NCBI GenBank assembly: GCA_934130935.1
Contig: CAKOYQ010000001.1
Coordinates: forward strand, 95,979-159,978
Direction of reading: 5' to 3'
Length of the DNA stretch: 64,000 nt
DNA from: an uncultured Clostridia bacterium
Lineage (GTDB): Bacteria; Bacillota; Clostridia; TANB77; CAG-508
Shown: positions 1-64,000 of the stretch, in pieces
How the letters are laid out: every line of letters begins with the position of its first letter
How positions within the stretch are numbered: position 1 is the first letter of the stretch
Notes under the pieces: generated by a model
Database searches by the model: none
What the model was told of the DNA's origin: nothing
Seen by the model: the letters and a program-made list of their open reading frames with translations, nothing else
Program-made: the position numbers and the translations under genes

Positions 1-70
1 TTCTAAAGTGTGCATATTTATATTGAACATATTCTTTAAGTAAAGTAGATATTGATAAACTACACTCAAA

Positions 71-541
71 TTAAAAAAATATCATATATGTTAATAATCC
101 TAGGACACCCAATTTAGTCATATCTTCTGTCATAAATGATTCTTCTTGAACCTTTTCGGCTTTTTCATCAACAACACTTATATTATAAGATTTGACATCT
201 TGAATTTTAAAGTAAGTTTCAAAGTCCTTTGTTTTGTTTGCATCTAAATTTCCTATCTCTAAATAATTTGTTCCTAACAAATTTCCTCTTTCAGAATATA
301 AATCTACTTTTAAATATTTTCCGCTTAAATTGTTATCTTCAGAATTTGTAACAATTCCATTAATTCTTCCATTTACTCTTGTGGCTTCCGCATTATTTAC
401 TGAAATTTGATTTGTTTGCTCCCATTTAGGAGTAATTGCTTTGTATGTTGAATTTATTCCATAATATATTAAAATATCCGATAATATCCAAAATAATACT
501 AACCATATAGCATATTTGGCAAATGTTTTTACTCTATCCAT
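71..541 (-). CDS. hypothetical membrane protein (N- and C-terminal hydrophobic segments)
   Basis: 156-aa ORF with an N-terminal TM helix (AIWLVLFWILSDILIYY) and a C-terminal hydrophobic tail. No recognisable catalytic motif. Confidence 0.35.
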   Translation of the reverse strand: MDRVKTFAKYAIWLVLFWILSDILIYYGINSTYKAITPKWEQTNQISVNNAEATRVNGRINGIVTNSEDNNLSGKYLKVDLYSERGNLLGTNYLEIGNLDANKTKDFETYFKIQDVKSYNISVVDEKAEKVQEESFMTEDMTKLGVLGLLTYMIFF

Positions 542-649
542 AAAATCCTCCCTTAGTTCTTATATATTATACAATATTTTCCCTCTAATGGCAAGTATTT
601 GTGTCTTATAAACCATTAAATAGTTACAGGATATGTTTTATTTTTCAAA

Positions 650-831
650 GAGAGACTTAAATATAAGCTTTGAATGAAATGACGAATGTGCATGGAGAAA
701 TTTTAGAAATTCTTATGTAGTTTTATGGTAAGAGTTCACGATAGTGGAAAGGACCCATAAAGCAAATTAGAATTTCTTAAATTTCGTAATAAGCCGAGGA
801 ATGTAATGAAAAGCTTATATTTAAGTCTCTC
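650..831. mobile_element. core repeat element copy A with 22-bp perfect terminal inverted repeats (MITE-like)
   Basis: The left end gagagacttaaatataagcttt and the right end aaagcttatatttaagtctctc are perfect inverted repeats. The conserved interior (gaatgaaatgacgaatg...gtaatgaaaag) is shared with the copies at 27207, 47078 and 60464. Confidence 0.6.
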
Positions 832-879
832 TTATAAAAAATCAAAATCATTATCTTATAACATTGAATCAGTCAATCT

Positions 880-1401
880 CTATTTTATTTCTTCCCAAAA
901 CACCATATTTTCTATATTATTTCTTTTATAATGTGCTTCACTTGGTTTAGAATCTTTAGCAGGATATCCAACAGGCATCAATGCAACAATTTCATAATTT
1001 TGTGGAATTTTATATATCTCTCTTACTTTTTGAGAATCAAAATATCCTATCCATGTTGTACCTAACCCTAAATCTTGTATTTCAAACATCATATGTGTTG
1101 CAACTATGCTCGCATCCACTACTCCTTCATCTCGATTATCGAATTTGCTCTTCCATGAAACATTTTTGTCATAACAAATAATAAACATTGTTTTAGCTCC
1201 CCAACCAAATTTTGTACATTCACTTAATTGGGATAATTTCTCTTCATCTTGTATTACTAATATTCTTTGTGGTTGATAATTTACAGCTGTTGGAGCAACC
1301 CTAGCCGCTTCTAATATTTTATCTATTTTGTCTCTTTCAACCTTTTGCTCTGTATAACTTCTGCATGAATACCTTGCTTTGGCAAGTTCTAAAAAATCCA
1401 T
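880..1401 (-). CDS. nitroreductase family protein
   Basis: 173-aa ORF. The N-terminal motif RYSCRSYTEQKV...ILEAARVAPTAVNYQPQR is typical of the NAD(P)H nitroreductase/FMN reductase fold. Confidence 0.7.
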   Translation of the reverse strand: MDFLELAKARYSCRSYTEQKVERDKIDKILEAARVAPTAVNYQPQRILVIQDEEKLSQLSECTKFGWGAKTMFIICYDKNVSWKSKFDNRDEGVVDASIVATHMMFEIQDLGLGTTWIGYFDSQKVREIYKIPQNYEIVALMPVGYPAKDSKPSEAHYKRNNIENMVFWEEIK

Positions 1402-1532
1402 TAAAATATCTCCTCCTAGAATAAACTTAATATTTAGTATTATAATAATTTAATTTCAAGAAGTCAATAAAATTTGAATATAACGTAACCAAAAAATTTA
1501 TATAAAATATAATACAATGAAAGGAGTTTTAT

Positions 1533-2240
1533 ATGGATTACGAATTAATGATGAACGGAAATGTTAAGATTGGTCAACATGCCCCAGATTTTACAGCAGA
1601 AACTACATATGGACCTGTTAAACTTGATGATTATAAAGGTAAATGGTTAGTGTTCTTCTCTCATCCAGGCGATTTTACCCCCGTATGTACCACTGAAATG
1701 ATTGCATTTGCAAATGCACACTCATATTTTGAAAAACTAAATACATGTTTATTAGGATTGAGTATAGACAGCAATGCATCACACTTAGCATGGATGCATG
1801 ACATCTATTGTATGACAGGGATAGTTTTACCATTTCCAATAGTAGCTGATAGAAATGCTTTAATAGCAAGAAAATATGGCATGATTTCTAATGAAATTAG
1901 TACAACAGAAACTGTTAGAAATGTATTTATCATTGATGATAAAGGAATTGTCAGAGTTATACTTGTATATCCTCTAAATATTGGCCGATTTATCCCAGAA
2001 ATATTAAGAATCATTCAAGCTTTGCAAATGGCAGATTATTCTAAAGGTTCTACACCAGCTAATTGGATGCCTGGTCAACCTGTAATCATACCATCCCCAA
2101 AGACATATCCTCAATTACAAGAACGTTTAGATTACATTAATCAAAATAATAATGGTATGAGTTGGTATTTAAGTTTTAAAAAACCACCAGAAATATGCGA
2201 AAAAGACACTTCTAAAAACTCAAACGATGATTGTAAATAG
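1533..2240 (+). CDS. peroxiredoxin (AhpC/TSA family, 1-Cys Prx6-like)
   Basis: 235 aa with the peroxidatic-Cys motif FFSHPGDFTPVCTTE and thioredoxin-fold length. The start at 1533 follows GGAG (aaggagttttatATG). Confidence 0.75.
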   Translation: MDYELMMNGNVKIGQHAPDFTAETTYGPVKLDDYKGKWLVFFSHPGDFTPVCTTEMIAFANAHSYFEKLNTCLLGLSIDSNASHLAWMHDIYCMTGIVLPFPIVADRNALIARKYGMISNEISTTETVRNVFIIDDKGIVRVILVYPLNIGRFIPEILRIIQALQMADYSKGSTPANWMPGQPVIIPSPKTYPQLQERLDYINQNNNGMSWYLSFKKPPEICEKDTSKNSNDDCK

Positions 2241-2266
2241 ATTTAAAGATTAAAGAAAAGGAACCT

Positions 2267-4489
2267 CTAGGCTCCTCTTTCTTTTAATTTTTTATTTTTA
2301 ACTATGTCAACACCATATGTTATTGCTAATGTACAAATAGTTATAGACATCAAAATCATAATATAACTACCCTTGAAATTTGTAGCAGTAGGAACTAAAA
2401 TTTCTCTCAATAATTTAATTGAATATGTCATTGGCAAATAAGGTGTTACTGATTGAAATCCTTTATCTATTGTCTCTATTGGGAATGTACCCCCAGATGC
2501 TGCTAGTTGTAAAACAAGAATTATTAGTGCTAAAAATTTTCCAATATCTCCAAAGTTTCTAATTAGGAATTGAATGATACTTGTAAATGTAATACCTATT
2601 AAGATACTAGCAAAATAATATAATGCACTATTTTGAACTTCATATCCTAAACCTAATTTTAACAATGCTGCAACTATTATTCCTTGAATTGCGCCTATTG
2701 CTATATAAATTATATTCTGTAAAAACTTCTTTTCACTATTATGGTCTAAAATTCCAAATCTATGCTTTTGATCATAATACAATACCACATAACACATTAA
2801 TGCTCCTACCCACAAACCAATACATAAGAATAGTGGAGTAAATGCTATACCATAAGAATTAACTTTTCCATATTCTTCTGTCTTAAATTCTACTGGGTCT
2901 TCTGCAAACTCTTCAATACCTGAAAGGCTTTTTAAATCATTATTAGTAGTTTCAATATTTTTATTTATTTCATCATTAAATTCTTGTAAACCATCTGTTA
3001 ATTGTGTGCTTCCAGAATATAATGAATCTGTTCCAGCAGATAATTTATTTAAAGCTGTTTTTACTTGTATAGAACTACTGTCTAATTTCTCTAAACCACT
3101 TTTTAAACTATTACTTCCACCTAACAATTTAGTAGTTCCATTTTTTAAACTTCTTACACCAGACTGCAATGATTTAGTACCTATTTGAACTTGTGCTAAT
3201 GCAGATTGTAAATTTGTTATTCCTGATGTAATCTGTCCTAATGATTCAGACTTTTTAGCTAATAGTTGAGTACCAGTATATAACTCATTTGAACCTGCTT
3301 TTACAGCTCCTTCTAAACCTATTAATTGGTTAGCACCAGCCATTATAGTTGGCTCCATCTTAGTCAATGCAGTTTCAGATGTTTTTATACCTGTTCCATT
3401 TTTTGTTAATGATTCTATCTCTTTACTTTCAATAATATTTTTAGCTTTTATCGCTAATTTTTGAACATTAGCATCTTCGCTATTCTGTAATTCAGATAGT
3501 TCTGTTAATAACTCGGAAATTTGAGTATTTGATTCATTAACTGAATCAATATATTTATTTACATTTCCTAATAAATAATTTGTTCCATTTATATATCCTA
3601 TTGTTCCATTTGCTAGAGATGTTGCTCCATCTGCATATGCAGATAATTTAATATTTAAGTTCCCAGCCCCATTATTTATATCTGTAATACCATTTGATAA
3701 TGCTTGAACACCATCAGCTCCTTTTGCAGCTAAATCGTTAACTCCAGAATTTATTTGAGAAACCGCATTATTTAATGAATCAGAACCTGTGTTTAATGTA
3801 TCAACACCAGAGCTTACTTGATTAAGACCACTTTCTAAAGATTTACTTCCTTCATATGCTGAATTTACACCAGTATTAAATTCTGTATAACTATTGTTTA
3901 AAGTTGTAGTTCCATCATTAACTTCCTTAATTCCATTAGTCAAAGTCTCTGAACCATTTAATAATTGACCTGATGCATCAGATATCTTTTCTAAACTGTC
4001 AGGCACACTTTTTAAATTATCAGATAAATTTCCTACTATTGCACCACTAACCTTTGCTTGTAAATTAATCTCCATAGTCTTTACCGCACTGTTAATTATT
4101 TGAGAAGATAAATAGTTTGATGCTTGATTTGGACTATATGTTATAGTTGATATTTGTTTATCTGTTGTTGAAGCACTATTTAAACTCTTAGTAAAATTAC
4201 TAGGAATAGTTATAGTAGCATAATACTTACCATTTTGCATACCTTCATTTGCCTCATCTAATGTTACAGGACATATATCAAAAGTTCCATCATCTTGCAA
4301 AGATTTTAAAAATTCATTTCCCTGATTTTCATTGTTTTCGCCATCATCTAAATTAACTACAGCAATTTTTAATCCTTTCAAATCACCATATGGGTCCCAA
4401 TAAGATTTTAGATAGAAAAAACTGTATATTATTGGTATTAATAAAACAACCGCAAAAATTATAACTTCTAAAATTTTTTCTTTTTTCAT
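2267..4489 (-). CDS. YhgE/Pip domain membrane protein (phage infection protein-like)
   Basis: 740 aa with an N-terminal TM, a long extracellular region of repeated LxxGxxxLxxG-type Ser/Asn-rich segments, and a C-terminal multi-TM ABC-2-like bundle. It has the typical TetR partner immediately upstream. Confidence 0.65.
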   Translation of the reverse strand: MKKEKILEVIIFAVVLLIPIIYSFFYLKSYWDPYGDLKGLKIAVVNLDDGENNENQGNEFLKSLQDDGTFDICPVTLDEANEGMQNGKYYATITIPSNFTKSLNSASTTDKQISTITYSPNQASNYLSSQIINSAVKTMEINLQAKVSGAIVGNLSDNLKSVPDSLEKISDASGQLLNGSETLTNGIKEVNDGTTTLNNSYTEFNTGVNSAYEGSKSLESGLNQVSSGVDTLNTGSDSLNNAVSQINSGVNDLAAKGADGVQALSNGITDINNGAGNLNIKLSAYADGATSLANGTIGYINGTNYLLGNVNKYIDSVNESNTQISELLTELSELQNSEDANVQKLAIKAKNIIESKEIESLTKNGTGIKTSETALTKMEPTIMAGANQLIGLEGAVKAGSNELYTGTQLLAKKSESLGQITSGITNLQSALAQVQIGTKSLQSGVRSLKNGTTKLLGGSNSLKSGLEKLDSSSIQVKTALNKLSAGTDSLYSGSTQLTDGLQEFNDEINKNIETTNNDLKSLSGIEEFAEDPVEFKTEEYGKVNSYGIAFTPLFLCIGLWVGALMCYVVLYYDQKHRFGILDHNSEKKFLQNIIYIAIGAIQGIIVAALLKLGLGYEVQNSALYYFASILIGITFTSIIQFLIRNFGDIGKFLALIILVLQLAASGGTFPIETIDKGFQSVTPYLPMTYSIKLLREILVPTATNFKGSYIMILMSITICTLAITYGVDIVKNKKLKERGA

Positions 4490-4492
4490 AAA

Positions 4493-5065
4493 TTAATCAA
4501 CATCCTTTCTTAAACCATTTTTTAAAATCTCAGAAATACTACTTGCTATCATTTGTTCATCTAATTCTTTTTCGTGTTCATTCCATTCAAACATTAAAGC
4601 AATATACATTTTGTATATTAAAAATGAAGTAATATCTGCATTTTTATAATCAATGTAACCATTTTCTTTAGCTTTTTCTAGTTTTGTCTTTATATAATTT
4701 TGTATCTGTGTATCAATTAATTCTAAACTATTTATAATAACAGGATTTTTAAGCCATTCTGCTTCTTTTGTTATAATATTTAAAAAATCTTTATCTTTTC
4801 TATATTTTAAAAGACTATAAATAGATTGATTTACAGTTTCAAAAAAATCCAAATTTTTATTATCTATTTCTTCTACAATGTTTTTCATATTAACAATTTC
4901 TTCTTGTATAAAATATTTTAATAAGTCTTCTTTACTAGAAAAATAAGAATAAATAGTTTTTTTAGTTACATTAGCTTCTCTTGCTATTTCATCCATAGAA
5001 ACTTTTTTAAATCCATATTTATGAAATAACAACCTTGCAGATTCAATAACATTTTCTTTCTTCAT
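4493..5065 (-). CDS. TetR/AcrR family transcriptional regulator
   Basis: 190 aa with an N-terminal HTH (LFHKYGFKKVSMDEIAREANVTKKTIYSYF). It overlaps the downstream YhgE gene by a few nt, so the two form an operon. Confidence 0.7.
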   Translation of the reverse strand: MKKENVIESARLLFHKYGFKKVSMDEIAREANVTKKTIYSYFSSKEDLLKYFIQEEIVNMKNIVEEIDNKNLDFFETVNQSIYSLLKYRKDKDFLNIITKEAEWLKNPVIINSLELIDTQIQNYIKTKLEKAKENGYIDYKNADITSFLIYKMYIALMFEWNEHEKELDEQMIASSISEILKNGLRKDVD

Positions 5066-5101
5066 TTAAATTCCCCCCTCTGTATGAATGTTTTTACACT
5101 A

Positions 5102-5128
5102 ATATACTCATCTAGTGATTTAGTATAT
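5102..5128. promoter_or_regulatory. candidate TetR operator palindrome (ATATACT-N13-AGTATAT) upstream of the tetR/yhgE operon
   Basis: Inverted repeat atatactcatctagtgatttagtatat, 35-60 nt upstream of the tetR start codon. Confidence 0.3.
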
Positions 5129-5164
5129 CATATTTTAAGGAAAATGTCAACACATTTGCCACAA

Positions 5165-5193
5165 AAAAACAAAAAGGCCATATTTAGCCTTTT
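5165..5193 (-). terminator. rho-independent terminator downstream of the Ca2+-ATPase gene
   Basis: Minus strand reads aaaaggctaaatatggcctttt followed by a T-rich run, about 25 nt after the stop codon. Confidence 0.55.
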
Positions 5194-5216
5194 CGTTTTT
5201 TGTTGCTATATTTTTT

Positions 5217-8015
5217 TTATTCACCTGCAACTGTATTTACTTTAAATAATTTTAATAATTCAACAATGGCTATTGGTGCTAACACTAATGCCATAACTTC
5301 TATCATGTTTCCAAGTGGTAGAATTGGTATACTAAACACGTGTCTTAAAGCAGGGACAGTCAATATTATAACCATTAAAAATGCTGAAAAAAGAACAGCC
5401 CATATTAATATCGGATTGCCTAATATTCCTGTTTTAAATATTGAATTTTTATTATCACGTATATTAAATACATGAACTAATTCAGAAAATGCTAATACGA
5501 TAAATACCATAGTTTGGCCAATCTCAATTTTAATTTCTTCTTTAGATATATATTCTCCGCCATTTGCTAATACTTCGTCCAAATTATCTATTTCTTCAGC
5601 TGATATTACCTGGTTCTCGTATGATATCATAGTTGGTAATTTATCATCAGGTGTTGCTAATCCTATTAGAAATGCTATAAGTGTAAGTAATCCAATCATT
5701 ACACCTTGATATATAATTCTAAAAGTTCTACCTTTTGTAAATATTCCCTCATCCTTTTTTATTGGTTTTCTATTCATTACATCTTTATTCGCTGGATCAA
5801 ATGCTAATGCCAATGCAGGAAATGTATCTGTTACAAGGTTTATCCATAATATATGAATTGGAAGTAAAACTTGTATCATTGTTACATCAGATATGCCAAA
5901 CCAACTAGCTATTGCTGGAGCAAATAATGTAGCCAATAGTAATACTATAACCTCTCCAACATTACATGAAATTAAAAATTGTATTACTTTTAGAATATTA
6001 TCATATATACGTCTTCCCTCTTCAACTGCTGATACTATTGTTGCAAAATTATCATCTGTTAAAATAACATCTGCAGCTTCTTTTGCAACTTCTGTTCCAA
6101 CTTTTCCCATTGCACATCCAATATCAGATGTTTTCAATGCTGGGCTATCATTTACACCATCACCTGTCATAGCAACTACTTCACCATTTGCTTGCCAAGC
6201 TTTTACTATACGGACTTTATGTTCAGGTGATACTCTTGCATACACTGAATATTTTCTTATATCTTTTGTTAATTGTTCATCAGATATCTTATCTAGCTCC
6301 AGTCCTGTTAGAGCCTCATTCTCATTTTCTAATATTCCTAATTTTTTTGCAATCGCAACTGCTGTAATTTTATGATCTCCTGTAATCATTACAGTTTTGA
6401 TTCCTGCATGTTTACATTTTTCAACAGCTTTTTTAGCCTCTTCTCTTGGCGGATCTATCATCCCAACCATTCCTATAAATGTAAGACCGCTTTCTATTGT
6501 TTTCATTTCTTCTTTTGACGGCTTATGGTCAATTTCTTTATATGCAAATGCCAATACTCTTAGTGCATCTTTTGCCATATCTTCATTGTTTTCTCTTATC
6601 CAATTAGCATATTCATCTATGTTTGTTTTTACTTCACCTTTGAATAAATATGAATTACATATTTTTAATAATTCATCTACTCCACCTTTTGTATAAATTG
6701 TATATTTTCCGTTGTTTTCATTTACAGTTGTCATTAATTTTCTTTCAGAATCAAATGGTATTTCTTCTACTCTTTTGTTTTCTCTATAAATTGATTGTTC
6801 ATAATCTTGTTTTAATGCCATATCTATTAATGCTGTTTCTGTAGGATCTCCTGTAATTTCGCAATTTTCAAGTATCCTAGAATCATTGCATAACATACAG
6901 TTGTATACTAATTTATTAAAATCATCTGTTGCATCAACTTTTTCTAAATCTACTGTTGTATCATTGCAAAATATTTTTTCAACAGTCATTTTGTTTTGTG
7001 TCAATGTTCCTGTTTTATCTGAACATATTACTGTACTGCTACCTAAAGTTTCTACAGCTGGTAATTTTTTTACAATAGCATGCTTCTTTACCATTTTTTG
7101 AACACCTATCGCTAATACTATTGTTGAAACAGCAACTAATCCTTCTGGTATTACAGCTACTGCAAGTGATACAGCTGTCATAAACATTCCAACTACACTC
7201 TTTCCTTGTAATAGACCTATAACAAATATTACTGCACATATTACTAAAGCTGCAATTCCAAGTGTTTTTCCTAAACTGTTTAATCTTGTTTGAAGTGGTG
7301 TTTCTTGTTTTTCTGTATTATTTAACATCCCTGCAATTTTACCAACTTCTGTATTCATACCAGTCTCAACTACAACTGCTTTTCCTCTACCATATGTAAT
7401 TAAACTTGATGAAAACAACATATTTACTCTATCGCCAATTCCAATTTCAGTTCCCTCGATAGCCATTATCTCTTTTTCTACTGGTACAGATTCACCTGTT
7501 AGTGAACTTTCTTGAGCTTTTAAATTAACAGCCTCTACTATTCTTAAATCAGCTGAGACATAATCTCCTGTTTCTATTATTACTATATCTCCAGGTACCA
7601 ACTCTCTCGCAGGAATAATTTGTTCCTTTCCATCTCTTATAACTTTTGCAGCATGTTCACTTAGTTTCTTTAATGCCTCTAATGATTTTTCAGCTTTGCT
7701 TTCTTGTGCTACTCCAATTACTGCATTTAGTAATACTACTATTAATATTATTATTGTATCAGTAAATCCCTCTCCTTGTGCAACTCCTACTACTCCTGAA
7801 ACTATTGCAGCTATTATTAATACTATTATTGAAAAATCTTTAAATTGAGCTATAAATTTTTTAATTAATGATTCTTTTTTCTTTTCTTTTAATTCATTAA
7901 GTCCATATTTTTCTTTATTCTCTGTCAACTTAATATTGCTTAAACCTTTTTCCAAATTTGTTCCTAGCTCTTTTTCAACATCTTTTACTTCTTTGTTAAA
8001 CCACTGCTTTTCCAT
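5217..8015 (-). CDS. calcium-translocating P-type ATPase (P2A/PMCA-like)
   Basis: 932 aa with the CSDKTGTLT phosphorylation motif, the TGDGVNDSPALK hinge, and an arrangement of about 10 TM helices. An N-terminal Cation_ATPase_N-like segment is present. Confidence 0.85.
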   Translation of the reverse strand: MEKQWFNKEVKDVEKELGTNLEKGLSNIKLTENKEKYGLNELKEKKKESLIKKFIAQFKDFSIIVLIIAAIVSGVVGVAQGEGFTDTIIILIVVLLNAVIGVAQESKAEKSLEALKKLSEHAAKVIRDGKEQIIPARELVPGDIVIIETGDYVSADLRIVEAVNLKAQESSLTGESVPVEKEIMAIEGTEIGIGDRVNMLFSSSLITYGRGKAVVVETGMNTEVGKIAGMLNNTEKQETPLQTRLNSLGKTLGIAALVICAVIFVIGLLQGKSVVGMFMTAVSLAVAVIPEGLVAVSTIVLAIGVQKMVKKHAIVKKLPAVETLGSSTVICSDKTGTLTQNKMTVEKIFCNDTTVDLEKVDATDDFNKLVYNCMLCNDSRILENCEITGDPTETALIDMALKQDYEQSIYRENKRVEEIPFDSERKLMTTVNENNGKYTIYTKGGVDELLKICNSYLFKGEVKTNIDEYANWIRENNEDMAKDALRVLAFAYKEIDHKPSKEEMKTIESGLTFIGMVGMIDPPREEAKKAVEKCKHAGIKTVMITGDHKITAVAIAKKLGILENENEALTGLELDKISDEQLTKDIRKYSVYARVSPEHKVRIVKAWQANGEVVAMTGDGVNDSPALKTSDIGCAMGKVGTEVAKEAADVILTDDNFATIVSAVEEGRRIYDNILKVIQFLISCNVGEVIVLLLATLFAPAIASWFGISDVTMIQVLLPIHILWINLVTDTFPALALAFDPANKDVMNRKPIKKDEGIFTKGRTFRIIYQGVMIGLLTLIAFLIGLATPDDKLPTMISYENQVISAEEIDNLDEVLANGGEYISKEEIKIEIGQTMVFIVLAFSELVHVFNIRDNKNSIFKTGILGNPILIWAVLFSAFLMVIILTVPALRHVFSIPILPLGNMIEVMALVLAPIAIVELLKLFKVNTVAGE

Positions 8016-8415
8016 TTACATCTTTCCTTTCTTCATTATTAGTCTAAATCAATTCTTTTTATTATATTATAACCATTTATGAAAATAATAAGACTCTTAA
8101 AGAAAAAATACATAATTTTTTCTTTAAAAGTCTCGTTTACTTTCTACTTGATGTCTGTTATTCTTTCGAACAAGCTTGCTAACCAGATTTACTTTCTATA
8201 AAAATAGAAAAATCGCGATTGTTGATTAGCAATTTAAAACTACTCCCTTTTAAGGTTATATATATAAAGTTCTTTATAGTTATTCTTAGTTATAAAAAAC
8301 TAAAGTACTAAAAAGTATTAATTAATTATATGACGATTATACATATATTATTCTTGCTTGTCAAGTTTTATTTGTAAATATTTTTTAAATATTAAGAATA
8401 ATATTTAAAAAATAA

Positions 8416-8444
8416 TTGACTTAAAAGAAAAATTGTGATATAAA
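8416..8444 (+). promoter_or_regulatory. sigma-A type promoter for tRNA-Glu (TTGACT-17-TATAAA with upstream TGTG extended -10)
   Basis: ttgacttaaaagaaaaattgtgatataaat lies about 18 nt upstream of the mature tRNA 5' end. Confidence 0.45.
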
Positions 8445-8461
8445 TATTAAGTATTAAAAAT

Positions 8462-8536
8462 GGCCCGTTGGTCAAGCGGTTAAGACGCCACCCTCTCAAG
8501 GTGGAATCATGAGTTCGATTCTCGTACGGGTCACCA
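8462..8536 (+). tRNA. tRNA-Glu (anticodon CUC as read from the loop ctCTCaa; encoded CCA)
   Basis: The acceptor stem ggcccgt/acgggtc and the D-arm gtcaagcggttaagac match the bacterial tRNA-Glu identity. The anticodon stem is ccacc/ggtgg, the loop is c-t-CTC-a-a, and the T-loop is ttcgatt. Confidence 0.85.
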
Positions 8537-8564
8537 TAATAATTTTATACTAACACATATAAAG

Positions 8565-8601
8565 AAAAAACATTACTAAATTTTAATTAGTAATGTTTTT
8601 T
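8565..8601. terminator. bidirectional rho-independent terminator after tRNA-Glu
   Basis: aaaaaacattactaa-attttaat-tagtaatgtttttt is a perfect 13-bp stem flanked by A-run and T-run. Confidence 0.6.
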
Positions 8602-8640
8602 CTTATATACGAAGAAACAACTAAAAGTAGCCACAATGAG

Positions 8641-9399
8641 CTACTTTATAAAGTCATCTAACTGTCTATATCTAATTATGAAAAATACTGCTCCAATCAA
8701 AAGTATTATTGATATTGTAATTATAGTACTTTTTATTCCAGCTTTAGGCAAATTTTGACCTGCTAAAGACTTATCTATTATCGAACTCTCTTGGTCAACT
8801 TCATCTATTTCATCATTAGAATTTTCATCTTCCGAACTATCTTCATCATCACTAGGCTCTTCTTCATTCTCATCATCTGGGCTTTCTTCTGTGTCATCTT
8901 GTTCTTCATCTCCGTTGTCTAAGTTGTCTTGACTGTCATCATTCAAATCGTCTTCATCTGAATTATCTGCATCTGCACTAAGTGTATCTCCAACTTTATA
9001 ATCTACCCATTCCTTTACAGCTGAAATATTTTCTTTTGTTTCATCTATATTTTCATCTGATAAATCTCTCGTTTGTGCCTTAAGTTCTGTGCTTATTGAA
9101 GTTTTTATTAGTGGGTTTATTCCTACTATATTATTAAATTTGCCAATATCTGAACTTAATTTTTGTTTCAATGAATTATTGACTTTTGTTGCATTATATA
9201 AATCTTCATGTATCATATCCACTACTTTTTTTAATTGTTTTAAATCCCCTAAGTCATCTTCATGTTTTTCTAATAAATTCTTTAAGTTCTTGCTTTTTGT
9301 ACTCGCATAAACAGTATTAGTATTTGCACACACAAGTACTAATAAACACATTAATACGATAGATAGCAACTTTTTATTTGCATTTATAAATTTTTTCAT
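8641..9399 (-). CDS. secreted acidic surface protein with C-terminal LPKAG-TM-RYR sorting-signal-like anchor
   Basis: 252 aa. It has a signal peptide (MKKFINANKKLLSIVLMCLLVLVCANTNTVYAST) and a ~70-aa low-complexity tract of about 60% D/E/S/N. The C-terminus reads LPKAG + hydrophobic helix + RYRQLDD, the arrangement of an LPxTG-type sortase substrate. Confidence 0.5.
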   Translation of the reverse strand: MKKFINANKKLLSIVLMCLLVLVCANTNTVYASTKSKNLKNLLEKHEDDLGDLKQLKKVVDMIHEDLYNATKVNNSLKQKLSSDIGKFNNIVGINPLIKTSISTELKAQTRDLSDENIDETKENISAVKEWVDYKVGDTLSADADNSDEDDLNDDSQDNLDNGDEEQDDTEESPDDENEEEPSDDEDSSEDENSNDEIDEVDQESSIIDKSLAGQNLPKAGIKSTIITISIILLIGAVFFIIRYRQLDDFIK

Positions 9400-9487
9400 T
9401 TTTTCATCTTCCTCATATTCTTTTGTTTAATTTTTTCTCTATACTGAAAGTATATCACATTATGTCTATTAAAGTCAATACCATTAA

Positions 9488-11809
9488 TTACTTATTCTTC
9501 TTTTTAAAATTTACCACAATAGCATTTTCATTATCAAATTCAAAATTCGCATCTGTATTGTCAATTTGAACAGGATTAAATTCATCTCTTTCGTCTACAA
9601 AATTGATATGTTTTGGATCAAATTTATTTCTTGTTGAGTCTTCTGAATCTTCATCATTTGCAACTCCTGGAGTAAATCTTGAAAAATCATATTTTTTAAC
9701 AGGCTGTTCTTCTTTATATTTAGAAGAAATAAAATTCATTTTTCCTTCACCTATAATAAAATCTCCAGTTTCTGCTTTTAGTTTAACAGCAGCTGACTTA
9801 AATTTTAAAGTTGCTAATTTGTTAGTCGCAAAATAACTTTCCCAATCATATTTTACACTTCCCCATTTTGCGTCATATTCTAATTTATTCATATCCATAC
9901 TATTTGAATAGGTCCATGTTCTTCTCTTTGTAAATTCTCGTGACCACCATTCCAATTCTTCTGGTGTAGATCCTCCCAAGAATATTTTACTAGCACAATT
10001 TGAAAGAATTGTATCTTTATATTTTAGCCTTGGAGAATTACCTTCCAACTGCGCTAAATTCTGTGCTGTAATTGTTGTTCCAACTTTATATTTACGGTAC
10101 AATGTAAACATTGCTTCTGTGTCTTTACATATAAAATCTGGAAATTCGTCTATATACAAGAAGTGCGGAATTCTACTATTCTCATTTCCTGCTCTTCTTA
10201 AAATAGCATTTTGCATTGACAACATAAAAAATAATCCAAATGCTCTATGGCTAGTTCTTCCTAAATCACCTCTACGTGTACAAACTAATGTAACCTCTCC
10301 ATTTTCCAATACTTTATCAAAATCTATATTATTATGCCTATTACATAAAATTGTTTTTACACCTGGTAGTCTTAACAAATTGTCTAATTGTGCTGTAGCT
10401 ATATAAATATATTTTTCTGTTTCCTCTCTTCCTGGACTTCCTGCATAAAAATTCTTTTTAAAATAATTTATTTGTATGCTATATTTTTTAGCAAGCTCAT
10501 CATTTGCCTTCATTATTTCACACATTTTTTCTACTAGGTCAAAATTAGTAAGCATTTTCAATAAATCTTCCAAATTAGGTATATTTCCGTTGTTCATTCT
10601 AGGATACATTTCTTTTAACATAATAGAAATATTTTCTAATGCTTGAATTATAAAATCTTCTCTATATGCTTCCTCTCTTTCCAAATGTGTACTTGCATAC
10701 ATTCCTTTTAATACTGATGAAATTGTTATAGCGATTTTTGATGCATCATCATATATAAATGGGTTTAATCCTATTGAATTCATATTTGATGGATCAATTA
10801 AATTGTATTTAATATGATAATTTTTACAAACATTCATTATTCTTGTTGCAGATTCTATATCTGGCGATATTGATGTTATTCCAAGGTTTCTATATACTAT
10901 ATCACTTCCAAGTGATGATAAAATCATTTTATTCATATATGCCTTATAAACCGCTTCTCTGCCAGTTGCTGGTGTTATCATATTTAAGTTAAAGTTATCA
11001 TTTAAATAATCATTATCATATGGTTTGTTTAATATTGCTATTCCTGTTTTTAATGCTGTATATCCCATTTCTTTTGCATTTGAAATATAAAATGCCTTTT
11101 TTTCTATATCTTTAGCCATCATTGGTTCTAATATTAATGATGTTTTTCCTGTTCCAGAACCTCCACATACTAATAGTGATTGATATCTACTCTTTTCTGC
11201 AAATACCATTTTCTTTCCACTTTCATAATTATTACACATATGTATGTCACATGTAAATGGTCCATGTCCTGCTGCTTTATTTGATAAGTTTATTCCTTTA
11301 TAGTCCCAAATAGATCTTGTTTGATCTTTACTGTCCATGATTCCTAATTTTATCCATTTAAACACACCATAAAATGTAGTTAATGGTAAATATAAAGCTA
11401 ATGCTGTTAATGCTGGTCTTATCAATTCTGAAAAATTTGTTACCAATTCTGTATATCCAGGTAATGATATCAAAAATAACCAAACTATTCTATTTATTCC
11501 TTGTGTAAACATTGAAACTGCAACTATATATAATGTTACAACATATGTAAGGAATAATGTAACCTTCATATTTTTTGATGTTGCAAATTCTGATGGTGGT
11601 GAAAATAAATATGCAAATACTGGACATGCCATTGCAAGTGTATATTGTATTGGTCCCCAATATGATACAGACACTCCTGTAAATATTAAAAATAACATCT
11701 CTACAACTCTATCTACTACTATATACAGTGATATTAATGTTAATATATATGTTGCAAATGTATTTCTACTTGCATTAATTTTCTTTAAAAATTTATCTAT
11801 TATTTTCAT
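9488..11809 (-). CDS. membrane-anchored TraG/TraD/VirD4-family (type IV coupling protein-like) P-loop ATPase
   Basis: 773 aa with about 5 N-terminal TM helices. Walker A is LVCGGSGTGKTS and Walker B is HFLYIDEFPDF. The downstream TITAQNLAQL...ILSNCASKIFLGG matches the T4CP QxxxQL/ilxN motifs. It is not FtsK/SpoIIIE, which would show a different Walker A and a gamma domain. Confidence 0.55.
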   Translation of the reverse strand: MKIIDKFLKKINASRNTFATYILTLISLYIVVDRVVEMLFLIFTGVSVSYWGPIQYTLAMACPVFAYLFSPPSEFATSKNMKVTLFLTYVVTLYIVAVSMFTQGINRIVWLFLISLPGYTELVTNFSELIRPALTALALYLPLTTFYGVFKWIKLGIMDSKDQTRSIWDYKGINLSNKAAGHGPFTCDIHMCNNYESGKKMVFAEKSRYQSLLVCGGSGTGKTSLILEPMMAKDIEKKAFYISNAKEMGYTALKTGIAILNKPYDNDYLNDNFNLNMITPATGREAVYKAYMNKMILSSLGSDIVYRNLGITSISPDIESATRIMNVCKNYHIKYNLIDPSNMNSIGLNPFIYDDASKIAITISSVLKGMYASTHLEREEAYREDFIIQALENISIMLKEMYPRMNNGNIPNLEDLLKMLTNFDLVEKMCEIMKANDELAKKYSIQINYFKKNFYAGSPGREETEKYIYIATAQLDNLLRLPGVKTILCNRHNNIDFDKVLENGEVTLVCTRRGDLGRTSHRAFGLFFMLSMQNAILRRAGNENSRIPHFLYIDEFPDFICKDTEAMFTLYRKYKVGTTITAQNLAQLEGNSPRLKYKDTILSNCASKIFLGGSTPEELEWWSREFTKRRTWTYSNSMDMNKLEYDAKWGSVKYDWESYFATNKLATLKFKSAAVKLKAETGDFIIGEGKMNFISSKYKEEQPVKKYDFSRFTPGVANDEDSEDSTRNKFDPKHINFVDERDEFNPVQIDNTDANFEFDNENAIVVNFKKKNK

Positions 11810-11973
11810 AATATTTTTTGTTCCTTTCTAGGCACAATAAGTTTGAGAATATTCCCAAGCCCTCCTTTATTTAATTTTTCATATATATATTATCTAACAA
11901 AATTGCTAAAAATACAAGTTTTTTCATCAAATTTTATAAGTTTTTCTATTATTTGCTTATCCTAAAATTCTTT

Positions 11974-12828
11974 TTATACTATTAATTGTAAAATTATACC
12001 TGACAATACTCCAATACTATATAAAAGTCCTATAATCTTAAAATTTTCTTTTATATCTTTGTTTGTCTTAAGTAATACAAGTAATCCCACACCTGCATTT
12101 ACAGCAACACCTGAAACTAAAACAGGCATAGATATTACATTTTCAACAAATAATTCTGTTAAAATAACAGATGATGCACAATTCGGAATTAGTCCTATTA
12201 GTCCTGCTATTATTGGACCTAAAATTACATTTTTGCTAATAAAATCTGCAATAGCGTCTTCTCCTATTAATAGGATTACTCCATTAATCACAAATGTTAT
12301 TATAAATATAAAAATTATTATATTAAGTGTGTGTTTAACTGCAGAAAAAATGATTCCTTCATCACAATGGCAATGTTCATGCTCACATAATTCTTCAATA
12401 TTATTTTTTTCTACTTTATCACTCTTTCTTATTTTCATAACTATATCAATTCCAAAACCTGCTATTATTCCTATTATTAGTTTTATTCCTAGTATTGTTA
12501 TTATAGTAGATACAGGAACCGATTCAGTTAACAAAATTGGTAACATTTCATCTGAAGTTGTCAAATATACTGCCATTAATGTTCCAAGTGTAATCACTCT
12601 TCCAGCATATAGATTGGTTGCAGATACAGAAAAACCACATTGTGGAAATATTCCTAGCATTGCGCCTAATAATGGTCCAAATCTTCCAGATTTTTCTATA
12701 GTAGCTTTCACTTTATCACTTGTTTTATGCTCTATGTATTCCATTATTAGATATGTTATAAATAAAAATGGTATTATTTTAATTGTATCTAATGAAGTTT
12801 CCTTCAAGGCTTCTAAGATTCCTTGCAT
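11974..12828 (-). CDS. predicted two-repeat permease (DUF318/ArsP-like) with Cys/His-rich loop
   Basis: 284 aa with 8-10 TM helices. Two mirrored motifs (IFPQCGFSVSAT and LIPNCASSVILT) suggest an inverted-repeat transporter. The central loop is LCEHEHCHCDEG. Confidence 0.4.
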   Translation of the reverse strand: MQGILEALKETSLDTIKIIPFLFITYLIMEYIEHKTSDKVKATIEKSGRFGPLLGAMLGIFPQCGFSVSATNLYAGRVITLGTLMAVYLTTSDEMLPILLTESVPVSTIITILGIKLIIGIIAGFGIDIVMKIRKSDKVEKNNIEELCEHEHCHCDEGIIFSAVKHTLNIIIFIFIITFVINGVILLIGEDAIADFISKNVILGPIIAGLIGLIPNCASSVILTELFVENVISMPVLVSGVAVNAGVGLLVLLKTNKDIKENFKIIGLLYSIGVLSGIILQLIV

Positions 12829-12865
12829 TATTTATTCTACTCCTCCTTAATGAAATTTCTTATTT

Positions 12866-14149
<1,284 letters not shown>

Positions 14150-15163
14150 TTAATCTTCAAAATAATCTAATTTCATTGCTTTTTTTACCTTTTTCATTGT
14201 TTCTTTTGCTGTATTTCTTGCTTTTTCTGTTCCTTTAATTAGTATCTCATCTACTAGTTCTGGTCTTTCTTCATAGTATTTTCTTTTTTCTCTTATAGGG
14301 TCTAATGTTGCATTAATATTTTTTGCTAATTGTTTTTTGCATGCAACACATCCTCTTTTTCCAGCTCTACATTCTTCACATACTGTTTTACACTCTTCTT
14401 CTGTACTAAATAATTTATGATAATAAGATACCATACAAATATCAGGATTGCCTAAATCATCTTTTTTTATTCTATTAGGGTCTGTTACTGCACTCATTAC
14501 TTTCTTATTAACCTCTTCTACTGAATCAGATAAGTATATAGCATTTCCAAGTGATTTACCCATTTTTTCATTTCCGTCTAATCCTTTTATCCTTTTTTCC
14601 TTTGATAAAATTGCCTCTGGTTCGACTAACACATCTCCATATATGCTGTTGAATTTTCTAACAATTTCTCTACATTGTTCTATTAGCGGTAATTGGTCTT
14701 CTCCAACTGGAATAACTGTTCCTTCTAATGCTGTTATATCTGCTGCTTGGCTTACTGGATATCCTAAAAATCCATATGTTACACTTTCTCCAAATATATC
14801 TCTTTTTTGTGCAATTTCTGTTTTTACAGTTGGGTTTCTTTCTAATCTTGCTATTGTTACTAAATTTGAATAAAATACTGTTAATTCTGCAACCTCTGGT
14901 ATCATAGATTGTATATATATTGTTGTTTTATCTGGATTTATTCCCACAGATAAATAATCCATTACAATTTCTCTTACATTTTTTCTTACTTTTTCTGGAT
15001 TATTAAAATTGTCTGTTAGTGCCTGAACATCTGCTACTAATATGTATGGCTCATATTCGCCTGTTTCTTGCATTATCACTCTATTTTTTAATGAACCAAA
15101 ATAATGACCAATATGTAATCTTCCTGTTGGTCTATCTCCTGTTACTATTCTCTTTTTTTTCAT
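14150..15163 (-). CDS. trpS: tryptophan--tRNA ligase
   Basis: 337 aa class I aaRS. The HIGH-type motif is TGDRPTGRLHIGHY, KMGKS is the KMSKS equivalent, and the length is typical of TrpRS. Confidence 0.88.
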   Translation of the reverse strand: MKKKRIVTGDRPTGRLHIGHYFGSLKNRVIMQETGEYEPYILVADVQALTDNFNNPEKVRKNVREIVMDYLSVGINPDKTTIYIQSMIPEVAELTVFYSNLVTIARLERNPTVKTEIAQKRDIFGESVTYGFLGYPVSQAADITALEGTVIPVGEDQLPLIEQCREIVRKFNSIYGDVLVEPEAILSKEKRIKGLDGNEKMGKSLGNAIYLSDSVEEVNKKVMSAVTDPNRIKKDDLGNPDICMVSYYHKLFSTEEECKTVCEECRAGKRGCVACKKQLAKNINATLDPIREKRKYYEERPELVDEILIKGTEKARNTAKETMKKVKKAMKLDYFED

Positions 15164-15230
15164 CTTAAATTTCCTCCATTTTTTTCTACGTTATCATTAT
15201 ACTATAATCTTGATAAAAAATAAAGTAATT

Positions 15231-15281
15231 TTCCAAAAAAAGCCTTAATAGTAGCCTAATATTACATTAGACTACTATTAA
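15231..15281 (-). terminator. rho-independent terminator of the hrcA-grpE-dnaK-dnaJ operon
   Basis: Minus strand reads ttaatagtagtctaatgtaatattaggctactattaa followed by ggcttttttt, about 20 nt after the dnaJ stop. Confidence 0.65.
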
Positions 15282-15301
15282 GTTTTAATGTTATATAAAA
15301 T

Positions 15302-16465
15302 TTATCCAAAAAAACCTTTCTTTTTAATTGGTGGCTGTTCGTTCATAGTTTTAGCCAATTTTTCTAGCAAATCTCTCTGTTCTTTGTTCAATCTCTTAGG
15401 AGTTTGAACAATAACTGTAAATACAAAATTCCCTCTTGAAGAGGAATTTAAAGATGTAAAACCTCTATCTCTAATAGTAAATTTAGTACCTGTCTGCGTT
15501 CCTTCTGGAATAGTAAAAGTTTCTGTACTTCCGTCAACCATCGGAATTTTTAAATTTGCACCCAGAGTCGCTTGTGTAATAGTTATTGGCACATCACACA
15601 TTACAGTGTTTCCCTGTCTTGTATATATATTACTTTTTCTCATTTTAATTGTTATGTATAAGTTTCCTTTTGCTCCACCTTTTTCTCCAGGCTCTCCTTC
15701 TCCCTTTAATACTACTGTTTGATTATCATCAATTCCAGCTGGAATCTTCACTTTTATTCTAGCCTGTTTTCTAACAGTTCCTTTTCCTTTGCAGCTATCA
15801 CAAGGTTCTTTTATAATTTCTCCTGTTCCATGACACGCCATACATGTTCTTGTTGTTTGCATTTGACCAAGAATTGTGTTTTGTACTTGTCTCACAGTTC
15901 CTGTTCCATTACATGTAGGACATTTAGTAACAGATGTTCCTGGTTTAGCACCAGATCCATTACAGATATTACATGTTTCAGGTCTTGTTATTGAAATTTC
16001 TTTCTCAACTCCTAAAAATGCTTCCTCAAATGTAATCTCCATATTTAAGTTAAGATCTGCACCTTTTCTTGGGCCACGTTGTGCCTGACTTCTAGCACCA
16101 GTTCTTGCACCTCCACCAAAAAATGATGAAAATATATCTCCTAAATCCCCAAAATCTGAAAAGCCATTAAATCCTGATGATGTATAAGAATAATAATTGC
16201 CTTCTCCAAATGGTCCTCCTGCTCCTCCAAACCCTTGTGGATCAACTGTCCCAAACTGGTCATACATCTTCCTTTTTTGCGGATCTGATAATACTTCATA
16301 TGCTTCATTTACTTCCTTAAATTTTGCTTCCGCTTCTTTTTTGTTATCTGGATTTGCATCTGGATGATATTTTTTAGCAAGTTTTCGATAAGCTTTTTTT
16401 AGTTCGTCATCTGTTGCACTTTTATTAACTCCTAAAACCTCATAATAGTCTCTCTTATTTGCCAT
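15302..16465 (-). CDS. dnaJ: molecular chaperone DnaJ
   Basis: 387 aa with the J-domain (YYEVLGV...HPD), a G/F-rich region, and four CxxCxGxG zinc-finger repeats. Confidence 0.92.
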
Positions 16466-16537
16466 TTTGCTATCCTCCCTTTACTACAACTTAAGGTTGG
16501 ATTGACATATTTCAATTCCAACCTCTTTTAAGTCTAC

Positions 16538-18421
<1,884 letters not shown>

Positions 18422-18548
18422 TTAAGCCAGTGGACACATCTTTTTTTTAATGTGTTATGACTTTATATATTTTTAAAATTAATAACTATTTTACTTTTTG
18501 ACAATTAACATTAAAAGTGCTGAGATGTGCAGATTAGTGCTTTTAATG

Positions 18549-19067
18549 CTAATTAGCCACTACAACCATAGAATGACGTATAACTCTGTTTCCTATTTTA
18601 TAGCCCTTTCTATATTCTTGCACAATTTCTTGTGCATTTTTATCTGGGTCTTGTACACTACTTACAGCTTCGTGCAAACTTGGGTCAAATGTTTCTCCAA
18701 CAGCCGGAATTTCTTCAACTCCTTTTGTTTTTAAAATATCTTTAAACTGTTTTAGCACAAGCTCTACACCTTTTTTATATTCAACATCTTGTGTTTCAAC
18801 TTTTAAAGCATTTTCAAGATTATCTACTATTGGCAAAAATACCTCAACTACATCTGACAGTATAGAATTATATAATGTTTCTCGTTCTTTGCTACTTCTT
18901 TTTTTGTAGTTTTCAAATTCTGCCATAACTCTTTTATATCTATCATTTAATTCATCAAGCTCTTGTTGTTTCGGGTCTATTATGCAATCATTTTTTTCAT
19001 TTTTCTCTTCTGTTTGTTTATCTTGAACCATATTTTCTTCTCTTTCTTCAATCTTTTCGTCTTTCAT
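18549..19067 (-). CDS. grpE: nucleotide exchange factor GrpE
   Basis: 172 aa with the coiled-coil plus beta-domain GrpE pattern (RYKRVMAEFENYKKR...). It sits between hrcA and dnaK. Confidence 0.88.
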   Translation of the reverse strand: MKDEKIEEREENMVQDKQTEEKNEKNDCIIDPKQQELDELNDRYKRVMAEFENYKKRSSKERETLYNSILSDVVEVFLPIVDNLENALKVETQDVEYKKGVELVLKQFKDILKTKGVEEIPAVGETFDPSLHEAVSSVQDPDKNAQEIVQEYRKGYKIGNRVIRHSMVVVAN

Positions 19068-19095
19068 ATTTTCCCTTCTTTCTTTTTATTATATT

Positions 19096-20112
19096 TTATT
19101 CTCCGTCATTACTTGTATCATTTAACTTTTTACTAATATATTTCATTACCGAAATGACTTTTGCATAATCCATTCTTTTAGGTCCTATTATTCCAATTGT
19201 TCCCAAATCTTTATTTCCTATTCTATGTTTGAATGTTACTACACTAAAATCTTTTAATTCTTCTTTTTCATTTTCTTCTCCAATATATACATTTATGTCC
19301 TTAGCAAAACCTGTATTTAACATATCAGCCATTAATTCTTTTTCATCTAATATGTTAACAAAATTCTTAGCGACCTCTAGGCTATTAAATTCAGGTAACT
19401 CAAAGAGTCTATTTGTACCTTCTAAATGGATACTCTCTTCTTCAATTACTTTTTTCATCTGCTCAATAATAGGTTTTATTAGATTTACGCTATAACTCAT
19501 TTCTTCAACCAAATATTTTTCTAATGGCTTATCTATTTTACTAATAGGCTCTCCTTTTAACTTATTATTAAACATATAGCTTAACGTTTGTACTTGATTT
19601 TCAGCTATATCTTCATCAAATTTTATAATAGTTTCTTTCACTAGACCTGTATCTGTCAATATTACAGCCATCATCATTCTAGGACTTAGCAAAACGAACT
19701 TTATATTTTCTATTTTTTGAACATCTGAACTAGGTCCTATTGATACTGTAGTATAGTGAGTTATTTCTGAAATTGTACTTGATGTAATTTTCGTCATTTC
19801 TTCTAACTCATTCACTTTTATTTCAAGCTTATCACTAATATATTTAATTTCTTCTAGTGTTATTTTGTCTTCTTGCAATAGTTCATCTACATAGTATCTA
19901 TATCCCTTTGCTGATGGTACTCTTCCTGCTGATGTATGCGGTTTTTCTAAATATCCCATTTTTTCTAGTTCTGCCATCTCATTTCTTATCGTTGCACTAC
20001 TACATTCTAATCCTTCAAAATTCATTATAGCATTTGAACTTACTGGTTCTGCTGTTTGAATATATGACTCAACTATCGCTTGTAATACTCTCTTTTTTCT
20101 TTCATCTAACAT
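19096..20112 (-). CDS. hrcA: heat-inducible transcription repressor HrcA
   Basis: 338 aa. It has an N-terminal winged helix (VSSNAIMNFEGLECSSATIRNEMAELEKMGYLEKPHTSAGRVPS), is the first gene of the dnaK operon, and has CIRCE upstream. Confidence 0.9.
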   Translation of the reverse strand: MLDERKKRVLQAIVESYIQTAEPVSSNAIMNFEGLECSSATIRNEMAELEKMGYLEKPHTSAGRVPSAKGYRYYVDELLQEDKITLEEIKYISDKLEIKVNELEEMTKITSSTISEITHYTTVSIGPSSDVQKIENIKFVLLSPRMMMAVILTDTGLVKETIIKFDEDIAENQVQTLSYMFNNKLKGEPISKIDKPLEKYLVEEMSYSVNLIKPIIEQMKKVIEEESIHLEGTNRLFELPEFNSLEVAKNFVNILDEKELMADMLNTGFAKDINVYIGEENEKEELKDFSVVTFKHRIGNKDLGTIGIIGPKRMDYAKVISVMKYISKKLNDTSNDGE

Positions 20113-20154
20113 TCTTGTTTCCTCCTCTTCATTTAGGAAATGTTAGTCTTTGTT

Positions 20155-20181
20155 TTAGCACTCTTTCTATTTGTCTGCTAA
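20155..20181. promoter_or_regulatory. CIRCE operator (HrcA binding site), slightly degenerate
   Basis: Sense-strand ttagcagac-N9-gagtgctaa against the consensus TTAGCACTC-N9-GAGTGCTAA. The right arm is perfect and the left arm has 2 mismatches. It lies between the hrcA -10 and the RBS. Confidence 0.7.
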
Positions 20182-20191
20182 TCTGCATATT

Positions 20192-20220
20192 ACTATATAA
20201 TATTTTTTAGCACTTGTCAA
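20192..20220 (-). promoter_or_regulatory. hrcA sigma-A promoter (TTGACA-17-TATAGT)
   Basis: The minus strand reads ttgacaagtgctaaaaaatattatatagt. A half-CIRCE (agtgctaa) sits in the spacer. Confidence 0.5.
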
Positions 20221-20251
20221 GTCTTTTTGCTAATCTTTTTATTTTTTTTGA

Positions 20252-20315
20252 GGGACATTTGGGGTCGGTTCCGTTTTTGACCTTGGGCAATTTGGGGTCG
20301 GTTCTATTTTTGCCC
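20252..20315 (+). repeat. tandem pair of 31-bp GGGCAA-hairpin repeat units (first unit degenerate)
   Basis: gggacatttggggtcggttccgtttttgacc + tt + gggcaatttggggtcggttctatttttgccc + tttt. The pair lies between the nrdD stop and the hrcA promoter. The same unit recurs at 25350, 27106-27182, 27409-27485, 52116, 60406 and 60657. Confidence 0.85.
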
Positions 20316-20362
20316 TTTTGTTTGACCTATAAAAAGAACCAGTTTTTCTGGTTCTTTCAATC

Positions 20363-22489
20363 TTATAAATGTAAAACTCTTGATTTTATTTCTTTAGTTT
20401 TTCCAACATTCCAGAAATTCTCTCCAAGATATCCACACGTTCTACGAACAACATTCATTTTAGAATGGTCTTTATTTCCACATTGAGGACATTCCCATTC
20501 ATTCTTGTCATTTATAATCATTTCTCCATCATATCCACAAACTTGGCAATAATCTGATTTTGTATTAAATTCTGCATATTGAATATTATCATATATAAAT
20601 TTAACAACTTCTTCAAGTGCTTGCAAATTATTTCTCATATTAGGAACTTCTACATATGAAATAGCTCCACCTTTTGACATTGATTGGAATTCACTCTCAA
20701 ATTTAAGCTTGCTAAATGCATCAATTTTTTCTCTAACATCAACATGATATGAATTTGTATAATATCCTTTATCTGTAATATCAGGAATACTTCCATATTT
20801 TTCTTTATCTATACGTGCAAATCTATAACATAAACTTTCTGCTGGAGTTCCATATAATGCAAATCCAATATTTGTTTCTTTTTTCCATTTTTGTATTGTT
20901 TCATTTAGATGTTTCATAACTTTAATAGCAAAATCGTGACCTTCTTTTTGTGTATGTGAAACACCTTTTATTATTTTTGTAAGTTCATATATTCCTATAT
21001 ATCCTAATGATATACTTGAATATCCTCCATATAAATATTTATCAATTTTCTCTCCTTTTTTTAAACGTGCTATTGCACCATTTTGCCAGTGAACAGGAGA
21101 TATATCAGATTTTGTTCCTAATAATGCATAATGTCTACACATTATTGCTTCTTTACACAATTCTAGTCTTACATCAAATTCTTTCCAGAACTTTTCTTCA
21201 TCTCCACCTACTGCTAGACCGATTTGTGGTAAATTGATGCTTACTACACCTTGATTAAATCTTCCTTCAAATTTATAATTTCCATTTTCATCTTTCCATG
21301 GTGCTAAGAAACTTCTACATCCCATTGGACTAAATACATTTCCTTCATAATTTTCTTTCATTTTCTTAGCTGATATATAATCTGGATACATTCTCTTTGC
21401 AGAACATTTTACAGCTAGTTTTGTTAAATAATCATATTTACCACCTTTTAAGCAATTATGTTCATCTAATACATAAATTAATTTTGGGAATGCTGGTGTT
21501 ACATATACACCTACTTCATTTTTTATTCCTTGGATTCTTTGTTTTAAGATTTCCTCTATTATCATTGCATTTTCTTCAATATATTCATCATCTGGTTCTA
21601 AATGTAAGAACAATGTTACAAATGGTGACTGACCATTTGTAGTCATTAGTGTATTTATTTGATATTGAATTGTTTGTACTCCTGCTGATAATTCTTCTTT
21701 TACTCTATCTTTTACTATTTCTTCAATAGCACTCTTAGCTAATTTTCCACCATATTTTTCTGTTAATCTCTTTTGAAATTTGTCATGGCTTCTTCTCAAA
21801 TATTTTCCTAAATGTTTCATATCTACAGATTGTCCACCATATTGATTACTTGCAACTGCTGCAATTATTTGTGTTGTTACTGTACATGCTACCTGAAAAC
21901 TCTTTGGTGTTTCTATCATTTTTCCATTCATTGCTGTTCCATTGTCTAACATATCTCCAATATTTATTAAGCAACAATTAAATATTGGTTGTACAAAATA
22001 ATCTGCATCATGAAAATGTAAAATTCCCTCTTCATGTGCTTTTGATATCTTTTCTGGTAGCAAAATTCTCTTTGTTAAATCTCTTGAAACCTCTCCAGCT
22101 ATATAGTCTCTTTGAGTTGATGCTAATACTGTATTTTTGTTTGAGTTTTCTTCTGCTAATTCTTTATTTTCATTTCTAATCAATCCTAAAATTGATTCAT
22201 CTGTTGTATTTGACTTTCTAACTAATGCTCTTGTATATCTATAAACTATATATTTTTTAGCTAATTCATATTTATCAAATTCCATCAATTTTTCTTCTAT
22301 TACATCTTGAATGTCCTCAACCAACATTCTCTTTTTTCCTAAGTCTTCTATATAATTTATAATCTCATTAATTTCCTCTTTAGTCACTTTTTCTTTTCCT
22401 CTAACCTCTTTATTAGCTTTTTCAATGGCAATCTGGATTTTATTTCTATCAAAATCAATCGTTCTTCCGTCTCTTTTAATAACTTTCAT
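20363..22489 (-). CDS. nrdD: anaerobic ribonucleoside-triphosphate reductase (class III)
   Basis: 708 aa with an N-terminal ATP-cone. The C-terminal Zn ribbon is CQVCGY...CPQCGN and the glycyl-radical motif is RTCGYLG. Confidence 0.9.
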   Translation of the reverse strand: MKVIKRDGRTIDFDRNKIQIAIEKANKEVRGKEKVTKEEINEIINYIEDLGKKRMLVEDIQDVIEEKLMEFDKYELAKKYIVYRYTRALVRKSNTTDESILGLIRNENKELAEENSNKNTVLASTQRDYIAGEVSRDLTKRILLPEKISKAHEEGILHFHDADYFVQPIFNCCLINIGDMLDNGTAMNGKMIETPKSFQVACTVTTQIIAAVASNQYGGQSVDMKHLGKYLRRSHDKFQKRLTEKYGGKLAKSAIEEIVKDRVKEELSAGVQTIQYQINTLMTTNGQSPFVTLFLHLEPDDEYIEENAMIIEEILKQRIQGIKNEVGVYVTPAFPKLIYVLDEHNCLKGGKYDYLTKLAVKCSAKRMYPDYISAKKMKENYEGNVFSPMGCRSFLAPWKDENGNYKFEGRFNQGVVSINLPQIGLAVGGDEEKFWKEFDVRLELCKEAIMCRHYALLGTKSDISPVHWQNGAIARLKKGEKIDKYLYGGYSSISLGYIGIYELTKIIKGVSHTQKEGHDFAIKVMKHLNETIQKWKKETNIGFALYGTPAESLCYRFARIDKEKYGSIPDITDKGYYTNSYHVDVREKIDAFSKLKFESEFQSMSKGGAISYVEVPNMRNNLQALEEVVKFIYDNIQYAEFNTKSDYCQVCGYDGEMIINDKNEWECPQCGNKDHSKMNVVRRTCGYLGENFWNVGKTKEIKSRVLHL

Positions 22490-22598
22490 TTTACTTATCC
22501 TCCTTTGATTATCTTTAATATTTATATTAATAATCTATCATTTGTAGAAAATTAATTACTTAATATGTTTTTATTATACATTTAATTTTTTAAAAAAC

Positions 22599-22614
22599 TG
22601 TTGCAAATGCAACA
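22599..22614. promoter_or_regulatory. perfect 7-bp inverted repeat TGTTGCA-aa-TGCAACA in the nrdD / crp-like divergent promoter region
   Basis: Read directly in the sequence. An additional ATGAAAT...ATTTCAT dyad lies 10 nt downstream. Confidence 0.3.
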
Positions 22615-22721
22615 AAAATGAAATATAATTATTTCGAAATTTCATAATTTTTAGTATAATAATTATGTCGAATTTTGTACCTTTTGTGGCACATGATTTT
22701 GATAATTTAGAGGTGTTTTTT

Positions 22722-23351
22722 ATGGATACTAATTTTGATAAAAAAATTTTTTTAAAAAATTTCATTAATAATTGTAATAAAATTCAAATAAAAAAATTTG
22801 CAAAAGATGAAATTGTAACAACATATATAGAAAAACGTAATCAACTTTGTATAGTTTTATCAGGCGAAGTAGATTTAATAAGATATGATGTTAATGGAAA
22901 TAAAACAATAATTAGCCACTTTGTTACTGATGATGTATTTGGTGAAGTTTTTTATCCTGCAAATACTAATAATGAGCTTTTTGCTATTGCACGTAAAAAT
23001 TCTGAAATATTATTTTACACATATGATTCTTTACTAACAAAATGTAGACGTAATTGTGATTTTCATAAAACTCTTACTAGTAGTTTAAGTGAACTTTTTT
23101 TAAATAATATTGTTGAATTAAATTTGCGTATAGAATTACTTACAAAAAGAAGTACTAGAAGTAAAATACTTTCTTATTTTGATATTCTATCAAAAGGCTC
23201 TTTAAGAAAAACTTTTACATTGCCATACACCTACACAGATTTAGCTGATTTTTTAAGTGTTGATAGAAGTGCTATGATGAGAGAATTAAAATTACTAATT
23301 GATGATGGATTCATCAAAAAAGATGGAAGCAAAATCACTTTATTGTATTAA
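22722..23351 (+). CDS. Crp/Fnr family transcriptional regulator
   Basis: An N-terminal cNMP-binding beta-roll is followed by a C-terminal HTH (RSKILSYFDILS...YTDLADFLSVDRSAMMRELKLL). The start is moved to the ATG at 22722, which has a GAGGTG RBS. The 22665 start of the ORF track has none. Confidence 0.7.
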   Translation: MDTNFDKKIFLKNFINNCNKIQIKKFAKDEIVTTYIEKRNQLCIVLSGEVDLIRYDVNGNKTIISHFVTDDVFGEVFYPANTNNELFAIARKNSEILFYTYDSLLTKCRRNCDFHKTLTSSLSELFLNNIVELNLRIELLTKRSTRSKILSYFDILSKGSLRKTFTLPYTYTDLADFLSVDRSAMMRELKLLIDDGFIKKDGSKITLLY

Positions 23352-23413
23352 TATTATTATAATTGCATATAATTGTATAAATGAAAAAATCTATTTTTAT
23401 TAATGGAGGACAT

Positions 23414-24640
23414 ATGAAAAAAATTTTTATTTTACTTATATTAATATTTATTTTTAGTACACCAATATGTTATGCTTTTTCAGATGGATACACATGGTCT
23501 GTTTTAAACAATTCTATCGAAGCTTCTGCATCTCTTCAAGAAAATGAAGAAATATTGGATAATAATTTTTTAAATTTAGAAACTGGTTCTGCTATTTTGA
23601 TAGAACAAAATAGTGGTCAAATGTTATATGGTTATAACATTCACGAAAAATTGCACCCAGCTAGCGTAACAAAAGTTATGAGTCTTTTGCTTATTATGGA
23701 AGCATTAGATAGCGGAAAAATAACACTTGATACTCAAATCCCTTGTAGTAGCAATGCAGCTTCAATGGGAGGATCTCAAATTTGGTTAGATACAACAGAA
23801 ACGTTAAGCGTTAATGATATGTTAAAAGCTATTGCTGTAGTTTCTGCCAATGACTGCGTAGTGGCTCTTGCAGAATATATTGGTGGAACAGAAGAAGGAT
23901 TTGTTCAGATGATGAATAATAGAGCAAAAGAACTTGGAATGAATGATACTACATTTAAGAACTGTCATGGCCTTGATGAAGACGAACATTTAACATCTGC
24001 TTATGATATATCTTTAATGTCTCGTGAACTTTTATCCAACCATCCATCTATTACAAATTATTCAACTATTTGGACAGATACTTTAAGAGACGGAAAATCT
24101 GCGCTTTCTAATACGAACAAATTAGTAAGAAATTATTCTGGTTGTACTGGATTAAAAACAGGCTCTACTTCACTTGCATTATTTAATCTTTCTGCATCTG
24201 CTAGTAGAGATGGATTATCATTAATTGCTGTTGTTATGAAATCTCCAACTTCTGCCCTTCGTTTTAGTAATGCTACTGCCCTTTTAGATTATGGTTTTAG
24301 TAACTATTCTTATAAATCTTTTGGAAATAAAGGGGAAATTGTTAAAAATGTTGATGTAACAAAAGGCGTTTCAACAAATGTAAATGCAGTTTATGAACAA
24401 TCTCCATCTTTTCTTGTAAAAAAAGGAGAGGAATCAAATGTAACTTATGAAATAAATTTAAATAATACAGTTCAGTCCCCTGTTTATCAAGGACAACAAC
24501 TTGGAACAATAAAATATTCTCTAAATGGCTCTGAAATTGAAACTGTTAATTTGGTTGCAGAAAATTCCGTTGAAAAAATTAATTTAATTAATATGGCAAA
24601 ACATATTTTTAATGATTGGTTTTCTTTATTACGTACCTAA
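23414..24640 (+). CDS. D-alanyl-D-alanine carboxypeptidase (PBP5/DacB-like, S11 peptidase)
   Basis: It has a signal peptide and the SxxK (SVTKVM), SxN (SAND) and KTG motifs. A C-terminal beta-sandwich domain is present. The start at 23414 follows GGAGG. Confidence 0.8.
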   Translation: MKKIFILLILIFIFSTPICYAFSDGYTWSVLNNSIEASASLQENEEILDNNFLNLETGSAILIEQNSGQMLYGYNIHEKLHPASVTKVMSLLLIMEALDSGKITLDTQIPCSSNAASMGGSQIWLDTTETLSVNDMLKAIAVVSANDCVVALAEYIGGTEEGFVQMMNNRAKELGMNDTTFKNCHGLDEDEHLTSAYDISLMSRELLSNHPSITNYSTIWTDTLRDGKSALSNTNKLVRNYSGCTGLKTGSTSLALFNLSASASRDGLSLIAVVMKSPTSALRFSNATALLDYGFSNYSYKSFGNKGEIVKNVDVTKGVSTNVNAVYEQSPSFLVKKGEESNVTYEINLNNTVQSPVYQGQQLGTIKYSLNGSEIETVNLVAENSVEKINLINMAKHIFNDWFSLLRT

Positions 24641-24749
24641 ATTTGAACATTTTTCATTTTTTATCTAAAAACTCTTGTTTTTTAAATAAATGTATGGTAA
24701 ACTATTTATTAGTCATGTTTATAAATTTAAATAGGAGGTGTATTTAATC

Positions 24750-24947
24750 ATGGCAAAATGTGAAATTTGTGAAAAAACAGCAATTCATGGAAATAAATTA
24801 AGTATAACTCGTTCACATATAAGTAAAAGATCTCCACGTACTTGGAAACCAAACTTAAGAACAGTAAAAGCTGATGTTGATGGAGAAATTAAAAAAATTC
24901 ATGTATGTGCTAAATGTTTAAAAAATGGAAAAGTTAAAAGAGCATAA
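24750..24947 (+). CDS. rpmB: 50S ribosomal protein L28
   Basis: MAKCEICEKTAIHGNKLSITRSHISKRSPRTWKPNLRT... is a typical L28. A GGAGGTG RBS sits 8 nt upstream of the ATG at 24750. Confidence 0.85.
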   Translation: MAKCEICEKTAIHGNKLSITRSHISKRSPRTWKPNLRTVKADVDGEIKKIHVCAKCLKNGKVKRA

Positions 24948-24977
24948 AAAAACGCTTAACCAAAAAGCGTTTTTTTT
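24946..24977 (+). terminator. rho-independent terminator after rpmB
   Basis: aaaaaacgctt-aacc-aaaaagcgtttttttt. Confidence 0.7.
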
Positions 24978-25011
24978 ATTATATAATATATATGTTACAA
25001 TCAATATTGAT

Positions 25012-25335
25012 TTAAAACTTTGTTTCTTTAGCACTTAATTCTATTATTTTTTCCATATCATCATCTTCTGCGACCTTGTTTTTACGTATCTTTCCACATT
25101 TTTTACATCTAAAAATAATAACATACCCTTTTTTAGAATTTGTTTCAAGACCTATTGGTTCTAAAATTCCGTGACATGTTTCTGCTCTATCACCTGGGTT
25201 TATATCTAAATGTTTTGAATGTAAGCAGTATGGGCAATGGTTCCTACAAGTATAACCCAATTTAGGAACCTTTTTGCCACAATTCTCACATATGAATTCT
25301 TCATCTATTTTAGTAAATTTACTTGTTTCTAACAT
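25012..25335 (-). CDS. RNHCP domain zinc-ribbon protein
   Basis: 107 aa with two CxxC pairs and the literal RNHCPYC motif (CENCGKK...CRNHCPYCLHSKH...CKKCGK). Confidence 0.6.
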   Translation of the reverse strand: MLETSKFTKIDEEFICENCGKKVPKLGYTCRNHCPYCLHSKHLDINPGDRAETCHGILEPIGLETNSKKGYVIIFRCKKCGKIRKNKVAEDDDMEKIIELSAKETKF

Positions 25336-25349
25336 TTATATCCTTTCTA

Positions 25350-25413
25350 GGGCAATTCGGGGTCGGTTCCATTTTTGCCCTTGGGACATTTGGGGTCGGT
25401 TCCGTTTTTGCCC
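25350..25413 (+). repeat. tandem pair of 31-bp GGGCAA-hairpin repeat units
   Basis: gggcaattcggggtcggttccatttttgccc + tt + gggacatttggggtcggttccgtttttgccc + ttttt. The pair fills the intergenic gap between the kinase-like gene stop and the RNHCP start. Confidence 0.85.
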
Positions 25414-25420
25414 TTTTTAA

Positions 25421-27028
25421 TTATCCCTTAAAATCTCCTCCACCAAGAAATTCTTTAAGCAAAGAATTTGATGGAACTAATTCTTTTGGTATTGGTTCGA
25501 AATATCGCAATATCTCAAGTAATCTTTGTGCCTCAGCATATTCTGGTTCTGAGTTTTTGATTTGTTTTAATAATGGTTCAGCTTCAGCTTTAAGTACTCC
25601 TAATTCATAAATCAATGATGTATTAAAAATACTATCAGCATCTTCTTGGAATGGAAATATATTTCTTTCTTCCCCTCTATTTACATTATTCCACGTCTGA
25701 ATTGTTTTTTGAGGTGAATATCCTCTAAACTGATTATCTCTAACAATTCTCCTTATTAGTCTTGTATCTGTTGTTGAAATTCTATTAAAAGCATCCATAT
25801 TAAGTACTGTTAACGCACTTATATACACTTTGTATTTTTGGTCATGTGGTATTTTTTCGGTCAATTTATCATTTAAGCAATGAATTCCTTCAATTACAAG
25901 TATATCGTCTTTCTCCATTTTTATTTTATTTCCATTATATTTCTTAGTTCCTTCATGAAAATCAAATTCTGGTGTTTCAACTTCCTCCCCATTTAACAAT
26001 GCTAATAAATGCTTATTAAATAGTTCTGTATCAATAGCGTCAATACTTTCAAAGTCATATTCTCCTTTTTTATTTAGAGGTGTCTGTGATCTTTCTACAA
26101 AGTAATTATCTACAGAAATTGTTACAGGTCTCAATCCATTTATTTTAAGTTGAATACCTAATCTTTGTGCAAATGTTGTCTTTCCTGATGACGATGGCCC
26201 AGCTATTAAAATTATTTTTACACCTTTTCTTTCTGCTATTTTATCTGCTATTTGAGAAATTTTTTTCTCATGTAAAGCTTCTGACAATAGTATCATATAT
26301 TTTATTTGATTTTCTTTTACAATTCTGTTTAATCTATATACTGTTCCTACATTTAAAACTCTGTATATCGTCTCATATTCTTGTAAAGCCCATAATAATT
26401 TTTTTGTTTCTTTAAATTCTGGAATTATATTAACATTACTTGAAGTTGGATATCTTAACAAAAAACCATCACTATATTTTTGCAAGTCAAATAATTTTGT
26501 AACTCCTGTATGTGTTGCAATTATCTCATAGAAGTAATTAAAATAATCATCACAGTAATACATGTTAATATCTTCTTTTTCTTTTAAATCAAATTGTAAT
26601 CTTCCTTTTGGTGTATTTGTTTCTTTGTAAAATACTTCTGCTTCTTGTCTAGTCATTGTCCTTTTTTCTATCTTTAAATCTTTTTTAATTATTTCTTGCA
26701 TTTTCTCTTTGACTTTTTCTAGCATATCATCAGTTATTTCCATATTTTCTATATTACAATACATTGCATGTGATAATTGGTAATCTACAATTATATGTGC
26801 CTCTGGATATATATGCCAAAATGCTTTTCCCATTATAAATGTCAAAGTTCTTCTATATATTTTCATTCCTTCTTTTGAATTAATTTTAATTAGTTCTATG
26901 TCTCCATTCTTTGCAACTATGTCATCTAAATTTTTATATTCATTATTAACTTTAGCTCCTACAACTGGATATTCACTCTTTTCTATTTGTTCTTTTAATA
27001 ATTCTGATATTCTTATATTTTCTTCCAT
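25421..27028 (-). CDS. uridine kinase/phosphoribulokinase-family nucleoside kinase with N-terminal TGS-like domain
   Basis: 535 aa. A P-loop (IAGPSSSGKTTFAQRL) sits in the C-terminal half, and the N-terminal ~200 aa resemble the ThrRS/GTPase TGS fold. This architecture is conserved in Clostridia. Confidence 0.6.
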   Translation of the reverse strand: MEENIRISELLKEQIEKSEYPVVGAKVNNEYKNLDDIVAKNGDIELIKINSKEGMKIYRRTLTFIMGKAFWHIYPEAHIIVDYQLSHAMYCNIENMEITDDMLEKVKEKMQEIIKKDLKIEKRTMTRQEAEVFYKETNTPKGRLQFDLKEKEDINMYYCDDYFNYFYEIIATHTGVTKLFDLQKYSDGFLLRYPTSSNVNIIPEFKETKKLLWALQEYETIYRVLNVGTVYRLNRIVKENQIKYMILLSEALHEKKISQIADKIAERKGVKIILIAGPSSSGKTTFAQRLGIQLKINGLRPVTISVDNYFVERSQTPLNKKGEYDFESIDAIDTELFNKHLLALLNGEEVETPEFDFHEGTKKYNGNKIKMEKDDILVIEGIHCLNDKLTEKIPHDQKYKVYISALTVLNMDAFNRISTTDTRLIRRIVRDNQFRGYSPQKTIQTWNNVNRGEERNIFPFQEDADSIFNTSLIYELGVLKAEAEPLLKQIKNSEPEYAEAQRLLEILRYFEPIPKELVPSNSLLKEFLGGGDFKG

Positions 27029-27105
27029 ATCTTTTCCTTTCTTATCTTAATGTAAATCTTTTAAACAATTAAAAATATTTTACTATATATCCCTTAAAAA
27101 ATCAA

Positions 27106-27485
27106 GGGTAATTTGGGGGACATTTGGGGTCGGTTCCGTTTTTGCCCAATGGGGTAATTCGGGGTCGGTTCCATTTTTGCCCTTTTTCTCTTAAATATGA
27201 TAATTATTAATATTAAATATAAACTTTAAATGAAATGACGAATATGATTGGAGAAACTTTAGAAATTCTACGAAATTTTATGGAAAGAGTTCACGAGAGT
27301 GGAAGGGTGCCATAAAATAAGTTAGAATTTCTTAAGTTTCGTAATGAATCGAGGGAATGTAATGCAAAGTTTATATTTAATATTAATAAATTAGTTATGT
27401 CTCGAAAAGGGCAAAAGTGGAACCGACCCCGAATTACCCCATTGGGCAAAAACGGAACCGACCCCAAATGTCCCCCAAATTACCC
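27106..27485. mobile_element. composite palindromic element: 77-bp inverted arms (two GGGCAA-hairpin units each) flanking a ~180-bp copy of the conserved core element (MITE-like)
   Basis: The left arm 27106-27182 and the right arm 27409-27485 are reverse complements with a single mismatch. The core at 27207-27386 is homologous to the cores at 650-831, 47078-47259 and 60464-60630. Confidence 0.6.
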
Positions 27486-27516
27486 GCACAAAAAAACGAG
27501 CATTTCTGCCCGTCTT

Positions 27517-29064
27517 CTATTTTGCATAATCAACAACTCTAGTTTCTCTAATAATATTGACTTTTATTTGTCCTGGATAATCCATCTCATCTTCGATTCT
27601 CTTAGACACATCTCTTGCAAGTAAAGTCATTTGATCATCTGAAATTTTTTCTGGTTTTACAATTATTCTTACTTCTCTACCAGCTTGAATTGCAAATGAT
27701 TTTTCAACTCCGTCAAAAGAATCAGCTATAGACTCAAGATTTTCCAATCTTTTTATGTAAGCTTCCAAAGTTTCTCTTCTTGCTCCTGGTCTTGATGCTG
27801 ATATCGCATCAGCAGCTTGTACTAATACAGCTTCTAGCGTTTGTGGTTCAACATCTCCATGGTGTGCCTCTACTGCATTTATTACAAGTTGGTTTTCTTT
27901 AAATTTCTTTAATATATCTACACCAATCTGAACATGAGTTCCCTCCATGTCATGATCTAAGGCTTTACCTATGTCATGTAACAATCCAGCTCTACGTGCA
28001 AGTTTTGGATCTAAGCCAAGCTCTTCTGCCATTATCCTTGCTAAGTTTGAAACTTCTATTGAGTGATTTAATACATTTTGTCCATAACTTGTTCTGTATT
28101 TTAACTTTCCTATTAGTTTTATAAGTTCTGGATTTAAACCAATTACTCCAGTTTCTAATGCTGCTCTTTCTCCCTCTGATTTTATAGTTTCTGACAATTC
28201 TTCTTTAGCCTTTTCTACCATTTCTTCTATTTTGGCTGGATGTATTCTTCCATCATCTATCAACTTCTCAAGGGCAATTCTTGCTACTTCTCTTCTTAAT
28301 GGATCAAAACCTGATAATATCACTGCTTCTGGTGTATCATCTATTATTAAATCTATTCCTGTAAGAGTCTCTAATGCTCTTATATTTCTACCTTCTCTAC
28401 CTATAATTCTTCCTTTAATATCATCTGATGGAAGTGGTACTATTGAAACTGTAGTCTCTGCTGAGTGGTCTGCAGCACATTTTTGAATTGCATAACTTAT
28501 TGTCTCTCTTGCATTCTTCTTTGCTTCCTCTTTAGCTTTTTGCTCTAAATCTTTAATTAATATAGCTTTTTCAGCTGTTATTTCTTGTTCCACTGAACTC
28601 AATAATTGTACTTTTGCCTCTTCTTTAGTTAAGTTCGCAACCTTTTGAAGAACCTCTAATTGCTCATTCTTTAATTCTTCAATATGCTGTTCCTTCTCTT
28701 TTAGTTCACGTTCTCCTTTTTCTAACTCTCTTTCTTTTTTCTCAAAATTGTCTGAACGTTTTTCTAAGTTCTCTTCTTTTTGGATAATTCTACTTTCTTG
28801 TTTTTGTATTTCGCCTCTTCTTTCTTTAATCTCTTGATCTAATTCATTTCTAGCATTCATAATTTCTTCTTTTGCTTTAAAAATTTGTTCTTTTTTTAAA
28901 TTTTCTGCCTCTATTTTCGCTAGGTCTACTAATCTTTGTGCTTCTTTTTCTGCTCCTCCAATTTTAGATTCAGCAATTTTTTTTCTTATTACCATCCCCA
29001 ATGGTATTCCTATTGCTAATGAGATTAAGACAGTGGCTACTATGATTAAAATATCCATAATCAT
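27517..29064 (-). CDS. rny: ribonuclease Y
   Basis: 515 aa with an N-terminal TM and a long K/E-rich coiled coil. It has a KH domain and an HD domain ([18 protein letters not shown]). Confidence 0.9.
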
Positions 29065-29207
29065 ACACCTCTTTCTTATTTATTTTTCAATGTTCGAATA
29101 AATATATCTTTTTTTACTTTCTTTTTTTATATATTTTTTCAACCAATTATATTTTATAATTATTATTGTAAACTGTCAAGGGTTTTTCGCTAATTTGTAC
29201 ATTAAGA

Positions 29208-29861
29208 TTATATGTTTTTCAAAGTAATCATTTTATCATCAAATTTATTTATCATCTTAGCACATGCAATTAATTCTTTTGATGTTTTTTTATTTACATT
29301 TTGTTCTGATTTATATTTAACTTTGTGTTCAACATTTGCCCAAAAATCCATTGCAAGAGTTCTAATTTGTATCTCACATTTTACATATACCGTTTTTTGT
29401 GTTAGATTAACTGGTACTTCGACAACCATATGATAACTAGAATATCCACTTTCTTTTGGATTTGTAACATAATCTTTTTCTTTTAATATATGTAAATCTG
29501 GCATCTTTTTTATTAAATCTTTTATAAAAAAGATATCATCCTTCAAAGTACATACTATTCTTAATCCTGCAATGTCATTTATTTTTTCTATTAAGTTTAA
29601 ATATGTTTTATCATATTTTTTCTTTTCCATTTTTCTAATTATACTTTTAGGTTCTTTTATTCTCGCATCTATATGATCAATTAAATCATAATTATACATT
29701 ATTTGAAATTCTTCTTTTATTATATTCATTTGTACAGTAAGTTGGTCTAATGCTGATTTGTAAAAAAACATGAGTTTATCAAATGGTTCTTCTTTAACAT
29801 CTAATTTTTCCTCTTTATCTTCTAAAAAGTTTTCAATTATTATTAAATCATTTTCTCTCAT
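29208..29861 (-). CDS. small alarmone synthetase (RelQ/YjbM-type GTP pyrophosphokinase)
   Basis: RelA/SpoT synthetase-domain motifs DIAGLRIVC and YSSYHMVV are present, with no hydrolase or regulatory domains. I moved the start to the ATG at 29861, which has an AAGGTGAAAGGA RBS. The 29879 start of the ORF track is a GTG. Confidence 0.75.
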   Translation of the reverse strand: MRENDLIIIENFLEDKEEKLDVKEEPFDKLMFFYKSALDQLTVQMNIIKEEFQIMYNYDLIDHIDARIKEPKSIIRKMEKKKYDKTYLNLIEKINDIAGLRIVCTLKDDIFFIKDLIKKMPDLHILKEKDYVTNPKESGYSSYHMVVEVPVNLTQKTVYVKCEIQIRTLAMDFWANVEHKVKYKSEQNVNKKTSKELIACAKMINKFDDKMITLKNI

Positions 29862-30077
29862 ACTACAAATTCCTTTCACCTTATTATCATAATAAACATT
29901 AGTATTATAAACTTGATTTGTTTTACTAATTGCATTTTAATTTTATATGTGATTTGTTATGAAAGTATTCTTGTTTTGTGTCTTTTTTGTGAATTGATTT
30001 TTTATTCTACAGATTTATTGAATTTTCAATTTTTTATTGATATAATTTTTTTAATATTTATTAAGGAGGTGATTTTT

Positions 30078-30800
30078 ATGTCCACACCACACAATGAAGC
30101 AAACTTAGGCGATATAGCTAAAACAGTTATAATGCCAGGAGATCCACTTCGTGCAAAATATATTGCTGAAAATTTTTTAGATGACTATAAATTAGTAAAT
30201 TCTGTAAGAGGAATTTATACTTATACAGGTAAATATAAAGGTAAAGAAATAACAGTTATGGCTTCAGGCATGGGGATGCCAAGTATGGGAATTTACTCTT
30301 ATGAACTATATAAATTTTATGAAGTAGAAAACATTATACGCATTGGCTCTTGTGGTTCTTATAAACCAACATTAAAACTATTTGATATTATTCTTGCTGA
30401 AAAAACTTTTTCTGAAAGTAATTTTGCTCTAACATTGAATAATGATGATTGTCATATTGTAAGCAGTGATTCCGAATTAAATTCTAAAATAATTGATACC
30501 GCTCAAAATAACAACATTAATATATTTTCTGGAAATACTGTATGTACAGATTGTTTTGATTTGTATATGACTGATGTTAATCAATTTTTGGCAAGAGTTC
30601 CTGATGGTTTTAATCCTGTTAGTGCCGAAATGGAAGCTTTTGCTCTATTTTATGTTGCTAAACTGCTAAATAAAAAAGCAGCTTGTTTAATGAGTGTTGT
30701 TGATTCAAAATATATAAAAGAAATTGCTACTCCAGAAGAACGCCAAACTGGCCTTAACAATATGATAAAACTTGCACTTGATTCAAGCTTAAAACTATAA
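30078..30800 (+). CDS. deoD: purine nucleoside phosphorylase DeoD-type
   Basis: MSTPHNEANLGDIAKTVIMPGDPLRAKYIAE...GMGMPS is the PNP family 1 signature. The real start is the ATG at 30078 after AAGGAGGTG. The ORF-track N-terminal extension is non-coding. Confidence 0.9.
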   Translation: MSTPHNEANLGDIAKTVIMPGDPLRAKYIAENFLDDYKLVNSVRGIYTYTGKYKGKEITVMASGMGMPSMGIYSYELYKFYEVENIIRIGSCGSYKPTLKLFDIILAEKTFSESNFALTLNNDDCHIVSSDSELNSKIIDTAQNNNINIFSGNTVCTDCFDLYMTDVNQFLARVPDGFNPVSAEMEAFALFYVAKLLNKKAACLMSVVDSKYIKEIATPEERQTGLNNMIKLALDSSLKL

Positions 30801-30806
30801 TTCACC

Positions 30807-30847
30807 TAAAAAGACGGTGTTATACATATCTAACTCCGTCTCTTTTT
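30807..30847. terminator. bidirectional terminator between convergent deoD and argS
   Basis: aaaaagacgg-tgttatacatatctaact-ccgtcttttt. Confidence 0.65.
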
Positions 30848-30856
30848 ATTCTATTT

Positions 30857-32566
30857 TTACATTCTCTCTGGCATTTCAATTCCTAACAATCCTGCTCCTA
30901 TACTTAAAATTTTCCCAACTGAATAAGTTAAATATACACGAGCATCTTGAAGTTCCTTATCTTCATTTATAATTTTATTTTCATTATAAAAATTACTATA
31001 TGCTTTTGCCACATCAATTAAATACCTTGACAAAATTGATGGTTCGTTTTTATCTGTAACTTGAACTAAAACATCCTCAAAATCATAAATTAATTTTAAT
31101 AGTTTGATTGAATATTCATCTTGTAATAGTTTTGAGTCGACTGTTGAAACCTGAGGCACCCCTCCAGCTTTTTCAATAACACTCTTAGTACGTACATAAG
31201 TATATTGAATATATGGTCCTGTTTCTCCTTGGAAATTTAAAATTGTATCCCAATCAAATATTTCATCTTTAACTCTATTATTTGCTAAATCATTAAATAT
31301 TACAGCACCAACTCCAACTCTTTTTGCTACCTCATCTTTATTTTCAAGTTCAGGGTTTTTCTGCTCAATTATCAATTTTGCTCTTGATATTGCTTCATTA
31401 AGTAAATCAAGTAATTTTACACTTGTTCCTTCCCTTGTTGACATCTTTCCTGTTGGTAATAACACCATCCCAAATGAAACATGTTCTAATACATTTGTAT
31501 ATTTCTCGTCTAGTCCAAGAAACTTAGCAACTTCAAATATTTGTTTAAAATGCAAAACTTGTTCATATGATGTAACATATAGTGCTTTGTCAAAATCATA
31601 AGTTCTTGCCCTATACATAATCGCAGCCAAATCTCTTGTTGCATATGTTGATGAACCATTGCTCTTTTCTATTATACATGGTGTATTAATTCCTTTGTCT
31701 TCTAAATCTACGATTTTTGCCCCTTCAGACTCTATTAGTTTCCCACTTTTTTCTAAGATTTCTACAATCTCTGACATCTTGTCTGAATAAAATGCCTCTC
31801 CATTCCAAGAATCAAATTTACTTCCTAATAAATCATATACTTTTTGAAATTCTTTTAAACTTAGTTCTCTAAATTTTTGCCAAAGTTCCACACAGTAAGG
31901 ATCTCCATCCTCAAGCTTTTTGAAATTATTCCTACAATTTTCTAAAATTTGTTCATCTTCTTTACATGCTTGATTAATTCTTATATAAATTTTAGTTAAT
32001 TCATCTATTGGATTTTCTTCAATATTATATTCATTTCCCCACAATTTATATCCTTCAATTAATTTTCCAAATTGTGTTCCATAATCGCCTAAGTGGTTTA
32101 TTCCTGTTACATTATATCCTAAATATTTATATATTTTATATAATGCTGCACCTATTACAGTTGAGCGTAAATGTCCAATATGAAATGGTTTAGCAATATT
32201 AGGAGCAGAATAATCTATTACTATGTTCTTTCCATTTCCTATTGCTGATTTACCATATTCTTCAGCATTAGCCATTTCTTGCAAAACCTCTTTTGCTAAT
32301 AGTTCTTTATTTACAAAAAAGTTTAAATATCCACCTACAACTTCTACTTTTGTTATTTGGTTTTCATTTATTTGAATATTTTCTTTTATTTCTGTAGCAA
32401 TAGCTTGTGGGGCTTTTTTTAATGTTTTTGCCAATCTAAAACATGGGAACGCATAATCTCCATTTTCAGTCCCTTTTGGCTTTTCTATTGATTTTTTTAT
32501 TTCATCTTGATTTATACTTACAACTTTTGATATTTCATTTGCTATTATACTTTTAAAATCTATCAT
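30857..32566 (-). CDS. argS: arginine--tRNA ligase
   Basis: 569 aa class I aaRS with HIGH-type PFHIGHLRSTVIG, an N-terminal Arg_tRNA_synt_N add-on domain and a DALR-like C-terminus. Confidence 0.9.
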   Translation of the reverse strand: MIDFKSIIANEISKVVSINQDEIKKSIEKPKGTENGDYAFPCFRLAKTLKKAPQAIATEIKENIQINENQITKVEVVGGYLNFFVNKELLAKEVLQEMANAEEYGKSAIGNGKNIVIDYSAPNIAKPFHIGHLRSTVIGAALYKIYKYLGYNVTGINHLGDYGTQFGKLIEGYKLWGNEYNIEENPIDELTKIYIRINQACKEDEQILENCRNNFKKLEDGDPYCVELWQKFRELSLKEFQKVYDLLGSKFDSWNGEAFYSDKMSEIVEILEKSGKLIESEGAKIVDLEDKGINTPCIIEKSNGSSTYATRDLAAIMYRARTYDFDKALYVTSYEQVLHFKQIFEVAKFLGLDEKYTNVLEHVSFGMVLLPTGKMSTREGTSVKLLDLLNEAISRAKLIIEQKNPELENKDEVAKRVGVGAVIFNDLANNRVKDEIFDWDTILNFQGETGPYIQYTYVRTKSVIEKAGGVPQVSTVDSKLLQDEYSIKLLKLIYDFEDVLVQVTDKNEPSILSRYLIDVAKAYSNFYNENKIINEDKELQDARVYLTYSVGKILSIGAGLLGIEMPERM

Positions 32567-32581
32567 TACTTCATCTCCCTT

Positions 32582-33964
32582 TTATAATTTTGAAACTTCA
32601 ACCCCCTCTTTGGTATCTTTAACATTATATCCTTTTTCTATAATTAAATCTCTTAATCTATCAGATTCAGCCCAATTCTTCTCACTTCTTGCAACTTTTC
32701 TTTGCTCTACTAAATCTAAAACTTCTTGTGGAATTTGTTGTTCTTCTTTCTTTTCAGCTATTTTTATTCCTAAAACAGTATCAAATTTCTCTAATAATTG
32801 TGCTATTTTAGGCGATTTTTCTGGATATTTTACAGCTTCCCAAACAACACTCATTGCAAGTGGCATATTTAAATCATCATTTATAGCTTGATGAAATCTA
32901 TTTTCCATATCATTTATTACATCTTCTGATACTATATCAGTTCCATTTAAATGTTTTTGATATCCTTCTCTTAAACGATTTAAAGATGTTGATGCAGATT
33001 CTATTCCATCCCAAGTAAAATTTAGTTTTCCTTTATAATGGCATGAAAAATTAAATAATCTATATACTAATGGATCATATCCTCTATTTATAATATCATC
33101 TACAAGATATACATTACCTAAGCTTTTTGACATCTTTCCACCATTTATTAATAGATATTCTCCATGCATCCAGTAATGTGCTGGTATTTTACCACATGCC
33201 CCTTTACTTTGAGCAATTTCATTTTCATGATGTGTTGGTATTAAATCTATTCCACCTGTATGTATATCAAATACCTCTCCTAAGTATTTAGTACTCATTG
33301 CTGAACATTCAATATGCCATCCTGGATAACTTGGTCCCCATGGACTATCCCATTTCATTAAATGATTTTCTGGTGCTTTTATCCATAATGCAAAATCATA
33401 TGGATTTCTTTTTTCAGGATCAACTTCTACTCTTGCTCCTGCTTTTTGCTCTCTAAGATTTATTCCAGATAATATTCCATATTCATCTAGTTTTGATACA
33501 TCAAAATATATTGCAGTAGAAGTCTCATATGCATAGCCTCTTTCCATTATTTTTTCAACCATTTCTAACATTTCTTTTATATGTTCTGTTGCTTTACATA
33601 CTATTTCTGGTGTTTCTATATTTAATCTTTCTAAATCCTTGAAAAACAATTTAGTATAATGTTCTGCAATTTCAATCGGACTTTTGTGCTCTTCTCTTGC
33701 TGATTTTAACATTTTGTCTTCACCTTCATCTCCGTCTGAAACAAGGTGTCCAACATCTGTAATATTCATTACATGTTTTAACTCATATCCATTATATCTT
33801 AATACACGCCTTAATGTGTCTTGAAATAAGTTTGTTCTCATATTTCCTATTGTTGCATCTTTATATACAGTAGGTCCACATGAATATATTTTTGCCTTTC
33901 CTGATTCTATTGATTTAAATAGTTCTTTATTTTTGGTTAAAGTATTATAAAAATATATATCCAT
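32582..33964 (-). CDS. cysS: cysteine--tRNA ligase
   Basis: 460 aa with CGPTVYKDATIGNMRT, the zinc ligands (CxxxH...H) and KMSKS. Confidence 0.9.
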   Translation of the reverse strand: MDIYFYNTLTKNKELFKSIESGKAKIYSCGPTVYKDATIGNMRTNLFQDTLRRVLRYNGYELKHVMNITDVGHLVSDGDEGEDKMLKSAREEHKSPIEIAEHYTKLFFKDLERLNIETPEIVCKATEHIKEMLEMVEKIMERGYAYETSTAIYFDVSKLDEYGILSGINLREQKAGARVEVDPEKRNPYDFALWIKAPENHLMKWDSPWGPSYPGWHIECSAMSTKYLGEVFDIHTGGIDLIPTHHENEIAQSKGACGKIPAHYWMHGEYLLINGGKMSKSLGNVYLVDDIINRGYDPLVYRLFNFSCHYKGKLNFTWDGIESASTSLNRLREGYQKHLNGTDIVSEDVINDMENRFHQAINDDLNMPLAMSVVWEAVKYPEKSPKIAQLLEKFDTVLGIKIAEKKEEQQIPQEVLDLVEQRKVARSEKNWAESDRLRDLIIEKGYNVKDTKEGVEVSKL

Positions 33965-34029
33965 TTATTTTTTCCCCCTTAATTAGGATAAAGAAAAGGT
34001 GGCAAAGCTACTTAGCCACTTTTTCTTTT

Positions 34030-36654
34030 TTATTGATTATTTGTCGTATTATCTGTTGTACTTCCTCCTGTTTCTGTGTTTCCAGTGTCTCCAGAACTAG
34101 GTTTTTCTGGTTCCTCAGTTGGCCCTGTATCTGGTTTTGTAGGTTCTTCTGTTCCACTATTATTAGGTTTCTCTGGTTCTGTATTAACATTTGGTTGTTC
34201 TGTTGGAGTTTCTGGAACTGTTGGTTGTGTAACTACTTCTGCAGCTTTTTTATGTATTGTACAATATTCTGTTGGTGCTGTTCCCATAGTAGTTCCAATA
34301 CCATGTGTTGTCCATAATCCTAATCTTTCTTTTTCTACAACATAATTAGCAGATTTTCTCTCTTTTGACGGACAAAATTCATTTGCTAATCGACCTGATT
34401 CCCTACATATTGTATATTGATTTTGATGTGCATCACACTCTTCTGGTAAATGTCCATCAACAAATATTTCATCATATGTACTTGAACATTTATTAGTTGC
34501 TATTCTACCACTTGTTCTACATATTGTCGCATGTACTATTTTGTCTGGAACTTTAAATGTTGAATTTTCTAATCCTTTATGAATTTCCGACATTATTCCC
34601 GAAAATAACAGTCCTGCTGGATTTGTTCCAGAAAAGTTAATTCTTTGAGGATCATCAAATCCATACCATGCTGCACAAGCATAATAATTTGTAAATCCAC
34701 ATAACCATCTATCTTTTGAAGAGTTCGTTGTTCCTGTCTTTGCTGCCACATCAATTCCATTGATAGCACAATATTTAGCAGTACCTGCATATCCATCAGC
34801 ACCATTTATAACAGATTGCATTAAGTTTTTAATAATATATGCTGTTTCTGCTGAACATACTGTTTCCGTTTTTTGTTTTGGTTCTAACACTACTTTTCCA
34901 TCAGAATCTTCTACTTTAGTATAGAATGTTGGTTCAATGTAATTTCCATCATTTGCAACAGCTGCATATGCTGCAGCCATTTCTAATGGACTTACTCCAT
35001 ATGTCATTCCACCTATTGCTAATGATAAGTTTTCATCATTATGGTCCTTATTTTCACTTGCATGCACAAGTGATGAAATTCCCATTTTTTCCATATATTC
35101 TATTGACTTTTGTGGTGTTAATTCTGCCATAACTTTAAGGAATGGTATATTTTGAGATGTTGTTACAGCTGTTCTTATTGTCCTTAACCCTGTGAATCCA
35201 TTGTAGTTTTCTGGCTCATAATCTTTTCCAAATGTTGTCTTTAAATCTGCATAAATTGTTGCTGGTGTTATTATTCCTTCTTCTATTCCAGGCAACACAT
35301 CTGCTAATGGCTTTATAGATGACCCTGTTTGTCTTTTTGAATTTATTCTGTTTAATCCTCTTGAAGTTGTCTTCTCTCTTAATTGACCTACTGCTCCAAC
35401 TACTTTTCCTGTTGATGGTTCTATAACTACTGCTGCACCTTCTGCTAGAATTGATGCTCCGTTTTCATCTTTTATTACTTTTCCATTTTTATCTTTTAGT
35501 TCTAATTTGTATTTACCTTTTTGTACTTCTGCTTCCATAGCCTTTTGTATTGATGATACCTGTGTTGAATATATTTTTAGGCCACTTGTTTGTAAATATG
35601 TTTCTGCTGCATCTTTTGATATTTGTTTTTCTTCCATTATTTGTTGAGTTAATTGTGTTATCAATGCATCTGTGTGTGAAGAATATACATTTCCTCTAAC
35701 ACCATTTTCAAATTTAAACCCTGCTTCAACTTCAGCTACAGCATTATCATATTCTTCTTGATTTATATAATTAAATTTCTTCATTTGTGATAACACTGTT
35801 TTTGTTCTTTTAGAAATTTTTTCTGTTACATCATTTCCTGAATATGGATTATATGCATTAGGAGAATGATTTATTCCTGCTAAAAATGCACATTGAGCTA
35901 TACTTAAATCTTTAGCTGTTTTATTAAAATAATACTCTGATCCAATTTCAACTCCGTGTTTTTCGCTTCCGCCATTTCCTACATATATTAAATTCAAATA
36001 TAATTCTATTATCTGGTCTTTTGACATTACTTTTTCTATTTGATATGCTTTTGACCATTCCTTTAACTTTCTAACAACACCTGCTGCACCACTTGATGCT
36101 TTTTCTTGGGTTACATTTTTTACAACTTGTTGTGTTATTGTACTTCCACCACCAGCTGTTGATTTTCCACCATGTGTTACAAATGAAAGCACTGCTGCTC
36201 CTGTTCTTTTTATATCTACACCATGATGTTGCTCAAATCTTTCATCTTCTATTGATATATATGCTTTTGGTAAATATGGAGACATCTCTTCAAGTGTTAT
36301 TATTTTTCTACTTTCATCTCCATTTAATTCTGCCAGAACTTCTTTATCTGTATCCATTATCATGGAATTCTCTTTCATTATCAATTCTGACATGTCTATT
36401 GAAAAATCTTCCCCATAAAGTCCATATATTAGTCCTACTGCAACACCTGCTCCTATTACTATTAAAATCACAAAAATAATTAAAATTATTTTCAAAAATA
36501 ATGCTAGTTTTGGATGTTTGTATTTTAATTTCATTTTAGTGTCTTTTCTTTTAGCTTTTGCGTCTTTATTTCCTCTTTTTTCTACTGTTTTATTTCTTGT
36601 TTTTCTATTTTTATATGTTCCATTATTTGTTGATTTTTTTCTTTTTTTCCCCAT
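34030..36654 (-). CDS. class A penicillin-binding protein (PBP1A-type transglycosylase/transpeptidase)
   Basis: 874 aa with an N-terminal basic tail and TM. It has the GT51 motifs (EDERFEQHHGVD, RKxxE) and the transpeptidase SxxK (SGSSIKP). The C-terminus is a Pro/Thr/Glu-rich low-complexity tail. Confidence 0.85.
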   Translation of the reverse strand: MGKKRKKSTNNGTYKNRKTRNKTVEKRGNKDAKAKRKDTKMKLKYKHPKLALFLKIILIIFVILIVIGAGVAVGLIYGLYGEDFSIDMSELIMKENSMIMDTDKEVLAELNGDESRKIITLEEMSPYLPKAYISIEDERFEQHHGVDIKRTGAAVLSFVTHGGKSTAGGGSTITQQVVKNVTQEKASSGAAGVVRKLKEWSKAYQIEKVMSKDQIIELYLNLIYVGNGGSEKHGVEIGSEYYFNKTAKDLSIAQCAFLAGINHSPNAYNPYSGNDVTEKISKRTKTVLSQMKKFNYINQEEYDNAVAEVEAGFKFENGVRGNVYSSHTDALITQLTQQIMEEKQISKDAAETYLQTSGLKIYSTQVSSIQKAMEAEVQKGKYKLELKDKNGKVIKDENGASILAEGAAVVIEPSTGKVVGAVGQLREKTTSRGLNRINSKRQTGSSIKPLADVLPGIEEGIITPATIYADLKTTFGKDYEPENYNGFTGLRTIRTAVTTSQNIPFLKVMAELTPQKSIEYMEKMGISSLVHASENKDHNDENLSLAIGGMTYGVSPLEMAAAYAAVANDGNYIEPTFYTKVEDSDGKVVLEPKQKTETVCSAETAYIIKNLMQSVINGADGYAGTAKYCAINGIDVAAKTGTTNSSKDRWLCGFTNYYACAAWYGFDDPQRINFSGTNPAGLLFSGIMSEIHKGLENSTFKVPDKIVHATICRTSGRIATNKCSSTYDEIFVDGHLPEECDAHQNQYTICRESGRLANEFCPSKERKSANYVVEKERLGLWTTHGIGTTMGTAPTEYCTIHKKAAEVVTQPTVPETPTEQPNVNTEPEKPNNSGTEEPTKPDTGPTEEPEKPSSGDTGNTETGGSTTDNTTNNQ

Positions 36655-36748
36655 TTTTTTATCCTCCCTTTTGGCATAAAATGGATTTTATAATTTTTTT
36701 AAACATTTGACAACATTATAATACATTTTCTAAAAAAAGAAAAGCTTT

Positions 36749-37585
36749 TTAAGAAAATCTTTCGATTTTTCCATTCACTCCAAATACCTCTTTTATTGAA
36801 ATTTTATTTTTTGATATCTTATTACGTATATTATTAAAACTGTCTTTCATATACATAATTGCTTCAAGTAAATCTTTATTTTTAAATTTCTTTGCATTCT
36901 CTCTCCAAACGATTTCTTCTTTTCCAACCTCTATTTCATAATCATTTATATTTATTCCATTAAAACGTTTTGATTCTATTTTCATATTTCCTTCCAAATT
37001 TATAATTATTGCTTTTTCATTTATTTTATATCTATTTAATACTTCTTTATTAAAATCTAAATTTAGTATTATTCGTGGCCTTAACAAACTTTTTTTCTGA
37101 TTGTTGGATATAACTATCAAAACTCCATATTTTTCATATATTTCTTTTTCTATCTTTTTCAATTTTTCTATATGATTTGTTACAACTGTTAATCTTCTAT
37201 ATTGTGTTGCTAGTGTTCTTATTATCTCTATACTGATATCTGTAATTTCATTTGTCGTTATTGCAAATTCAATTTCTTCCTTTTTTAACCCTATTTGTTT
37301 TATTACATAATCTAATATTTCAAATACTAAATATTTTTCTAGCCATCTTCCATCAAATATGTCTATACCACTTGAATTTATGGCATTTATTAAATCTCTA
37401 TTTTCGCACAATTCTTTACTTAAAACAACATTTGTTGTTCCATTTTTTATTAGTTTTTTTATAACTTTTATTATATTTCTTTCCTTTTCTAAATTTGCAT
37501 ATATTTTAAAATTATCTTTTTCTATTTTCATTTTGTATAAATGAAACCTATGCTTATCCAATTTTTCTATATAAAATGTCTTCAT
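36749..37585 (-). CDS. hypothetical protein
   Basis: 278-aa ORF with good coding periodicity and no motif I can assign. It lies between the PBP1A gene and the GH18 gene. Confidence 0.35.
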   Translation of the reverse strand: MKTFYIEKLDKHRFHLYKMKIEKDNFKIYANLEKERNIIKVIKKLIKNGTTNVVLSKELCENRDLINAINSSGIDIFDGRWLEKYLVFEILDYVIKQIGLKKEEIEFAITTNEITDISIEIIRTLATQYRRLTVVTNHIEKLKKIEKEIYEKYGVLIVISNNQKKSLLRPRIILNLDFNKEVLNRYKINEKAIIINLEGNMKIESKRFNGININDYEIEVGKEEIVWRENAKKFKNKDLLEAIMYMKDSFNNIRNKISKNKISIKEVFGVNGKIERFS

Positions 37586-37726
37586 CTTTCACATCATTCC
37601 TTCCTGGTTGTAATTAATTTTTAATTCTTACTTCTATATTAATGTGTATTCTATATAAAATAAATTTATGCCACTGCAAATACAAAAAATGAGTTTACCT
37701 CATATAACAGTAAACTCATTTTTGTA

Positions 37727-39409
37727 TTATTTAGAAAGTTCATCTTTAATTATAGTCCAAACATTAGACGTCTCCATATCTTTTCTCCAACAAGAAGTTC
37801 CTCCTAATTTATATTTAGTAACTAATGCAACTTTTTCCTTAATTGAAGTTCCATCTTCTATCCACATTTTAATAGTATTTTTTCCAGATGCATATTCTAT
37901 ATAATATTGTTTTAGTGTATCATCCCATTGTTTTTCAACATTGTTTGGTATTTTAACATTCATCATATTAACAACTGATCTATCTTTAATCTCGCCATTT
38001 GCATCTATTGTCCACTGTCTAGTATAAAATGGCATTCCTAAAATTATTTTTTCTGTATCTACTTCATCATAGTCTATTATTTTCTTTAAACTTGTTTCAA
38101 CCCAGTTCAAACCTGCTGTTGTGCCTGGTTTTGTGCTTGAGGTTCCATATTGATCATAAGCCATAAATACTAAATAGTCTGCTACATTTCCTAAAACACC
38201 TCTATCAAAACATAATGACCAATTAGGGTCTCCATCTGGTGCTGTTACATCTACAGATGTAACTAATTTCATTTCTAACATTCGTGGCACTAACTCTATT
38301 ATAAACCTTGAATATTTGTCTTTATCAGCTTCATATATATTTTCAAAATCAACATTTATTCCATCTATGTCATATTGTGCACATTTGTCAACAATACTTT
38401 CTATTAATTCTTGTCTTTTTGTATAGCTATTTAAGATTGTTGATGTTATCTTTATTCCAGCTTCTGCATTTGATATCATTGGCCATACTTTATATCCGTT
38501 TGAATGTGCCCATTTTATGTATGAAAGACCTGCATCTCCAACATTATCTTTTAAAGTTCCATCACTTTTATCTAAGTAGAAAAATGATGGTGAAACTACA
38601 TTCACTCCATCAACTACCTGACCTGTTCTATCAGGTGCTTTAACATATTGTGAATAATAATCCCAAAACATATTGATTTTTGTTGTAATTTGTTTTGTCT
38701 TATTTTCTGCTTCTCTAACTGTTGTAATATTTTCTAGTTTATTTGCTTTAATATAGCCTATCTTTCCGTTCTGTGTTCTTACTTTAATCCAGCCATTTTT
38801 TTCAGTTTCATCACTATTGCCAACTACAATAACAGATTCTCCTTTTTGAAGTTTACTAATCGTCTTTGAAAAAATTTTTCCTGTACTCTTTACAGATACT
38901 TTTGATTTTATGTCTGCTTTTATTTGTTCTCTATTTAAGGAATCAACTATTATTATTTTAGTATCTTCTATATTATTTATTTCAATATTATATACATCTA
39001 TCATTTCAGATAATGGTAAATATATAACATCATTTTCTTTAATTGCATGTGCTGATATTTTTTTGGTAGCTCCATTTAATGTTAATTTGTTTGATTCAAA
39101 TCCTATGCTTGCAATTTTGTCTTCATATGTTGTAACAACCTCTTGTATCTCGTCTTCTACATAGATATATTTATCAAAAAAATTTTTCATATCATCTTTT
39201 GATACATAAATAATTCCATTTTCTATTTTTACTTCATTTTTTAGTCGTGATGTTACATTATTATTATTTATTACTAAATTTACAGTTTCATCTGTTTTCT
39301 CTTTTATAAAAATTTCCGCTTTTATAAATATAAATACAGCAACAAGTATTATTGCCACTAATATCAATATTTTTTTCATTTTATTACTATTTTTATTTAG
39401 TTCTTTCAT
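37727..39409 (-). CDS. glycoside hydrolase family 18 protein (YaaH/SleL/YdhD-like peptidoglycan or chitin hydrolase) with N-terminal membrane anchor and SH3b-like/wall-binding domains
   Basis: 560 aa. The GH18 catalytic region is YDIDGINVDFENI (DxxDxDxE), followed by a C-terminal (beta/alpha)8 barrel. N-terminal wall-binding-like repeats precede it. Confidence 0.6.
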   Translation of the reverse strand: MKELNKNSNKMKKILILVAIILVAVFIFIKAEIFIKEKTDETVNLVINNNNVTSRLKNEVKIENGIIYVSKDDMKNFFDKYIYVEDEIQEVVTTYEDKIASIGFESNKLTLNGATKKISAHAIKENDVIYLPLSEMIDVYNIEINNIEDTKIIIVDSLNREQIKADIKSKVSVKSTGKIFSKTISKLQKGESVIVVGNSDETEKNGWIKVRTQNGKIGYIKANKLENITTVREAENKTKQITTKINMFWDYYSQYVKAPDRTGQVVDGVNVVSPSFFYLDKSDGTLKDNVGDAGLSYIKWAHSNGYKVWPMISNAEAGIKITSTILNSYTKRQELIESIVDKCAQYDIDGINVDFENIYEADKDKYSRFIIELVPRMLEMKLVTSVDVTAPDGDPNWSLCFDRGVLGNVADYLVFMAYDQYGTSSTKPGTTAGLNWVETSLKKIIDYDEVDTEKIILGMPFYTRQWTIDANGEIKDRSVVNMMNVKIPNNVEKQWDDTLKQYYIEYASGKNTIKMWIEDGTSIKEKVALVTKYKLGGTSCWRKDMETSNVWTIIKDELSK

Positions 39410-39489
39410 TTGTTTTCTCCTTGCTTTTTTGTTTATTATATTATATTAAACAAAAAATAGCAATAAAAATCTTGCTATTTTTTTGTTAT

Positions 39490-40146
39490 TTACATTTTTC
39501 TAAATACACCTGCAACTTTTCCCAATATTTGACAATTTGGCACTATTATTGGGTCCATTGTGTGGTTTTCTGGTTGTAAACGTATATAATCTTTTTCCTT
39601 ATAAAATGTCTTAACTGTTGCTTCATCTCCTATTAATGCTACAACTATTTCTCCATTATTTGCATTATTTTGTTTTTTTACAAGAATATAATCTCCATCT
39701 AATATTCCAGCTTCTATCATACTTTCTCCTCTTACTGTCAACATAAAGCTTTCACTGTTTCCAACAAAATCTATTGGAATTGGAAATGTATCTGTTACAT
39801 TCTCCACAGCCAATATTGGTTGTCCTGCTGTTATTTTTCCTATAATCGGAACATCAACTAATTCTTTTTCAGCATAAAAATTTTTATTTGATTTTTTTAT
39901 TGTTTGCCCATTGCTACCTTTTATTACTTTTAAAGTTCTACCCTTTTTTCCTTCTTTTTTTATAAATCCTTGTTTTTCTAACTTAGACAAATATGCATGT
40001 ACTGTAGCTGTTGAACTTAATCCTATTGCTTTTCCAATCTCTCTTACAGATGGTGGATATCCGTTTTCCATAACTTGATCTTCTATAAATTTTAGTATTG
40101 CTTTTTCTTTTCTAGTTGTTTCCGCTCTATTTCCCATTTCTCTCAC
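39490..40146 (-). CDS. lexA: LexA repressor
   Basis: 218 aa. The winged-HTH is [32 protein letters not shown] and the S24 autopeptidase has Ser in GESM and Lys in TVKTFYK. Confidence 0.88.
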
Positions 40147-40160
40147 TTCTCCTTTTCTAA

Positions 40161-40215
40161 TTTGACATCATCATATCATAAGGAAAAAGAAATGTCAAAC
40201 AAATTTTTGACATTT
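40161..40215 (-). promoter_or_regulatory. lexA promoter (TTGACA-17-TATGAT) with a perfect 10-bp inverted repeat AAATGTCAAA-N6-TTTGACATTT over the -35 and a third TTTGACAT half-site at the transcription start
   Basis: Read directly from the sequence. The -35 is at 40193-40198 and the -10 at 40170-40175 on the minus strand. The palindrome spans 40190-40215 and the extra half-site 40161-40168. Confidence 0.5.
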
Positions 40216-40221
40216 CTTTTA

Positions 40222-40698
40222 TTATTTTTTTATTTTTCTTATTTCATATTTAATTACTCCTGCTGGTGCATCAACCTCTACTGTTGCTCCTTTTTTTGCG
40301 CCTAAAAGTGCTCTTCCTATTGGGGATTCATTTGATATCTTATTTTCAGCTAAATTTACTTCAGTAGAACCTACTATAGTATATTCTACTTCCTCATCAA
40401 ATTCAACATCATATAATGTAACAGTATTTCCAATTTGTACTGTTTTTGTATCTATTTCTTTTTCATCTATAATTTTTGCATATCTAACTTTGTTTTCTAA
40501 TTCTGCTATTTTATTTTCATTTTCTGCTTGTGCATTTTTTGCTTCATCATACTCTGAATTTTCAGATAAATCTCCAAATCCTAATGCTACTTTTATTCTT
40601 TCAGCTATTTCAGCTCTTTTTTCTGTTCTTAAATATTCTAATTCTTTTTCTATTTTGTCAAATCCTTCTTGTGTTAATATTACTTCTTTTTCTTCCAT
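40222..40698 (-). CDS. greA: transcription elongation factor GreA
   Basis: It has an N-terminal coiled coil and a C-terminal FKBP-like domain, typical of GreA. The start at 40698 follows GAAAGGAAAG. Confidence 0.9.
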
Positions 40699-40820
40699 AA
40701 TAATCACTTTCCTTTCTCAAGTCAAAACAGTATATACGCATAAAGAGCGACTTTTATAGGTCGCCTTTATAATTAACATCTAGTATGATACTCTACTTTC
40801 TTTATTTTGTCAAGTTTTTT

Positions 40821-41468
40821 TTAATCTTTTAGTAAATCTTTCCCATTTTTTAAATAATCCATTCCAGAAAATATAGTGGCAATAATTGATACAATCAACA
40901 TTATTGTTGAAATTATATTTATTGCAAATTGGACTGTTGTCATATATATTCCAGCTGAATTAACTACAACATCACTTGAAACTCTAAAAATAAATTGTCC
41001 AAATTCAAATTTATCTAAAAAACAGAAAATTATAGCAATCATTTGAGTAACTGTTTTTAATTTTCCCCATTTAGATGCAGCAATTACTTTGCCACCCTTT
41101 TCAACAGCTATTAATCTATAACCTGAAACAATAAACTCTCTTGCCAATACTATAATTGGTATCCAAGAAGGTATCTTGCCATATTCGACTAATATTACAA
41201 GTGCAGATAAAACTAATATTTTATCTGCAAGTGGATCTAAAAATTTTCCAAATGTAGTTACTTGATTTCTACTTCTAGCAATATATCCATCCAGTTTATC
41301 TGTTATTGAAGCTACAATAAATATTAAATTCATTATCCAAAAAGCTTTTGGTACTTCTAAAAATGAACCTGAAAGACCACTTATTCCATCTATAATAGGT
41401 ATAATCATCATTATTGGCACTAAAATTATTCTAAATATTGTTAATTTATTAGCTAAATTTAATTTCAT
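40821..41468 (-). CDS. pgsA: CDP-diacylglycerol--glycerol-3-phosphate 3-phosphatidyltransferase
   Basis: The CDP-alcohol phosphatidyltransferase motif is DKLDGYIARSRNQVTTFGKFLDPLADK. At 215 aa it is about 35 aa longer than a typical PgsA, with extra C-terminal TM helices. Confidence 0.8.
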   Translation of the reverse strand: MKLNLANKLTIFRIILVPIMMIIPIIDGISGLSGSFLEVPKAFWIMNLIFIVASITDKLDGYIARSRNQVTTFGKFLDPLADKILVLSALVILVEYGKIPSWIPIIVLAREFIVSGYRLIAVEKGGKVIAASKWGKLKTVTQMIAIIFCFLDKFEFGQFIFRVSSDVVVNSAGIYMTTVQFAINIISTIMLIVSIIATIFSGMDYLKNGKDLLKD

Positions 41469-41558
41469 ATCTGAACTCCTTGTATAAGTTTATTAATTAT
41501 TTTATTAAATCCAAAATGATTCCATGTATTTTTTTATATTTTATTTATATATAGAAAT

Positions 41559-42791
41559 CTACTTTAATATCTCAACTGCTTTTTGTAATTGAGTATCTTC
41601 ATTTCTTGTAACTAAAAATGGATTTGTTACAGTTTCTGGCAACTCAACTTTTTCATTAGGCTCTATTCCTACCCCATTAATCTTAGTTCTATTTGGAGTA
41701 TAATATTCTTCAACTGTAACTTTTAATCCTGCACCACTTCTAAGAGTCAGAAACTGTTGAATTACACCTTTTCCATATGTTGTTGTTCCAACTATTGTAG
41801 CTTCTTCTAAATCTTTAAGTGCACCTGCCAAAATTTCTGATGAACTTGCTGAATTTTTATTTACTAATACAACTATTGGCATATCTATCAAAACATCTTC
41901 TTTAGATTTCTCGATTTTTTCATTTTTATCTTTGTCTACTGTCACTAATAATTCTTTTCCTTTTGGAACAATATAGTCTGCTATTTTTAAAGCTTCATCT
42001 ACTAATCCACCACCATTATTTCTTAAATCTATTATTAATGATGTTATTCCTTGTGCCTTTAATTCCTCATATTTAGATTTAAAATTTGTAGCAGTATTTT
42101 CATCAAAACTTGTTACTTCTAAATATCCTATATTATTCTCTAATTTTTCAGCCATTACTGGATTTGTTGTTATTTTCTTTCTTGTTATTTCAAATGTTTT
42201 TATTTCCTGTCCTCTTTGTATTTCTAGTGTAACACTTGTTCCTTCCTCTCCTTTTATATTATTTGCTGCTGCTGTCATACTTTCTCCATTATATTCTATT
42301 CCATTAATTTTTTTGATTATGTCTCCTGGAAGTATTCCAGCTTCTTCAGCTGGACTATATTTTATTGGTGTTAATACTACTATCGTGTTATCTTTAGTAT
42401 TTTGTACCATGTATATTCCCACTCCAACATAATTTCCCATTAAATTTGCAGTATAATCTCCCATTTCATCTTTTGGAATATATTCAGTATATGGGTCTCC
42501 TAATGAAGCAACATATCCTTCTATTGCACCTTCTGCTGCTTTTTCCTCATCAATATCATTTAAATAATATTTATCTAATATACTTTTTATATATTTTATA
42601 TTTTTTGATAATTGTTCATCTTTTGATGATCCTCCAAATACTGACGAAATTGTTTTATTTTCTTCACTTGTATTATTATATTTATTTGTTATATATACTG
42701 TTGTAAATATAAAAGTCAAAAAAGCAGTTAGTATTACTAACATAACTACTTTATAAAATTTCTGTCTTTTTAAATAATTTTCATCCTCCAT
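41559..42791 (-). CDS. ctpA: carboxyl-terminal processing protease (S41, CtpA-like)
   Basis: 410 aa with a signal anchor, a PDZ domain and the S41 catalytic region (GGLVDEALKIAD...NKNSASSSEILAGAL). Confidence 0.85.
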   Translation of the reverse strand: MEDENYLKRQKFYKVVMLVILTAFLTFIFTTVYITNKYNNTSEENKTISSVFGGSSKDEQLSKNIKYIKSILDKYYLNDIDEEKAAEGAIEGYVASLGDPYTEYIPKDEMGDYTANLMGNYVGVGIYMVQNTKDNTIVVLTPIKYSPAEEAGILPGDIIKKINGIEYNGESMTAAANNIKGEEGTSVTLEIQRGQEIKTFEITRKKITTNPVMAEKLENNIGYLEVTSFDENTATNFKSKYEELKAQGITSLIIDLRNNGGGLVDEALKIADYIVPKGKELLVTVDKDKNEKIEKSKEDVLIDMPIVVLVNKNSASSSEILAGALKDLEEATIVGTTTYGKGVIQQFLTLRSGAGLKVTVEEYYTPNRTKINGVGIEPNEKVELPETVTNPFLVTRNEDTQLQKAVEILK

Positions 42792-42830
42792 TTTTTGTAA
42801 AACTCCTTTTATAAAATTTATAGTAATTTA

Positions 42831-44021
42831 CTATGGTAAATATGGTAATGGATTTACAGGTTTTCCATTTATTCTTACTTCAAAATGCAAGTGTGTTCCT
42901 GATGAATTTCCCGTTGAACCTACTGTTCCTATTGTTTGCCCTTGTGAAACTTTATCTCCAACCTTAACTTTTCTTGAATTTGCTAGCATATGACCATATA
43001 AAGTCATTGTACCATCTCCATGACTTATAACCACATATTCACCATAACTAAAGTAATCTCCTTCACTATTTATTTTGGCAGTTGATATAACAACAGTTCC
43101 AGCTTTAACTGCAACAACATCTTTTCCAGTAACACCTATATTTACGTCAACACCAGTGTGTCCTGCATATGATGGATAATTTTTGTTATTTATATTAGCC
43201 TTGCTCAATCCTCTTACTGGGAATATATATCCACTTGCACTTGGTTTTGTTGTTATATTATTTGATGTATTGTTCTTGTTCCTCTTTGCCTCTTCCTCTG
43301 CTATCTTTTTTAATTGTGCCTGTATTTGTCTCTTATCTTCTTCAAATGCTTCTATCTCTTTTTCTTTTTTCTTTTCTTCATCTGCTAAGTTTGCAACTTG
43401 TGTTTCTTTATCCTTTTTTAAAGATTTTAATTCATTTGATTTCTTTTCTTTTTCTGATAGCGAACTATCTAATTCTTTTTTATTATTTTCAATTTCAATT
43501 TTTTCATTTTCTATTTGTTCTTTTTGTTCTTTAGTTTCTTTCATTAGTTTTTTATCATATGACACTAATTCAGATGCAGCATAATACTTAGCTAAAAAAT
43601 CTGTCATACTTGAAGCATTTAAAAATGTTTCAAGATAACCTGTTTTAGGTGTAGAATACATTTTTAACATTCTTTCATCCAATAATTCCATCTGTTTATT
43701 ATATTCATCTTCTTTTGATTTTATATCTTTTTCTTTTTGAGTTATTTGTGCCTGTAAATCATCAACTCTTGTCTGTAAATCATCAACTTCATCTTCAGCT
43801 GTAATTATTTTATTTCTTAAGCTTTCCACTGTTTTCATTGTTTCAGATTTTTGCGTTTCTAATTCCTTTTTTTCCTCTTTTGCCTCTTCTATCTGATCAT
43901 TTATCTGTGACTGTTTGTTTTTTAAATCTTTTTGAGTTGTCACTGCATATACAGTCATCGTTTGAGATATAAGCACACATGATATCATAATCCCTAAAAT
44001 TTTAGCAAATGTTTTTCTCAT
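42831..44021 (-). CDS. M23 family peptidoglycan DD-metalloendopeptidase with N-terminal coiled coil (EnvC-like)
   Basis: 396 aa with a signal peptide and about 250 aa of heptad-rich coiled coil. The C-terminal LytM domain carries HTGVD...HLHFE. Confidence 0.8.
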   Translation of the reverse strand: MRKTFAKILGIMISCVLISQTMTVYAVTTQKDLKNKQSQINDQIEEAKEEKKELETQKSETMKTVESLRNKIITAEDEVDDLQTRVDDLQAQITQKEKDIKSKEDEYNKQMELLDERMLKMYSTPKTGYLETFLNASSMTDFLAKYYAASELVSYDKKLMKETKEQKEQIENEKIEIENNKKELDSSLSEKEKKSNELKSLKKDKETQVANLADEEKKKEKEIEAFEEDKRQIQAQLKKIAEEEAKRNKNNTSNNITTKPSASGYIFPVRGLSKANINNKNYPSYAGHTGVDVNIGVTGKDVVAVKAGTVVISTAKINSEGDYFSYGEYVVISHGDGTMTLYGHMLANSRKVKVGDKVSQGQTIGTVGSTGNSSGTHLHFEVRINGKPVNPLPYLP

Positions 44022-44053
44022 ATATTTTCTTCCTCTCTTATATATTTTATTCT

Positions 44054-45256
44054 TTAATTATTAATATTTGTATCTGTTTCTCCAGTATTACTTTTATTTT
44101 CTTCTAATTTTTTATTAAAATCATCTGATAACAAATATTCTAAAGGATTTACAGTTTGGCCATTTATTCTTATCTCAAAATGTGCATGTGGTCCTGTCGA
44201 ATATCCAGTAGAACCTACTTTTAAAACTGGTGTCCCTGCTTCAACTTCTTGTCCAACTTGTACTAATATCTCACTTCCGTGTGCATATAATGTTTGGACA
44301 CCTCCTCCATGGTCAATTATTACCATGTTTCCATATGCAGGGTTCATTGTAGCTTTTATTACTACCCCTTTAGCAGCTGACACAAAGTCTGCTCCCATTG
44401 GAGCTCCTATGTCTGTACCTGTATGCAATTTATATGCACCTGTTATAGGATGTACTCTCATACCATATTCTGATGTTACTGTCGTATATCCAGGTATAGG
44501 CCACTTCATTGCACCACCAATATAATCTTCACTTATACTATTTATTAATAGCATTTTTATTTCTGCATCAACCTCTGCAACTTGACTATTATATTCATCT
44601 ATCTTAGCTTGTAGCTTTTGCTCTTCTGATGATAATTTACTTATATAATATTCTCTCATAGTCTTTGTATTTGCTAGCACCTGAGTCTTTGTTTGTTGTG
44701 CCTGTTTACTTGCTATTACTTGTTTTTTCTTTTCTTCTAATATTTTTTTTGTTGTTTCTATTTCATCTCTTTGTCTTTTTACAGTTTCTAATAAATTCCT
44801 GTCAGCCTTTGTCATTTCTTGTATTGCATAATATGTTGCCAAAAAATCTGTCACACTCTTGGCTTCCAACAATATCTGTAATGATTGAAACTTAGGAGTT
44901 GCATATAATTTCAACATCCTAGCATCTACCAATTCCTGAATTTTATTATATTGCTTTTGTGTTTCTTTTAAATTTTCCTCATTTTCTGAAATCTGTGATA
45001 TTAACTCATTAATTTGTACATTAATAGTATTTATTTCTTCTTGTGATTGAGCCATTTGATTATCCAACTCTTGCAACTGTTGCATATTAGTAGATAATTG
45101 CTCTTGAACCGCTTGTAATCTATTATTTGTATCATTTAATGATTCATTAATTGTGTTTGATTTTTCTTGTAAATTTGTAATATCCTCTGCTGATACGCAA
45201 ATACATAGGCTACAAGATATTAGTAATATTAAAATTATTATTATTAGCCTACGCAT
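44054..45256 (-). CDS. M23 family peptidoglycan DD-metalloendopeptidase with N-terminal coiled coil (second paralog)
   Basis: It has the same architecture as the upstream paralog, with an LytM domain carrying HTGTD...HAHFE. I chose the ATG at 45256 as the start because the 45271 start of the ORF track is a GTG lacking an RBS. Confidence 0.8.
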   Translation of the reverse strand: MRRLIIIILILLISCSLCICVSAEDITNLQEKSNTINESLNDTNNRLQAVQEQLSTNMQQLQELDNQMAQSQEEINTINVQINELISQISENEENLKETQKQYNKIQELVDARMLKLYATPKFQSLQILLEAKSVTDFLATYYAIQEMTKADRNLLETVKRQRDEIETTKKILEEKKKQVIASKQAQQTKTQVLANTKTMREYYISKLSSEEQKLQAKIDEYNSQVAEVDAEIKMLLINSISEDYIGGAMKWPIPGYTTVTSEYGMRVHPITGAYKLHTGTDIGAPMGADFVSAAKGVVIKATMNPAYGNMVIIDHGGGVQTLYAHGSEILVQVGQEVEAGTPVLKVGSTGYSTGPHAHFEIRINGQTVNPLEYLLSDDFNKKLEENKSNTGETDTNINN

Positions 45257-45288
45257 TTTACATTCTTTCACCCTTTCTTATAAACAAT

Positions 45289-46206
45289 TTACACTTCTAG
45301 ATATTTTCTCATTGAAATTCTACTTCCAATTACACCAATTCCAATTCCTAATACTAAGTATACTGTTAGTATCAAATTAAACATATCTTTAAAATCTAGT
45401 AATTTCCAATGGACTGTTTCTAAAAATTCTGTACCTGATAACTGATTTGCAATTCCTGTATATGCTAATCCAACAATTCCTACTGATAGCAAACCCGCAA
45501 TCACTCCAATTATAACACCTTCAACTAAAAATGGCCATCTAATAAAACTATTTGTTGCTCCTACATATTTCATAATAGAAATCTCTTTTCTTCTTGCATG
45601 TACCGTTAATTTTATTGTATTTGCTATTATTGATACTGATATAATAACCAATAATACTAAGATTCCTGCTGTAACATATTTTACACCTTTAGCTAATCTT
45701 ACAATCTGTGCAATAACTTGATTGCTTGAAACAATGTTATCAACTTGTGGTATTTCATTTATTGCTGCTTGTACGTCATCATTTAAATTTAAATCTGTTA
45801 GTGTTACATTATATGCTACAGGGAAAATATTTCTTTCCTTATATTCTGCAACAGCTTCACTTCCAAGTAAGTCTTCCATATATTTTATAGCCTCTTCTTT
45901 AGATACATATTCTGCATTTCTTACTCCTTCTATTGAAAGTATCTCATTTCCAACTTCTTCAATTTCTTTATCTGTTGCATCAGTTTTTAAATTAACTCTA
46001 ATTTCTTGGGCTTCAGCCACATTTTCTACAAATGCATTAATATTTTCTCCTATTACAAAAAACAACCCAAATATCAACATCGTTGCACACATTATCATTA
46101 ATGACGATATAGTTGATTTTTTGTTTTTAAACAGATTGCTTATTCCTTCTTTAATTAAATAACTTATTACATTAAACCTCACAATCATACCCACCTTTTT
46201 TATCAT
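45289..46206 (-). CDS. ftsX: cell division permease FtsX
   Basis: 305 aa with TM1, a large extracellular loop and three C-terminal TM helices. It overlaps ftsE. Confidence 0.85.
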   Translation of the reverse strand: MIKKVGMIVRFNVISYLIKEGISNLFKNKKSTISSLMIMCATMLIFGLFFVIGENINAFVENVAEAQEIRVNLKTDATDKEIEEVGNEILSIEGVRNAEYVSKEEAIKYMEDLLGSEAVAEYKERNIFPVAYNVTLTDLNLNDDVQAAINEIPQVDNIVSSNQVIAQIVRLAKGVKYVTAGILVLLVIISVSIIANTIKLTVHARRKEISIMKYVGATNSFIRWPFLVEGVIIGVIAGLLSVGIVGLAYTGIANQLSGTEFLETVHWKLLDFKDMFNLILTVYLVLGIGIGVIGSRISMRKYLEV

Positions 46207-46858
46207 CTTTTATTATTACGCCTTTTTCTATATGTATTACCCTTTTTCTCATTTGGTCTACAATATCTTTTGCATGTGTTGCTACAACTATTGTTGTTCC
46301 TCTCATATTTATTTCATTTAGCAAATTCATTATATCCCATGCTGTATCTGGATCCAAATTTCCTGTTGGCTCATCTGCTATTAGCATTGATGGATTATTT
46401 ACTAATGCTCTTGCTAAAGCAACTCTTTGCTGTTCTCCACCAGACAATTCATTTGGGTACATTTTTGCTTTACCACTTAGTCCAACTAATGATAAAACCA
46501 TTGGTACTTGCCTACGAATATGTCTTGGAGTAGCTTTTACTATATACATTGCAAATGCTACATTGTCATACACAGTTTTATCTGGTAATAGTCTAAAATC
46601 TTGAAATACAACTCCCATACTTCTACGTAAATATGGAATCCTATTTTGCTTTAAAAATGTGGTATCTTTTCCATTTATAATTATATTTCCTGATGTTGGT
46701 TCCTCTTCTTTTAATATTAGTTTTATTAACGTTGATTTTCCGCTTCCTGAAGAACCTACTAAAAATGCAAATTCTCCTTTTTCAATTTTAAAACTTGCCC
46801 TCTTCACTGCTTCTGTACCTGTACTATACTTTTTGCTTACGTTTTTAAATTCTATCAT
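46172..46858 (-). CDS. ftsE: cell division ATP-binding protein FtsE
   Basis: 228 aa ABC ATPase with Walker A (GSSGSGKST), the ABC signature (LSGGEQQRV) and Walker B (LIADE). Confidence 0.9.
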   Translation of the reverse strand: MIEFKNVSKKYSTGTEAVKRASFKIEKGEFAFLVGSSGSGKSTLIKLILKEEEPTSGNIIINGKDTTFLKQNRIPYLRRSMGVVFQDFRLLPDKTVYDNVAFAMYIVKATPRHIRRQVPMVLSLVGLSGKAKMYPNELSGGEQQRVALARALVNNPSMLIADEPTGNLDPDTAWDIMNLLNEINMRGTTIVVATHAKDIVDQMRKRVIHIEKGVIIKDDKKGGYDCEV

Positions 46859-47077
46859 TTTACTTTTTCCTTTTCTTTTTTATAATTTATACATAAAGTT
46901 GCATAATATTTCATTCTTTTTTATCTTATCAATAATATTTTTTTTTTGCAATACTTATGGTTCTAAAAAAAAACAGAAAATTTTGTTTTTTTCTACATTT
47001 CTATCATTTTTCTTTCTATTTCTCCATTTTTTGTTTTTTGTAAATTTTCTGTAAATTTTATTATATTATTAATTTTA

Positions 47078-47259
47078 CTCTTAGAATACTATAAACTTTG
47101 AATGAAATTCCGAATGTGCATGTAGAACCTTTAGAAATTTTTATGTAATTTTATGGAAAGAGTTCACGAGAGTGGAAGGGTGCCATAAAATAAATTAAAA
47201 TTTCTTAAGGTTCGAAATAAACCGAGGAATGAAATGAAAAGTTTATAGTATTCTAAGAG
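47078..47259. mobile_element. core repeat element copy C with 22-bp terminal inverted repeats (MITE-like), between Alg13-like gene stop and ftsE promoter
   Basis: The left end ctcttagaatactataaacttt and the right end aaagtttatagtattctaagag are perfect inverted repeats. The core is homologous to the copies at 650, 27207 and 60464. Confidence 0.6.
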
Positions 47260-47265
47260 TATATA

Positions 47266-47745
47266 TTAATTATTATCTATAAAATCCTGTACAATGCTTA
47301 TAATTTTTCCTGTATTTTGAATATATTTCTTAGGTTCAAATTTTTCAATTCTCTTTAACGCATCTCCTAATTGAGAAACATCTGTAACTCCTATAATATA
47401 TCCCATTTCGTCAAAAGATTTTACAATATCAAGTTGATGGTTATTTACATGTTCATTATACTCTTTTAATCTAGGAACAGCAATCACCTTTTTGCCTTGT
47501 TCTATTGAAGTTATAATTGAACCAACCCCACCATGTGTTATAATCAAGTCTGCTTTATTTATTAATTTTTTCATTTCTTCCATTGGAATTTGATTATATA
47601 TTGTCATATCTTTACTTGAAAACTTTGTATAACCTTCTTGAACAATTACACTATCTTTTATGTTTCCATTCTCTATGTTTCTCTGTATTTCTTCTAGTAA
47701 TCTATGGAAACTATTATTTTGTGTTCCTAACAATACTAATACCAT
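47266..47745 (-). CDS. Alg13-like glycosyltransferase subunit (GT28 C-terminal domain; PssE/Cps14G-like)
   Basis: 159 aa. ADLIITHGGVGSIITSIEQGKKVIAVPR matches the UDP-sugar binding half of split MurG/Alg13-type transferases. Confidence 0.65.
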   Translation of the reverse strand: MVLVLLGTQNNSFHRLLEEIQRNIENGNIKDSVIVQEGYTKFSSKDMTIYNQIPMEEMKKLINKADLIITHGGVGSIITSIEQGKKVIAVPRLKEYNEHVNNHQLDIVKSFDEMGYIIGVTDVSQLGDALKRIEKFEPKKYIQNTGKIISIVQDFIDNN

Positions 47746-48245
47746 TAATAAATAGCACCTCCATATACAGCTTTAGGATATAATTCAAGCATCTCTTCCC
47801 ATTGCACAATAAACAAATCTGCTATTGGATATATTAACTTTCCTGTTGCAGTCTTACTATGTCTATTTGCAAAAGTTTCTATATATATTATTTTATTTCC
47901 CAAGAGCTTGCCTAAATAGCACATTGGACCTGCTGTATGGGTTCCTGTTGTAACTATATATTTAGGTCTTATTTTAAAATATAAGTAAACTGTTTTTAAG
48001 CATAAATAAAAATAAATAAAAACATATCTAAATATCTTTTTTCTTGTTCCATATGGTAAATATGATATCTTATCTCCATACTTTTCTTTTAATCCTTTAG
48101 TTGTCTCATCCTTTTCTGTTATAATGTGATAATCATATTTTTTAAATAATGGACTTAGTTGTAATAGTTCATTAAGATGCCCACCCGTACTTGATATAAA
48201 TAACACTTTTTTCTTCTTCATTTTATGTAATATGGTTAGTACCAT
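47745..48245 (-). CDS. Alg14-like glycosyltransferase membrane-anchoring subunit (PssD/Cps14F-like)
   Basis: 166 aa (VLFISSTGGHLNELLQLSP...YIVTTGTHTAGPMCYL). Its stop overlaps the Alg13-like start in an ATGA arrangement. Confidence 0.65.
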   Translation of the reverse strand: MVLTILHKMKKKKVLFISSTGGHLNELLQLSPLFKKYDYHIITEKDETTKGLKEKYGDKISYLPYGTRKKIFRYVFIYFYLCLKTVYLYFKIRPKYIVTTGTHTAGPMCYLGKLLGNKIIYIETFANRHSKTATGKLIYPIADLFIVQWEEMLELYPKAVYGGAIY

Positions 48246-48387
48246 ATCTCCTTTCTCTTTATTTTGTGTATCATTTTATTATAAAAAAATAGAAACACAA
48301 TTTAAATTATGTTTCTATTATACTTCTGTTTTTTATTTATTGTCAAGAAAATATATAATTTTAGAATCACTACTAAAGTACCAATTT

Positions 48388-49272
48388 TTATGCTCTTGGA
48401 TGTGCTTTTTTATAAATATTTTTTAATGATTCATCTTGAAACTGCATATATACTTGCGTTGATAAAATATCAGAATGTCCTAACATAGTTTGAATAGATT
48501 TTAAGTCTGCACCATTTTGTAATAAATGTGTTGCAAATGAATGACGTAAAACATGTGGTGTTATGTCTTTATCTATATGTGCTTGGTCTTTGTAATATTT
48601 TATAATTTTCCAAAATCCTTGTCTTGTTAAACGTTTTCCATTTACATTTACAAATAATGCATTTTGCTTCTCATCTTTAATCATTATTTTTCTTGCATTA
48701 AGTATATAATCTTTCAAAGCTTTTAAAGACATGTTTCCTATTGGCACTGTTCTCTCTTTTTTGCCATTTCTACATGTTGCATACCCTGTTTCTAAATTAA
48801 TATCTTCAACATTTAAAGATATAATTTCTGTTACTCTCATTCCTGTGGCATAAGCAAATTCAAGCATAGCTTTATCTCTTATTCCTTTTAAATTAACATT
48901 TTTAGGTTGTTCTAATAATAATGCAACTTCATTTGATGTTAATACATTTGGTACTCTTTTTTCTATTTTTGGAGATTGAATCCCTTCTGTTGGGTCTTTT
49001 TCCACAACTTTGTTTTTTACTTCATATTGATAAAATGACCTTATTGACGCTAATCCTCTTGATATTGTTGATGGCTTTTTTCCTATTTCTTGCATATGTG
49101 CTAGATATGTTTTTATTCCTTCTTCTGTTAACTCGCTATAATCTTCTCTTCCTTCTTCTAACATGTATTTTTCAAATTGTTTTAAATCTCTCTTATATGA
49201 TTGAAGTGTGTTTATTGACACTTTTTTCTCATTCTCCAAAAAATCAAAAAATAAGTTTAATTGCTCTTCCAT
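48388..49272 (-). CDS. xerD: site-specific tyrosine recombinase XerD/XerC-like
   Basis: It has an N-terminal SAM-like domain and a catalytic C-terminus (HVLRHSFATHLLQNGADLKSIQTMLGHSDILSTQVY). It lies next to spoIIM, as in Bacillus/Clostridium. I placed the start at the ATG with a GGGGGAA RBS. Confidence 0.8.
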   Translation of the reverse strand: MEEQLNLFFDFLENEKKVSINTLQSYKRDLKQFEKYMLEEGREDYSELTEEGIKTYLAHMQEIGKKPSTISRGLASIRSFYQYEVKNKVVEKDPTEGIQSPKIEKRVPNVLTSNEVALLLEQPKNVNLKGIRDKAMLEFAYATGMRVTEIISLNVEDINLETGYATCRNGKKERTVPIGNMSLKALKDYILNARKIMIKDEKQNALFVNVNGKRLTRQGFWKIIKYYKDQAHIDKDITPHVLRHSFATHLLQNGADLKSIQTMLGHSDILSTQVYMQFQDESLKNIYKKAHPRA

Positions 49273-49385
49273 TTTTTCCCCCATCTACGATATATTTTAT
49301 TGTCTCTTATCAATTATTTACATAACTGATTGTTACTATGTTATATCAAATTTTTAATAAAAAGTAAAGAGATTTTATATAATTT

Positions 49386-50015
49386 CTAAAAATATTTAAT
49401 TAAATTTACTATCAGTCTATATGAGACTTCAATCTTAATTATAGAACTTATGATTAATGCTAACATAATTATAAATGAAACTATACTATGTTTTAATATT
49501 GATAATTTTATATTCTCTTTTCTTCTATCCTTTACTATTGATTTATACAATTTAATACTACTTACTCCTAATATCATTAATGCTGGTATAAATATGATAT
49601 TTTGTAAAAATATCGTTATCAGTACAAATATTATTCCTTTTAGCTTTCCAAGAACAAATACACATGATGCAATAGTATACCCTAAGCAAAATCCTCTAAT
49701 TATAATTATTCCCAAAACTATTGGAATTCCAATTATAGTTGTCCCCGCAAACCATAGCAATAATACCAAAATCACATTATTCTTTACATCTTTTTGTAGT
49801 TCTGCCATATAGTTTCCATTTTGAAGTATTTTTGTTTCATCTACATATGTATTTATATATTTTTCTATTTCAGTTTTATCTTGTGTTTGATTTATAAATA
49901 ATACCCCTAAAAATATTCCTACTGTAAATATGATTATTACAATAAAATAAGATTTTACATTAGTTAAAATATCATCCTTTATCGCTATAAAAATTTCATT
50001 CTTTTTCTTTCGCAT
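49386..50015 (-). CDS. spoIIM: stage II sporulation protein M
   Basis: 209-aa polytopic membrane protein with the SpoIIM pattern (N-terminal MRKKKNEIFIAIKDD...). Confidence 0.65.
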   Translation of the reverse strand: MRKKKNEIFIAIKDDILTNVKSYFIVIIIFTVGIFLGVLFINQTQDKTEIEKYINTYVDETKILQNGNYMAELQKDVKNNVILVLLLWFAGTTIIGIPIVLGIIIIRGFCLGYTIASCVFVLGKLKGIIFVLITIFLQNIIFIPALMILGVSSIKLYKSIVKDRRKENIKLSILKHSIVSFIIMLALIISSIIKIEVSYRLIVNLIKYF

Positions 50016-50083
50016 AATCTTCTCCTCATAAAATAGATTTATTAATGTCTATTCACTGAGGTACATTTTAAGAACTAAAGTCA

Positions 50084-50106
50084 AAAAAAGAAAGGATTAT
50101 ATCCTA
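50084..50106 (-). terminator. rho-independent terminator downstream of the EndoQ-like gene
   Basis: Minus strand reads aggatataatcct followed by ttcttttttt. Confidence 0.5.
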
Positions 50107-50114
50107 TCTTTAAT

Positions 50115-51308
50115 TTATGATGCTGTAACTTTACCGTAAGTTCCGCCTCCACCAGCTTCAACTTTCATGTTCCCTTCTCTTGCATTTAAAATATTTTTAG
50201 CAATTTTTTCTCCTACAACTGCTTCTATATCATCTTCTGATAATTTATGTAAAATGTTCATTTCAGTTTCAAACGTGTCCAATAATTTTTCTATTGTTTT
50301 TCCTCCCACACCTGGAATAAAACTTAAAGGAATTTGATATATATATGGAGGTCTACTTTCTGGACTTTCTGTAGTTTCTTTATCTTTAATTAATTCAATT
50401 CTATCAAAAACTCCAAAAGTCACTTTGTTACTTCCACATTTAGGACAAATTTCAACAGGTTCTTTAGTTTCTATTGTACAATCACAATTATCGCAATGTG
50501 TTCTATGATATTTTCCAAGCTTTGGATCTAATCCATAATTAGCTATTATTTTTCTTCCCTCTTCATTTTTTAATGCTTTTACAACTTCTTTAAAACTTAT
50601 ATCTTCAACTAACATTTTATTATATTCTCTTGCAATCTTTGGTAATGAATGTGCATCTGAATTTGTAACAAATGTTTTTTCCTCTAATTCTGATATCATA
50701 TCTGCCAAAAATGTATCAGAGCTTAGTCCTAATTCTACCGCAAAAATTTTATTATATTTTTCCTTAAATATGTCTTTTAATCTGTCTGCACAATTTCCAT
50801 AATAGCTCTTAAATGGCGTAAAAATATGTGCAGGAATTAGAATTCCATTATATTTTTCAACTATATCTATTAGCTCATAGCCTGATATATTTGACCTTTG
50901 TGTACTTAATGTAATATTTTTTATATGTGTACTCATCTCATTTGAAAAGCCTTTTATATCACTTAAATGAGGAAAAAAACATACATTATGTGCCGCACCA
51001 CATTTTCCATTTCTACCACTTTCTGAAGTTTCTACTTCACTTCCAAGTAAAATACATACTTTGTCTTTATATATAATTCCTCCATCTTCAAGCTCATATG
51101 CCTCTCCTGTTTTCAAGAAATTTTCTATATCTTCAATTACATATGGTGATGCACAATCTATAATTCCTACTATATTTATTCCTTTTCTATCAGCACATTC
51201 TTTTGCAATATTAGCAAAATTCAAGCTTCGTGCAGCTGTTATTTTTATAGGTTTACCTGATTCACTTCTTCCTATATGCACATGTAAGTCTGCAAATATT
51301 TCGTACAT
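50115..51308 (-). CDS. endonuclease Q-like PHP-domain nuclease (TIGR00375 family)
   Basis: The N-terminal ADLHVHIG, then PAHIFTPF, ELGLSSDT, NSDAHS and EYN echo EndoQ motifs. C-terminal Zn ribbons are CDNCDC...CPKCGS. Confidence 0.6.
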   Translation of the reverse strand: MYEIFADLHVHIGRSESGKPIKITAARSLNFANIAKECADRKGINIVGIIDCASPYVIEDIENFLKTGEAYELEDGGIIYKDKVCILLGSEVETSESGRNGKCGAAHNVCFFPHLSDIKGFSNEMSTHIKNITLSTQRSNISGYELIDIVEKYNGILIPAHIFTPFKSYYGNCADRLKDIFKEKYNKIFAVELGLSSDTFLADMISELEEKTFVTNSDAHSLPKIAREYNKMLVEDISFKEVVKALKNEEGRKIIANYGLDPKLGKYHRTHCDNCDCTIETKEPVEICPKCGSNKVTFGVFDRIELIKDKETTESPESRPPYIYQIPLSFIPGVGGKTIEKLLDTFETEMNILHKLSEDDIEAVVGEKIAKNILNAREGNMKVEAGGGGTYGKVTAS

Positions 51309-51325
51309 TATAATCCTCCCTTTAA

Positions 51326-52090
51326 TTACTCTTCTATTTTCGCACGTTTCAAAATCTTTTCTTTACTTTCATTAGTAAACATTGCTCTATTTGCCTGTTC
51401 TTTTGCAGATCTTGCAATACTTTTTAGCTCTTCTAACTTCTTATCAACATTTACTGAATAATCTGTAGCAATCATTTTAACAAATTCAGGAATATCTTTA
51501 GACTCTCTAATTAATTTTTGTAATCTAGCAAAAACTGTTGTATTCACAACACCTTGTATCTCAATTTTTTCCATGGCTTCAACAAAATTTCTAAAAATCT
51601 CCAAATATCTATTATATTCAGTTTTTAGGTTTCTATGTTCTAATAAAACAAGAGCCTCTTCTGGACTAAATCCAATTCTTTCTGGTCTATCTATTAGCAT
51701 TCCTCCAAATTGATCAGCCAATTCTAATATATCACTTTCTCCTTCTCTAGGATTACCACTATACCTGTTTACGCCTTCGCAAATCTTGCAAAATCTTTCG
51801 TCAAATCCTAATTTAGCTAAATATTCAGCGCCCTCTCTTGCATATGTTTTTATCTTTCCTATCTTTTGAGCATCATCTACTTTTTTACAATTACATAGTA
51901 AACAAGCTGTTAGCACCAAATTAAAATCCACTTTAGGATTTGCATACTTCAAAAACATCCTTGCTATTTCTGTTTTAAATATAATCGATTTGTCAAAATT
52001 AATTTTAAGTTTTGGCGCTAAAAAATATATTATCTCTATTTTTGATATTAAATCATCTTCATTTAAAATATAATCAGCAAATTCTTCCAT
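51326..52090 (-). CDS. hypothetical protein
   Basis: ORF with no recognisable motif. The start is trimmed to the ATG at 52090 (AGAGGGGGA RBS), because the 16 upstream codons of the ORF track are the translated GGGCAA hairpin repeat. Confidence 0.35.
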   Translation of the reverse strand: MEEFADYILNEDDLISKIEIIYFLAPKLKINFDKSIIFKTEIARMFLKYANPKVDFNLVLTACLLCNCKKVDDAQKIGKIKTYAREGAEYLAKLGFDERFCKICEGVNRYSGNPREGESDILELADQFGGMLIDRPERIGFSPEEALVLLEHRNLKTEYNRYLEIFRNFVEAMEKIEIQGVVNTTVFARLQKLIRESKDIPEFVKMIATDYSVNVDKKLEELKSIARSAKEQANRAMFTNESKEKILKRAKIEE

Positions 52091-52115
52091 TTTTTCTCTT
52101 GTTCCCCCTCTAAAT

Positions 52116-52146
52116 GGGCAATTTGGGGTCGGTTCCATTTTTGCCC
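52116..52146 (+). repeat. solo 31-bp GGGCAA-hairpin repeat unit
   Basis: gggcaatttggggtcggttccatttttgccc followed by ttttttatttt. It lies between the ftsH stop and the downstream gene's RBS. Confidence 0.85.
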
Positions 52147-52150
52147 TTTT

Positions 52151-53950
52151 TTATTTTACAAAAAACTTATTAAATTCTTGTTCATTTATCTTTTCTTTTG
52201 AAATTAGCTCTTTAGCGATTGCATGAAGTGTTTCAACATTTTGTTTTAATATTTCTTGTGCATCTCTATAAGCTATATCTATTAATTTTTTCACTTCTTT
52301 GCCTATTGCATCTTGCATATCGTCTCCAAACATTTGATATTCAAGTTGTCCATCATTATCTTTTAAAGAGATTGGTCCTATCACATCACTCATTCCATAT
52401 ACTGTAACCATATCTTTAGCAATTTGTGTTGCAACTTCTAAGTCATTACTTGCACCTGTAGAAATATCGTCTAATATTAATTTTTCTGCTGCCCTTCCTC
52501 CTAAAAGTGCAATAAGCTTTTCTTGCATTTCTGTTTTTGATATATAATATTTATCTTCATCAGATTTATACATTGTATATCCGCCAGCCATTCCTCTTGG
52601 AATAATTGAAACTTCTTTTACAGCTGTTTGCGTTGGTAAGAATTGGCTTACTATTGCATGTCCTGCTTCATGATATGCTGTTAATTTTTTGTCTTTTTCT
52701 GATATTTTTCTACTTGTCTTTTCAAGTCCTACAGTTACTTTTTTAACTGCTTCATCTAAATCTGCATTTGTTATAGCATCATGTTCTTTTTTGGTTGCTA
52801 TTATTGCTGCTTCATTTAAAATATTTGCAAGTTCTGCTCCTGTAAATCCAGCTGTGTCTTCTGCAATATTATATAATGATACATCATCTGCTAATTTTTT
52901 ATCTTTTGAATGAATTTTCAATATTGCTTCTCTTCCATTTAAATCTGGTGCTGGAATTGTTACTTGTCTGTCAAATCTACCAGGTCTTAAAAGTGCTTTA
53001 TCTAACATCTCTGGTCTGTTTGTTGCAGCTAAAACTATTATAGTTTCTTCTGTAGAAAATCCATCCATTTCAACTAATAATTGATTTAATGTTTGATTGT
53101 TTTCCGATTCTGCTCCACTATTACTTGTTCTTCTTGAGCCTATTGCATCAATTTCATCTATAAATACTATACATGGAGATAATTTTCTTGCTTTATCAAA
53201 TAGTTTTCTTACCCTAGATGCTCCAAGCCCTGCAAACATTTCTATAAACTCAGATCCACTCATTGATATAAATGGTACATCTGCCTCTCCTGCTATTGCT
53301 TTTGCTATTAATGTTTTTCCTGTTCCTGGTTTTCCATATAATAAAATACCCTTTGGAATCTTTGCTCCCATTTCTGCAAATCTTTTTGGTCTTTTTAAAA
53401 ATTCTACTATTTCTTTTAATTCTTCTTTTTCTTCGTCTAATCCAGCAATATCATCAAATGTAACTTTTGTTTTTCTTTCTGTGTCATCATATACCTCGCC
53501 CTTATCTCCAAGTCCTTGCATCTTGAATATCATTACAAATAATGCAACCATTATCAATGTTGGTAAAATCGAAAATATATATGATGGTATTTTTGACAAT
53601 ACACTTGGATTTTTAATCTCTACACTTATATTATTGTCTTCTAATACTTTTTGTTGTACTAATTCTGTAAATACTTGTGTACTTGGTATTATTGCTCTTT
53701 TTTCTTTCTCTACATCTTTCATTTTCACTTTTAAAGATGTACTTCCTGTTGTCATCTCTATTTTTTCTACATTTCCAGCTTGAATTTCTTTTATTAATTC
53801 TGCATATGTCAAAATATTGTCTTTTGCATTTTTGTCTCCATTACTTTGATATATAAAGAATATAATAATAGATGATAATAATAAAATCATTAATATAAAT
53901 ACTACATTTAATAACATTTTTAATATCTTTTTTGATTTATCTTTGTCCAT
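52151..53950 (-). CDS. ftsH: ATP-dependent zinc metalloprotease FtsH
   Basis: 599 aa with two N-terminal TMs. The AAA+ Walker A is GKPGTGKT and the SRH region is present. The HEAGHAIV zinc site is followed by the M41 protease domain. Confidence 0.92.
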   Translation of the reverse strand: MDKDKSKKILKMLLNVVFILMILLLSSIIIFFIYQSNGDKNAKDNILTYAELIKEIQAGNVEKIEMTTGSTSLKVKMKDVEKEKRAIIPSTQVFTELVQQKVLEDNNISVEIKNPSVLSKIPSYIFSILPTLIMVALFVMIFKMQGLGDKGEVYDDTERKTKVTFDDIAGLDEEKEELKEIVEFLKRPKRFAEMGAKIPKGILLYGKPGTGKTLIAKAIAGEADVPFISMSGSEFIEMFAGLGASRVRKLFDKARKLSPCIVFIDEIDAIGSRRTSNSGAESENNQTLNQLLVEMDGFSTEETIIVLAATNRPEMLDKALLRPGRFDRQVTIPAPDLNGREAILKIHSKDKKLADDVSLYNIAEDTAGFTGAELANILNEAAIIATKKEHDAITNADLDEAVKKVTVGLEKTSRKISEKDKKLTAYHEAGHAIVSQFLPTQTAVKEVSIIPRGMAGGYTMYKSDEDKYYISKTEMQEKLIALLGGRAAEKLILDDISTGASNDLEVATQIAKDMVTVYGMSDVIGPISLKDNDGQLEYQMFGDDMQDAIGKEVKKLIDIAYRDAQEILKQNVETLHAIAKELISKEKINEQEFNKFFVK

Positions 53951-53969
53951 AATTTTAACTTCTTCCTCC

Positions 53970-55007
53970 TTATGCTTCAGAACCTTGTGGTTCTTCTCCG
54001 TCTTCTTTATCTTTATCTTTTTCTTTCTTCTTTTCCTCTTTTTCGTCTTCTTTTGGCTCTTCTTGTTCTTTAATTTCTTCTTTTACTTTCTTCTGTTCTT
54101 GCCTTATTCTTTCAACTTCTTGCATTCTTTTAATTAAATCATCTTTTAAAATAAATATTGTCGCTGCTATGTATATATATGCAATTACTACATAAGCAGT
54201 TTCGAAATATCTTATTTTGAAATTTATAAAATAATTAACTATAATATAACATATATTTAAAATCATGGATAATGTTAATGAATGTATTGCCATACTATAA
54301 ATTGCACTAAATTTCATTCTTATTTTAGCAAGTGTTGCTGTAATCCATCCAAATATTGCTATTTCTAATGAAACCGCTAATGCATATATTATATTTATAA
54401 GTAATAAATATATATACATTGATGCTCCATATCTTATATAAAATTGCATCATTTTTGAGCTTGTTAAATATCCTATTAGTTCTGCTTTATTAAAAGTTTG
54501 TATATTCTTTCCAGTATAATTTTTTACAAATTCGCTATATGTATATATTTGCTTATTTACTTGTTCCTCATCTATTTTACTTATTAAAACTATTTTATCA
54601 CTAAAGAAAAACACCGTTATTCCTGATACTGTCTCTGCTTCTTCTGATTGCTCTCGTTGTTCATCTGTTTCTGCTAAAGGATTAATAACCACTTTATCTA
54701 TGCCCGTATATTTTACCTTCTCTATTATTATTGGCTGTTCTAAATCCATAGTAACTTTTCCTTCTGTAATTGAAAAATCAGGAATATTTTGCTCTATATA
54801 TTGTGCTAAATTGTCTATTACTTTATTCATCTGTAATAGTGAACTTATCATAGTAAATACTGTAACTATAGCTGTTAATATTGTTAGATATTTTATAGCT
54901 CGTAATAATCCTTCTGTTGCCATCACTGGATATTGTTCAAATTTTGTTATTGAATACCAAACTTTTTTAAAAAAATTTATATTAACTACTTCTTCTTTTT
55001 CTTTCAT
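53970..55007 (-). CDS. DUF1189-like polytopic membrane protein with K/E-rich C-terminal tail
   Basis: 345 aa with multiple TM helices and a C-terminal ~50-aa KEEIKEQEEPKEDEKEEKKKEKDKDKED tail. The family assignment is tentative. Confidence 0.35.
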   Translation of the reverse strand: MKEKEEVVNINFFKKVWYSITKFEQYPVMATEGLLRAIKYLTILTAIVTVFTMISSLLQMNKVIDNLAQYIEQNIPDFSITEGKVTMDLEQPIIIEKVKYTGIDKVVINPLAETDEQREQSEEAETVSGITVFFFSDKIVLISKIDEEQVNKQIYTYSEFVKNYTGKNIQTFNKAELIGYLTSSKMMQFYIRYGASMYIYLLLINIIYALAVSLEIAIFGWITATLAKIRMKFSAIYSMAIHSLTLSMILNICYIIVNYFINFKIRYFETAYVVIAYIYIAATIFILKDDLIKRMQEVERIRQEQKKVKEEIKEQEEPKEDEKEEKKKEKDKDKEDGEEPQGSEA

Positions 55008-55065
55008 CTTAAAATTCCTATTTTAAATTTAATATTTAGGTTTTTGGCTCTACCTATAAACCTTT

Positions 55066-56172
55066 TTAGTCATAGTCTCTTGTTATATTACTATCAACAA
55101 ACATTGGGTTAATTTCAAATTTCGCTTCATCATTTATTTTTATCACTTTTCCTGTTATGTTAGCACATACATGAAACATCCCAATTCTTCCAAGTATCTC
55201 GCACTGTTCTCCATTTATATTAACATATAATTTTTTACTTTTTAGTGCATCTTTAATGTCTCTTACAATGTATCTTAATTTATCCACAGTTCTAAACATA
55301 TCTCTATCTACCTTTACATTAATACCATCTGCATATCCACATGGAATTATTGCAATTTTAGTTTCTTTTGTTGTTGTATATGAATTCGAATATCCTATAT
55401 TATACCCAGCTGGAAGTACTTTTATTTCTGTAACATTGGATTTTAAATATCCTACTTTCTTAAATCCCCATGTATTAGGAATTGATAACCTACCAAGCAA
55501 AGCAGAACCTATCCTAACAGCGTCCAAATGCATATCATTAAAACGCAAAAATGCAGATGAATTACATATATGTAACATTCCTGTATTAATATTATTATTC
55601 TTTAATGTATCTACACATTGCATATATCTATTAAATTGCTCTTTAGATTCTTTGCCATTCCCATAAAAAGCAATGGAGAAATGTGAAAAAACCCCATCAA
55701 TTTGAATGTTTTTCCAAGATTTTATTATATCTACCATCTCTTCTTTTTTATTATATATAAATCCATATCTTCCAAATCCTGTGTCTATTTTTAAATGCAC
55801 TTTTATTTTCTTGTCTAATTTTTTTGCTATTTTTTCTATAACATCTCCTGCTTCTTTTGAACCAACTGTTAATATAATTTTATTTTGAATTAAAAGTTCT
55901 ATATCTCTTTCTACTGTAGTTGATGACATCATCAAAATATCTTTTGTTATTCCATTTTCTCTTAATATAATTGCTTCTTCTGTAGTAGCCACTGCCAAAA
56001 AGTCTATTCCATTATCAATTAAAAATTGTGCATATTCTACCAAACCTAATCCATATCCATTGCCTTTTATTACTGCTATTATTCTAGTTTTCTTTTCATC
56101 TTTGTTTATAATTTCTTTAATAATTTTTAAATTATGCTTTAAATTTTTTCTTTCTACAACTAATGCTTTCAT
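55066..56172 (-). CDS. alr: alanine racemase
   Basis: 368 aa with the PLP-lysine motif AVIKGNGYGLG and a fold-type III TIM barrel plus C-terminal beta domain. Confidence 0.82.
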   Translation of the reverse strand: MKALVVERKNLKHNLKIIKEIINKDEKKTRIIAVIKGNGYGLGLVEYAQFLIDNGIDFLAVATTEEAIILRENGITKDILMMSSTTVERDIELLIQNKIILTVGSKEAGDVIEKIAKKLDKKIKVHLKIDTGFGRYGFIYNKKEEMVDIIKSWKNIQIDGVFSHFSIAFYGNGKESKEQFNRYMQCVDTLKNNNINTGMLHICNSSAFLRFNDMHLDAVRIGSALLGRLSIPNTWGFKKVGYLKSNVTEIKVLPAGYNIGYSNSYTTTKETKIAIIPCGYADGINVKVDRDMFRTVDKLRYIVRDIKDALKSKKLYVNINGEQCEILGRIGMFHVCANITGKVIKINDEAKFEINPMFVDSNITRDYD

Positions 56173-56194
56173 ATTACTCCTTTTAAATAACTAA

Positions 56195-57247
56195 TTATTT
56201 GAATTTAGTTTTTAAACCTCTAATATTTCTAAATGCTTTCTCAGAAAATTTATATAATGAATATGTTAATGGCTTGAATGGTATATAAACCTCTCCTATA
56301 AATTCTGTAAATGTAGCACCAAATCCTTTTTTAAATCTGTATAGTCCATATTGTGGATGACTTTCATCAACTACCCCAGATACCCCTCTAAAATCATAAA
56401 CATCATCTTTTCTTGCAATAGCCATTTTTATCATTTCCCATTGCAATAAATAGTTTGGCATTAAATTTCTGTGTTCATTACTACTTGCACCATACAAATA
56501 CCAAGTTTTATTTCCATAAAAAATAGGAATCACTCCTGATATTGGCTTATCCTCATAATATGCCATCAATAATTTCATATGTTTTGGTGCTAATTCATCA
56601 TACATTTTTTCAAAATATGATAACGGTCTTATTATAAATCCATCTCTCGCACCCGTTTCTACCATTATTTTATGAAAATCCTTTAAATCTTCTCTTGTTC
56701 CTTCTTTTACTACTACTCCTTTTTTAGTTGCTAAACGTACATTGTATCTTGTTTTAGAATGAAAACCAGAAAATATTTCTTCTTCTGTTTTACCTTTTAT
56801 ATCTAATCTAAATACATATCTTGGCTGTATTTCCTCTCTAAAGTTTCTCGCATCATCCTTTATTTTATATCCTAAGTTAGTTACAACCTTTCTAAATTCT
56901 TCATCACTGCTTAATATGTCTGGCTCTGCTTTATAAACAATCGCTTTATACTTTTGTGCTAATTCTTTTATTCCATCTGTTAATTGTTTCATTACTTTTA
57001 TATCATGTATGTCACAAGTTGGTCCTCTTGATGAATACATTATATTTCCAAAAAGAGGTATCTTTCTTATTAAAACACTTACCGCTCCAATAATTTTTCC
57101 ACTTCCATCTTCTGCTAGTACTACTTCATTTATCCAGTTTGACTTTACTTTTGCCCATTCTGGTGATTGTTGAAAATTACATCTATCATGCCTTTCTAAA
57201 AAGTCTTTATATTCTTTTCTACTTTTTTCATCTGTTACGAATCTCAT
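56195..57247 (-). CDS. FemAB-family peptidoglycan interpeptide aminoacyltransferase (FemX-like, no coiled-coil insert)
   Basis: 350 aa with the FemABX N-terminal pattern FLERHDRCNFQQSPEWAKVK and the GNAT-like duplicated fold. The stop is 23 nt from the alr start. Confidence 0.7.
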   Translation of the reverse strand: MRFVTDEKSRKEYKDFLERHDRCNFQQSPEWAKVKSNWINEVVLAEDGSGKIIGAVSVLIRKIPLFGNIMYSSRGPTCDIHDIKVMKQLTDGIKELAQKYKAIVYKAEPDILSSDEEFRKVVTNLGYKIKDDARNFREEIQPRYVFRLDIKGKTEEEIFSGFHSKTRYNVRLATKKGVVVKEGTREDLKDFHKIMVETGARDGFIIRPLSYFEKMYDELAPKHMKLLMAYYEDKPISGVIPIFYGNKTWYLYGASSNEHRNLMPNYLLQWEMIKMAIARKDDVYDFRGVSGVVDESHPQYGLYRFKKGFGATFTEFIGEVYIPFKPLTYSLYKFSEKAFRNIRGLKTKFK

Positions 57248-57368
57248 TTTTTTAACCTCATTTCTTTATGCTCTCTTTATTATTTACTTTTTGCCTTTAT
57301 TTTACACTAAATATATTATTTTTACAAGACTTTTTATAAGAAAAATTTAGATATCGTTACTAGCAAAT

Positions 57369-57658
57369 GGATTAAGCATTACATGTTTTTTTACAACCTA
57401 AGGTAGGCCCAAAGGAGGAATTGCATAAAATAAATGAAAGATTTTGTGTATCTAATCTTAACACTAGAAGTTCTTATAGAAGCAAATGAGGAATGTTCAC
57501 GGGCAAACTTGTAAGTTTGAGCTTGAGTGAAAGAGGCTCATTTGATTCAATTAGAACTTCTGTGGTAAGATTGGCTTATCCAAAATCTGTAATGGTTTTT
57601 ATGCAATTCCTCCTTTGGGCCCACCTTAGGTTGTAAAAAAACATGTAACACTTAATCC
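57369..57658. mobile_element. 290-bp palindromic element with 62-bp near-perfect terminal inverted repeats (MITE-like or structured RNA)
   Basis: The left TIR (57369-57430) and the right TIR (57597-57658) differ at 3 positions. Nested internal dyads include CAAACTTgtAAGTTTG. Each TIR carries AAAGGAGGA. Confidence 0.55.
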
Positions 57659-57671
57659 CATTAAATAGTAA

Positions 57672-60389
57672 TTAAATATTTTCCTTTACCATTTTTTCAA
57701 GAGAATCGATTAAGCTCTGTAGTTTTTTTAAATCTGAGCCCATCATTTCCCAATCATTTCTATCATTAGACTCTGTCAAATTTTTATTTGCATCTATAAT
57801 AGCTTGAATCATCCCATCCACATCTTCAGTATTTGTAACATTAATATTTACAGCTGATTGTGATAATAGATTAGTAATTGCTTCACTTAATGTATCTCCT
57901 ATTGCAACTTTCGTTCCAGAAGCAACAATTACCTTTTTTAACGTAGTTGGTTGATTAGGTTCATTTGTCATAGTTTGATAAATTGTTTCAACATATAAAA
58001 CGCTATTATTAAGTGGAATTATTTTCATCTCTTTTGAAATTTTGCTTCCTGTAACATTAATAGAAGTAAGTTCTGCTGAAATTGTCTCATCCTGTTCTAT
58101 TTGATTATCTAACTGAATTGGTCCCAAAATATTACTATCTGATGGATATTTATAAATTTTTAACTTACATTCAGTTCCATCACATGTTCCCACTAGATAT
58201 GAAGTAATATTTGATTTTCCATTTTGAGTATACATTTGGACTAGTCCAAACTCGGCATCCTCATTATTTGGAGCTTTAATCATAGCATAATATGGTTGTA
58301 ATGTTGATACTTTTGATTTTGAAGACGTAGTACCATATTTAGCTAATGCCCATATATCACTATTTCTATATAACACATCTTCTTTTACATTATGATATAC
58401 CATAAGCATTTCAGATTGAACCTTATACAAAAATTCTGAATACTTGAATTGTGATTTTATTCCTTGTGGAATTTCTTTTTCTGTATAATCTGGAAAAACA
58501 GTTGGATATAATTTTAAATAAGCCATTATTACTGGGTCATTTCTATCTGTTATATAAAAATCCATATCACCATTATAAGCATTTACAATTACTTTTACTG
58601 AATTTCTTATATAATTAATATTTCGTTTAGCTCCATCATATTCAATTTCTGTAAATGTCGAATATGGATATTTATCAGAAACAGTATATGCATCTAATAC
58701 CCAATAAATTTGACCGTTATCTATAACTGTATATGGATTTTCATCATATATCAAATTTGGTAATATCGTTCTTGCTCTTTCTATTATATTTCTATTTGTC
58801 AATATCTTGCTTTCTTTTGAAACAGTTGTTGACATTGCAAGTTTTATATCTTTATTTTTTATTGCCAATATTAGTCTATCAAAAAATCCAACCTGTATCC
58901 CTGAATTACCATTATAATTATATGTATGCTCAACTCCAGAATTATCAGTATAGTCATATTCTGTCTTGTTCTTTGTATTTGTAACAGCAACACTATTTGT
59001 TTCAACACCATAGTATATCCTTGGTTCTTTTATTTCATATATATTATCTACTCCACTTATATCTTTTTGTAAATATTGAATATTTCCATTTTCTTCAACA
59101 TGTGTTGCAGAAACAACAATTTGTCCAATTCCATGTGTATATTCATATGTTTTATTATTATAAGATATTGAATTATTCTCAATCTCTCTTGGAGTCACAT
59201 ACACTAATTTATCATTACCTTTTATGTTATACTTTGAAAGAGTTGCATCTCTAAATGTATAATATCCAGTTTCAGTTTGGGTATCTTTTAAACTTTGAAC
59301 AACTAAATCTTTGTCCACTATTACTATATTATCAATAACATCAGAATTTTGTTGAATTTCTTCTTCTTTTATTGTTCCAGAATAGTCAACACTTGTTTCT
59401 TCTACATCTATATCATATGCATCCTGAGTAGATTTAATATTTTCAGATATATATTTTCTTTCTTTATCAAATTTGTTAGATTTTACAAAAATCAAATTAT
59501 ATCCTACCATAACTATAAATAATGCTACTAAATATATAGGAATAGCTAATAATGGATATATAATCTTTTTATTTTGCTTCTTTATAAAATAATTTACAGC
59601 TATTATTACAGAAATTGTAATTACTATTGATAGCAATAAATATCCCCATAACTGAATTGTTGATTCAACAATTCCAGCACCTGTTAATTCTGTTCCATTA
59701 CTTAAAGTTAAAAACTTCCCTACAACTATATTTTGTGTATTTAACATGTTATATAACCCTATTGCTATGGCTAGCATAATAGTGTTTCTTAATAATTTTT
59801 TTATAAGTTTACTTTCACGTAATAAATCTCTATCAACAGCTTTAAAATATACATTAAACACTATTATATAATATCCAACCATATATATGCTAACACCCAT
59901 TATTAGTCTAATAAAATGCCATAGCAATGACTCTATCAATGGTTTTATAAACATATAATATGATATATCAAGATTAAATATTATATCTGTTTTTCCAAAT
60001 GATGCATTACTTACAAACAATAGTACTTTGTCTAGTAAATTGTTTGATATAATTACACTTGCTATTGCTGAAATTATTAAAACTATCGATTTGTTAGGGA
60101 GTTTTGGTACTTCAAGTTTTTCTTGTTCAAAAAAAGGCTTTAGTCCTTTTTTTATTCCAATATTCGTAAAATATAAGATTATACACAAAAATACAAATGA
60201 AATTCCCATTATTGAATATTTATATTTTATTTCTGTAAAAAACTTTTCTACATATTGCTCTCCAATTTCAACATATTCTAAATATTGTCCTCTTAATGAT
60301 ATATATGTTGCAAATATATATATTGCAATAAATGCAATTACAATTATTGCTCTTACTTTTTTGCTAATCTTTACTTTATTTTTTTCCAT
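57672..60389 (-). CDS. UPF0182 family large membrane protein
   Basis: 905 aa with about 7 N-terminal TM helices and a large extracytoplasmic domain. The length and topology are typical of UPF0182. Confidence 0.6.
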   Translation of the reverse strand: MEKNKVKISKKVRAIIVIAFIAIYIFATYISLRGQYLEYVEIGEQYVEKFFTEIKYKYSIMGISFVFLCIILYFTNIGIKKGLKPFFEQEKLEVPKLPNKSIVLIISAIASVIISNNLLDKVLLFVSNASFGKTDIIFNLDISYYMFIKPLIESLLWHFIRLIMGVSIYMVGYYIIVFNVYFKAVDRDLLRESKLIKKLLRNTIMLAIAIGLYNMLNTQNIVVGKFLTLSNGTELTGAGIVESTIQLWGYLLLSIVITISVIIAVNYFIKKQNKKIIYPLLAIPIYLVALFIVMVGYNLIFVKSNKFDKERKYISENIKSTQDAYDIDVEETSVDYSGTIKEEEIQQNSDVIDNIVIVDKDLVVQSLKDTQTETGYYTFRDATLSKYNIKGNDKLVYVTPREIENNSISYNNKTYEYTHGIGQIVVSATHVEENGNIQYLQKDISGVDNIYEIKEPRIYYGVETNSVAVTNTKNKTEYDYTDNSGVEHTYNYNGNSGIQVGFFDRLILAIKNKDIKLAMSTTVSKESKILTNRNIIERARTILPNLIYDENPYTVIDNGQIYWVLDAYTVSDKYPYSTFTEIEYDGAKRNINYIRNSVKVIVNAYNGDMDFYITDRNDPVIMAYLKLYPTVFPDYTEKEIPQGIKSQFKYSEFLYKVQSEMLMVYHNVKEDVLYRNSDIWALAKYGTTSSKSKVSTLQPYYAMIKAPNNEDAEFGLVQMYTQNGKSNITSYLVGTCDGTECKLKIYKYPSDSNILGPIQLDNQIEQDETISAELTSINVTGSKISKEMKIIPLNNSVLYVETIYQTMTNEPNQPTTLKKVIVASGTKVAIGDTLSEAITNLLSQSAVNINVTNTEDVDGMIQAIIDANKNLTESNDRNDWEMMGSDLKKLQSLIDSLEKMVKENI

Positions 60390-60405
60390 GCATTTTCTCC
60401 TTTTA

Positions 60406-60687
60406 GGGCAAATTGGGGTCGGTTCTTTTTTTGCCCTCTTAATAATTTATTAGAATTACCAATATAAATATAAATTTTAAATGAAATGACGAATGTAATT
60501 GGAGAAACTTTAGAAATTGTATGAAATTTCATGGAAATAGTTCATGAGAATGAAAGGGTGCCATAAAATAAATTACAATTTCTTAAGTTTCGTAATGCGC
60601 CGAGGAGTGTAATGAAAAATTTATATTTATATTAGTAATTAGTATTAAAAATTAAAGGGCAAAAAAAGAACCGACCCCAATTTGCCC
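60406..60687. mobile_element. composite palindromic element: perfect 31-bp inverted GGGCAA-hairpin arms flanking core repeat copy D
   Basis: The arm at 60406-60436 is the reverse complement of the arm at 60657-60687. The core at 60464-60630 has aaaattt/aaatttt subterminal repeats. The element fills the ftsY-to-UPF0182 intergenic region. Confidence 0.65.
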
Positions 60688-60693
60688 TTTTTT

Positions 60694-61599
60694 CTAAATT
60701 ATAGCTTTAGCAAAATCTTTTGAGTTAAATATTTCCATATCATCTATCTGCTCTCCAACTCCGATAAACTTTACTGGTATTTTATTTTCCTCTACGATTC
60801 CAATAACAGCTCCGCCTTTAGCAGTTCCATCTAATTTTGTAAGAACAATTCCTGTAATATCCGCTTGTTCCTTAAATGCTTTTACTTGTGAAATTGCATT
60901 TTGGCCTGTTCCTGCATCTATAACAAGTAGAACTTCTTTTGAAGCTTCTGGCATTTCCTTATTTATAACTTTTTGAATTTTATTTAACTCGTCCATTAAA
61001 TATTTTTTATTATGCAATCTTCCAGCAGTATCACATATTAATATATCTGCTCCAATTTCTCTTGTTTTTGTAATTGCATCATATACTACAGAAGCAGGAT
61101 CTATTCCTTCTTCTCTTTTAACTATTTCTGCACCTGCTCTTTTTGCCCAAATTTCTAGCTGTTCTACAGCTGCTGCCCTAAATGTATCTGCAGCAGCAAC
61201 TACCACTTTTTTTCCATCTCTTGCTAGCCTCGCAGCCATCTTTCCTATTGATGTTGTTTTTCCAACGCCATTTACTCCTATTACTAATATTACAGATGGT
61301 TTTGTTTCAAGCTTTAATGAATTATCTGATATTTCTAATATATTTTCTATTTCTTCTCTTAAAGCTTCTTTTACTTGTTCTTCATCTTCTATTTTCTCTT
61401 TTTTTATTTTATCTCTTAAATTAGATATTATTTTTGTTGATGTTTCTATCCCTATATCTGACATTATTAATGCTTCTTCTAATTCTTCGAGAAAGTCTTC
61501 ATCAACCTTTCTAAAATTGCTAAACACATTATTTATTTTCTCATTTAATGACTCTTTTGTTTTATTTAATCCTTGTTTTAATTTATCAAAAAATCCCAT
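60694..61599 (-). CDS. ftsY: signal recognition particle receptor FtsY
   Basis: 301 aa with the NG domain (GVNGVGKTTSIGKMA, DTAGR, TKLDG). The acidic A-domain is short. Confidence 0.9.
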   Translation of the reverse strand: MGFFDKLKQGLNKTKESLNEKINNVFSNFRKVDEDFLEELEEALIMSDIGIETSTKIISNLRDKIKKEKIEDEEQVKEALREEIENILEISDNSLKLETKPSVILVIGVNGVGKTTSIGKMAARLARDGKKVVVAAADTFRAAAVEQLEIWAKRAGAEIVKREEGIDPASVVYDAITKTREIGADILICDTAGRLHNKKYLMDELNKIQKVINKEMPEASKEVLLVIDAGTGQNAISQVKAFKEQADITGIVLTKLDGTAKGGAVIGIVEENKIPVKFIGVGEQIDDMEIFNSKDFAKAII

Positions 61600-61717
61600 C
61601 CTAATCCTTCTTTCTTTTTCTTATGCTATTATTCTAGCATCTTTTATTAAAAAATGCAATATAATATATCTATATAAAAAAGTCCCCAATATTATAAGGA
61701 CTTTTTTATTTGCATTA

Positions 61718-63082
61718 TTATTTGCAGTTCTTTTCAATTAATTTTGCAATATCTCTTGCTTTCTCTTCTATAATCTTTTTGTCTTTACCTTCAATCATCA
61801 CTCTAACAAGAGGTTCAGTTCCAGAAGGCCTAATTAGAACTCTACCACTTCCCGCAAATTCCTTTTCTAAGTTTTCAATCGCTGTCTTAATTTCTGTATT
61901 TTTTTCATAATCATATTTTTTATTTGCATCAACTTTTGCATTAATTAAAACTTGTGGATATTTTTGTACCATTGCTCCTAACTCTGATGCTTTTTTCCCA
62001 CTTTCTAATATAGCCTGAATTAACATTAAAGATGTTAAAATTCCATCTCCTGTAGGATTATAATCAAGTAAAATTACATGACCTGATTGTTCTCCACCTA
62101 AATTATATCCATTTTTCAACATTTCTTCTAATACGTATCTATCCCCTACTTTTGTTTGAATGAGTTTCAAATTTTCCTTTTCAGCATATTTATTTAGCCC
62201 CAAATTACTCATGACTGTTGCAACAACTGTGTCTTTTGCAAGTTTGCCATGTTTTCTTAAGTAACCTGAAATAATAGCTAATAATTTATCGCCATCAATT
62301 TCTTCTCCATTTTCATCAATAGCTAAACATCTGTCTCCATCTCCATCATATGCAATTCCAAGACTCATCTTATTTTTTACAACATATTCTTTCAACATTT
62401 CTAAATGTGTTGAACCACACCCTGAATTTATGTTTACTCCATTAGGGGTATTATTTATAATCACATGATTTATTCCAAGTGTCTTAAAAACTTTATCTGC
62501 AACTTGATAAGTAGCTCCATTAGCAGTATCTAAAACAACTTTAAAGTCTGGCTTATTATATTTTGCAATATTGTCATCAAAGTTTTTTCTAAAGAAATAT
62601 ACATATTCATCTAGTAAATCTGTTCTAACCTCAGAAACTCCTATTTTTTCGCTTACAGCTGATAACTCATCAAATTTATCTGAATCCATTACTTTTTCTA
62701 TTTCTTCTTCTATTTGATCAGAAATTTTCATTCCTTTATTACAAAAATATTTTATTCCATTAAATTCAAAAGTATTGTGTGATGCAGATATTACCACACT
62801 TGCATCTGCTTGAAGTTTTCTCGTTAAATACGCTATTCCAGGTGTAGGTATTACACCTAATAATTTAACATTTGCACCATAACTCAAAAAACCTGCTACC
62901 ATAGCACTTTCTATTAATGTTCCAGAAATACGAGTGTCTCTTCCTATTAATATAGTTGGAGTTTTATCAGAATGCTTTGATAAAACATAAGCTCCTGCTT
63001 TTGCAACTCTATATACCAATTCTGGTGATAATTCCGTATTTGCAATTCTACGAATTCCGTCTGTTTCAAAATATTTCCTCAT
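61718..63082 (-). CDS. glmM: phosphoglucosamine mutase
   Basis: 454 aa with the active-site Ser loop SASHNTFEFNGIK and the metal loop DGDGDR. Confidence 0.92.
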   Translation of the reverse strand: MRKYFETDGIRRIANTELSPELVYRVAKAGAYVLSKHSDKTPTILIGRDTRISGTLIESAMVAGFLSYGANVKLLGVIPTPGIAYLTRKLQADASVVISASHNTFEFNGIKYFCNKGMKISDQIEEEIEKVMDSDKFDELSAVSEKIGVSEVRTDLLDEYVYFFRKNFDDNIAKYNKPDFKVVLDTANGATYQVADKVFKTLGINHVIINNTPNGVNINSGCGSTHLEMLKEYVVKNKMSLGIAYDGDGDRCLAIDENGEEIDGDKLLAIISGYLRKHGKLAKDTVVATVMSNLGLNKYAEKENLKLIQTKVGDRYVLEEMLKNGYNLGGEQSGHVILLDYNPTGDGILTSLMLIQAILESGKKASELGAMVQKYPQVLINAKVDANKKYDYEKNTEIKTAIENLEKEFAGSGRVLIRPSGTEPLVRVMIEGKDKKIIEEKARDIAKLIEKNCK

Positions 63083-63118
63083 TTTCTCTATAATCCTTTC
63101 TAAATATGTTATTTCTTT

Positions 63119-63823
63119 TTAATCTGTTAATTGATTTAACAAATTGTAATATTCAGTCATTCTGTTTAAATTCGTAAATTGTATTTTATCATCTTTTATT
63201 GTCCATGAATCTGAATTTTTTCTCAAAAACTCATTTATCTTATCTATCTTATTAATTTTTTCATACAATTTACTTTTTTTATCTTTAACCTTTTCATTTA
63301 ACAAAGTATATTTCTCTTTCATCATATCACTTAACATGATTGTATTGTATAAATCAGTGTAATATCCTTTTCTTGATGAAATATTCCTTTTTTCTATATT
63401 CTCTAAAATCTTTTCTTCTGTCATCAATTCTTCAAGTCTAGAAATACATTTTTGACTTTTATCTTTATATTCAGTTATTATATCATCTATTTCTTTTAAA
63501 TCTTTATCTTGCATATTTTGTATAGAAAATATACTATTTGGATTTATGCCTGTATTAAGTTCTTCCATCTCTACATATATATTCTTTATTTCTAAGATAT
63601 ATTCTTTGATTGCTTTTTCTACTGTTGCATAGTTCTTTTCTGTTTTTATATCAAAATCTATATTATCTTTTGATATATCTGATTGCAATATTTTATTTGA
63701 TTCTTCTGTTAACAATTTCATTTGTTTTTTACCAAAACTACTAAATAAATATGTTATCCCTACGATTCCAAGTATTAATATTAATACTATCACTATTGCT
63801 ATTATTAGTTTTTTGTTCTCCAT
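63119..63823 (-). CDS. hypothetical membrane-anchored coiled-coil protein (occupies the position of cdaR/ybbR upstream of glmM)
   Basis: 234 aa with an N-terminal TM (LIIAIVIVLILILGIVGITYLF) and a K/E-rich helical remainder. I see no YbbR repeats. Confidence 0.35.
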   Translation of the reverse strand: MENKKLIIAIVIVLILILGIVGITYLFSSFGKKQMKLLTEESNKILQSDISKDNIDFDIKTEKNYATVEKAIKEYILEIKNIYVEMEELNTGINPNSIFSIQNMQDKDLKEIDDIITEYKDKSQKCISRLEELMTEEKILENIEKRNISSRKGYYTDLYNTIMLSDMMKEKYTLLNEKVKDKKSKLYEKINKIDKINEFLRKNSDSWTIKDDKIQFTNLNRMTEYYNLLNQLTD

Positions 63824-63880
63824 TTTTCATTTTCCTTTCGTAATTTGGATTCAAGTCTATTTTTCGATTTTATATTTATG

Positions 63881-64000
63881 TTAAAACTTGATTCTTTCAT
63901 TAATCCATGTTTCAAGTTCATCTATTTTAACTCTAACTTGTTCCATTGTATCTCTATCTCTTATTGTTACTGTATCATCTTCTAAGGTATCAAAATCAAT
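63881..64000 (-). CDS. 3' end of a class II aminoacyl-tRNA synthetase (anticodon-binding domain; likely glycyl-tRNA synthetase), partial
   Basis: Translation reads ...[39 protein letters not shown]. The VT(I/V)RDRDTMEQ block is characteristic of the GlyRS/ThrRS-type C-terminal domain. The ORF runs off the window edge. Confidence 0.45.

Follow-up and report, generated by a model that had tools for sequence, protein, structure and literature searches.

The window, i.e., the whole 64,000-nucleotide stretch of DNA analyzed here, encoded pgsA, greA (40707-40222) and lexA (40137-39490) on its minus strand. The greA coding sequence (40222..40707) matched the GreA profile NF001263 with 196.5 bits (cut-off, 145), and the 215-amino acid product of lexA (39490..40137, with an ATG start at 40137) matched TIGR00498 with 224 bits (cut-off, 111); since both were above the profile cut-offs, the names of the two genes are right. 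LexA also matched PF01726 and PF00717, corresponding to an N-terminal winged helix-turn-helix and a C-terminal S24 self-cleaving domain, and alignment to solved LexA structures located the Ala-Gly site and the Ser and Lys motifs: ITAG/QP, GESM, and ATVKTF. The list of open reading frames placed the start of lexA at a GTG codon (40146). Because the homologs (approximately 215 amino acids) all started at the ATG at 40137 and the GTG frame met a TAA codon in relatives, the greA-lexA spacer was 84 bp, and the 75 bp of the initial annotation was corrected accordingly. The sequence AAGGAG (40149-40154) was located 11 nt before the ATG codon, and this spacing was kept across the clade. On the sense strand, the spacer ran as follows: ...TAA TAAAAGAAATGTCAAA AATTTG TTTGACATTTCTTTT TCCTTATGATATGATGATGTCAAATTAGAAAAGGAGAAGTGAGAGAAATG.

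Between positions 27517 and 41468 of the window, the gene order was pgsA-greA-lexA, with no recA beside rny; in many Firmicutes, the order is pgsA-cinA-recA-rny. No uvrBA followed the ftsE-ftsX genes, two M23 peptidase genes and ctpA of the window. The genome is small, and recA and uvr must either lie in another part of it or be reduced. The hrcA gene (19096-20112, minus strand) headed an hrcA-grpE-dnaK-dnaJ cluster, and a CIRCE-like repeat, TTAGCACTC-N9-GTCTGCTAA (20155-20181; two mismatches, with none expected by chance), was found upstream of it. An open reading frame of 773 amino acids (9488-11809) showed a weak match (53 bits, below the cut-off) to a VirD4-like coupling protein of the CD1115 family, and may be the remnant of a mobile element.

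The promoter assigned to lexA in the initial annotation, TTGACA-17-TATGAT with a dyad overlapping its -35, was confirmed, and agreed with the consensus at 11 of 12 positions. It consisted of the -35 hexamer TTGACA (40193..40198, minus strand) and, at a distance of 17 nt, the extended -10 element TG-A-TATGAT (40170..40178, minus strand; TATGAT at 40175-40170 and TG at 40178-40177). The dyad, AAATGTCAAACAAATTTTTGACATTT (40190..40215), was also exactly as first described: a perfect 10+10 bp inverted repeat, AAATGTCAAA-N6-TTTGACATTT, with 0 mismatches. It was unique in the window even when up to three mismatches were allowed (on average, 0.08 such matches in shuffled sequences). The inverted repeat was longer than noted: 15+15 bp, 36 bp in all (40185-40220), with the arms AAAAGAAATGTCAAA and TTTGACATTTCTTTT. 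The other TTGACA promoters in the window had neither a mirrored arm nor GTT before the -35; the dyad as a general promoter feature was excluded on this ground. A search of the region against Rfam gave no meaningful matches. The sites of CtsR, TnrA/GlnR, Spo0A, CRP/FNR and PrfA are not known to fit the spacing and symmetry of the dyad.

A third half-site had been proposed near +1. This copy of ATGTCAAA (40161..40168, minus strand; TTTGACAT) was indeed present in the window but was specific to this species: its closest relatives had other sequences here (ATTTCAGA, ATTTCATA and CTGTTAAA, among others). There were 9 occurrences of the 8-mer TTTGACAT in the window, where about 6 would be expected. 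As it was not conserved and the 8-mer was common, the half-site was rejected as a part of the operator and is probably incidental.

Hundreds of close homologs of LexA were found in gut metagenomes. A genome scan provided a comparison set of uncultured, low-GC Clostridia from the gut (80 species, named, e.g., "Clostridium sp. CAG:440" and "28_12"), in which LexA was 79-91% identical; 81 promoters were available together with that of the window. As in the window, greA preceded lexA in nearly all of the closest species (26 of 28), while the remaining species (about 52) had another upstream gene, often for an M23 peptidase, mostly co-oriented with lexA and 2 to 400 nt away; the upstream gene was co-directional with lexA at 76 of the 81 loci. 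The -35/-10 arrangement of a sigma-70/sigma-A promoter (spacing of 17 ± 1 nt) was conserved in all 80 relatives. TTGACA itself was unchanged in 80 of the 81 aligned promoters, the exception (L064) being TTGACT, and the -10 was kept as TATGAT or TATTAT.

The block TCAAAAAT(A/T)TGTTTGACAT was conserved before lexA in the 80 species, including the approximately 50 without greA upstream. When the 81 promoters were anchored on the -35, each position of TCAAAAAT(A/T)TGTTTGACATTT was 80-100% conserved and the flanks were scrambled. Among the 79 distinct lexA promoters, positions 40196-40209 were 90-100% conserved, including the bases that form the loop of the hairpin described below: conservation extended to all six loop bases, and the G of GTTTG, which has no partner in the hairpin, was found in 79 of 79 sequences. 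Judged from this alignment, the conservation is of the sequence itself and not of pairing alone, since a plain terminator would not need a conserved loop. At distances of 4-8 bp from the center of the dyad, the pairs were retained in between 72 and all 79 of the promoters (C-G at 7 bp, 76; T-A at 8 bp, 72). For those at 9 and 10 bp, to which the left arm contributes TG, the numbers were only 52 and 63, respectively; these two left-arm bases were 66-80% conserved even with a distant upstream gene. The pattern of conservation therefore indicated that the element belongs to the lexA promoter, and that constraint is strongest on the central 16 bp and the -35.

In RNA, the 36-bp repeat (40185..40220, minus strand) folded into a hairpin with 15-bp arms and a 6-nt loop (AAUUUG), beginning 2 nt downstream of the stop codon of greA. 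The free energy was -15.8 kcal/mol (z = -5.7), none of 200 shuffled sequences folded as well, and a terminator scan flagged the hairpin as terminator-like. The effective stem was GAAAUGUCAAA/UUUGACAUUUC, followed by the tail UUUUUCCUU after the G-C closing pair; only 3 of the 15 pairs were G-C. Compensatory changes were found in the 28 greA-linked relatives: the pair 14 bp from the center (columns 10/37) was G-C in 14, A-U in 11, U-A in 1 and unpaired in 2, and columns 11/36 were A-U in 25 and G-C in 3. Sixteen double changes were observed against 5.1 ± 2.7 in shuffled alignments, none of 500 shuffles reached the observed score, and all slid controls were lower. Three species had lost one base from each arm (GAATG/CATTC). 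This covariation was confined to the outer pairs, and the inner pairs were invariant. Because the covarying positions (13-14 bp out) lie beyond a LexA dimer, it is base pairing that is selected there. The left arm was perfect in 34 of 40 species with a same-direction gene ending within 35 nt against 16 of 41 others (p = 3e-5, a comparison confounded by phylogeny; p = 0.13 within the distant group alone), and several species with a decayed left arm had a separate terminator upstream. Thus, the region after greA contained a stem-loop following the stop codon, a U-run, and compensatory outer pairs, as in intrinsic terminators, and we infer from structure, position and covariation that this hairpin is the terminator of greA.

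What, then, does the invariant center represent? The SOS box of Firmicutes (Cheo box; CGAACRNRYGTTYC for DinR/LexA of B. subtilis) has the consensus GAAC-N4-GTTC, membership usually being granted up to two mismatches. As first reported, no GAAC-N4-GTTC was found in the greA-lexA spacer, even with one mismatch. On the other hand, the central 14 bp of the repeat (40196..40209, minus strand; CAAAA-ATTT-GTTTG on the sense strand and CAAACAAATTTTTG on the plus strand) resembled this box in being an imperfect palindrome of 14 bp, in having a 4-bp A/T spacer (AAAT/ATAT-like), and in its location on the promoter of lexA itself. Its center (40202.5) coincided with the symmetry center of the dyad. Compared with CGAAC-N4-GTTCG, the site agreed at 5 of the 8 core positions, or 7 of 10 with the flanking C and G, and a strict consensus search misses it for this reason. 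The difference was concentrated in the left half, CAAAA instead of CGAAC, in which the outer G and inner C were lost (A in place of G in 76 of the 79 lexA promoters) and the outer A mirrors the T of GTTT. The mirror of GTTTG is CAAAC, from which the CAAAA or CAAAT of the lexA sites is one mismatch off; three lexA promoters of relatives read CGAAAAAACGTTTG, with 8 of 10 positions identical to the Cheo consensus. In C. difficile, the operators of lexA and recA, both validated by surface plasmon resonance (SPR; PMC4234289), have the form GAAC-N4-GTTT, and LexA bound the recA site, AGAACAAATGTTTG, in this assay. The right half of this recA site, GTTTG, was identical to that of the window box.

Furthermore, the last TTG of the 14-bp box was also the first three bases of the -35, so that the candidate box overlapped the promoter of a damage-response gene, as would be expected of an operator. 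This fusion, and the location within the loop and inner stem of a putative terminator hairpin, distinguished it from the usual Cheo box. A symmetric weight matrix was constructed from 12 SOS-type boxes of the clade, none of which came from the lexA dyad or overlapped a -35. With this matrix, 40196-40209 (12.55 bits) ranked first of the 127,974 positions on both strands of the window, a test that is partly circular because resemblance to the Cheo box, judged by eye, was the criterion for choosing the training boxes; with the unsymmetrized matrix from the same boxes, it ranked sixth. The LexA protein shared 52% identity with its B. subtilis counterpart. The comparison of recognition helices proposed in the initial annotation revealed a very similar reading helix: STATVHAYL against SSSTVHGHL, with four differences.

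Near-canonical boxes, CGAACTTTTGTACG, CGAATAAATGTTTG, GTACAAATGTTCG and GAATAAATGTTC, mostly without TGT...ACA arms, were found at other damage-repair promoters in the clade. The clearest case was the TIGR03916/TIGR03915 operon (642 and 238 bits, respectively), encoding a radical SAM protein and a DUF4130 protein, a putative radical-SAM/UDG-like repair pair, and reported to be LexA-regulated in Verrucomicrobia, Alphaproteobacteria and Bacteroidetes (PMC4951493, PMC8565304). Two LexA-type boxes were located before this operon (L033, 1568-2950; L071, 1-120; L081-L095). In every promoter retrieved, box 1 was fused to the -35 in the same register as in lexA: CGAATAAATG-TTTGACT, CAAACAAATA-TTTGACT, GTCAAATAACTG-TTTGACT, or AGTCAAATAACTG-TTTGACT. 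Box 2 followed an extended -10 and read GTACAAATGTTCG, GTACAAATGTTTG, CAAACTTTAGTTTG or ACACAAATGTTTG. These boxes were more canonical than that of lexA (CGAAT-AAAT-GTTTG and GTAC-AAAT-GTTCG). One lineage (L084-86) had AGTCAAA-N6-TTTGACT, in which the base mirrored at 10 bp differed from lexA on both sides. At locus L033, lexA was divergent from the operon, whose promoter consisted of TTGACT-17-TATAAT followed by CGTACAAAAGTTCG, the -35 being the left arm of the lexA dyad.

In about 9 relatives, lexA itself possessed a second, more canonical box in the leader: GAATAAATGTTC/T, GAATAAATGTTT, GAAAAAATGTTTG or GAAAAGTTGTTTG. An insert of 20-50 bases was observed in the leader between the -10 and the ribosome binding site (L010, L012, L013, L016, L025-L028 and L035; approximately 2938-2981). 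As the window species had no leader box, its lexA would have a single weak predicted operator. A KilA-N-like gene of 265 amino acids (assigned by eye, with no NCBIfam match) was found 1.9 kb downstream of lexA in two relatives (L002, 5510-5580; L014, 5510-6373). Its promoter, TTGACA-17-TATAAT, was directly followed by CAAACAAAAGTTCT, and it is likely, from this arrangement, an accessory gene under SOS control. When approximately 0.7 Mb of clade DNA was scanned with the partly circular matrix, all but one (L042) of the intergenic scores of at least 10.5 were located at lexA, the KilA-N-like gene or the repair operon.

Further searches added no members to this set. Among the larger open reading frames of the window compared with NCBIfam, lexA was the only SOS gene; the 10-kb extensions at both ends contained no SOS genes and no intergenic boxes; the KilA-N-like gene was absent from the window, and the TIGR03916/TIGR03915 operon from the window and its extensions. 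tblastn with E. coli RecA as the query detected nothing in the window or the 80 loci. A metagenome scan for TGTCAAA-N6-TTTGACA is uninformative on the regulon: among the matches listed, 79 of 80 loci were unrelated chance matches spread over the whole range of GC contents, and the remaining locus (L129) was a lexA promoter.

These results suggested that the 36-bp repeat probably combines three functions, greA terminator, lexA -35 and central LexA operator, in a three-in-one element arising from the very short greA-lexA spacer. The RNA at the 3' end of greA would fold into the hairpin followed by the U-run and end greA transcription, which would keep lexA free of read-through from a housekeeping gene. 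The 3' arm of the repeat supplies the -35 of a strong promoter of sigma-A type (TTGACA-17-TGnTATGAT), as demonstrated by sequence and conservation. A LexA dimer on CAAAA-ATTT-GTTTG would cover the first half of the -35 (TTG) and the adjoining upstream DNA, and would repress its own gene until RecA stimulated the self-cleavage of LexA. We infer binding to the central 14 bp from similarity, position, the validated operators of Clostridia, and the parallel in a second (repair) operon. The greater apparent length of the palindrome relative to an SOS box would be explained by its flanks, of which the right one must be ACA (from TTGACA) and the left one is kept complementary for the stem. Binding itself seems not to need TGT...ACA, because most of the box 1 sequences in the repair operon, and all of the box 2 and leader boxes, lack mirrored arms.

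The dyad is thus likely the control element of lexA without a textbook GAAC-N4-GTTC, as the initial annotation held. Its two explanations, a new TGTCAAA-type box or another repressor, were not the best readings, since a probable AT-shifted Cheo-type box lies at the center on the same axis. The annotation had also regarded standard boxes, in place of the dyad, at recA and other SOS genes as the observation that would speak against it; this was largely what we found for the repair operon, and not for recA. We propose that the box of this clade has the form AAAC/GAAT-N4-GTTT.

Among the alternatives, it appeared unlikely that the repeat is only a greA terminator and a lexA promoter, with LexA not bound and lexA either not autoregulated or regulated elsewhere. 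Such a reading agrees with the hairpin, the U-run and the covariation, all of which are present, and with the degeneracy of the box (5 of 8 core positions), and the relatives that possess a canonical box carry it in the leader, which the window does not. However, the loop and the unpaired G were as conserved as the stem, and the core was kept where the left arm, and with it the hairpin, was lost, and where the upstream gene was far away or divergent. The same fusion of core and -35 occurred at the promoters of the repair operon, which have their own separate terminators upstream, and no other 14-mer of the window scored higher with the (partly circular) symmetric matrix.

It also seemed quite improbable that the whole dyad is the operator, with LexA in this clade recognizing a longer or displaced palindrome (TGTCAAA-N6-TTTGACA, or TCAAA-N6-TTTGA as a minimum). 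The protein would then have drifted to a relaxed or extended motif, (T)CAAA-N6-TTTG(A) and up to TGTCAAA-N6-TTTGACA, with one palindrome serving as operator, -35 and terminator, which we rate at the same low level. The recognition helix does differ from that of B. subtilis at four positions, the pairs at 7 and 8 bp were kept in 76 and 72 of 79 promoters (52 and 63 at 9 and 10 bp), and the repair operon of L084-86 has AGTCAAA-N6-TTTGACT. Given this form in one lineage and the conservation of the left-arm TG even with a distant upstream gene, LexA may recognize some bases outside the central 14 bp. Nevertheless, most box 1 sequences of that operon, and all of the box 2 and leader boxes and those of the KilA-N-like gene, lacked TGT/ACA arms, yet kept (G/A)AA(C/T)-AAAT-GTT(T/C). 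Furthermore, the right arm is constrained by the -35 in any case, losses in the left arm were uncompensated and were more common where no terminator was needed, and the covariation extended to 14 bp from the center, too far for a LexA dimer.

Control of lexA and, in some species, of the repair operon by another dimeric repressor bound to the dyad is very doubtful. The palindrome does exceed the usual length of an SOS box, while no candidate regulator was linked to the site, the element accompanied lexA in every genomic context, the core resembled validated LexA sites, and its only other occurrences in approximately 0.7 Mb of clade DNA were at a repair operon that is LexA-controlled elsewhere. 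Finally, it is highly improbable that the dyad is, or is a relic of, back-to-back -35 hexamers of divergent promoters with a common operator, an origin rejected as a general account because it holds in L033 only: in L033, the divergent TIGR03916 operon does use the left arm as its -35 (TTGACT-17-TATAAT), and the plus strand of the window contains TTGACA-18-TATTTT, but the upstream gene is co-directional with lexA at 76 of 81 loci, and the antisense promoter of the window has a poor -10 and would be directed into the end of greA (3').

Besides the Cheo box, the three-in-one element is related to two known classes of site. Intrinsic terminators, including those overlapping the next promoter in compact genomes, share with it the stem-loop after a stop codon, the U-run, an upstream A-run and compensatory changes; unlike the usual ones, the stem of the window is very AT-rich, and its inner 8-10 bp are fixed as operator and -35. 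Lineage-specific LexA motifs have been described in Verrucomicrobia (TGTTC-N4-GAACA; PMC4951493) and Bacteroidetes (PMC8565304), where the case was made by comparative genomics of the promoters of lexA and repair genes. The presence of the TIGR03916/TIGR03915 operon in the regulon is common to these phyla and our clade. However, they differ in the half-site or its arrangement and have altered reading helices, whereas GTT(T/C) and the N4 spacing here are those of the ordinary motif of Gram-positive bacteria.

The lexA element of the window, real and strongly conserved, was essentially an ordinary, probably self-regulated promoter in compact form, with a proposed AT-shifted Firmicute SOS box, and the understanding of the SOS response is unchanged. 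A (putative) terminator, a -35 and a (proposed) operator were packed into 36 bp, in which the outer stem alone was free to covary. In very AT-rich genomes, an SOS box can escape a consensus search when its outer G/C are replaced by A/T and it is hidden in a longer palindrome. The regulon suggested by these comparisons would be small: lexA, the TIGR03916/TIGR03915 repair operon, and the KilA-N-like gene. For the annotation of the many genomes of uncultured gut Clostridia, the LexA motif of this clade may be written as (C)(G/A)AA(C/T/A)-AAAT-GTT(T/C)(G).

Follow-up and report, generated by a model that had tools for sequence, protein, structure and literature searches.

A 290-nt palindrome behind a UPF0182 gene, a probable copy of a species-restricted repeat family in an uncultured Clostridia bacterium

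Introduction

ERIC and Correia elements are transcribed with their neighbors as hairpins, which are either cut by RNase III or stabilize the message. Both kinds, Correia elements in Neisseria and ERIC or IRU elements in enterobacteria, are dispersed intergenic imperfect palindromes in which inverted repeats surround a conserved core, and both are present or absent between close relatives. According to one description (PMC2649163), the Correia element combines an inverted repeat and a core that is conserved with binding of RNase III. MITEs are small, non-coding, multi-copy elements with terminal inverted repeats; they expand in a species-specific manner and leave filled and empty sites between relatives. 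REP/BIME sequences, which are linked to RAYT genes, are extragenic palindromes located after stop codons or within operons, often as inverted pairs. At cwpV, 21-bp repeats recognized by the recombinase RecV lie upstream of a single surface-protein gene, and the segment between them is found in both orientations with no promoter inside (PMC2784873). Finally, template switching between inverted repeats has been reported to homogenize the arms and to invert the spacer (PMC8604942).

We analyzed a stretch of 64,000 nt from an uncultured Clostridia bacterium (the window), which is 28% G+C and carries almost all of its genes on the − strand. At positions 57369–57658 it contains a near-perfect palindrome of 290 nt in total, here called F1, of which a second copy (F2) lies just outside the window.

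F1 shares with Correia and ERIC elements the imperfect palindromic layout around a conserved core and the presence or absence between close relatives, but it has no sequence relationship to them and two to three times their length, conservation is lowest at its ends, and it shows neither a TA-type target duplication nor a promoter at its ends. With MITEs it shares terminal inverted repeats (arms of 62–78 nt), a small non-coding size (290 nt), multiple copies, a species-specific expansion and a pattern of filled and empty sites between relatives. However, the inspected copies showed no target-site duplication, and a parent insertion sequence whose ends match was not found. The ends of F1 and F2 are also their least conserved part (arms ~62% and center 95% identical between the copies), which is the reverse of a MITE and speaks against this likeness. 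The position after stop codons and within operons recalls REPs, and the GGGGTCGGTTCC modules that surround two members of the family look REP-like and may themselves qualify, but REPs measure 20–40 nt whereas this hairpin measures at least 290 nt and has a structured core, and the 84 kb examined yielded no RAYT (Y1/HUH) gene. As at cwpV, a segment between inverted repeats occurs in both orientations with no promoter inside (PMC2784873), and an effect through the structure of read-through RNA is conceivable. Here, in contrast, the repeats are dispersed, measure 33–91 nt and vary in sequence by copy, and both orientations were seen for F2 and two further copies (c60447 and c27200) but never for F1. 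Exchange between nearby inverted repeats by template switching or recombination (quasi-palindrome correction) predicts homogenized arms and spacer inversion (PMC8604942), both of which are seen here. This mutational mechanism has been described mostly for short repeats in yeast and E. coli, whereas it would here act recurrently on a 290–380-bp family in wild gut populations.

Results

Analysis of the F1 sequence bore out the 62-bp terminal inverted repeats with 3 mismatches described in the earlier note on this DNA, as well as the AAAGGAGGA motif in both arms and the nested inner dyads at the places given there, including caaatgag/ctcatttg (57483–57490/57537–57544) and the inner stem agaagttct/agaacttct. 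The inverted repeat reaches 78 nt at 90% (57369–57446/57581–57658), and pairing goes on weakly out to ~57360–57670 (~311 nt). Each arm contains one of the only two occurrences in the window of a 25-mer, GGCCCAAAGGAGGAATTGCATAAAA, for which 0 are expected. The 311-nt RNA folded at −154.7 and −154.8 kcal/mol on the two strands, against −56 and −64 kcal/mol for shuffled sequences (z = −19.9 and −17.9); the pairing of F1 is far above chance. No credible ORF was found in F1. On the gene-sense strand, the 9-mer TAGTAACGA follows the arm at 57362–57354 and is common to F1 and F2 at an equal offset, so that the element may own a short asymmetric tail. The alignment of the tails as a whole was not significant (110 of 1000 shuffles), and part of the F1 tail may instead be ancestral flank. 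The features of F1 and its relatives are listed in Table 1.

Table 1. Positions, arms and orientation of F1, its relatives and adjoining features (window coordinates unless a locus is given; inverted, number of sequences with the interior inverted out of those compared)
Feature	Position	Strand	Arms or length	Inverted	Remark
F1	57369–57658		62 nt, 3 mismatches	0/14	
F1 left arm	57369–57430		62 nt		Carries SD-like AAAGGAGGA
F1 right arm	57597–57658		62 nt		
F1 interior	57431–57596	+	166 nt		Conserved; imperfect hairpin by itself
F1 extra apical hairpin CAAACTTgtAAGTTTG	57504–57519				25 nt inserted vs 3 in the R1 model
Possible asymmetric F1 tail	57336–57368	− (gene-sense)			Holds TAGTAACGA; boundary uncertain
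Outer weakly paired extension of F1	57659–57671				Between right arm and UPF0182 stop codon
Promoter-like site of femAB–alr, TTGTAA-17-TAAAAT	57327–57299	−			Outside F1, between F1 and femAB
F2	L001 1357–1646		~70 nt, perfect	4/11	
c641	Core 657–824	+	40 nt at 85%	0/9	
c27200	27106–27485, core 27213–27380	+	81 nt, 99%	3/8	Wrapped by inverted GGGGTCGGTTCC modules
c47070	47085–47252	+	36 nt at 86%	0/12	
c60447	60405–60688, core 60464–60630	+	33 nt, perfect	2/13	Between inverted modules
GGGGTCGGTTCC..TTTTTGCCC hairpin modules	27106–27186, 27405–27485, 60405–60437, 60656–60688; L013 7033–7145; L038 6998–7078				Separate REP-like repeat
XerD-like gene	48388–49284				Only recombinase nearby

F1 fills most of a 424-nt spacer between two − strand genes. 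Upstream of it ends the gene for a 905-aa UPF0182 protein (stop codon, 57672–57674), and downstream lies a gene for a 350-aa FemAB-family protein starting at 57247, followed by that for alanine racemase (alr). Since the promoter-like site of femAB is conserved outside F1, being kept in three relatives that all lack the element (L013, L015 and L038), F1 belongs to the 3′ end of UPF0182, upstream of that promoter. A scan of F1 detected no sigma-70-type promoter or intrinsic-terminator consensus inside it; on the gene-sense strand it gave 0 terminator-like sites, and the AUUUGCUAG that follows the hairpin is not a U-tract. Neither orientation of F2 gave a promoter or terminator consensus, and scans for both inside four elements remained at chance level. 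The placement upstream of femX/alr in the earlier note implies a role there, which disagrees both with a promoter-like site that is conserved with or without the element and with the lack of a promoter consensus within it; we found no evidence that F1 regulates femAB or alr. The proposed donation of an SD-like sequence did not hold either. F2 has AAGAAT at the AGGAGG position, so the motif is not a feature of the family; moreover, it has no start codon at a usable spacing and is hidden within a perfect duplex.

Many contigs from human-gut metagenomes encode the FemAB protein, and F1 was found at the same place in 13 further sequences of the same species (L001–L010, L017, L035 and L036), with 0–4 differences in the ten that were compared base by base. 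Across L001–L010, the spacer (57248–57671) contains 9 variable sites, all of them in the 290-nt palindrome and 6 in its arms; the 134 nt of flank contain 0. One arm pair (57405/57622, read in gene sense) appears as G-C, as G·U in three strains including that of the window, and as A-U in L005. F1 was absent from every relative examined, and two related species have ordinary terminators at this spot: L013, whose FemAB is 93% identical, has a 134-nt spacer with a small intrinsic terminator (AAAAAAGAGTG..CACTCTTTTTTT), and L038–L040 have a 177-nt spacer with a terminator of 16-bp stem. The place of F1 is taken by a DUF5665 gene in L015 and by opposite-strand genes in L041 and L042, and the upstream genes of L014 and L016 are different ones. 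The species-variable presence anticipated for the element was thus seen in the orthologous spacers. Because those spacers lack F1, a single copy held at a position conserved across the genus, which the earlier note had set against its repeat reading, does not describe this element.

A profile search of the fetched loci revealed F2 ~1.6 kb past the window's right end, at a distance of 7.9 kb from F1, in agreement with the proposal that the F1 palindrome is repeated and not unique. F2 is flanked by a split NFACT gene and by the glyS T-box leader; it has overwritten the last NFACT codons, and the stop codon falls within its left arm. The interiors of the two copies are identical at 158 of 166 positions (95%), whereas their arms are only ~62% identical, a similarity that remains significant, with 0 of 1000 shuffles reaching it. 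Homology links the F1 arms with the F2 arms and neither with its own flanks, and the arms of F2 are perfectly self-complementary over ~70 nt.

NFACT (L001 1–1355, about 65.9–67.2 kb in extended window coordinates; L035 6203–7931) is split here into two overlapping ORFs of 506 and 80 aa, and relatives have a single NFACT gene of 552–571 aa. Directly downstream of F2 (L001 1690–1985) come a perfect TTGACA-17-TATAAT promoter and, likewise ahead of glyS, a T-box-like leader; both are conserved in L013 and L038.

We then compared F1 with four hairpins of the window that have 168-nt cores (c641, c27200, c47070 and c60447, the last of which fills the FtsY–UPF0182 spacer). These cores show 89% mean column identity and a consensus fold of 52 pairs, ten of which have compensatory changes. 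A covariance model of the four cores (R1) was run window-wide with filters off and matched F1 over the full length of the model (positions 1–168) at 57421–57606 on the + strand, with 42.7 bits and an E-value of 2.8e-7. The − strand of the F1 hairpin scored 8.6 bits and unrelated hairpins of the window scored at most 17 bits; since the alignment is model-fitted and any palindrome pairs, the strand-specific score is the meaningful control. In L001, R1 gave 53.1 bits for F1 and 50.0 bits for F2. In the R1–F1 alignment, F1 makes 45 of the 52 pairs of the model, 17 of these having changed on both sides, 22 of 36 conserved unpaired positions are identical, and ~25 nt including the CAAACTTgtAAGTTTG hairpin stand in F1 for the GAGA tetraloop region. 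Pairwise Smith–Waterman alignment of F1 with the 168-nt cores was not significant and MAFFT misaligned them, so that only the covariance model showed the kinship and the relationship must be distant.

Judged by its fit to the model, F1 is a divergent relative or subfamily of the 168-nt hairpin family. This strand-specific match contradicts the view of F1 as a third independent family, and its end-to-end alignment contradicts the claim that F1 is unrelated in sequence to the other families of the window. The GTTCACG(A/G)G motif, noted before as the one exception between unrelated families, is indeed shared, but given the R1 match it belongs to the homologous apical region.

Six copies (two of the F type and four c hairpins) thus lie within about 84 kb of this species, and neither family was detected in 125 kb from six related species searched with filters off. 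All six are located in the spacer just past the stop codon of the upstream gene, within ~13 nt of it for F1, F2, c47070 and c60447, and all lie within co-directional gene arrays. At F1, F2, c641 and c27200, the element stands upstream of the recognizable promoter of the next gene. Comparison of the flanks with sister spacers gave no target-site duplication at F1, F2, c641 and c47070, with direct repeats of at most 3–4 nt, and no transposase or Y1/HUH gene was found in the window or the fetched loci. Several candidates were rejected. The + strand ORFs considered as a transposase or recombinase beside the elements encode a Crp-like regulator, a D-Ala-D-Ala carboxypeptidase, a peroxiredoxin and a phosphorylase. 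A likeness of the cores to a dif/Xer site (ACTT..TAGAA..TTATGTA) was dropped, the TTATGTA half being present in 2 of the 4 cores and absent from F1. A 6S-like RNA and a single-strand origin were set aside on account of the copy number and the lack of a model match.

Database searches covered RNA families, mobile elements and genome collections. F1 has the stable RNA fold that the earlier note had suggested looking for (z of −18 to −20), but no Rfam family: Rfam returned only tRNA for the whole window at the gathering threshold and, for F1 and a related copy at an E-value threshold, only plant microRNA hairpins with 67–74 bits against thresholds of 211–245. A blastn search with F1 and a related composite found no match in phage and plasmid collections. 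Exact 20/21-mers of the arms matched the same locus alone in a metagenome collection and nothing in a viral collection, in which the core motifs and the module motif were likewise not found. In a genome collection, the arm 20/21-mers gave two chance matches at gene starts; the element's own locus was also missed, so this search is uninformative on copy number. A literature search for the loop sequence returned nothing.

Comparison of strains revealed inversion of those members whose arms are long and perfect, F2, c60447 and c27200 (Table 1). At F2, the strains share identical arms, with the ~166-nt interior reverse-complemented. Both alleles of an interior SNP (cacGgg/cacTgg) are found in both orientations, and therefore the inversion of F2 happened more than once. 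In addition, a variant found in the left arm of the unflipped L008 appears as its complement in the right arm of the flipped L004 and L006. The inversion boundaries of c60447 are its 33-nt modules. The repeats bounding the flips have no sequence relationship between F2 and the copies flanked by modules, which favors homology-driven inversion over a site-specific invertase. Both orientations occur in contigs named k141_*; if, as we infer from the contig names, this stands for MEGAHIT with k = 141, a k-mer that exceeds the repeats in length, an assembly-graph artifact is unlikely. F1 has a 52-nt perfect repeat in 7 of 11 strains compared and is still flipped in none of 14 sequences, whereas a copy with 33-nt repeats flips; something besides the quality of its arms may fix F1 in one orientation. 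The XerD-like gene lies next to spoIIM in the six relatives for which this region was recovered, all of them without the elements. To our knowledge, inversion of the interior between strains is not a described feature of Correia or ERIC elements.

In all six cores, the R1-matching strand (the + strand of the window, antisense to the genes) folds 5–14 kcal/mol better than the other strand, the difference being 8 kcal/mol for F1, and it has more G·U pairs, purine-rich internal loops and a GNRA-type loop. This strand is antisense to the genes in the three fixed copies and in the majority state of the three flipping copies. Scans detected no consistent promoter before the cores. The contrast between 95% interior and 62% arm identity, taken with the folding advantage of one strand, leaves room for a function of the core and suggests that it is under selection. 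Because the copies share ancestry, the strand bias amounts to about one observation, and because nearly all genes of the window lie on one strand, co-oriented with replication, orientation relative to transcription and orientation relative to replication are inseparable.

Discussion

With a probability that we put at about 0.6, F1 is a copy of a non-autonomous, species-restricted palindromic repeat of the Correia/ERIC/MITE kind that has displaced the terminator of UPF0182. The family would consist of a conserved, strand-asymmetric core hairpin of ~166 nt and of long arms that vary by copy yet stay complementary within a copy. F1 would have arrived by insertion, or have spread through recombination, once the lineage had diverged from the sister species, displacing the ancestral UPF0182 terminator, and would now be transcribed with UPF0182 as the 3′ untranslated part of its message. 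There, its duplex of ~145 bp may hinder 3′ exonucleases, be cut by RNase III or stand in leakily for a terminator, as has been described for Correia, ERIC and REP elements. Homologous recombination or replication template switching between the arms would keep them matched and occasionally flip the interior with no dedicated invertase, and the SD-like motif of F1 would be incidental.

The occurrence of three family members in both orientations among strains, and the recurrence of inversion, might instead reflect a programmed invertible switch that works through RNA. Inversion at the arms would then place either the core or its complement into the operon transcript and so change the termination, processing or stability of the neighbors, in the manner of the cwpV switch of Clostridioides difficile, whose promoter lies outside the invertible segment. 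The strand asymmetry of the core, the lack of a promoter inside, as in cwpV (PMC2784873), and the position of every copy in co-directional gene arrays are consistent with such a switch. However, F1 has one orientation in 14 of 14 sequences, and the inversion boundaries are any long perfect repeat, unrelated in sequence, which points to homology as the driver. The nearby XerD-like gene keeps its position in relatives that have no elements, a terminator consensus appears in neither orientation, and the flanking genes are housekeeping genes and not genes of surface variation, so that we consider a programmed switch improbable. We give similarly little credence to mobile switch cassettes working at the level of RNA or single-stranded DNA, in which a conserved, strand-asymmetric core of ~170 nt would be toggled on or off the transcribed strand by recurrent inversion at co-evolving arms and F1 would be fixed in one state. 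If the cassette reading were true, insertion directly behind stop codons within operons would confer a heritable and reversible control over read-through, processing or stability of the housekeeping genes downstream.

A functional structured nucleic acid in the core, with the arms as its scaffold, is rather unlikely in our view; it could be an antisense small RNA or a single-stranded DNA hairpin used in replication or mobilization. It would account for an interior kept at 95% between F1 and F2 while the arms fell to ~62%, for the compensatory pairs (ten among the four cores and 17 between the cores and F1), and for the better folding of the same strand in all six copies, with its purine-rich loops and GNRA-type loop and its antisense placement in the fixed copies and in the majority state of the flippers. 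On the other hand, arm homogenization in a DNA palindrome also yields covariation without selection, the shared ancestry reduces the strand bias to about one observation, and the near-uniform gene strand confounds transcription with replication orientation. Rfam offered only the plant microRNA hairpins far under threshold, and the R1-matching strand has no consistent promoter or terminator. The palindrome could also have grown in place from the UPF0182 terminator by inverted duplication and arm extension, with F2 produced by local gene conversion. The spacer hairpin does differ in each of three species, arm length and content vary by copy, and the outermost F1 pairs (GGGATTAAG/CTTAATCC) are similar to the foot of the terminator stem in L038 (GGGGGATTTAAGG/CTTAAATTC). 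Yet five other, unrelated loci have cores homologous to the F1 interior, the F1 and F2 arms match each other and not their own flanks, and the alignment of the filled spacer with that of L038 is fragmentary, all of which makes growth in place doubtful. A small gene is hardly credible. AGGAGG, 15 nt and an ATG can be read directly on the + strand ahead of a 26-codon ORF (57434–57514) with a hydrophobic stretch, and an SD sequestered by the right arm recalls type I toxin mRNAs. This idea was rejected because F2 has no SD-like motif, the spacing from SD to ATG is too long, the related 168-nt cores have no equivalent ORF, and the F2 interior inverts regardless of reading frame.

If the palindromic-repeat reading of F1 is correct, these elements would form an undescribed bacterial repeat family with an inverted conservation pattern, in which the core is kept and the arms evolve fast and in concert. 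They would also be a natural example from the human gut of close inverted repeats that homogenize their arms and repeatedly flip the spacer. Gut metagenome surveys of invertible DNA will score such elements as phase-variable switches, although the elements may be passive. They also break or scramble metagenomic assemblies, with contigs ending at them. Since they replace terminators and overwrite the final codons of the genes upstream, operon annotation is affected in this abundant, uncultured lineage.

Additional observations

The number of GGGGTCGGTTCC..TTTTTGCCC modules varies between strains (L027), and related species have tandem GGGACCGGTTC-type modules in the FtsY–UPF0182 spacer with no core. 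In L034, modules lie directly upstream of an RNHCP gene, and in L029 (400–530) MinC is found beyond the modules in place of RNase Y. Several metagenomic contigs end at modules (the starts of L033 and L034 and the end of L036), and the strain differences past the modules suggest rearrangement or assembly breaks at the repeats.

Other variable segments were noted in the region. An island of ~4.5 kb with a 591-aa large serine recombinase (L019 and L022, 11437–16360) is present in some strains and splits a Hydrolase_2 (cortex-lytic-enzyme-like) gene that is intact in others. A tRNA gene (8462–8533) adjoins a 773-aa ORF resembling a TraG/T4SS coupling protein (9488–11809), possibly marking the edge of an integrated conjugative element; this region varies between strains, with IstB_IS21 fragments in L018 and L021. 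Finally, an inverted repeat with 30-nt arms at 80%, 140 nt apart, lies at 22573–22772 of the window, upstream of a Crp-like regulator gene.

Follow-up and report, generated by a model that had tools for sequence, protein, structure and literature searches.

We found that the element filling the space between ftsY and the neighbouring UPF0182 gene is probably a non-coding mobile insertion, in which an interior derived from a MITE is held between inverted REP units of a RAYT system and was later flipped in place. The element is a variant of known bacterial repeat elements and not a new kind of system. What it combines is REP/RAYT-type repeats in gut Clostridia, a MITE remnant lying between inverted REPs, and natural, recurrent inversion.

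Anatomy of the element

The window, the whole 64-kb stretch of DNA analysed here, has a GC content of ~28% and carries almost every gene on the minus strand. The features of the element and its relatives in the window are listed in Table 1. The original prediction had described two perfect 31-nt arms enclosing a repeated core, and this description was confirmed in all its parts. The 31-mer GGGCAAATTGGGGTCGGTTCTTTTTTTGCCC at 60406-60436 returns as its exact reverse complement at 60657-60687, and the full perfect inverted repeat extends to 33 nt per arm, with 100% complementarity and 218 nt between the arms. With up to three mismatches allowed, the 31-mer has four matches in the window, compared with none in 100 dinucleotide-preserving shuffles. 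Core copy D lies between the arms as claimed, and matches the profile of the window's core copies with an nhmmer E-value of 6.8e-48. The left arm ends 5 nt from the ribosome binding site (RBS) of the UPF0182 gene (GGAG, 60397-60400), and on the other side six T, read as AAAAAA in the mRNA, lie between the right arm and the TAG that ends ftsY (60694-60696). The element is therefore placed exactly at the operon junction, with the end of ftsY on one side and the RBS of the UPF0182 gene on the other. There it may serve as a terminator, RNA stabiliser or insulator, as the original prediction proposed. The nested design that had been noted at 27106-27485 is also the same, with two units per arm there and one per arm at the ftsY-UPF0182 junction.

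Read from end to end, the composite consists of a REP arm, an AT-rich sub-arm, the core, a second AT-rich sub-arm, and an inverted REP arm. The two sub-terminal arms form a 52-nt inverted repeat with 79% complementarity, so that both they and the 33-nt perfect arms supply the terminal inverted repeats that characterise a MITE. The size of the element is also that of a MITE (below ~600 bp and non-coding). The only open reading frames (ORFs) listed as overlapping it encode 53 aa (60371-60532) and 141 aa, the latter starting with TTG and extending into the UPF0182 gene in antisense direction.

Table 1. Coordinates of the composite element, its parts and neighbours, and related repeat copies in the window
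Feature	Coordinates	Strand	Basis or remark
Whole composite element	60405..60688 (284 bp)	.	Outer limit of the inverted repeat, by alignment
UPF0182-proximal arm, one REP-type hairpin unit AGGGCAAATTGGGGTCGGTTCTTTTTTTGCCCT	60405..60437	+	Perfect 33-nt inverted repeat; GGGGTCGGTTC family
ftsY-proximal arm, inverted REP-type unit	60656..60688	-	In ftsY mRNA, hairpin and then UUUAAUUUUU
Invertible interior	60438..60655	.	Between the arms
Core copy D, homologous to the centre of the ~255-bp MITE family	60459..60633	+	nhmmer
Left AT-rich sub-terminal arm, MITE terminal-repeat remnant minus the outermost ~7 nt	60427..60478	+	
Right AT-rich sub-terminal arm	60616..60667	-	
ftsY, upstream gene	60694..61599	-	FtsY; Pfam SRP54 GTPase and SRP54_N
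UPF0182 gene, downstream	57672..60389	-	PF03699, E 4e-171; RBS GGAG at 60397-60400
Core copy A, classic, without REP arms	654..830	+	
Core copy B, inside composite B	27213..27380	+	
Sister composite B, core copy B with two REP units in each arm	27106..27485	.	
Core copy C, without REP arms	47082..47257	+	Orthologous site empty in L024
Tandem REP doublet without core	25349..25422	+	Missing at the orthologous site in sister-species locus L074
Tandem REP doublet without core	20251..20324	+	
Single REP unit	52115..52146	+	

We evaluated the folding of the element and the expression signals within it. A 306-nt region containing the element is predicted to fold into a single long hairpin, whichever strand is considered (-114 to -116 kcal/mol, z ~ -15 to -16). 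On the minus strand, the ftsY-proximal arm alone is predicted to form only a modest hairpin, with a stem of 8-10 bp and a structured 17-nt loop, followed by UUUAAUUUUU (-17.9 kcal/mol). A consensus scan of the element called no terminator. The promoter scan gave two weak matches (9/12) on the plus strand, fewer than in shuffled sequences, and, whichever way the interior is read, no match on the gene strand. At gathering thresholds, Rfam matched only a tRNA in the whole window, and a permissive scan of 60300-60800 returned only chance matches far below threshold. A known RNA family was ruled out by these Rfam searches.

Repeat families of the core and the arms

The core is ~170 nt long and occurs four times in the window, each time on the plus strand. 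A scan with one genome per species found it in at least 99 stretches from ~11 uncultured gut Clostridia MAGs. The core-bearing stretches that are syntenic with the window are 80-86% identical to it, indicating that the MAGs belong to sister species. There were 122 nhmmer matches to the core profile, 103 of which are nearly complete; all lay in intergenic sequence, clear of long ORFs, at a density of ~1 copy per 16 kb. Alignment with the flanks showed that most copies are ~255-bp elements with the consensus ends GTTACNGGTTAATGGTTT and its complement (GTTAC...). These classic copies are surrounded by an 8-bp AT-rich target duplication, with a mean of 6.9/8 matching positions against 4.69 +/- 0.25 (maximum 5.6) for shuffled partners. 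As in a MITE family, the many dispersed copies are present in some genomes and absent from others: the window lacks the cores of L052, L060 and L074, and L024 lacks core copy C, giving filled and empty sites from species to species.

In ~2 Mb of fetched loci, we found no autonomous IS with the classic terminal repeats and no transposase-bearing copy. The same loci contained seven solo classic ends, and those inspected were deletion derivatives. BLAST searches of a classic family member against a plasmid collection, and of this element against a phage collection, gave no match.

Between species with a gene identity of 80-86%, the core is conserved to >90%. Its central stem has compensatory changes in 21 of 42 consensus pairs, and it folds better on the plus strand (-27.2 vs -20.3 kcal/mol, with G-U against A-C pairs at 203 to 25). 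We take the covariation as a sign of constraint on hairpin formation, not as evidence of an RNA gene. With respect to neighbouring genes, the core takes both orientations (46 to 24). In the sub-arms there was no convincing strand-specific RNA signature: wobble-type mismatches numbered 66 on the plus strand vs 99 on the minus strand, and 76% of the mismatches were non-wobble.

Each arm is one copy of a ~32-nt GC-rich unit, GGGCAATTTGGGGTCGGTTCCATTTTTGCCC. The GGGGTCGGTTC motif of this unit has 11 exact copies in the window against 0.8 expected, each of them intergenic. A metagenome scan recovered 306 units on 120 contigs. Single units made up 93 clusters, followed by direct tandem doublets with a period of ~33 nt (81 clusters, the commonest multi-unit form), triplets (11 clusters), and short inverted pairs (9 clusters). 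Another 13 convergent pairs, including the window's two, had their units 249-259 nt apart, which is the spacing of the core composites. A core between units on both sides was confirmed in 10 metagenome cases, and the bracketing was always (+ ... -) and never divergent (- ... +). Away from cores there are ~109 de-duplicated unit clusters, 9 of which lie inside long ORFs. Those free clusters that lie between co-directional genes are biased in orientation (55 to 13, or 81%), with the T-tailed hairpin on the antisense strand.

The units have the properties of REPs, being short GC-rich imperfect palindromes that are intergenic and over-represented in a genome of 28% GC. They have a short stem of 6-8 bp and a conserved loop of 17-19 nt. 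The GTAG-type 5' tetranucleotide of proteobacterial REPs is absent, and the units start with GGGC, GGGA or GGGG; the GTAG head may be specific to the proteobacterial systems. The terminal motifs form a loose series from GTTACAGGTTAATGG via GGACAGGTACATTTTT to GGGGTCGGTTCCATTTTT.

By looking for genes bracketed by inverted units, we found a candidate RAYT at L232:7578-8360. No RAYT gene was found within the window, and the RAYT evidence comes from fetched related contigs. The candidate is a protein of 260 aa that matches Pfam Y1_Tnp with 44.4 bits, above the gathering score of 23, and has the HUH (HVH) and YxxxNP (YVHRNP) motifs. Among NCBIfam models, that for the REP-associated tyrosine transposase matches it best, with 51.5 bits and below the 80-bit cut-off. 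In the fold search, its AlphaFold model (pLDDT 82.5) matched best to 4ER8, the structure of the E. coli RAYT in complex with a REP hairpin (E 3e-6, TM 0.69), and the transposases of IS608 and ISDra2 rank lower. Sequence searches of the PDB with the RAYT and with a 25-sequence profile gave no matches; the fold search alone matched. A homologue of the protein is called RayT by one source.

REP/RAYT systems are defined by co-variation of the flanks, single copy number, vertical inheritance, and abundant flanking 16-mers (PMC5581495). Here, the RAYT gene is single-copy per lineage in the ~2 Mb of fetched DNA, and its position is syntenic, from a nuoE-like gene to yunB, in four further lineages with 63-77% identity. 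The unit variant of the gene's own lineage flanks it in four lineages. The flanks carry GGGGTCGGTTC in L232 and L270, GGACCGGGTAC and GGGGACGGTTC in L264 and L267, and GGGACAGGTCC and GGGGACGGTTC in L273-275; in L232, a further gene lies between the RAYT and the doublet upstream of it. The sister variants at the RAYT flanks are also the end motifs of the sister-species composite cores L009, L014, L041, L056 and L075. Furthermore, 16-mers of the L232 RAYT flank recur 4-5 times in the window, where a random 16-mer is expected ~3e-5 times, and are abundant in the sense of PMC5581495. Since variant co-variation, single copy, vertical inheritance and abundant flank 16-mers are REP/RAYT features, we read the arms as REPs with a RAYT. 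On this sequence evidence, the units belong to a REP/RAYT system with a single-copy, vertically inherited Y1 (HUH) transposase.

Insertion and inversion at the ftsY-UPF0182 junction

The question of whether the element is an insertion next to ftsY, an essential gene, had been left to a comparison of orthologous junctions, and these proved polymorphic between lineages, being either empty or occupied by other units. The ftsY-UPF0182 spacer measures 304 nt both in the window and in the 26 contigs of the same species, all of which carry the element and have flanks >99% identical to the window. In the sister lineages compared, FtsY is 95-98% identical, and L248-255 carry P0029 (98% protein, ~90% nucleotide). 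The junctions of L112 and L115-117 have 11-13 nt from stop to ATG and contain the RBS only. Two tandem units of the variant GGACCGACCCC occupy the junction in L108-111, and one unit of a different family (TTTACCAGTGGGGACACCC...) that in L113. In L114 and L248-255 we found three or four TTTACCAGTGGGGACACCC-family units, nested inverted and without a core.

Since the element is present in the same-species contigs and the sister junctions are empty or hold other units, it reads as a lineage-specific insertion of repeated mobile DNA into a formerly tight junction. Before the insertion, the two genes were presumably translationally coupled. The junction is colonised repeatedly by hairpin units. An extra gene beside ftsY (338 aa in L113, 347 aa in L248-255) was considered as a transposase and dropped, having a weak PIN_4 match only.

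We then compared the orientation of the interior among the same-species contigs, with its limits set by the GCCC/GGGC boundaries (60437-60656, 220 nt). The interior is inverted in 5 of the 26 contigs (L102, L105, L258, L260 and, in part, L263), and the other 21 are window-like. Identity to the reverse complement is 218-219/220 in L102, L105 and L258 and 207/220 in L260, and L263 is a partial read. Arms and flanks are unaltered in the inverted contigs. In this respect the locus resembles an inverton, a segment between inverted repeats that occurs in both orientations. In-place inversion of a MITE interior is known for Correia elements (PMC10969869).

The inverted contigs fall on at least three flank haplotypes, each with a close window-like relative. 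Their interiors are identical to or at most 1 nt from window-like interiors, and do not form a group of their own. Taken together, the haplotypes and the shared interiors point to several independent flips, or to ongoing switching. An assembly artefact was considered and rejected, since the 33-nt exact repeat is shorter than the assembler k (K77 and k141, within the range of 77-141 used for the assemblies) and five independent samples agree.

In four or five contigs the assembly breaks off within the element. Three loci (L159, L240 and L260) join ftsY and the element, represented in L159 by one REP arm only, to other genes, and the interiors of L240 and L260 are mosaic. These joins reflect either real ectopic recombination or chimeric assembly. 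For the orientation of composite B in other strains, an exact look-up of the RNase Y protein returned no records. The four metagenome contigs that reach composite B all break inside it.

Origin of the composite and relation to known repeat systems

The REP-flanked cores form sequence clades separate from the 68 classic copies. Core copy D clusters with 10 others, all of which are unit-flanked, and core copy B clusters with L179, L235, L237 and sister-species copies having homologous GC-rich ends. REP-flanked cores were found at at least 10 distinct loci, and they share one unit-to-arm junction, in which the outermost ~7 nt of the classic terminal repeat are missing. Around 13 composites including this one, the target duplication is absent, with 4.38/8 matching positions against 4.38 +/- 0.26 in the control. 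The core of this element is MITE-derived by homology, yet without a target duplication this copy is not behaving as a DDE-type MITE. Single-strand transposition by HUH/Y1 enzymes is not expected to produce a target duplication. From the absence of the duplication and this expectation, we infer that the composite consists of two inverted REPs with a MITE-derived spacer, and was spread by the RAYT.

We propose the following course of events. The interior would descend from the genus-wide ~255-bp MITE, capped at each end by one inverted REP-type unit. Such REP-capped cores would spread as single-stranded hairpins via the RAYT without leaving a target duplication, and one of them would have inserted downstream of the ftsY stop codon, just ahead of the UPF0182 RBS, where the two genes had once been tightly coupled. 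The two perfect 33-bp arms could then act as recombination or template-switching substrates, through which the interior would have flipped several times. In a read-through ftsY transcript, the element would form a ~280-nt hairpin with a perfect 33-bp base. By analogy with known elements, this hairpin would likely be an RNase III or terminator-like barrier, leaving the genes uncoupled and the RBS free.

The main rival is growth in place, because the number of units per arm differs between strains at one locus (L128 vs L232; L214 vs L233 differ likewise). In this scenario, a MITE at the junction or next to a REP gained units on each side, the arms were homogenised by gene conversion within the palindrome, and the composite never moved as a unit. 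The variation in unit number indicates that arms can also grow in place, which weakens the case for movement as a whole. The junction is also a hotspot of hairpin units without a core in L108-111, L113, L114 and L248-255, and the arms are 100% identical when the inner sub-arms are only 79% complementary. The absence of target duplications around the composites fits growth in place as well. However, the clades formed by REP-flanked cores at 10 or more loci, the common junction lacking the same ~7 nt, and an orientation that is always (+ ... -) and never (- ... +) speak against independent accretion. We therefore regard growth in place as unlikely, and favour the spread of REP-capped cores by the RAYT.

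It is quite improbable, in our view, that the element is an ordinary cut-and-paste MITE with GC-rich hairpin ends, moved by the same DDE transposase as the GTTAC-ended family, with a coincidental link to REPs and the RAYT. The homology of its core to a family with clear 8-bp target duplications would agree with such an origin, as would the loose gradation of the end motifs from GTTACAGGTTAATGG to GGGGTCGGTTCCATTTTT. However, the 13 tested composites lack the duplication, the units occur mostly alone or in tandem without a core, and units flank the RAYT in four lineages. Moreover, the ~2 Mb contained no autonomous IS with such ends.

We give a similarly low probability to a programmed inverton, in which a dedicated invertase acts at the arms to flip a promoter or terminator and the UPF0182 gene phase-varies. 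Both orientations do occur in natural populations on several haplotype backgrounds, the contigs ending inside the element are expected for mixed orientations within a sample, and the element lies directly upstream of a gene. However, neither reading of the interior offers a sigma-70-like promoter on the gene strand, no recombinase gene adjoins the element, and the gene-adjoining arms are unaltered by inversion. The design also recurs at many unrelated loci, which makes it a trait of the repeat family. Correia elements likewise invert in place, and a dedicated switch function is not established for them (PMC10969869).

A bolder reading, which we consider equally doubtful, is that REP arms together with the RAYT or host recombination make captured cassettes into reversible switches. 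It would imply phase-variable uncoupling of an operon with an essential gene, and invertible modules genome-wide in low-GC gut Clostridia. If this is true, a flip of the interior would change the transcribed strand of the structured core, and with it how transcripts are terminated or processed between the two genes.

Least probable of all is a small RNA gene family, with the core as a structured RNA and the arms as bidirectional terminators: the strong conservation of the core relative to genes, its compensatory pairs, its better plus-strand fold and its excess of G-U over A-C pairs would suit it, but there is no Rfam match and no called promoter, the target duplications, insertion polymorphism and copy density are transposon traits, orientation to neighbouring genes is mixed, the core lies in both orientations between the same arms, and the sub-arm mismatches are mostly not wobble pairs.

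The sources for REPIN/RAYT systems are reportedly Bertels and Rainey 2011, Nunvar 2010, and Ton-Hoang 2012. In E. coli, BIME-1 (RIP) elements consist of inverted REPs around a conserved ~35-nt central motif with an IHF site, and lie between operon genes. The element described here resembles them in that inverted REPs bracket a conserved centre between genes, but its centre is a 220-nt transposon remnant with a long stem.

We compared it further with the REPIN/RAYT features of Pseudomonas and E. coli as summarised in PMC5581495. Like REPINs, it pairs two inverted short GC-rich palindromic repeats into one long hairpin, has hundreds of intergenic copies without target duplication, and is linked to a Y1/HUH transposase that is inherited vertically in single copy and has its own repeat on its flanks (PMC5581495). 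The spacer differs, being a few tens of bases in a REPIN and 220 nt of MITE-derived sequence here. A classical REPIN is an inverted doublet, whereas the free form here is mostly a direct tandem (81 vs 9 short inverted clusters). Unlike proteobacterial REPs, the units lack the GTAG head and combine the 6-8-bp stem with a 17-19-nt loop. The host also differs from the REPIN hosts Pseudomonas and E. coli, being an uncultured Clostridia lineage of the gut with low GC.

CREE/NEMIS elements of Neisseria have 26-bp terminal repeats, a TA duplication and known promoters, and RNase III cleaves their transcripts where the repeats pair (PMC10969869). Similar to CREE, the element is a small palindromic non-coding element in operons whose interior inverts in place (PMC10969869), but it takes its ends from a distinct REP family, and we detected no promoter in it. 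Because the paired ends of Correia elements are cut by RNase III, we suppose a similar cleavage here, and RNase III cutting is a plausible fate of this element's transcripts. By this analogy, a read-through transcript would probably be cleaved or stalled at the 33-bp duplex, with the RBS single-stranded 5 nt downstream. Modular composites of nested small repeats or internal repeats are also known from the pneumococcal BOX/RUP/SPRITE clusters and the BrickBuilt MITE of P. gingivalis (PMC10969869, PMC4596501). The BOX/RUP/SPRITE clusters are ad hoc and BrickBuilt is a MITE with an internal minisatellite, whereas the composite here is a symmetric, heritable subfamily linked to a RAYT.

These findings have consequences for the reading of gut metagenomes. 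Surveys for invertons, which look for inverted repeats with mixed orientations, would flag this locus, where the signal comes from a repeat family with no obvious promoter switch. The element is also a source of assembly breaks, and several contigs end inside it or join it to other loci.

The REP family described here is abundant and linked to a RAYT in a gut Clostridia lineage that is uncultured and low in GC (28%); one sister MAG has a 1.55-Mb chromosome (OV788638.1). The RAYT group found in Clostridia had previously shown only a weak association with repeats (PMC5581495). Here inverted REPs have enclosed a MITE remnant, and the whole has apparently spread as an oversized REPIN, which extends the range of cargo of REP/RAYT systems. 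Finally, the locus is a natural experiment, in which a stop-to-RBS junction of 11-13 nt was split, and it illustrates how operons accommodate a perfect-ended hairpin of 284 nt.

Potential pairing between REP-type units

We found that the motif GGGGUCGGUUCC of the GC-rich hairpin unit, seen on the plus strand of the window at 25340-25430 and in other tandem doublets, is self-complementary once G-U pairs are counted. Therefore, on the plus strand, the motif of one unit in a tandem doublet can pair with that of the other, forming a 12-bp helix. This motif-motif helix is not possible on the complementary strand, and the z score of the doublet fold that contains it is only -1.5. In most free units, the helix-capable strand is antisense to the neighbouring genes. 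We also identified a unit motif with one mismatch (GGGGTTGGTTC) inside an ORF, which is probably either a chance match or a decayed unit.

Features outside the composite elements, on the window and on fetched contigs (L-numbers) of the same or sister species
Feature	Location	Strand	Remark
One-mismatch unit motif	window 47519-47529	minus	inside ORF 47266-47745
tRNA gene	window 8462-8533	plus	Rfam 61.4 bits
Extra gene	L113:1264-2280; L248-L255:226-1269	minus (L113)	338-347 aa
Short-match core copies	L006:1660-1781, L010, L025, L029, L034, L055, L061, L068, L073, L084
Short classic-MITE derivatives	L011:6355-6460, L056:7549-7620

A second unit family and gene content around ftsY

A second family of hairpin units (TTTACCAGTGGGGACACCCATTAATGGTAAA), unrelated to the first, was observed in sister species at the L113, L114 and L248-L255 junctions. 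Its units are arranged as nested inverted clusters with no core. At L096:6396-6779, a core copy is flanked by units of this family, and the MAG CAKPGU carries both the TTTACCAGTGGGGACACCCATTAATGGTAAA and the GGACCGGGTAC families.

In some sister lineages (L113, L248-L255), the extra gene lies between the phosphoglucomutase gene and ftsY on the opposite strand. Its sole match is PIN_4, a weak one (E 4e-4), and the window and other lineages do not have this gene. A classic core copy (L049:5171-5337) separates the 3' end of the UPF0182 gene from a FemAB-like gene in the MGYG-HGUT-00421 lineage; the corresponding stretch of the window, 57248-57671, is a 424-nt spacer with zero core matches. The tRNA gene is among the few plus-strand features of the window, which otherwise is almost all minus-strand coding.

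Contigs joining ftsY to other loci

On three contigs (L240, L260, L159), ftsY and the element are fused to unrelated genes. The partners are Impact_N and Spo0A, DUF951 and an EngB-like gene, and another locus. On L240 and L260 the joint lies downstream of ftsY and the element, and in both contigs the interior is a mosaic of copy D, the core of the element, and another composite copy. The L159 joint (5040-5420) holds ftsY and a single REP arm only, not the full element. Either the repeat copies have truly recombined ectopically, or the contigs are chimeric assemblies.

Short relatives of the core and the MITE

About 10 copies, mostly from one MAG (CAKPDR), align to positions 31-151 of the core profile only, at ~80 bits apiece. 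They look like a sub-family that is shorter and whose outer parts differ. The two short derivatives of the classic MITE consist of its terminal repeat and sub-arm with the core missing, and look like internal deletions. The spacer directly upstream of the RAYT transposase gene (L232:7480-7500) holds AAAACCATTAATTAG, which is similar to the terminal repeat of the classic MITE (AAACCATTAACCTGTAAC) and could be what is left of one.
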